From Candidatus Undinarchaeota archaeon (GTDB taxonomy: Archaea > Undinarchaeota > Undinarchaeia > Undinarchaeales > UBA543), in contig CAZMMZ010000011.1 of the NCBI GenBank assembly GCA_964567575.1, positions 1 to 14,713 of the forward strand: a stretch of 14,713 nucleotides of DNA. Direction: 5' to 3'. A program made the position numbers and the translations under genes. The notes below the pieces were generated by a model, which saw only the letters and a program-made list of their open reading frames with translations, did no database searches and was not told the DNA's origin. Of the stretch, positions 1 to 14,713 are shown one piece after another; within the stretch, counting starts at the first letter, position 1, and each line of letters opens with the position of its first letter.

Positions 1-2
1 GC

Positions 3-503
3 GCAATGTTGTGGTTTTTAATGGGCTACACTAGCAAACTTGCAGGAACTGAAACCGGGGTTGTAGATCCTGTCAGCACGTTCTCTCGCTTTTTCGGAGA
101 GCCGTTTCTACCAAGGCCTCCAACTGTTTATATCAAACTGCTTGGCGAGAAAATGGACAAGCACAACACAAATGTCTATCTTATTAACACTGGCTGGACT
201 GGTGGTCCGTACGGTATTGGTAAAAGAATTGACATCTCTTTAACTAGAAAAATGCTGAATTGTGCTTTGAATGGTGATTTGGAAAAAGTTGAATATGAAG
301 AAAATGACTTCTTTCACTTGGCTGTTCCAAAAGAATGTCCAAGTGTTTCTTCAAAATTATTAAATCCAAGTAATGCATGGGAAAATCAAACTGATTATAA
401 CCAGGCTTCAAAAAAATTAGCGCAAGAATTCAAAAAACATTTCAACAAAACATACAAAGACAAAGTTTCAAAGGAAATCGAGAAAGAATGTCCTGGTTAT
501 TAA
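3..503 (+). CDS. pckA: Phosphoenolpyruvate carboxykinase (ATP), C-terminal part; 5'-truncated by window edge
   Basis: Motifs GYTSKLAGTE, (V)STFSxxFGxPF, VYLINTGWTGGPYGIGKRI and LNPxNAW match the C-terminal region of ATP-dependent PEPCK. The frame is open from the window start; TAA at 501-503. Confidence 0.95.
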   Translation, partial: AMLWFLMGYTSKLAGTETGVVDPVSTFSRFFGEPFLPRPPTVYIKLLGEKMDKHNTNVYLINTGWTGGPYGIGKRIDISLTRKMLNCALNGDLEKVEYEENDFFHLAVPKECPSVSSKLLNPSNAWENQTDYNQASKKLAQEFKKHFNKTYKDKVSKEIEKECPGY

Positions 504-522
504 CCTAAGTATCCCCCAAAAC

Positions 523-530
523 TTATAAAC
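523..530 (+). promoter_or_regulatory. Candidate TATA box (TTATAAAC) with A-rich BRE; SD-like GAGGGAG at 553-559
   Basis: CCAAAAC-TTATAAAC lies upstream of the gene at 566, and GAGGGAG lies 6 nt before its ATG. Confidence 0.55.
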
Positions 531-565
531 AATAGATTCTGTTAAAATTGCAGAGGGAGAAACAA

Positions 566-1003
566 ATGCCTATTGTTGATATAGCACTTACAAAACTTGA
601 AGCACACAGGGAAGACCCTGTTAAAGATGAAGACCTTAAGGAAGGAATTAAGGTTAATAGTCAAACCAATATTGATAAAATTTCAAAAGACAAATTTGGA
701 AGTCTTGGAGAAGCACTCTTTATTGATTATTCATACAATGTTCAGTACACTCCAAATGTTGGCGGTATTGAAGTCAAAGGACAATTAGTTTTCTACGCAA
801 AGAAATTATCTCAGGTTTGTGAAAACAAAGATGGAAAAATTACTTTGAATCCAGAAACTTTTGAACAAGTTCAAAATGCAATTCTTGCAAATTCAGCTGT
901 TCAATCTATTATTCTGGCAAAAGAAATAAAACTTCCACCATCAATTTCATTGCCAAGAGTTCAAGTTCAGCCTACTGATTCTAAAGAGAAGACAGCTGCT
1001 TGA
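566..1003 (+). CDS. Conserved archaeal hypothetical protein, probable SecB-like fold
   Basis: The ATG at 566 follows GAGGGAG, so it is preferred over the TTG at 548. The pattern MPIV...YNVQYTPNVGGIEVKGQLVF...LAKEIKLPPSISLPRV resembles a widespread archaeal family with a predicted SecB-like fold. The 3' end overlaps the convergent gene at 981-1003. Confidence 0.6.
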   Translation: MPIVDIALTKLEAHREDPVKDEDLKEGIKVNSQTNIDKISKDKFGSLGEALFIDYSYNVQYTPNVGGIEVKGQLVFYAKKLSQVCENKDGKITLNPETFEQVQNAILANSAVQSIILAKEIKLPPSISLPRVQVQPTDSKEKTAA

Positions 1004-1868
1004 TTTTTTTCTCATCAAATCCGATGAGAGGTCTAAAAATAGGTAGCGTTAGCTTTTTGCTAATCTTTGCAAAGTCTACCAAATTGTCAAGAGTATCTTT
1101 TGTTAGAATATCTGAATTGAAAATTGCTTTTGCATTTTTCTGCTTTGCAATTTTTTCAGCTTCTTTGTAAATATCTTTTGTTTTATCAACAGTGTGAATC
1201 TTGAAATCCCCAAGCCAATATCGCACTCTTTCCATATCAAGTTCCTCTGTTGTTACTGCTTCTATATCACAACCGCGTTTTGACATAAGATAAGCAGCTG
1301 CTAAAAATGGTCTGTCTTTTTCAAAAATTCCAATTGCAAGTCCTTCAATTCCTTGTGGGATTCCACATGGACCTGAGATTTTTTCAACAAAAACAAAAGC
1401 TTTCTTATTTCGAACTTCTACAAAAACCTCTTTTGTTGGATCACTCAAATTAACTCCAGCTTTTGTTATTTTTTGAATATTTGAACCAATTTGTATTCCA
1501 ATGTCTCTGCTTCTGAAAGAATGATCTCCTTGCCTTGTTGCTCTAACTGCAAAAGTATCTTTTTCATTTATTCTTTCTTTTGCAATTTTTGTTGAGAGTT
1601 TTGAAATGTCTTTCATCTCAGCGTTGCAAACCTGCGCTGGTGAAAAACTTACAATCCCAAAAACTAATTTCAAAAGTGGAAGAACATTCTTGTCAGTTGT
1701 TTCTACATACAGTCTTCCCCATTCTGTTTTTATATTATCATATTTTGCATTAAATTCTTTTAGAACATTCTTTATATTTTGCATAAGTTTTCTTTCAAAG
1801 AATTTTCTAGTTTGTTTGCTCTTTAAGCCGATTTCGCCGTATCTGATTATTATTGTGCTAAATTTCAT
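981..1868 (-). CDS. ThiI-like protein: NFLD+THUMP tRNA-binding domains plus degenerate (no PP-loop) catalytic domain
   Basis: IIIRYGEIGLKS...FE.KL..NI, VFGIVSFSPA and TFAVRATRQGDHSFRS...VNLSDP form the ThiI N-terminus/THUMP. The expected LLSGGIDSPVA is replaced by IFEKDRPFLAA. LMSKRG and FRPLIGFD remnants remain. Confidence 0.88.
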   Translation of the reverse strand: MKFSTIIIRYGEIGLKSKQTRKFFERKLMQNIKNVLKEFNAKYDNIKTEWGRLYVETTDKNVLPLLKLVFGIVSFSPAQVCNAEMKDISKLSTKIAKERINEKDTFAVRATRQGDHSFRSRDIGIQIGSNIQKITKAGVNLSDPTKEVFVEVRNKKAFVFVEKISGPCGIPQGIEGLAIGIFEKDRPFLAAAYLMSKRGCDIEAVTTEELDMERVRYWLGDFKIHTVDKTKDIYKEAEKIAKQKNAKAIFNSDILTKDTLDNLVDFAKISKKLTLPIFRPLIGFDEKKIKQLSSL

Positions 1869-2509
1869 AGGTTCTCTACCTTTGCGTTTTGAACAGCTTC
1901 TGCTACAAGTTTTTCAATATTCAAAGTGCTTTCCATTTTTTCAATTACTTTCAAGTCTGCATGTGTTTCTGGAAACTTTGGTGTAAATTTGCAGCATGAT
2001 CCTGGAAGAATTGAAACCCAATACGTATTCACTTCTTTTGCAATTTTAATTACTTCATTTTTATCATAACTGAGTAATGGTCGTAAAACTGGAATTTTTA
2101 TTGTTGCATCTTCAACTGATAAATTATCTAATGTTTGTGAAGCAACTTGTCCAAGATTCTCTCCTGTTACAAGAGCCAGTGCATTTTCTTTTTTTGCAAT
2201 TTTCTCCGCAATCCTGTACATCATTCTTCTACAAATAACACACAAACTTTTATGATCAATATTATCTAAAATTTCTGTTTGAACTTTTGAATGAGGAACC
2301 ATGTAAAATTTTGGTTTTATTTTATATCTTCTTGAAAGAATTCCAACAAGATCTCTTGTCTTATCGATAACACTAGAGCATGTAAATGGTCTGCTATCAA
2401 AGTGAACAAAAATAACTTCCAGACCTTTTTCGAGCATTAGAGCTGTTGCAACTGGCGAATCAATGCCGCCTGAAATTAAGGAAACTACTTTCCTAGCTTT
2501 CTTGGCCAT
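1865..2509 (-). CDS. thiI: ThiI (tRNA 4-thiouridine synthase) stand-alone PP-loop catalytic domain, Fe-S type
   Basis: It has LISGGIDSPVA (PP-loop), CVICRRMMYRIAE (CxxC), VTGENLGQVASQTLDNL, VLRPLLSYDKNEV and a distal SCC, but no THUMP domain. Its TGA overlaps the next ATG (ATGA, 1865-1868). Confidence 0.92.
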   Translation of the reverse strand: MAKKARKVVSLISGGIDSPVATALMLEKGLEVIFVHFDSRPFTCSSVIDKTRDLVGILSRRYKIKPKFYMVPHSKVQTEILDNIDHKSLCVICRRMMYRIAEKIAKKENALALVTGENLGQVASQTLDNLSVEDATIKIPVLRPLLSYDKNEVIKIAKEVNTYWVSILPGSCCKFTPKFPETHADLKVIEKMESTLNIEKLVAEAVQNAKVENL

Positions 2510-2534
2510 GGACGATAGTAAGGTAAATTTAATC

Positions 2535-2542
2535 TTTATAAA
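2535..2542 (-). promoter_or_regulatory. TATA box (TTTATAAA) for the thiI pair
   Basis: On the minus strand it begins 33 nt before the ATG at 2509 and is preceded by purine-rich AGAAGGA. Confidence 0.65.
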
Positions 2543-2570
2543 TCCTTCTAATGAGCGGATGCAAAAACCC

Positions 2571-2578
2571 TTTTATAC
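2571..2578 (+). promoter_or_regulatory. TATA box (TTTTATAC) with BRE (GCAAAAACCC)
   Basis: It begins 32 nt before the ATG at 2603 and is the divergent partner of the thiI promoter. Confidence 0.65.
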
Positions 2579-2602
2579 TATTCTATCCACAGAATAGTTA
2601 CA

Positions 2603-2929
2603 ATGGAACTTAAAACCATCATCATTATTTTTGTAATACTAATTGCACTTGGTGCAGCTGCTTTTTTCTTCAGCAGTAATACTGGATTTGTCGGCAAGTT
2701 TACAGAAGCAGCTGGCTTTGATTCTGTTGAAAAAAATTGTTATGACGTAGAAGATAATGACGGAGATACTTTTGTAGATTGTTCAGATCCTGACTGCAAT
2801 GAAAAATCCTGCGATGCAACTGGTGGATGTCTTTGTATAAATCGAAAAGCAAAAGAAGTTAGATGCTGGGATAACAAAGATAATGATCATGATGGAAAAG
2901 TAGACAACGATGATCCAAACTGCATCTAA
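2603..2929 (+). CDS. Small membrane-anchored/secreted Cys- and Asp-rich protein with two C-x-D-x2-DNDxDGxxD-x2-DPxC-type repeats
   Basis: N-terminal hydrophobic helix (IIIIFVILIALGAAAFFF). Repeats CYDVEDNDGDTFVDCSDPDC and CWDNKDNDHDGKVDNDDPNC; 8 Cys in total. Confidence 0.85.
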   Translation: MELKTIIIIFVILIALGAAAFFFSSNTGFVGKFTEAAGFDSVEKNCYDVEDNDGDTFVDCSDPDCNEKSCDATGGCLCINRKAKEVRCWDNKDNDHDGKVDNDDPNCI

Positions 2930-2935
2930 GTTAAA

Positions 2936-2943
2936 TTTAAATA
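2936..2943 (+). promoter_or_regulatory. TATA box (TTTAAATA) for the poly-Cys leader ORF / tRNA-Cys transcript
   Basis: Consensus archaeal TATA beginning 32 nt before the ATG at 2968, the same spacing seen at other gene starts in this window. Confidence 0.7.
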
Positions 2944-2967
2944 CTACTAACTTTATTCCTTAAATCA

Positions 2968-3009
2968 ATGAAATCTAAAACCTTTGACTGTTGTTGCTGT
3001 TGTCAATAA
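2968..3009 (+). CDS. Poly-cysteine leader peptide MKSKTFDCCCCCQ (13 aa), candidate attenuator uORF
   Basis: ATG AAA TCT AAA ACC TTT GAC TGT TGT TGC TGT TGT CAA TAA. It has five consecutive Cys codons, its own TATA box at leaderless spacing, and ends 61 nt upstream of tRNA-Cys. Confidence 0.8.
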   Translation: MKSKTFDCCCCCQ

Positions 3010-3024
3010 GACAATCATAGGTTA

Positions 3025-3062
3025 CCTTCTTTTTCAAAAATTTCTTTACTAGTGACTTTTTT
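3025..3062 (+). terminator. Oligo-T tracts (CCTTCTTTTT 3025-3034; TTTTTT 3057-3062) between the leader ORF and tRNA: candidate conditional terminator
   Basis: Pyrimidine/T-rich runs typical of archaeal termination signals lie directly after the uORF stop. Confidence 0.45.
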
Positions 3063-3070
3063 AAAAGATT

Positions 3071-3143
3071 GCAGGGATAGCAAAACTCGGTTATGCGCGC
3101 GCCTGCAGAGCGCATGATGGGGGTTCAAATCCCCCTCCCTGCT
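3071..3143 (+). tRNA. tRNA-Cys(GCA), intronless, no encoded CCA
   Basis: Acceptor stem GCAGGGA/TCCCTGC, anticodon loop CT-GCA-GA (GCA at 3105-3107), T-arm GGGGG-TTCAAAT-CCCCC, and discriminator U73 as in tRNA-Cys. Confidence 0.97.
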
Positions 3144-3156
3144 TCATTTTAAAGTA

Positions 3157-3164
3157 TTTAAGTA
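3157..3164 (+). promoter_or_regulatory. Candidate TATA box (TTTAAGTA) for cysS
   Basis: It begins 32 nt before the cysS ATG and is preceded by AAAGTA. Confidence 0.5.
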
Positions 3165-3188
3165 AGTAATCTATAAACAGGTAATCAG

Positions 3189-4667
3189 ATGACTCTAAAA
3201 CTTTACAACACCTTAACCAGGAAAAAAGAAATTTTTAAGCCGCTCGAGCCTGGTAAAATTAAGATGTATGTCTGTGGGCCAACTGTTTATGATTATGCAC
3301 ATCTTGGACATGCACGTGCGTATGTGTCTTTTGATATTGTTAATCGATATTTACGATATAAAGATTTCAAAGTTACGTATGTGCAAAACATAACTGATAT
3401 TGAAGATAAAATTATCAAGCGAGCGCAGGAGGGGAAAATCCCCCCGCTCGAGCTTTCTGAAAAATTTGCTCAAGAATTTAATACAGATATGGATGCTCTT
3501 GGAATCCAAAAACCTGACTTCCAACCAAAAGCAACTGAAACAATCAAGGAAATGGTTGAGGTTATCAAAGGTCTGATTGAGAAAGGGTTTGCATATGAAG
3601 TGCAAGGTGATGTTTACTTTTCAGTTTCCAAATTTAAGAATTATAATAAATTATCCGGAATGAATTTGGATGAAATGGAATCTGGAAAACGCATTGAAGT
3701 TTCTCAACTGAAAGATGAGCCTCTTGATTTTGCTCTTTGGAAAAAAGCAAAAACCGGGGAAATTTCTTGGGATTCTCCTTGGGGTAAGGGCCGACCTGGT
3801 TGGCATATTGAATGTTCTGCAATGTCAATGAAATATCTTGGAGAAACAATTGATATTCATGGTGGTGGGCAAGATTTAATTTTCCCCCACCACTCAAATG
3901 AAATTGCTCAAAGCGAATGTTATACTGGAAAGAAGTTTGTGAAATATTGGGTACACAATGGATTTGTAACAGTTAACAAAGCAAAGATGAGCAAATCCCT
4001 AAAGAATTTTTCAACAATTCGAGAACTTCTAAAGCGATATGATGCAAGCACATTGCGATTCTTCCTTCTTTCAACACATTACCGATCACAAATTGATTTT
4101 GCAGATATTTATTTGGAACAAGCAAAAACAAATCTGAATAAATTGCTTAATACTATTAATAATATAAAGCACGCACTTGGTGTTGTTGCAAATGAAAAAG
4201 AAACAGCAAATGATAAAAAAGTTGTAAAGGATATTGCTCGAATTAAAAAAGAATTGCTTGCAGCACTTGATGATGATTTTAATACAAGTATTGCTCTTGC
4301 AAAACTTTTCGAATTAGCAAAGCTTGCAAACAAATACATTGGTGAAAAACATACAAGTAAAGTTCTTAGAAAATTCCTTGAAGAATTTGAAGATCTTGAT
4401 ACGATTTTTAATTTGTTTAATCCTGCAGAGCCGCAAGTAACTGAAGAAATTGTGGATTCTCTTACAAAACTTGTTAAAGATTTGAAAGATGATAAAACCA
4501 AATTCAAAACGTTTGGCGATTTAATGGAATTAGTTATTGAAATCCGAGATCAAGCGAGGACTAATAAGGATTATGATAAATCAGATAGAATCCGAAACGA
4601 GCTTGACAAGTTTGGGATTATTTTAGAAGATACAAAAAAAGGCGTTAAGTGGAAATTAAAACGATGA
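3189..4667 (+). CDS. cysS: Cysteine--tRNA ligase
   Basis: Motifs [14 protein letters not shown] (HIGH), [43 protein letters not shown] and the C-terminal SDRIRNEL...GIILED. Confidence 0.99.
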
Positions 4668-4772
4668 TTACTTTTTAGGAATTTCTGCGATTTAAAATAC
4701 TTGAATAACCTTTAAATAGTGTCGTTATTATTAATTTGTCACGACAAAGGTTGGAATGGCAAATAACTAATA

Positions 4773-4806
4773 CTTATATATGACCTATGTCACTACTGAA
4801 CTGGAG
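4773..4806 (+). promoter_or_regulatory. TATA (CTTATATA), downstream inverted repeat TGAC-N4-GTCA (4781-4792) and SD GGAG (4803-4806)
   Basis: All three elements are seen directly upstream of the ATG at 4813. Confidence 0.5.
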
Positions 4807-4812
4807 TAACAA

Positions 4813-6558
4813 ATGACTAAAGTTTCAAGAATTCATCATAAATGCAAACATTGCGAAAAAAAACTCCACCCAACTTCAGACACTTATTATAAGTGTGATG
4901 GATGCGGTGGTATAGTTTGTGATTCCTGTCACAATCAACACGAAGGAAAAGATTTGTGCAAAAATTGTCATCACAAAGCTACAAACAAAATCGCAGGATT
5001 CTCCGCAGGACATATTAAAATCGGAGCATTTGTTGGAGCTCTTTTAATTCTTGCAATTTTCTTTACATGGTTTTCAAATACTGGAGTAGCATCCCCAACT
5101 GGAGCATTAATCAGTAATTTCCAAGACAATTCAGCTGACGCTTCTCTTGATCTTTTTGTTATGAGTCAGTGTCCTTATGGAACTCAAGCTGAAGATCTTG
5201 TAATGCCTATTGTTGAAAAATTCGGTTCTGATATAAACTTCAACTTATACTTTATTGCAAACCCTACTGGTGATGGTTTCACAAGTTTGCACGGCCAGCC
5301 AGAAGTTGATGAAAATATGAGGCAACTTTGTATTATTAAAAACAATCCTGAAAAATTCTTTGATTATCTAAAATCATTCAATCCTAATTACAGAAATGCA
5401 GAAGAATCATTTGCAGATGCTGCAGCTGAAGTTGGAATTGATGCTGAAGCCATAATTTCTTGTGTAGAAAGCGATGAAGGTAAAGCATTATTCACAGAAA
5501 ATATTAAGAAATCTAATGAGCTTGGTATCGGTGGTTCACCAACTTTCTATATTAATGGTGAGAAATATTCTGGCTCCCGAAGTGAACAAGGAATTACCGA
5601 AACACTTTGTCAAGCAATCCCAGATTCAGATATCTGTGAAAACATTGAACCAGCTGATCCAGTTTTCTTAACAGTAGTAAATGATCTTGATTGCGAACTT
5701 TGTGATTCCTCTTCACTTGTTTCACAATTGAAAGGTATGGTTCCAGGTTTGAAAGTAGAAACAATTTCTTATGATTCAGAAGAAGGCAGTGCAATTCTTA
5801 ATGCATTTGGTGCAACTGCTCTCCCAGTATTAGTTTTTGATTCAAGTATTGAAGCTTCATCTGGTTTTGCAGCACTTCAATCATATCTTGTAAAACAAGG
5901 TGACATATCCATGCTTCGTGTTCCTGGTGTAAAACAAATTAACAGAGATGAGCAGGAAAATTCAGTTGATCTTTTCATAATGAGTCAATGTCCATACGGA
6001 ACAATGGCACAAGGAACTTTAAAAGAAGTAGCAGAAGCAATGCCAGATCTTGAATGGGATATTTATTTCATTGCAAATGATAAAGGCGACGGAACATTTG
6101 ACAGCTTGCACGGACAGGCAGAAGTTGATGAGAACATTGAACAAGTTTGTATTCTAAAATATGCAAGAAACAAATACTTTGATTACACAACTGCATACAT
6201 TGCAGAATACGATGCATGTGGCGCAACAATGCAAGAAACACAAGATTATGCTGCATATTCACAATGCCTTGAAGATATTGATAGTTATCCATTAATGAAA
6301 AAAGTTGGAATAAGTGATTCTAAAATCAGAGCATGTGCTGAAGGAACTGAAGGTATCAGTTTGTTTACTGAAAATATAGCTCTTGGGAATGAACTTGAAA
6401 TTGGTTCTTCCCCAACATTCTTGTTTAACAATGTTATACAAGGAAGTGGTTCATCTGCTGAGCAACTCAAACAAAGCATCTGCAGTATGAACGCTGACAT
6501 GGGTGGTTGCGATCAGGTATTGAGTCAAAATCAGGCAGCAGCAAGCGGTCAGTGTTAA
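4813..6558 (+). CDS. Membrane-anchored thiol-oxidoreductase-like protein: N-terminal Zn finger, TM helix, GILT/DsbA-like domain, CxxC thioredoxin domain, second GILT/DsbA-like domain
   Basis: Four N-terminal CxxC pairs, then TM IGAFVGALLILAIFFTWF. Duplicated LF(V/I)MSQCPYG...SLHGQ(P/A)EVDEN..Q.C...(G/S)SPTF units flank a central DCELC...LPVLVF domain. Confidence 0.85.
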   Translation: MTKVSRIHHKCKHCEKKLHPTSDTYYKCDGCGGIVCDSCHNQHEGKDLCKNCHHKATNKIAGFSAGHIKIGAFVGALLILAIFFTWFSNTGVASPTGALISNFQDNSADASLDLFVMSQCPYGTQAEDLVMPIVEKFGSDINFNLYFIANPTGDGFTSLHGQPEVDENMRQLCIIKNNPEKFFDYLKSFNPNYRNAEESFADAAAEVGIDAEAIISCVESDEGKALFTENIKKSNELGIGGSPTFYINGEKYSGSRSEQGITETLCQAIPDSDICENIEPADPVFLTVVNDLDCELCDSSSLVSQLKGMVPGLKVETISYDSEEGSAILNAFGATALPVLVFDSSIEASSGFAALQSYLVKQGDISMLRVPGVKQINRDEQENSVDLFIMSQCPYGTMAQGTLKEVAEAMPDLEWDIYFIANDKGDGTFDSLHGQAEVDENIEQVCILKYARNKYFDYTTAYIAEYDACGATMQETQDYAAYSQCLEDIDSYPLMKKVGISDSKIRACAEGTEGISLFTENIALGNELEIGSSPTFLFNNVIQGSGSSAEQLKQSICSMNADMGGCDQVLSQNQAAASGQC

Positions 6559-6578
6559 ATTCTAAAAAGCAATTAAGC

Positions 6579-6586
6579 TTTTAAAC
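6579..6586 (+). promoter_or_regulatory. TATA box (TTTTAAAC), overlapped by inverted repeat AAAAGC-N6-GCTTTT (6565-6582)
   Basis: It begins 30 nt before the ATG at 6609. Confidence 0.55.
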
Positions 6587-6608
6587 TAGTACAGCGTATG
6601 CTATATTG

Positions 6609-7634
6609 ATGAAAATGAAAAACTTTTTTGCTTTATCTGTATTAATAATTCTACTTGTAGCATCAAGTGGTTGTATCCAAGCTGAGCAACCTGCTACTGA
6701 ATCTGATTATATTGAACCAATTGACATTGAAGAACCAGAAGAAGTTGAGGAAATTGAAGAACCAGAAGAAGTTGTTGAAGAAGATATTGTTGTTGATTCA
6801 ACATTAGAATTTGGGGATTGGTGTGATCCAACTGATCTTAATATTTTTGTGGATCCATACATTCCAATTGACAAAGTTTTAATTTTTGTTAATGAAAACT
6901 ATGATTATGAATTTGGTCCTGATGAAATAAGCAAATCCTTTATTGGAGATAATGTTATTGGTTATGTTGAGCCTACAATTCCAGAAAATATGAAATATTC
7001 CAATCTTGTTTTTGAAACCCGATTTACAAATCAAGATGATTTTTCTATAGTTGAAAAATTTGCAGAATCTGATTTATCAAAATATGGTTCTACTTATTAT
7101 CAACATAGTGAAGAGTATCTAATTAAAAATGAAGGCAATTTAAGTTTTGAAGTAAAAATATCATATAATACAAATGATAAAGGTTTCCAAACGCAATGCG
7201 AACAATATACAATTCCTGTTGAAGCAGACAGTTTAACTGATGTTTCTGATCTTATTGATTTCAATACTATGGATTATTCTAGATCAAGAATTTTCCAAAT
7301 GTCTGGTAATTTTACAGAAGATCTTTATGATGAATTAAGCAGAAATTTTGAAGCAACATTCTTAGCTGAAAATATAGAAGACTCTGAAATTAAAGTTGAA
7401 GTTCCGTTAGAAGATATGAACAAAGTTGTTTGTGTTGCTAATAGTTGCGCTTTCAAAAGTGAAGTGAATATACCACGCAAGGATTTAAACGATTTCACCT
7501 CATATGAACAATGGTGTGGTGATGATTTCAGAAGAAGTTTCAGATTTGACAGAGGATCTGCTCAACCATTTTACGCAAGTATTCCTGTTGACATTACTTC
7601 TTTAATGTGTAACAAATTAACTACTGGAGGTTAG
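6609..7634 (+). CDS. Acidic lipoprotein of unknown function
   Basis: Basic N-terminus, hydrophobic stretch and lipobox-like VASSGC, followed by an E/P-rich acidic linker. The start could be 6609 or 6615. Confidence 0.75.
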   Translation: MKMKNFFALSVLIILLVASSGCIQAEQPATESDYIEPIDIEEPEEVEEIEEPEEVVEEDIVVDSTLEFGDWCDPTDLNIFVDPYIPIDKVLIFVNENYDYEFGPDEISKSFIGDNVIGYVEPTIPENMKYSNLVFETRFTNQDDFSIVEKFAESDLSKYGSTYYQHSEEYLIKNEGNLSFEVKISYNTNDKGFQTQCEQYTIPVEADSLTDVSDLIDFNTMDYSRSRIFQMSGNFTEDLYDELSRNFEATFLAENIEDSEIKVEVPLEDMNKVVCVANSCAFKSEVNIPRKDLNDFTSYEQWCGDDFRRSFRFDRGSAQPFYASIPVDITSLMCNKLTTGG

Positions 7635-8339
7635 ATGAATTTTTTCATCACAATCTTGCTGGTATCATTTGGTTTAGCATATCTTTTTGTTGTTTCTTTA
7701 ATGTCATTTAAACAAAGAAGTAATGTTATTTGGATTGTGTTTTTGAATATTGGACTTTTCATTTACTCTTACTTTTTCGCGCCTGAACTTATTACAAAAT
7801 ACGCATTATCTGGGGCCAAAATCGCTACTGGTCATGCATATACGTTATTTACTTACATGTTCTTCCATGCAAGTCCACTGCATCTTTTCATAAACACGTT
7901 TGGTTTGTTATTCTTTGGATATAATCTTGAAAAACAAATGGGCTTTCCACAATTTTTAATGGTATATGCTATTTCAGGATTATTAGCTGGTGGCTTTTAC
8001 ACCTTATTTACGCCACCAACAATAATGGTTGTTGGGGCATCTGGAGCAATTTTTGGTCTGCTAGCTTACTTCACTTTAATAAGACCATTCATGATTAGTC
8101 CAATGCCATTTCTTATTCCAATGCCAGTTTCTTTAGCAGCAGTTCTGTATGTAATTACTATTATTCCAATAATGACATCTGGTGATTTCTCTGGAACAGT
8201 AGCGCATACTGCGCATTTCGGTGGTATGATCGGGGGTGCCCTTATGGCATTTGGTATGAATTATATGCAGGCACTAAAAGGTATTGTAATCGTAACATTT
8301 ATAGCGTTCCTCACATACATTTTGCCACGTCTTTTATAA
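7635..8339 (+). CDS. Rhomboid family intramembrane serine protease
   Basis: Motifs TYMFFHASPLHLFIN, FGYNLE..G, VGASGAIFG (catalytic Ser) and AHTAHFGG (catalytic His). SD GGAGG at 7626-7630; the ATG directly follows the upstream TAG. Confidence 0.95.
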   Translation: MNFFITILLVSFGLAYLFVVSLMSFKQRSNVIWIVFLNIGLFIYSYFFAPELITKYALSGAKIATGHAYTLFTYMFFHASPLHLFINTFGLLFFGYNLEKQMGFPQFLMVYAISGLLAGGFYTLFTPPTIMVVGASGAIFGLLAYFTLIRPFMISPMPFLIPMPVSLAAVLYVITIIPIMTSGDFSGTVAHTAHFGGMIGGALMAFGMNYMQALKGIVIVTFIAFLTYILPRLL

Positions 8340-8363
8340 TAAAAAGAGGGGAGAAGTGACAAC

Positions 8364-9410
8364 ATGGAAGATTATGTAGGGGTAAAGTTTAAACCAAAAC
8401 TAACTCATAAGGGAATTCGACACAATTCTACAAAAGAAATAATTACTGCAGGTAAGAAGCTTGATGCAGAAGGAATGGTTTTTGTAAACGCAGGAAACAT
8501 TTCAGCTAAAATTAAAAATGCTTTTATCATAACTGCTGCAGGGTCAGAATTAAATTCACTTGATTCTAATGATTTTGCAAAAGTTACTGCATGCGATCTT
8601 AAGCATCGTGTTGTTATTGCTGAAGGAAAAAAAGATCCATCATCTGAATCCATAATGCATCACTTGATTTACAAAACTCATCCAAATGTAACTGCAGTTG
8701 TTCATGTTCATAGCGGCGCATTTTTGAATGAAAGTAAAATTATGAATTCTGGTTTTCTTTCAACAAACACATTCATTGAATATGGAACTCTTGAACTTGC
8801 TTATAATGTTGTTAAAAATTTAGGCAAAGAAAATTTTATTATTATTAAAGGTCATGGTGCTATTGCTCTTGGTTCATCTGTTAAAGAAGCAACTGATTTA
8901 ATGATTAATAATTATCGTTTACTCAAAGGGCTTCCTATTAGATTAACTGATCAGCCAATTTCTCGAAAAGTTAAATCAGTTGATTCTGAATTGATTGAGG
9001 ATGTAAAATCTGAAGAATCGGAACATGATGAAAATCTTGAAGAATTTTTGTCTGAAGAAATCAAAAAGCCCGAACCAGAAGAGCCACAAGTTCAAGAAGA
9101 ACCAGTGGTTCTTGAAGAGGGTTTTGAAGAAAAACTTGGTGAAGAAGAACCTGAGGAAGAACCAGCTGAAGAAAAAGTTGAATTACCATATGAAGAAGTT
9201 CAACTTCCTCCAAGAAAAAAACTTTCAATTAAATTCCCAAAATTAAGAGTTAAATTAAGAGGTTTTACTTCAACTGTTATTTGTCCAACTTGTGGAACCA
9301 AAAAAAGGTTTGCTGCAAAGAGTTGTGATAATTGTGGTTACTTTTATGGCATTGATAAAATTTCTTATAACACCAGTAATTTTATAAAGATTGAAAAGAA
9401 ACAGAAATGA
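8364..9410 (+). CDS. Class II aldolase/adducin-family domain fused to an acidic linker and C-terminal zinc ribbon
   Basis: Aldolase motifs AGNISAK, PSSESIMH, VVHVHS and KGHGAI. An E/P-rich region follows, then CPTCG-x8-CDNCG. Confidence 0.88.
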   Translation: MEDYVGVKFKPKLTHKGIRHNSTKEIITAGKKLDAEGMVFVNAGNISAKIKNAFIITAAGSELNSLDSNDFAKVTACDLKHRVVIAEGKKDPSSESIMHHLIYKTHPNVTAVVHVHSGAFLNESKIMNSGFLSTNTFIEYGTLELAYNVVKNLGKENFIIIKGHGAIALGSSVKEATDLMINNYRLLKGLPIRLTDQPISRKVKSVDSELIEDVKSEESEHDENLEEFLSEEIKKPEPEEPQVQEEPVVLEEGFEEKLGEEEPEEEPAEEKVELPYEEVQLPPRKKLSIKFPKLRVKLRGFTSTVICPTCGTKKRFAAKSCDNCGYFYGIDKISYNTSNFIKIEKKQK

Positions 9411-9417
9411 GGGAGCA

Positions 9418-10137
9418 ATGAATCGAATCTTATTAATTTCTCACAAGGGAATTATTGATGAAGGAGATCGTGGTAATACTCTAATTGATTTTAAAAAAGC
9501 GCAAGAAGCCGGCGTTGATATGGTTGAAATGGATATTCGCAAAACCAAAGACGGAGTTTTAGTTACACATTATGAAGAAGATATTAGTGGAGTTTTCTTA
9601 AAAAATATTACATTTGAAACTGCACAAGAACTTGCTGAAAAAAAAGGATATAATATTCCTAAACTTTCAAAAGTTATTTCTGAGCTTTCCAAAGTTATGT
9701 TTGATTTTGAATTAAAAGAAGAAGGGTATGAAGCTGAGTTTGTTGAATTTCTAAATGCTAATCTTCCTGACCAATCTCGTTATATTATATCATCTTTTAA
9801 TGACCGAAGTATAACTCTCATAAAAAATAAGGATCCGAAAATCAAAGCAGGTCTACGCTTGTGGAGAAAGAAACCAAAAGAATTTATTGAAACTCGAGTT
9901 TCTGAGCTTTTCCCATTCAAAAGAATTGAAGAATGTGGTGCGGATTTTATTTGTCTTAGTTGGAAACTTCTTCCAGCTGGATTGTTATGGCGAGCGGAAA
10001 AACGAGGAATCCCTGTTTATGTTGCTTGCATTAAACCTCCTTCCAATCTGACTCCTTTTCTTAAAAATCCATCATTAAAAGGAATTCTAACTGATAATTT
10101 TCATGAATTCCAAAAAGTTATTGCAGATTTAGGTTAG
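9418..10137 (+). CDS. Glycerophosphodiester phosphodiesterase (GDPD) family protein with a variant active site
   Basis: ISHKG, NTL..F..A...GVDMVEMDIRKTKDGVLV, FELK, IISSFN and GILTD match the GDPD TIM barrel. The ATG at 9418 follows SD GAGGGAG, so it is preferred over the TTG at 9391. Confidence 0.85.
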   Translation: MNRILLISHKGIIDEGDRGNTLIDFKKAQEAGVDMVEMDIRKTKDGVLVTHYEEDISGVFLKNITFETAQELAEKKGYNIPKLSKVISELSKVMFDFELKEEGYEAEFVEFLNANLPDQSRYIISSFNDRSITLIKNKDPKIKAGLRLWRKKPKEFIETRVSELFPFKRIEECGADFICLSWKLLPAGLLWRAEKRGIPVYVACIKPPSNLTPFLKNPSLKGILTDNFHEFQKVIADLG

Positions 10138-10202
10138 TCTATATATTATAGTAATAATAATTTATTTTTTAATAGTTTCTGAAAAAGACATAAAAAATAA
10201 CG

Positions 10203-10210
10203 TTTATATA
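10203..10210 (+). promoter_or_regulatory. TATA box (TTTATATA) for the large surface protein gene
   Basis: It begins 31 nt before the ATG at 10234 and overlaps the ORF-track start at 10210, which argues against that start. Confidence 0.65.
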
Positions 10211-10233
10211 TGATGTCATCTATAAGATGTCTC

Positions 10234-13224
10234 ATGGCTAATAAAGCTTCACATAAAAAATCTAAAACTATTTTTGGTAAGGGATTTATTTCAGAAAATA
10301 AGTTCCTCGTCCTCGGCGGTATTTTCCTGCTTACTGTTGTTGTTCTTGCTGGTTTCTTGTTTACATCAAGTCCTGGTGGAGACATGGCTGGAAGGTTTAC
10401 ATATAAAGCTCAGTTTGAAGGTGCTAGTGTTGAATATTTAGGCGCTCCTACAAACTCTGTATTTGACGAAGCTGAAGAGGTTTCACTGTATCTAAGAGCA
10501 GGCTCTTCACTTGGGATGCATGCTATAACTTTCAATATAAATTATGATCCTACTGTTCTGTCACTAACAAATGTTAAAGCATATGCTGGTACACTTCAAG
10601 ATCACCAAAAATTTGATGATGCAAATTCAATTCCTCTTCTTATTAAAATGGACGATGTTAACAAGCCACACACTTTCAAGAACGGCGATAATATGGTCAG
10701 ATTTGATTTCAAGGTTGTAGGCAAGTCTGGAGCTTCCAATGTTGTAAGTATTACTAAATTAGTTGTCAGTACACAGAAAGATAACAACCAGGTAACTACT
10801 TTTTCACAAGGCGACAACAAATTTGAAGAAACTATTAATATTGTAGGTGCGTGTACTGATTCTGATAGCGGTATTGAAAGTTCTGTAGGCGGAACGTGTA
10901 CTGATTCTGTAGGATCTAATGATGATGGCTGTGATGGGAATGGTAAATTAGAAGAATGGTACTGTGGAATAGACAATAAATGTGAGAAGAAGGTAATAAC
11001 TTGTCAATCGGGATGTAATAAAATAGATGAGGGCGAAGAAAAAGAGAAATTCGGTGTTTGCGGTCCTGGTGTAAAAAAGCAGTGTACCGATGATGATGGT
11101 GGTTTGGATCCGTATAAATCAGGTCAAGTAACTTCTTTTTATTATGGCACAAAAACAGTTAAAAAAGATGAATGTGCAGATACTTCAAATCTGAATGAAG
11201 TTTATTGTGTTGATGATATGCTCAGAGTAGCTAAAGTTCCATGTGCAGAGGATATGCGATGTGTTGAAGGAACTGGAAAGTGTCTAAAACCATATTGTGG
11301 TGATGTTGGTGGTGGCGATGACGGTCCTGACTTTATTGCAAGTGGGCTTGATATACCTCCTACTGAAATTTGTTATGCTGGTATTACTGCTTTAATAGAG
11401 GAAGGAAAATTCAATTGTGATAATGCTGACTGGAATCTTGACGGTAATGTAAATGCACCGGATATAACCTTTGCTGAATTGTTTAATGCTGATTTAGTTG
11501 AACTTCATAATGATTGTTTCGAAGGCGGAGCAATGTCTATTTGTGGTAATGGTGAATATGAACCTGGTGAGGAATGTGATGACGAAAACACAGATAATGA
11601 TGACGGCTGCAGTTCAGAATGTAAAATTGAAGGAGAAAGTGATGATGATAAGCTTACTAATATCAAGAAAGTGCATGATGTTGAAGATGTTGCAAAACTC
11701 TGTGATGATGGTTTAATCCTAAAAGTTGCTGGTGAAGAATGTGATGATGCTAATAAAGTTGACACTGATACATGCAGAAACGATTGTACTTTGAATGTAT
11801 GTGGTGATGGTGCGCTTCTAAAAGGTGTTGAAGAATGTGATGACGGCAACAAGGATGACGGCGATGGGTGCAGTTCAGAGTGCAAGCTTGGTGCAAGTTG
11901 CGGTGATACTATACTGCAAGGTAACAGTATTACTCTAACTGAAGACCTTCACGTTACTGGCGCTGGCGATAATACTTGTTTAACAATTGGTGGTAAAGGT
12001 GGGAAACAAGTTTCCATAGATTGCGCAGGACACAAAATTATTGGAAATGGTGCTGGTGTTGGTGTTCTGATTGATAGTGCTAATATTCTTGGTGAAGGAA
12101 AGGGCGCAATTGCAAAAATAATTGTAAAGAATTGTGAGATTTCAAACTTTGATACTGGAATAAAAATGGTTGGTACAAAGGACCAGACTTTCACTAGACC
12201 AACCATCAGTTTTAATACAATAACAGATTCTGTGTATGGTATCTACTATAATGCCAAAACTCAGTCTGATAACCAACAGATTACAAGCAATACCATCCAA
12301 GACAACAAGTATGGTATTTATGCAGAAACTATGGCTGATGGTAATTTATATCTAGAGAAAAACAAAATCAAAAACAATGAAGAATATGGTGTTTACTTCA
12401 ACTGGGCTGATGGTGATTATGGAGGGTTTACTACTAACACTGTAAGTGGTAATGGTATTGGTCTTAAGATGGAAGGTGTTAATTTTGACCAAACCAACTT
12501 CAAAGCAAATACCATTTGTAGAAACACAGAAACCGATGTATCCTGTCCAGGGTTTAGTTCCTTTTACAAACCAGAAACACAGATAAATAATGTGTTTACA
12601 ACTATTGATGGTAAATGTGAAAAAGAGTCTAAGTGGCCAATCAAGGATACACACTACACAGAATGTGTTGGACAGTATGCTTTTGTAACCTCTGAAGTGT
12701 ATGATGGTAATCTTGGTGGTAAAGCAGGTGCTAATGAGAAGTGTAATGCATTGGCTTCTGCAGAAGGTGCATCAAAGGTGCTTGCTAATAAAAAGTTCCG
12801 AGCATGGGTCTCAACAACTGATGAGGGGGAGGAGGGTTGGATGGGTCATATTCAAGATGATTTCCAAGTAAAAGACGAGCCATACTATCGTGTTGATTAT
12901 GTGAAAATTGCTGATGATTTCCAGGATGTGATAGGCGACAAATATCTGGATGTTCCAATATCTGTTACTGAAAAAGGTGTTGATTTGTCAAAGGCTGAAA
13001 ACGTAGAACTCTATGTGTGGACTGGAACAAAATTCAGTGGCCAGCATCACCCAATCAATTGTGTGGATTGGAGCGATAATACTGAAGATGCTGAGGCCCG
13101 AATTGGTATACTAACTAGCAATTATGTTCCATGGACAAGTTCATATGAAAACGAGCCACCAGCTGCAAGAGACTGTTACAGTAAGCACCGCCTCTACTGT
13201 TTCGAAGATGACTTTAAAGAGTAG
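10234..13224 (+). CDS. Large multidomain surface protein/adhesin: N-terminal TM, cohesin-like domain, Cys-rich CTDxDxG repeats, dockerin-like domain, Myxococcus-type Cys-rich repeats, right-handed beta-helix, C-terminal DUF1554-like (endostatin/lectin-like) domain
   Basis: TM FLVLGGIFLLTVVVLAGFLF. Cohesin-like ITFNINYDPTVLSL...VRFDFKV. Two CTD(S/D)D(S/G)G..E(W/V)YC units. Dockerin-like GDVGGGDDGPD...ADWNLDGNVNAPD. CGxG...EECDDxN...DGCSSEC repeats, NxIxxNxYGIY beta-helix rungs, and FVTSEVYDGNLGG.AGAN..C...FRAWVS. Confidence 0.85.
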   Translation: MANKASHKKSKTIFGKGFISENKFLVLGGIFLLTVVVLAGFLFTSSPGGDMAGRFTYKAQFEGASVEYLGAPTNSVFDEAEEVSLYLRAGSSLGMHAITFNINYDPTVLSLTNVKAYAGTLQDHQKFDDANSIPLLIKMDDVNKPHTFKNGDNMVRFDFKVVGKSGASNVVSITKLVVSTQKDNNQVTTFSQGDNKFEETINIVGACTDSDSGIESSVGGTCTDSVGSNDDGCDGNGKLEEWYCGIDNKCEKKVITCQSGCNKIDEGEEKEKFGVCGPGVKKQCTDDDGGLDPYKSGQVTSFYYGTKTVKKDECADTSNLNEVYCVDDMLRVAKVPCAEDMRCVEGTGKCLKPYCGDVGGGDDGPDFIASGLDIPPTEICYAGITALIEEGKFNCDNADWNLDGNVNAPDITFAELFNADLVELHNDCFEGGAMSICGNGEYEPGEECDDENTDNDDGCSSECKIEGESDDDKLTNIKKVHDVEDVAKLCDDGLILKVAGEECDDANKVDTDTCRNDCTLNVCGDGALLKGVEECDDGNKDDGDGCSSECKLGASCGDTILQGNSITLTEDLHVTGAGDNTCLTIGGKGGKQVSIDCAGHKIIGNGAGVGVLIDSANILGEGKGAIAKIIVKNCEISNFDTGIKMVGTKDQTFTRPTISFNTITDSVYGIYYNAKTQSDNQQITSNTIQDNKYGIYAETMADGNLYLEKNKIKNNEEYGVYFNWADGDYGGFTTNTVSGNGIGLKMEGVNFDQTNFKANTICRNTETDVSCPGFSSFYKPETQINNVFTTIDGKCEKESKWPIKDTHYTECVGQYAFVTSEVYDGNLGGKAGANEKCNALASAEGASKVLANKKFRAWVSTTDEGEEGWMGHIQDDFQVKDEPYYRVDYVKIADDFQDVIGDKYLDVPISVTEKGVDLSKAENVELYVWTGTKFSGQHHPINCVDWSDNTEDAEARIGILTSNYVPWTSSYENEPPAARDCYSKHRLYCFEDDFKE
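11542..11889 (+). repeat. Three Myxococcus-type cysteine-rich repeats (DUF4215/TIGR02232-like) within the adhesin
   Basis: CGNGEYEPGEECDDENTDNDDGCSSEC; CDDGLILKVAGEECDDANKVDTDTCRNDC; CGDGALLKGVEECDDGNKDDGDGCSSEC. Confidence 0.85.
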
Positions 13225-13238
13225 AACAAAACAATCTT

Positions 13239-13275
13239 AGAGTGGGCTTAAACCCCCGCTCTCCTTTTTTCTTTT
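13239..13275 (+). terminator. GC-rich hairpin plus T-tract terminator
   Basis: Stem AGAGTGGG / CCCGCTCT (one G-U pair) with an 8-nt loop, followed by CCTTTTTTCTTTT. Confidence 0.7.
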
Positions 13276-13283
13276 AAACAAAC

Positions 13284-13291
13284 TTTATATA
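13284..13291 (+). promoter_or_regulatory. TATA box (TTTATATA) with BRE (ACAAAC)
   Basis: It begins 30 nt before the ATG at 13314. Confidence 0.65.
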
Positions 13292-13313
13292 TCTAAAAAA
13301 CTACTGTCCTTCT

Positions 13314-14567
13314 ATGAAAAAAATAATAGCAATTTTCGTTTTGATTTTCTTAATGTTGTTGCCATGCGCTTATGCAGGTACTGGTCTTACACTTACTGGT
13401 CCGTACGATGATGGAGAAAGTGATAACATCATTGTCCGCGTCTACGCAACTGAGGTTACAAAGTTTGATGTAGCAACATTTACTATTGATTACGACTTGA
13501 ATGCTCTTCAATTCGTATCAGCTGTACCTGGTTCCTTTTCGCCTAAAGCTAGTGTTGTTGAAAATATTGAAAACGGAAAGGTTGTTGTTAATGTTCCTGG
13601 TTTCCAAGGGATTTCAGGATCTGGAATTATTGCAAAGCTTTCTTTTACTCCTTCTGCGGAATCTTCAATACAATTAGAGGAGATTCTTCTTGGTACTAAT
13701 TTAGGTAAGAAAATCGAGGCTCCACTAATCAGCAATTTAATTTCTTATGATCCTAATGCGGATCTTCTTATTGAAGCTGAAGTGGATGATGCTTTTGTAG
13801 ATCCTAATGGGGATGATTCTGATGATAATGTTCCTGGTGATGTTGAAGAGGATATTGTTCCTGATGACGATTCTGATGATGATGTTATTGTTGACGATTC
13901 TGATGACGATGATGCTACTGACGATTCTGATGATGATTTAACTGAGAGTTCAACTGATGATAATAGAGGTACTCCACGGTCATCTCCTGACCCAACACCT
14001 TCTCCAAGTGTTCCTAGTAATCCTAATGTTCCAACTACCCCTGCAGTAGGAACTCCTAGTGCTGCACCAGTTCCAACTTCTGGTGATTCTGGAACTGATG
14101 TTAGTGGAGAAGATACTGTTGGGTCTCAAGCAAAAGGAGAAGGTATAATTTCAAAAGTAGCTACTAATCCAATTTTAATTATTTCTTTAATAATAATTGT
14201 TCTTGGTGTTGGAGGATTTTTCACATACAAACACTTTATGAGAATTAAGAAAGAAAAAAGTGAAAAGAATGATTTCCAAAATAAATTGCAAATGCCTGGT
14301 AGTGTTTCTACTGGCAAAAAGCCAGTGTCTGCTCAACCTTCTGTAAAGCCAAAACCATTAATGCCACTTAAACCTGTTGCAAAACCTATACCAACACAAT
14401 CTGCTAAACCAGCACCAGTTAAACCAGTTCCAACTGGCGATCCTGGTATTGATTATATTAAATCTTGCAGAGCGCAAGGATTTACAGAGGATCAAATCAA
14501 AATAGAATTGAAAAAACAAGGTTGGTCTGATCAAGATATATTGCAAAAGATGGTTAAAGCAAAATAG
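13314..14567 (+). CDS. Type I membrane protein: signal peptide, cohesin-like domain, Asp-rich and Pro/Ser/Thr-rich stalk, TM helix, Pro/Lys-rich cytoplasmic tail with a small helical C-terminal domain
   Basis: Signal MKKIIAIFVLIFLMLLPCAYA. Cohesin-like ATFTIDYDLNALQFVSAVPGSF...SGSGIIAKLSF. DDSDDD repeats, then TM ILIISLIIIVLGVGGFFTY and C-terminal YIKSCRAQGFTEDQIKIELKKQGWSDQDI. Confidence 0.85.
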   Translation: MKKIIAIFVLIFLMLLPCAYAGTGLTLTGPYDDGESDNIIVRVYATEVTKFDVATFTIDYDLNALQFVSAVPGSFSPKASVVENIENGKVVVNVPGFQGISGSGIIAKLSFTPSAESSIQLEEILLGTNLGKKIEAPLISNLISYDPNADLLIEAEVDDAFVDPNGDDSDDNVPGDVEEDIVPDDDSDDDVIVDDSDDDDATDDSDDDLTESSTDDNRGTPRSSPDPTPSPSVPSNPNVPTTPAVGTPSAAPVPTSGDSGTDVSGEDTVGSQAKGEGIISKVATNPILIISLIIIVLGVGGFFTYKHFMRIKKEKSEKNDFQNKLQMPGSVSTGKKPVSAQPSVKPKPLMPLKPVAKPIPTQSAKPAPVKPVPTGDPGIDYIKSCRAQGFTEDQIKIELKKQGWSDQDILQKMVKAK

Positions 14568-14573
14568 CTTTGA

Positions 14574-14711
14574 TTAAATTTCTTTGAAATAATTCTTATC
14601 TGTAATGTAAATTATTGGCTCGTTTTTACTGGACATTGCTATTAGTTTTGCAATTAGTTCATAGCTTTTTTTGCGAGCATCTTCTTTATTTACAATTGAT
14701 TTTATTAAATC
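14574..14711 (-). CDS. 3' end of an unidentified convergent gene (partial)
   Basis: Open minus-strand frame from the window edge, ...DLIKSIVNKEDARKKSYELIAKLIAMSSKNEPIIYITDKNYFKEI*, with the stop TAA at 14574-14576. Confidence 0.55.
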   Translation of the reverse strand, partial: DLIKSIVNKEDARKKSYELIAKLIAMSSKNEPIIYITDKNYFKEI

Positions 14712-14713
14712 GC

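Follow-up and report, generated by a model that had tools for sequence, protein, structure and literature searches.

A conserved leaderless poly-cysteine leader ORF before tRNA-Cys as a candidate ribosome-based sensor of charged tRNA in an archaeal phylum

The only tRNA-Cys gene found in the 745-kb genome (label G000) of a tiny, genome-reduced DPANN archaeon is preceded by a very short ORF that ends in a run of cysteine codons and that, judging from its conservation across the phylum and from its Ile and Val counterparts before the matching synthetase genes, very probably works as a ribosome-based sensor of charged tRNA. Our preferred reading, held with moderate confidence, is that this ORF belongs to a cis-acting leader that measures the supply of Cys-tRNA(Cys) and, by way of a hairpin (P1) and the U-tracts behind it, exerts feedback on the tRNA-Cys gene. 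Ribosome-mediated attenuation is a textbook bacterial mechanism that needs coupling of transcription and translation together with hairpin-dependent terminators; Archaea also couple transcription and translation, but their termination differs, relying on U-tracts and the nuclease aCPSF1/FttA.

Results

Leader ORF and promoters

We analysed a 14,713-nt stretch of DNA (the window), in which every element named in a preliminary description of this DNA was found again at the same position. Its contig was also encountered in JGI 3300048645 and 3300036767 and in ENA ERZ27245254. The features around the leader, all on the forward strand, were as follows.

2936–2943 (+): TATA box of the leader transcript, a consensus octamer, 24 nt 5' of the ATG
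2968–3009 (+): leader ORF, probably leaderless, 13 codons: seven variable codons, five Cys and Gln, followed by the stop
2989–3003 (+): run of five Cys codons (TGT TGT TGC TGT TGT), the proposed sensing site
2979–3023 (+): hairpin P1; 2979–2983 and 2985–2987 pair with 3015–3017 and 3019–3023, in both the MFE and centroid structures
3000–3004 / 3010–3014 (+): apical stem of P1, with the stop codon in the loop
3027–3062 (+): U-rich region, the proposed zone of regulated termination, with T-tracts at 3030–3034, 3041–3047 and 3057–3062
3028–3068 (+): hairpin P2; 3028–3033 pairs with 3063–3068 in the MFE structure
3071–3143 (+): tRNA-Cys(GCA), the proposed regulated gene (ARAGORN; Rfam 58 bits)
3156–3163 (+): putative TATA-like box, a candidate promoter of cysS itself, 25 nt 5' of the cysS ATG
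3189–4667 (+): cysS, cysteine--tRNA ligase (PF01406; TIGR00435, 575 bits, cut-off 340)

The leader ORF, with its ATG at 2968, read M-K-S-K-T-F-D-C-C-C-C-C-Q-stop. The preliminary description had likened the gap between its TATA box and ATG to that of other first genes, and the measured distances agreed (24 nt vs. 22–25 nt at 2603, 13314 and, on the minus strand, 2509). This spacing suggests that the leader mRNA is leaderless and starts at the ATG. The 25-nt gap between the putative cysS box and the cysS ATG also equalled the local leaderless spacing. Control of cysS by the leader, which had been envisaged earlier, was not supported, since cysS has this TATA-like box of its own and stands apart from tRNA-Cys in three relatives (L002, L012 and L018), where the leader remained with the tRNA gene and cysS lay ~1 kb away. 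Read-through from the leader transcript into cysS is nevertheless possible.

Conservation of the cysteine run

Short ORFs are plentiful in AT-rich genomes, and the fold of the G000 leader as a whole was no better than that of shuffled sequences (z = -1.37), both of which would suit a chance origin of the run as an open TGY microsatellite that happens to adjoin tRNA-Cys. The distribution of such runs argued otherwise. Both strands of the 745-kb genome together held two TGY runs of at least five codons and twelve of at least four; the leader's was the sole intergenic run of at least four codons, and all the others lay within long ORFs that are read in another frame. The expected number of five-codon runs within 110 nt 5' of the single tRNA-Cys gene was ~1.5e-4. 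The run was kept across families despite altered flanks, and the design was not found before tRNA-Cys in samples of 234 and 384 archaeal genomes from outside the phylum, for which a reversed-pattern control gave one match in one search and zero in the other. A scan of contigs with a loose pattern of Cys codons plus tRNA-Cys returned no relevant locus among the matches listed (at least 120), which were CAG/CTG repeats of GC-rich bacteria. The comparative data already refute chance, and the microsatellite reading was rejected as having a negligible probability.

Our sample of the phylum comprised 17 genomes, and tRNA-Cys was found in 12. Nine of these 12 had a leaderless ORF with 3–7 terminal Cys codons 5' of tRNA-Cys, which together with a metagenomic example made ten Cys leaders (G000–G005, G008, G011, G016 and L202) spread over four families of the order, one more family of the phylum and one metagenomic lineage. 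All ten had a TATA-type box 22–25 nt before the ATG and an ORF of 9–13 codons running in frame from ATG to stop, with tRNA-Cys 49–149 nt downstream. Conservation in relatives, which the preliminary description had put forward as a check, was therefore borne out for the ORF, its frame, the terminal Cys run, the TATA spacing and the place before tRNA-Cys. In family f5, which is without the leader, a canonical TATA box was present ~44 nt before tRNA-Cys.

Several features of these leaders bear on translation. The distance from ATG to run took four values (12, 15, 18 and 21 nt), each divisible by three, and 0–2 codons separated the run from the stop in all lineages. The N-terminal residues varied, and the peptide was conserved in nothing except the run. 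Synonymous variation within the runs, part of the same suggested check, was evident in relatives, with TGT and TGC used in a ratio of 31:17 over the ten leaders, resembling the genome's 60:40. In a strain with an identical CysRS protein, a six-codon Cys run had been rebuilt with the frame and the ORF length unchanged. When relatives were compared by eye, no conserved start was seen in the other reading frames across the run. The conserved frame, start and stop, the indels in multiples of three and the genome-like codon use are indirect signs that the ORF is translated.

RNA structure and U-tracts

Hairpin P1 joins the 5' part of the ORF to bases after the stop, enclosing the Cys run and the stop itself. 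The duplex between the 5' part of the ORF and the 31 nt that follow the stop had an energy of -10.9 kcal/mol, vs. -4.0 ± 1.8 kcal/mol for shuffles (p = 0.005). Helices of this type exceeded shuffles at p ≤ 0.032 in eight of ten Cys leaders and in all ten Ile leaders (see below), with differing arm sequences; a significant P1 of this type was not found in G016 and L202. Compensatory changes in the P1 arms were observed between lineages. No consensus structure emerged when RNAalifold was applied to nine MAFFT-aligned Cys leaders, since the positions of the helix arms differ among lineages, and the alignment of the P2 segment was out of register. As the alignments failed to register the helices, our statement on covariation is based on per-sequence helices and shuffle tests.

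The topology of hairpin P2, which has a U/A-rich loop with a conserved motif around 3036–3055, recurred with differing arms in eight of the ten Cys leaders, and no single Cys leader was significant against shuffles (p 0.06–0.78). The equivalent hairpin of the Ile leaders reached p ≤ 0.036 in eight of ten (range 0.002–0.07). In Ile leaders, P1 and P2 were near-isoenergetic and shared sequence, the outer 3' strand of the former overlapping the 5' arm of the latter; in the Cys leader of the window, P1 and P2 coexist. Masking the footprint of a ribosome in the fold of the Cys leader left P2 and the tRNA unchanged and produced no alternative pairing of the antiterminator type.

The first tract of at least four Ts began 20 nt after the stop in the window, and 14 of the 20 leaders had a distance of 17–25 nt; five Cys leaders (families f2, f3 and f4) had no such tract at the 20–25-nt position. 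A GC-rich terminator stem was absent from the leader region. The genome encodes TBP and aCPSF1/FttA. Archaeal terminators are U-tracts bound by aCPSF1 and, according to Term-seq, do not require a hairpin (PMC8716108). Because of this last finding, the P1-dependent effect on termination that our model predicts is unproven.

Taken as an archaeal terminator, the series of three U-tracts that separates the ORF from the tRNA would be a strong one (PMC8716108). This would suit an arrangement in which the two are separate units, the ORF transcript ending at the U-tracts and the tRNA being transcribed from a weak promoter of its own in the P2 loop, with an indirect link, either by occlusion of the promoter or through a leader RNA or peptide that acts in trans. 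The preliminary description had reported no good TATA box for the tRNA gene, which was correct in that no canonical box occurred 20–50 nt upstream; however, we found a weak, C-interrupted A/T-rich element at 3036–3049, consisting of an A-rich run and a T-rich octamer interrupted once by C, 22 nt 5' of the tRNA, and a similar motif was conserved in families f1, f2 and f4. The tRNA may therefore have a promoter of its own, and its dependence on the leader promoter, which the preliminary description had considered probable, was not supported. Apart from its internal C, several properties of this element fit a promoter poorly. It scored no better than background, although the matrix used was crude and itself uninformative, having been derived by expectation-maximisation on tRNA upstream regions that were polluted by the T-loops of neighbouring tRNAs. 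Its distance to the tRNA ranged from ~19 to ~110 nt, and its flanking arms varied yet stayed complementary, G-U pairs included, which fits an RNA and not a protein-bound DNA palindrome. In family f2, ileS began 14–15 nt after P2, leaving little space for another unit. We consider separate units, together with any indirect link between them, improbable.

A different possibility is that Cys-tRNA(Cys) is sensed as we propose, but with processing or stability of the precursor as the output; for example, RNase P could be impeded by a helix directly next to the tRNA, or pairing of the 5' end could shield the RNA against 5'–3' exonucleases. In family f1, P2 extends with its 3' strand to within 2 nt of the 5' end of the tRNA, and in G005 and G008 the eight initial mRNA bases, among them the start codon, can pair with those just 5' of the tRNA. 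RNase P is known to be inhibited by structures adjacent to tRNAs in polycistronic transcripts of E. coli (PMC2241853). However, the distance from P2 to the tRNA was not kept (2 to ~100 nt), and the design of P1, U-tract and P2 also precedes ileS and valS, protein genes on which RNase P has no bearing. Ribosome-polymerase coupling could also turn the switch in the direction opposite to the one we favour, as the 17–25 nt from stop to U-tract is the gap expected when a ribosome terminates while the polymerase is on the tract; this would amount to positive feedback, which is physiologically senseless for synthetase genes. Such a change of output or of direction appears unlikely to us but still deserves some weight.

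Isoleucine and valine leaders

The same genome carried an Ile-run leader 5' of ileS (TIGR00392, 935 bits), a gene behind which tRNA-Ile(UAU) lies; this leader is on the minus strand of contig 2, at ~8320–8450. A Val-run leader preceded valS (NF009687, 1082 bits). The cognate-codon rule held for Cys, Ile and Val within one genome and across relatives, and these leaders before ileS and valS leave charged-tRNA sensing, which had been proposed from the Cys leader, as the sole coherent reading. The Ile leader was present in 10 of the 17 phylum genomes, and ATA accounted for 39 of 49 Ile codons (80%) in Ile leaders vs. 23% genome-wide. An ATA-rich Ile leader by an operon with tRNA-Ile(UAU) suggests sensing at the level of the codon and not of the amino acid. 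Two other candidates were set aside: an ORF ending in a run of Ile codons near 65145 of contig 2, which had an unrelated gene downstream and was attributed to chance, and a TGY-like run before tRNA-Pro, which was not a leader, being within a real small protein gene and read as Ala/Val.

The Ile and Val leaders also bear on what the Cys run is for. Cysteines clustered at a C-terminus could bind metals, and the preliminary description had offered a metal/sulfur-binding peptide as an alternative, in which the proximity of tRNA-Cys would be incidental. However, ORFs built alike but with Ile or Val runs precede the matching synthetase genes and therefore point to charged-tRNA sensing and not to a metal-binding peptide; moreover, the run is all that is conserved in the peptide. 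The Cys codons are also complementary to the GCA anticodon, so that the leader could be an untranslated, T-box-like signal placed there for direct binding of tRNA-Cys. T-boxes of Firmicutes are untranslated and bind uncharged tRNA directly. The leaders resemble them in that synthetase genes would be controlled by charging of the cognate tRNA, with specificity set by a leader codon. Unlike in T-boxes, every lineage kept an ATG that is in frame and at the leaderless distance, as well as a stop 0–2 codons after the run, and an untranslated signal would need neither. Furthermore, an Rfam search of 2900–3200 at E ≤ 1 returned the tRNA plus two chance plastid matches on the opposite strand, and neither the T-box covariance model nor any other family matched the leader. 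A metal-binding peptide and a T-box-like element were both rejected on these grounds, and the micropeptide and the untranslated signal are, even jointly, very improbable.

Discussion

In the mechanism that we favour, transcription would start at, or a few bases from, the ATG, and in the nascent RNA the first codons would form the 5' strand of P1, with the Cys run and the stop in its apical part. When Cys-tRNA(Cys) is plentiful, the ribosome would finish and depart, P1 would fold just before the U-tract zone, and most transcripts would then terminate at the U-tracts, either intrinsically or via aCPSF1/FttA. With Cys-tRNA(Cys) in short supply, the ribosome would stall within the run and, because the ORF is so short, would cover the entire 5' strand of P1. 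With P1 blocked, more polymerases would reach tRNA-Cys, and perhaps cysS, and RNase P would free the tRNA from the read-through transcript. The net result, given the switch direction that we infer, would be negative feedback of charged tRNA-Cys on tRNA-Cys synthesis. One argument against this direction is that simple coupling, with a ribosome at the stop codon touching a polymerase on the U-tract and excluding FttA, would predict the opposite.

Bacterial precedents, which the preliminary description had also invoked, are published for Cys genes as well as for cysS. Polycysteine leaderless short ORFs make up the mycobacterial 'Cys ribulon', with Ms5788A as an example (Canestrari et al., bioRxiv 10.1101/834739). 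The leaders described here share with these a transcript that (here, probably) begins at the start codon itself, a tiny ORF whose 3' end is occupied by the Cys run, the position of the run inside an RNA duplex that a stalled ribosome could open, and linkage to cysteine-related genes. The mycobacterial system acts on translation, its Cys tract being base-paired to the Shine-Dalgarno sequence of the gene that follows, and its authors excluded termination (10.1101/834739). In contrast to those bacterial ORFs, the leader of the window is archaeal, its next gene is a tRNA without a ribosome-binding site, U-tracts follow the hairpin, and the Cys run sits in the P1 apex and pairs only locally. Homology between the two is neither shown nor expected.

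In Rhodobacterales, the uORFC-8-2 motif precedes cysS and has been proposed to boost production of Cys-tRNA(Cys) at low charging (Brewer et al. 2021, PMC8632094). Common to both systems are a uORF with tandem Cys codons in the first stem and a subsequent U-run. The bacterial motif, which immediately precedes cysS, combines two Cys codons at positions 14–15 with a canonical intrinsic terminator stem, whereas the archaeal element has 3–7 terminal Cys codons and is tied to the tRNA gene, cysS having its own TATA-like box. Attenuators of the trpL, hisL and pheM-pheST type also use runs of cognate codons in a short leader ORF (as summarised in 10.1101/834739); they and our leaders have in common the cognate run, the overlap of the ORF with RNA structure, a downstream U-tract and, as for pheST, the (here proposed) control of a synthetase. 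They differ in that no separate antiterminator/terminator pair was found for the Cys leader, that its presumed target is a tRNA gene, and that termination would occur at U-tracts, for which a hairpin is not required and aCPSF1/FttA helps (PMC8716108).

To date, control by charged-tRNA-sensing leaders has been documented in bacteria alone, and for no tRNA gene. The literature searched described no amino-acid-sensing leader peptide in Archaea and, as the preliminary description had maintained, no archaeal leader-peptide attenuator and none that controls a tRNA gene. A broader proposal, to which we give slightly less than an even chance, is that leaderless leader-peptide sensors for Cys, AUA-tuned Ile and Val operate in the phylum, coupling ribosome stalling to termination of the U-tract/aCPSF1 type and so setting the synthesis of tRNAs and synthetases. 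If this is true, tRNA-Cys would be the first tRNA known to have its own gene under feedback control through translation of the codons that it reads, and the leaders would form the first ribosome-mediated attenuation system in Archaea. A tRNA gene regulated in this manner would mean a direct homeostatic loop, with charged tRNA controlling its own gene. The set of Cys, Ile and Val leaders provides a concrete, testable case of how translation could regulate archaeal transcription or RNA processing. Genes for cysteine synthesis were not found in these host-dependent organisms, and sensors of this kind may count among the few means of regulation that they retain.

The leader locus and the case against chance

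The preliminary description had read a TATA box, an ATG, a poly-cysteine ORF, T-tracts, tRNA-Cys and cysS from the sequence, and all of these were confirmed in the window. They are given below with two predicted hairpins, P1, which encloses the codon run and stop, and P2, which lies downstream.

Features of the leader locus
2936-2943, +, consensus TATA octamer (from the sequence)
2968-3009, +, leader ORF of 13 codons, ATG at 2968 (from the sequence)
2989-3003, +, Cys codon run TGT TGT TGC TGT TGT (from the sequence)
2979-2987 (first codons) with 3015-3023, +, P1, predicted pairing
3000-3004 with 3010-3014, +, apical stem of P1, stop codon in its loop
3028-3033 with 3063-3068, +, P2, U/A-rich loop with a conserved motif
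3030-3034, 3041-3047 and 3057-3062, +, T-tracts (from the sequence)
3071-3143, +, tRNA-Cys(GCA) (ARAGORN; Rfam, 58 bits)
3189-4667, +, cysS (Pfam; TIGR00435, 575 bits)

The ORF comprised seven mixed codons, five Cys codons, Gln and TAA. Its TATA-to-ATG gap of 24 nt was as at other leaderless genes in the window (22–25 nt), and transcription would therefore be expected to start at or beside the ATG, judging by promoter geometry. Both strands of the genome assembly (745 kb, 18 contigs, 36% G+C; the window is contig 11) contained two runs of at least five TGY codons and twelve of at least four. The leader run was the sole intergenic run of at least four, all others sitting within long ORFs that read them in a different frame, and its ORF ended 61 nt upstream of the only tRNA-Cys gene found in the genome. 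Other small frames over the region either overlapped the tRNA in antisense or had a start that was not conserved.

Conservation of the Cys leader

The phylum, as defined by taxonomy, was represented by 17 genomes, in 12 of which tRNA-Cys was located. A Cys leader preceded this gene in 9 of the 12 (G000, the window's own genome, G001 and G002 in family f1; G003 in f2; G004 in f3; G005, G008 and G011 in f4; G016 in f9), with a common layout of TATA box, 22–25 nt, ATG, an ORF of 9–13 codons and then tRNA-Cys. Every ORF ended in 3–7 Cys codons followed by 0–2 codons and the stop; the peptides shared no residues outside this run, and the distance from ATG to run was 12, 15, 18 or 21 nt, in frame every time. 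In three genomes another gene parted tRNA-Cys from cysS and the mini-gene remained beside the tRNA. The three f5 genomes lacked the mini-gene and carried a canonical TATA box ~44 nt upstream of tRNA-Cys. One more archaeal lineage (L202, 56% G+C) came from a metagenome scan; its ORF had four codons followed by seven Cys codons, and a TATA box lay 22 nt upstream of the ATG. The conservation check set by the preliminary description thus came out in its favour, as ORF and Cys run were kept across relatives with synonymous TGT/TGC variation. The TGT:TGC ratio over ten Cys leaders (31:17) resembled that of the genome (60:40), which argues for selection on amino-acid reading and not on one nucleotide string.

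In strain L217, whose CysRS (the cysS product) is identical to that of the window, the apical region of the leader was rebuilt: length and frame were unchanged, the ORF ended in six Cys codons and a stop compared to five Cys-Gln-stop in the window, and the apical hairpin was altered together with its Cys run. Differences between L217:735-885 and window 2925-3075 were patchwise, and the L217 TATA-to-ATG spacer was 1 nt shorter.

Sister leaders for Ile and Val

A search of the window's genome, which required a leaderless ORF with a terminal homo-codon run and a suitably spaced TATA box, gave two further leaders with a cognate downstream gene.

Sister leaders in the window's genome
Contig 2, about 8410-8448, -, Ile leader (L221/L223), 12 codons, leaderless
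Contig 8, about 41270-41300, -, Val leader (L222/L241), nine codons, the last three Val

The Ile leader (six mixed codons, five Ile codons of which three are ATA, Arg and a stop) lay 85 nt upstream of ileS (TIGR00392, 935 bits), which is followed by tRNA-Ile(UAU), and the Val leader lay 62 nt upstream of valS (NF009687, 1082 bits). Ile leaders occurred in 10 of the 17 genomes, those of families f1–f4 and no others, and Val leaders in f1 (three genomes of the genus) and f3 (G004, a four-Val version). ATA accounted for 39 of 49 Ile codons (80%) in Ile leaders and, genome-wide, for 23% of those in long ORFs, a codon bias suggesting that the AUA-reading tRNA of the same cluster is what is sensed. 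The preliminary description had offered a metal- or sulfur-binding peptide as an alternative, which the cognate Ile and Val leaders contradict: neither such a peptide nor a chance origin can explain three amino acids that are each paired with their own synthetase or tRNA, and both explanations were rejected.

RNA structure and T-tracts

P1 was assessed as the best duplex between the 5' part of the ORF and the 31 nt that follow the stop codon, relative to 1000 shuffles, and it beat the shuffles in all 10 Ile leaders and in 8 of the 10 Cys leaders (p ≤ 0.032). Its arms varied by lineage yet remained complementary; the three f2 Ile leaders had three distinct nine-base arm pairs, and the Cys leader in genus g1 was closed by two different pairs. 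The topology of P2 recurred in 8 of the 10 Cys leaders; the arms differed and were pyrimidine-rich/purine-rich, G-U pairs included. No single Cys leader had a P2 that outperformed its shuffles (p 0.06–0.78); for Ile leaders, p was ≤ 0.036 in 8 of 10 (range 0.002–0.07). The entire leader fold in the window reached only z = -1.37, so the structural case is comparative, not thermodynamic. P1 and P2 would be alternatives to each other in Ile leaders, where the 5' arm of P2 shares bases with the outer 3' strand of P1 and the two folds are nearly equal in energy. P1 and P2 were compatible in the window's Cys leader, where both were present in the fold, and masking of a ribosome footprint left P2 and the tRNA fold unchanged. 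Among 20 leaders, 14 had a tract of at least four T that started 17–25 nt past the stop, namely every Ile leader, L202 and the Cys leaders of f1; by eye the Val leader had a five-T tract 25 nt past its stop.

GC-rich hairpin insertions of ~50–90 nt were seen in two otherwise conserved, AT-rich leaders, between P2 and tRNA-Cys in L039 (G004) and within the Ile-leader P2 loop in L232 (G007).

Promoters, cysteine supply and proposed mechanism

As the preliminary description had noted for the region ~30 nt before the tRNA, no canonical TATA box was found 20–50 nt upstream of tRNA-Cys in the window. It is conceivable that the tRNA is driven by a promoter of its own, for which the best candidate element (3036-3049) lies within the P2 loop and has a C interrupting the box. 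The cysS ATG is preceded at a distance of 25 nt by a TATA-like octamer (3156-3163), so that cysS is probably independent of the leader.

The genome encodes TBP (matches otherwise in archaeal controls only), an aCPSF1/FttA orthologue (TIGR03675, 940 bits) and intron-bearing tRNAs, and thus belongs to an archaeon. The 82%-complete assembly yielded neither cysK/cysM (TIGR01136) nor SepRS (TIGR00470, only 49 bits), and cysteine is therefore probably imported; CysRS was the only route to Cys-tRNA found in this assembly.

Polycysteine leaderless sORFs are translational attenuators in mycobacteria (10.1101/834739), and Rhodobacterales carry a Cys-Cys uORF with a terminator upstream of cysS (PMC8632094). 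In archaeal termination, U-tracts are bound by the aCPSF1 KH domains and a hairpin is not required (PMC8716108). FttA is reported to act on RNA emerging from the polymerase (PMC11616081). The best-supported reading is a leader that senses Cys-tRNA(Cys), in which stalling would relieve P1-linked termination. A ribosome translating the leaderless ORF would act as a reporter of Cys-tRNA(Cys); a stall in the Cys run would hold it on the 5' strand of P1, all of which it would cover because the ORF is so short. P1, which normally would form just 5' of the U-tract zone, would then be blocked, letting more polymerases through to the tRNA. Where Cys-tRNA(Cys) is abundant, the ribosome would depart, P1 would fold and transcripts would end at the U-tracts. 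Of this scheme, the sequence comparison establishes the elements and their conservation, the cognate rule and P1 pairing; translation of the ORF, the start of transcription, termination at the tracts, any influence of P1 on it and the direction are inferred. This direction was chosen because negative feedback alone is sensible where the targets are synthetase and tRNA genes. The sign would be reversed in a pure coupling model, and an output that acts on processing or stability is also a viable alternative. We regard the mini-gene as a real, conserved cognate-codon leader gene, the proposed switch mechanism being unproven. Full-text literature searches turned up neither a leader-peptide attenuator in archaea nor, in any organism, a leader peptide with a tRNA gene as its target, in agreement with the preliminary description; relative to known switches of its kind, the archaeal host and the tRNA gene as target would be new.

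Distribution beyond the phylum and neighbouring genes

A pattern of three or four Cys codons 30–90 nt upstream of an archaeal-type tRNA-Cys matched 8 of 17 phylum genomes and, in samples from outside the phylum searched with this one tRNA pattern, which do not prove absence, 0 of 384 archaeal genomes (gap 30–60) and 0 of 234 (gap 60–90); the reversed-pattern control gave one match. Leader ORFs at tRNA-Cys exist in bacteria too, since the metagenome scan matched a GC-rich bacterial group (L178, L184, L188, L191, L193, L195, L198, L204, L206, L207, L208 and L210; listed alongside, L201, L213 and L215) with ORFs of 12–17 codons, three or four consecutive Cys codons and conserved complementary segments, 40–62 nt upstream of a tRNA-Cys with encoded CCA. 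Three other bacterial cases were also among the matches.

Neighbouring ORFs in the window
981-1868, -, downstream ThiI-related ORF, ferredoxin-like and THUMP domains, partial PP-loop match
1865-2509, -, upstream ThiI-related ORF, PP-loop domain only
2603-2929, +, 108-residue Cys- and Asp-rich ORF, own TATA box, leaderless spacing
4813-6558, +, 581-residue protein with a DsbA/thioredoxin-like domain, 3' of cysS

The overlapping ThiI-related pair (981-2509) may represent a tRNA-thiolation gene that was split or duplicated. The ORF directly 5' of the leader (2603-2929) had no Pfam match, and a region like its C-terminus preceded the leader in G001, not in G002. With the DsbA-like gene after cysS, thiol-related genes (thiI, tRNA-Cys, cysS and DsbA-like) are clustered in the window.
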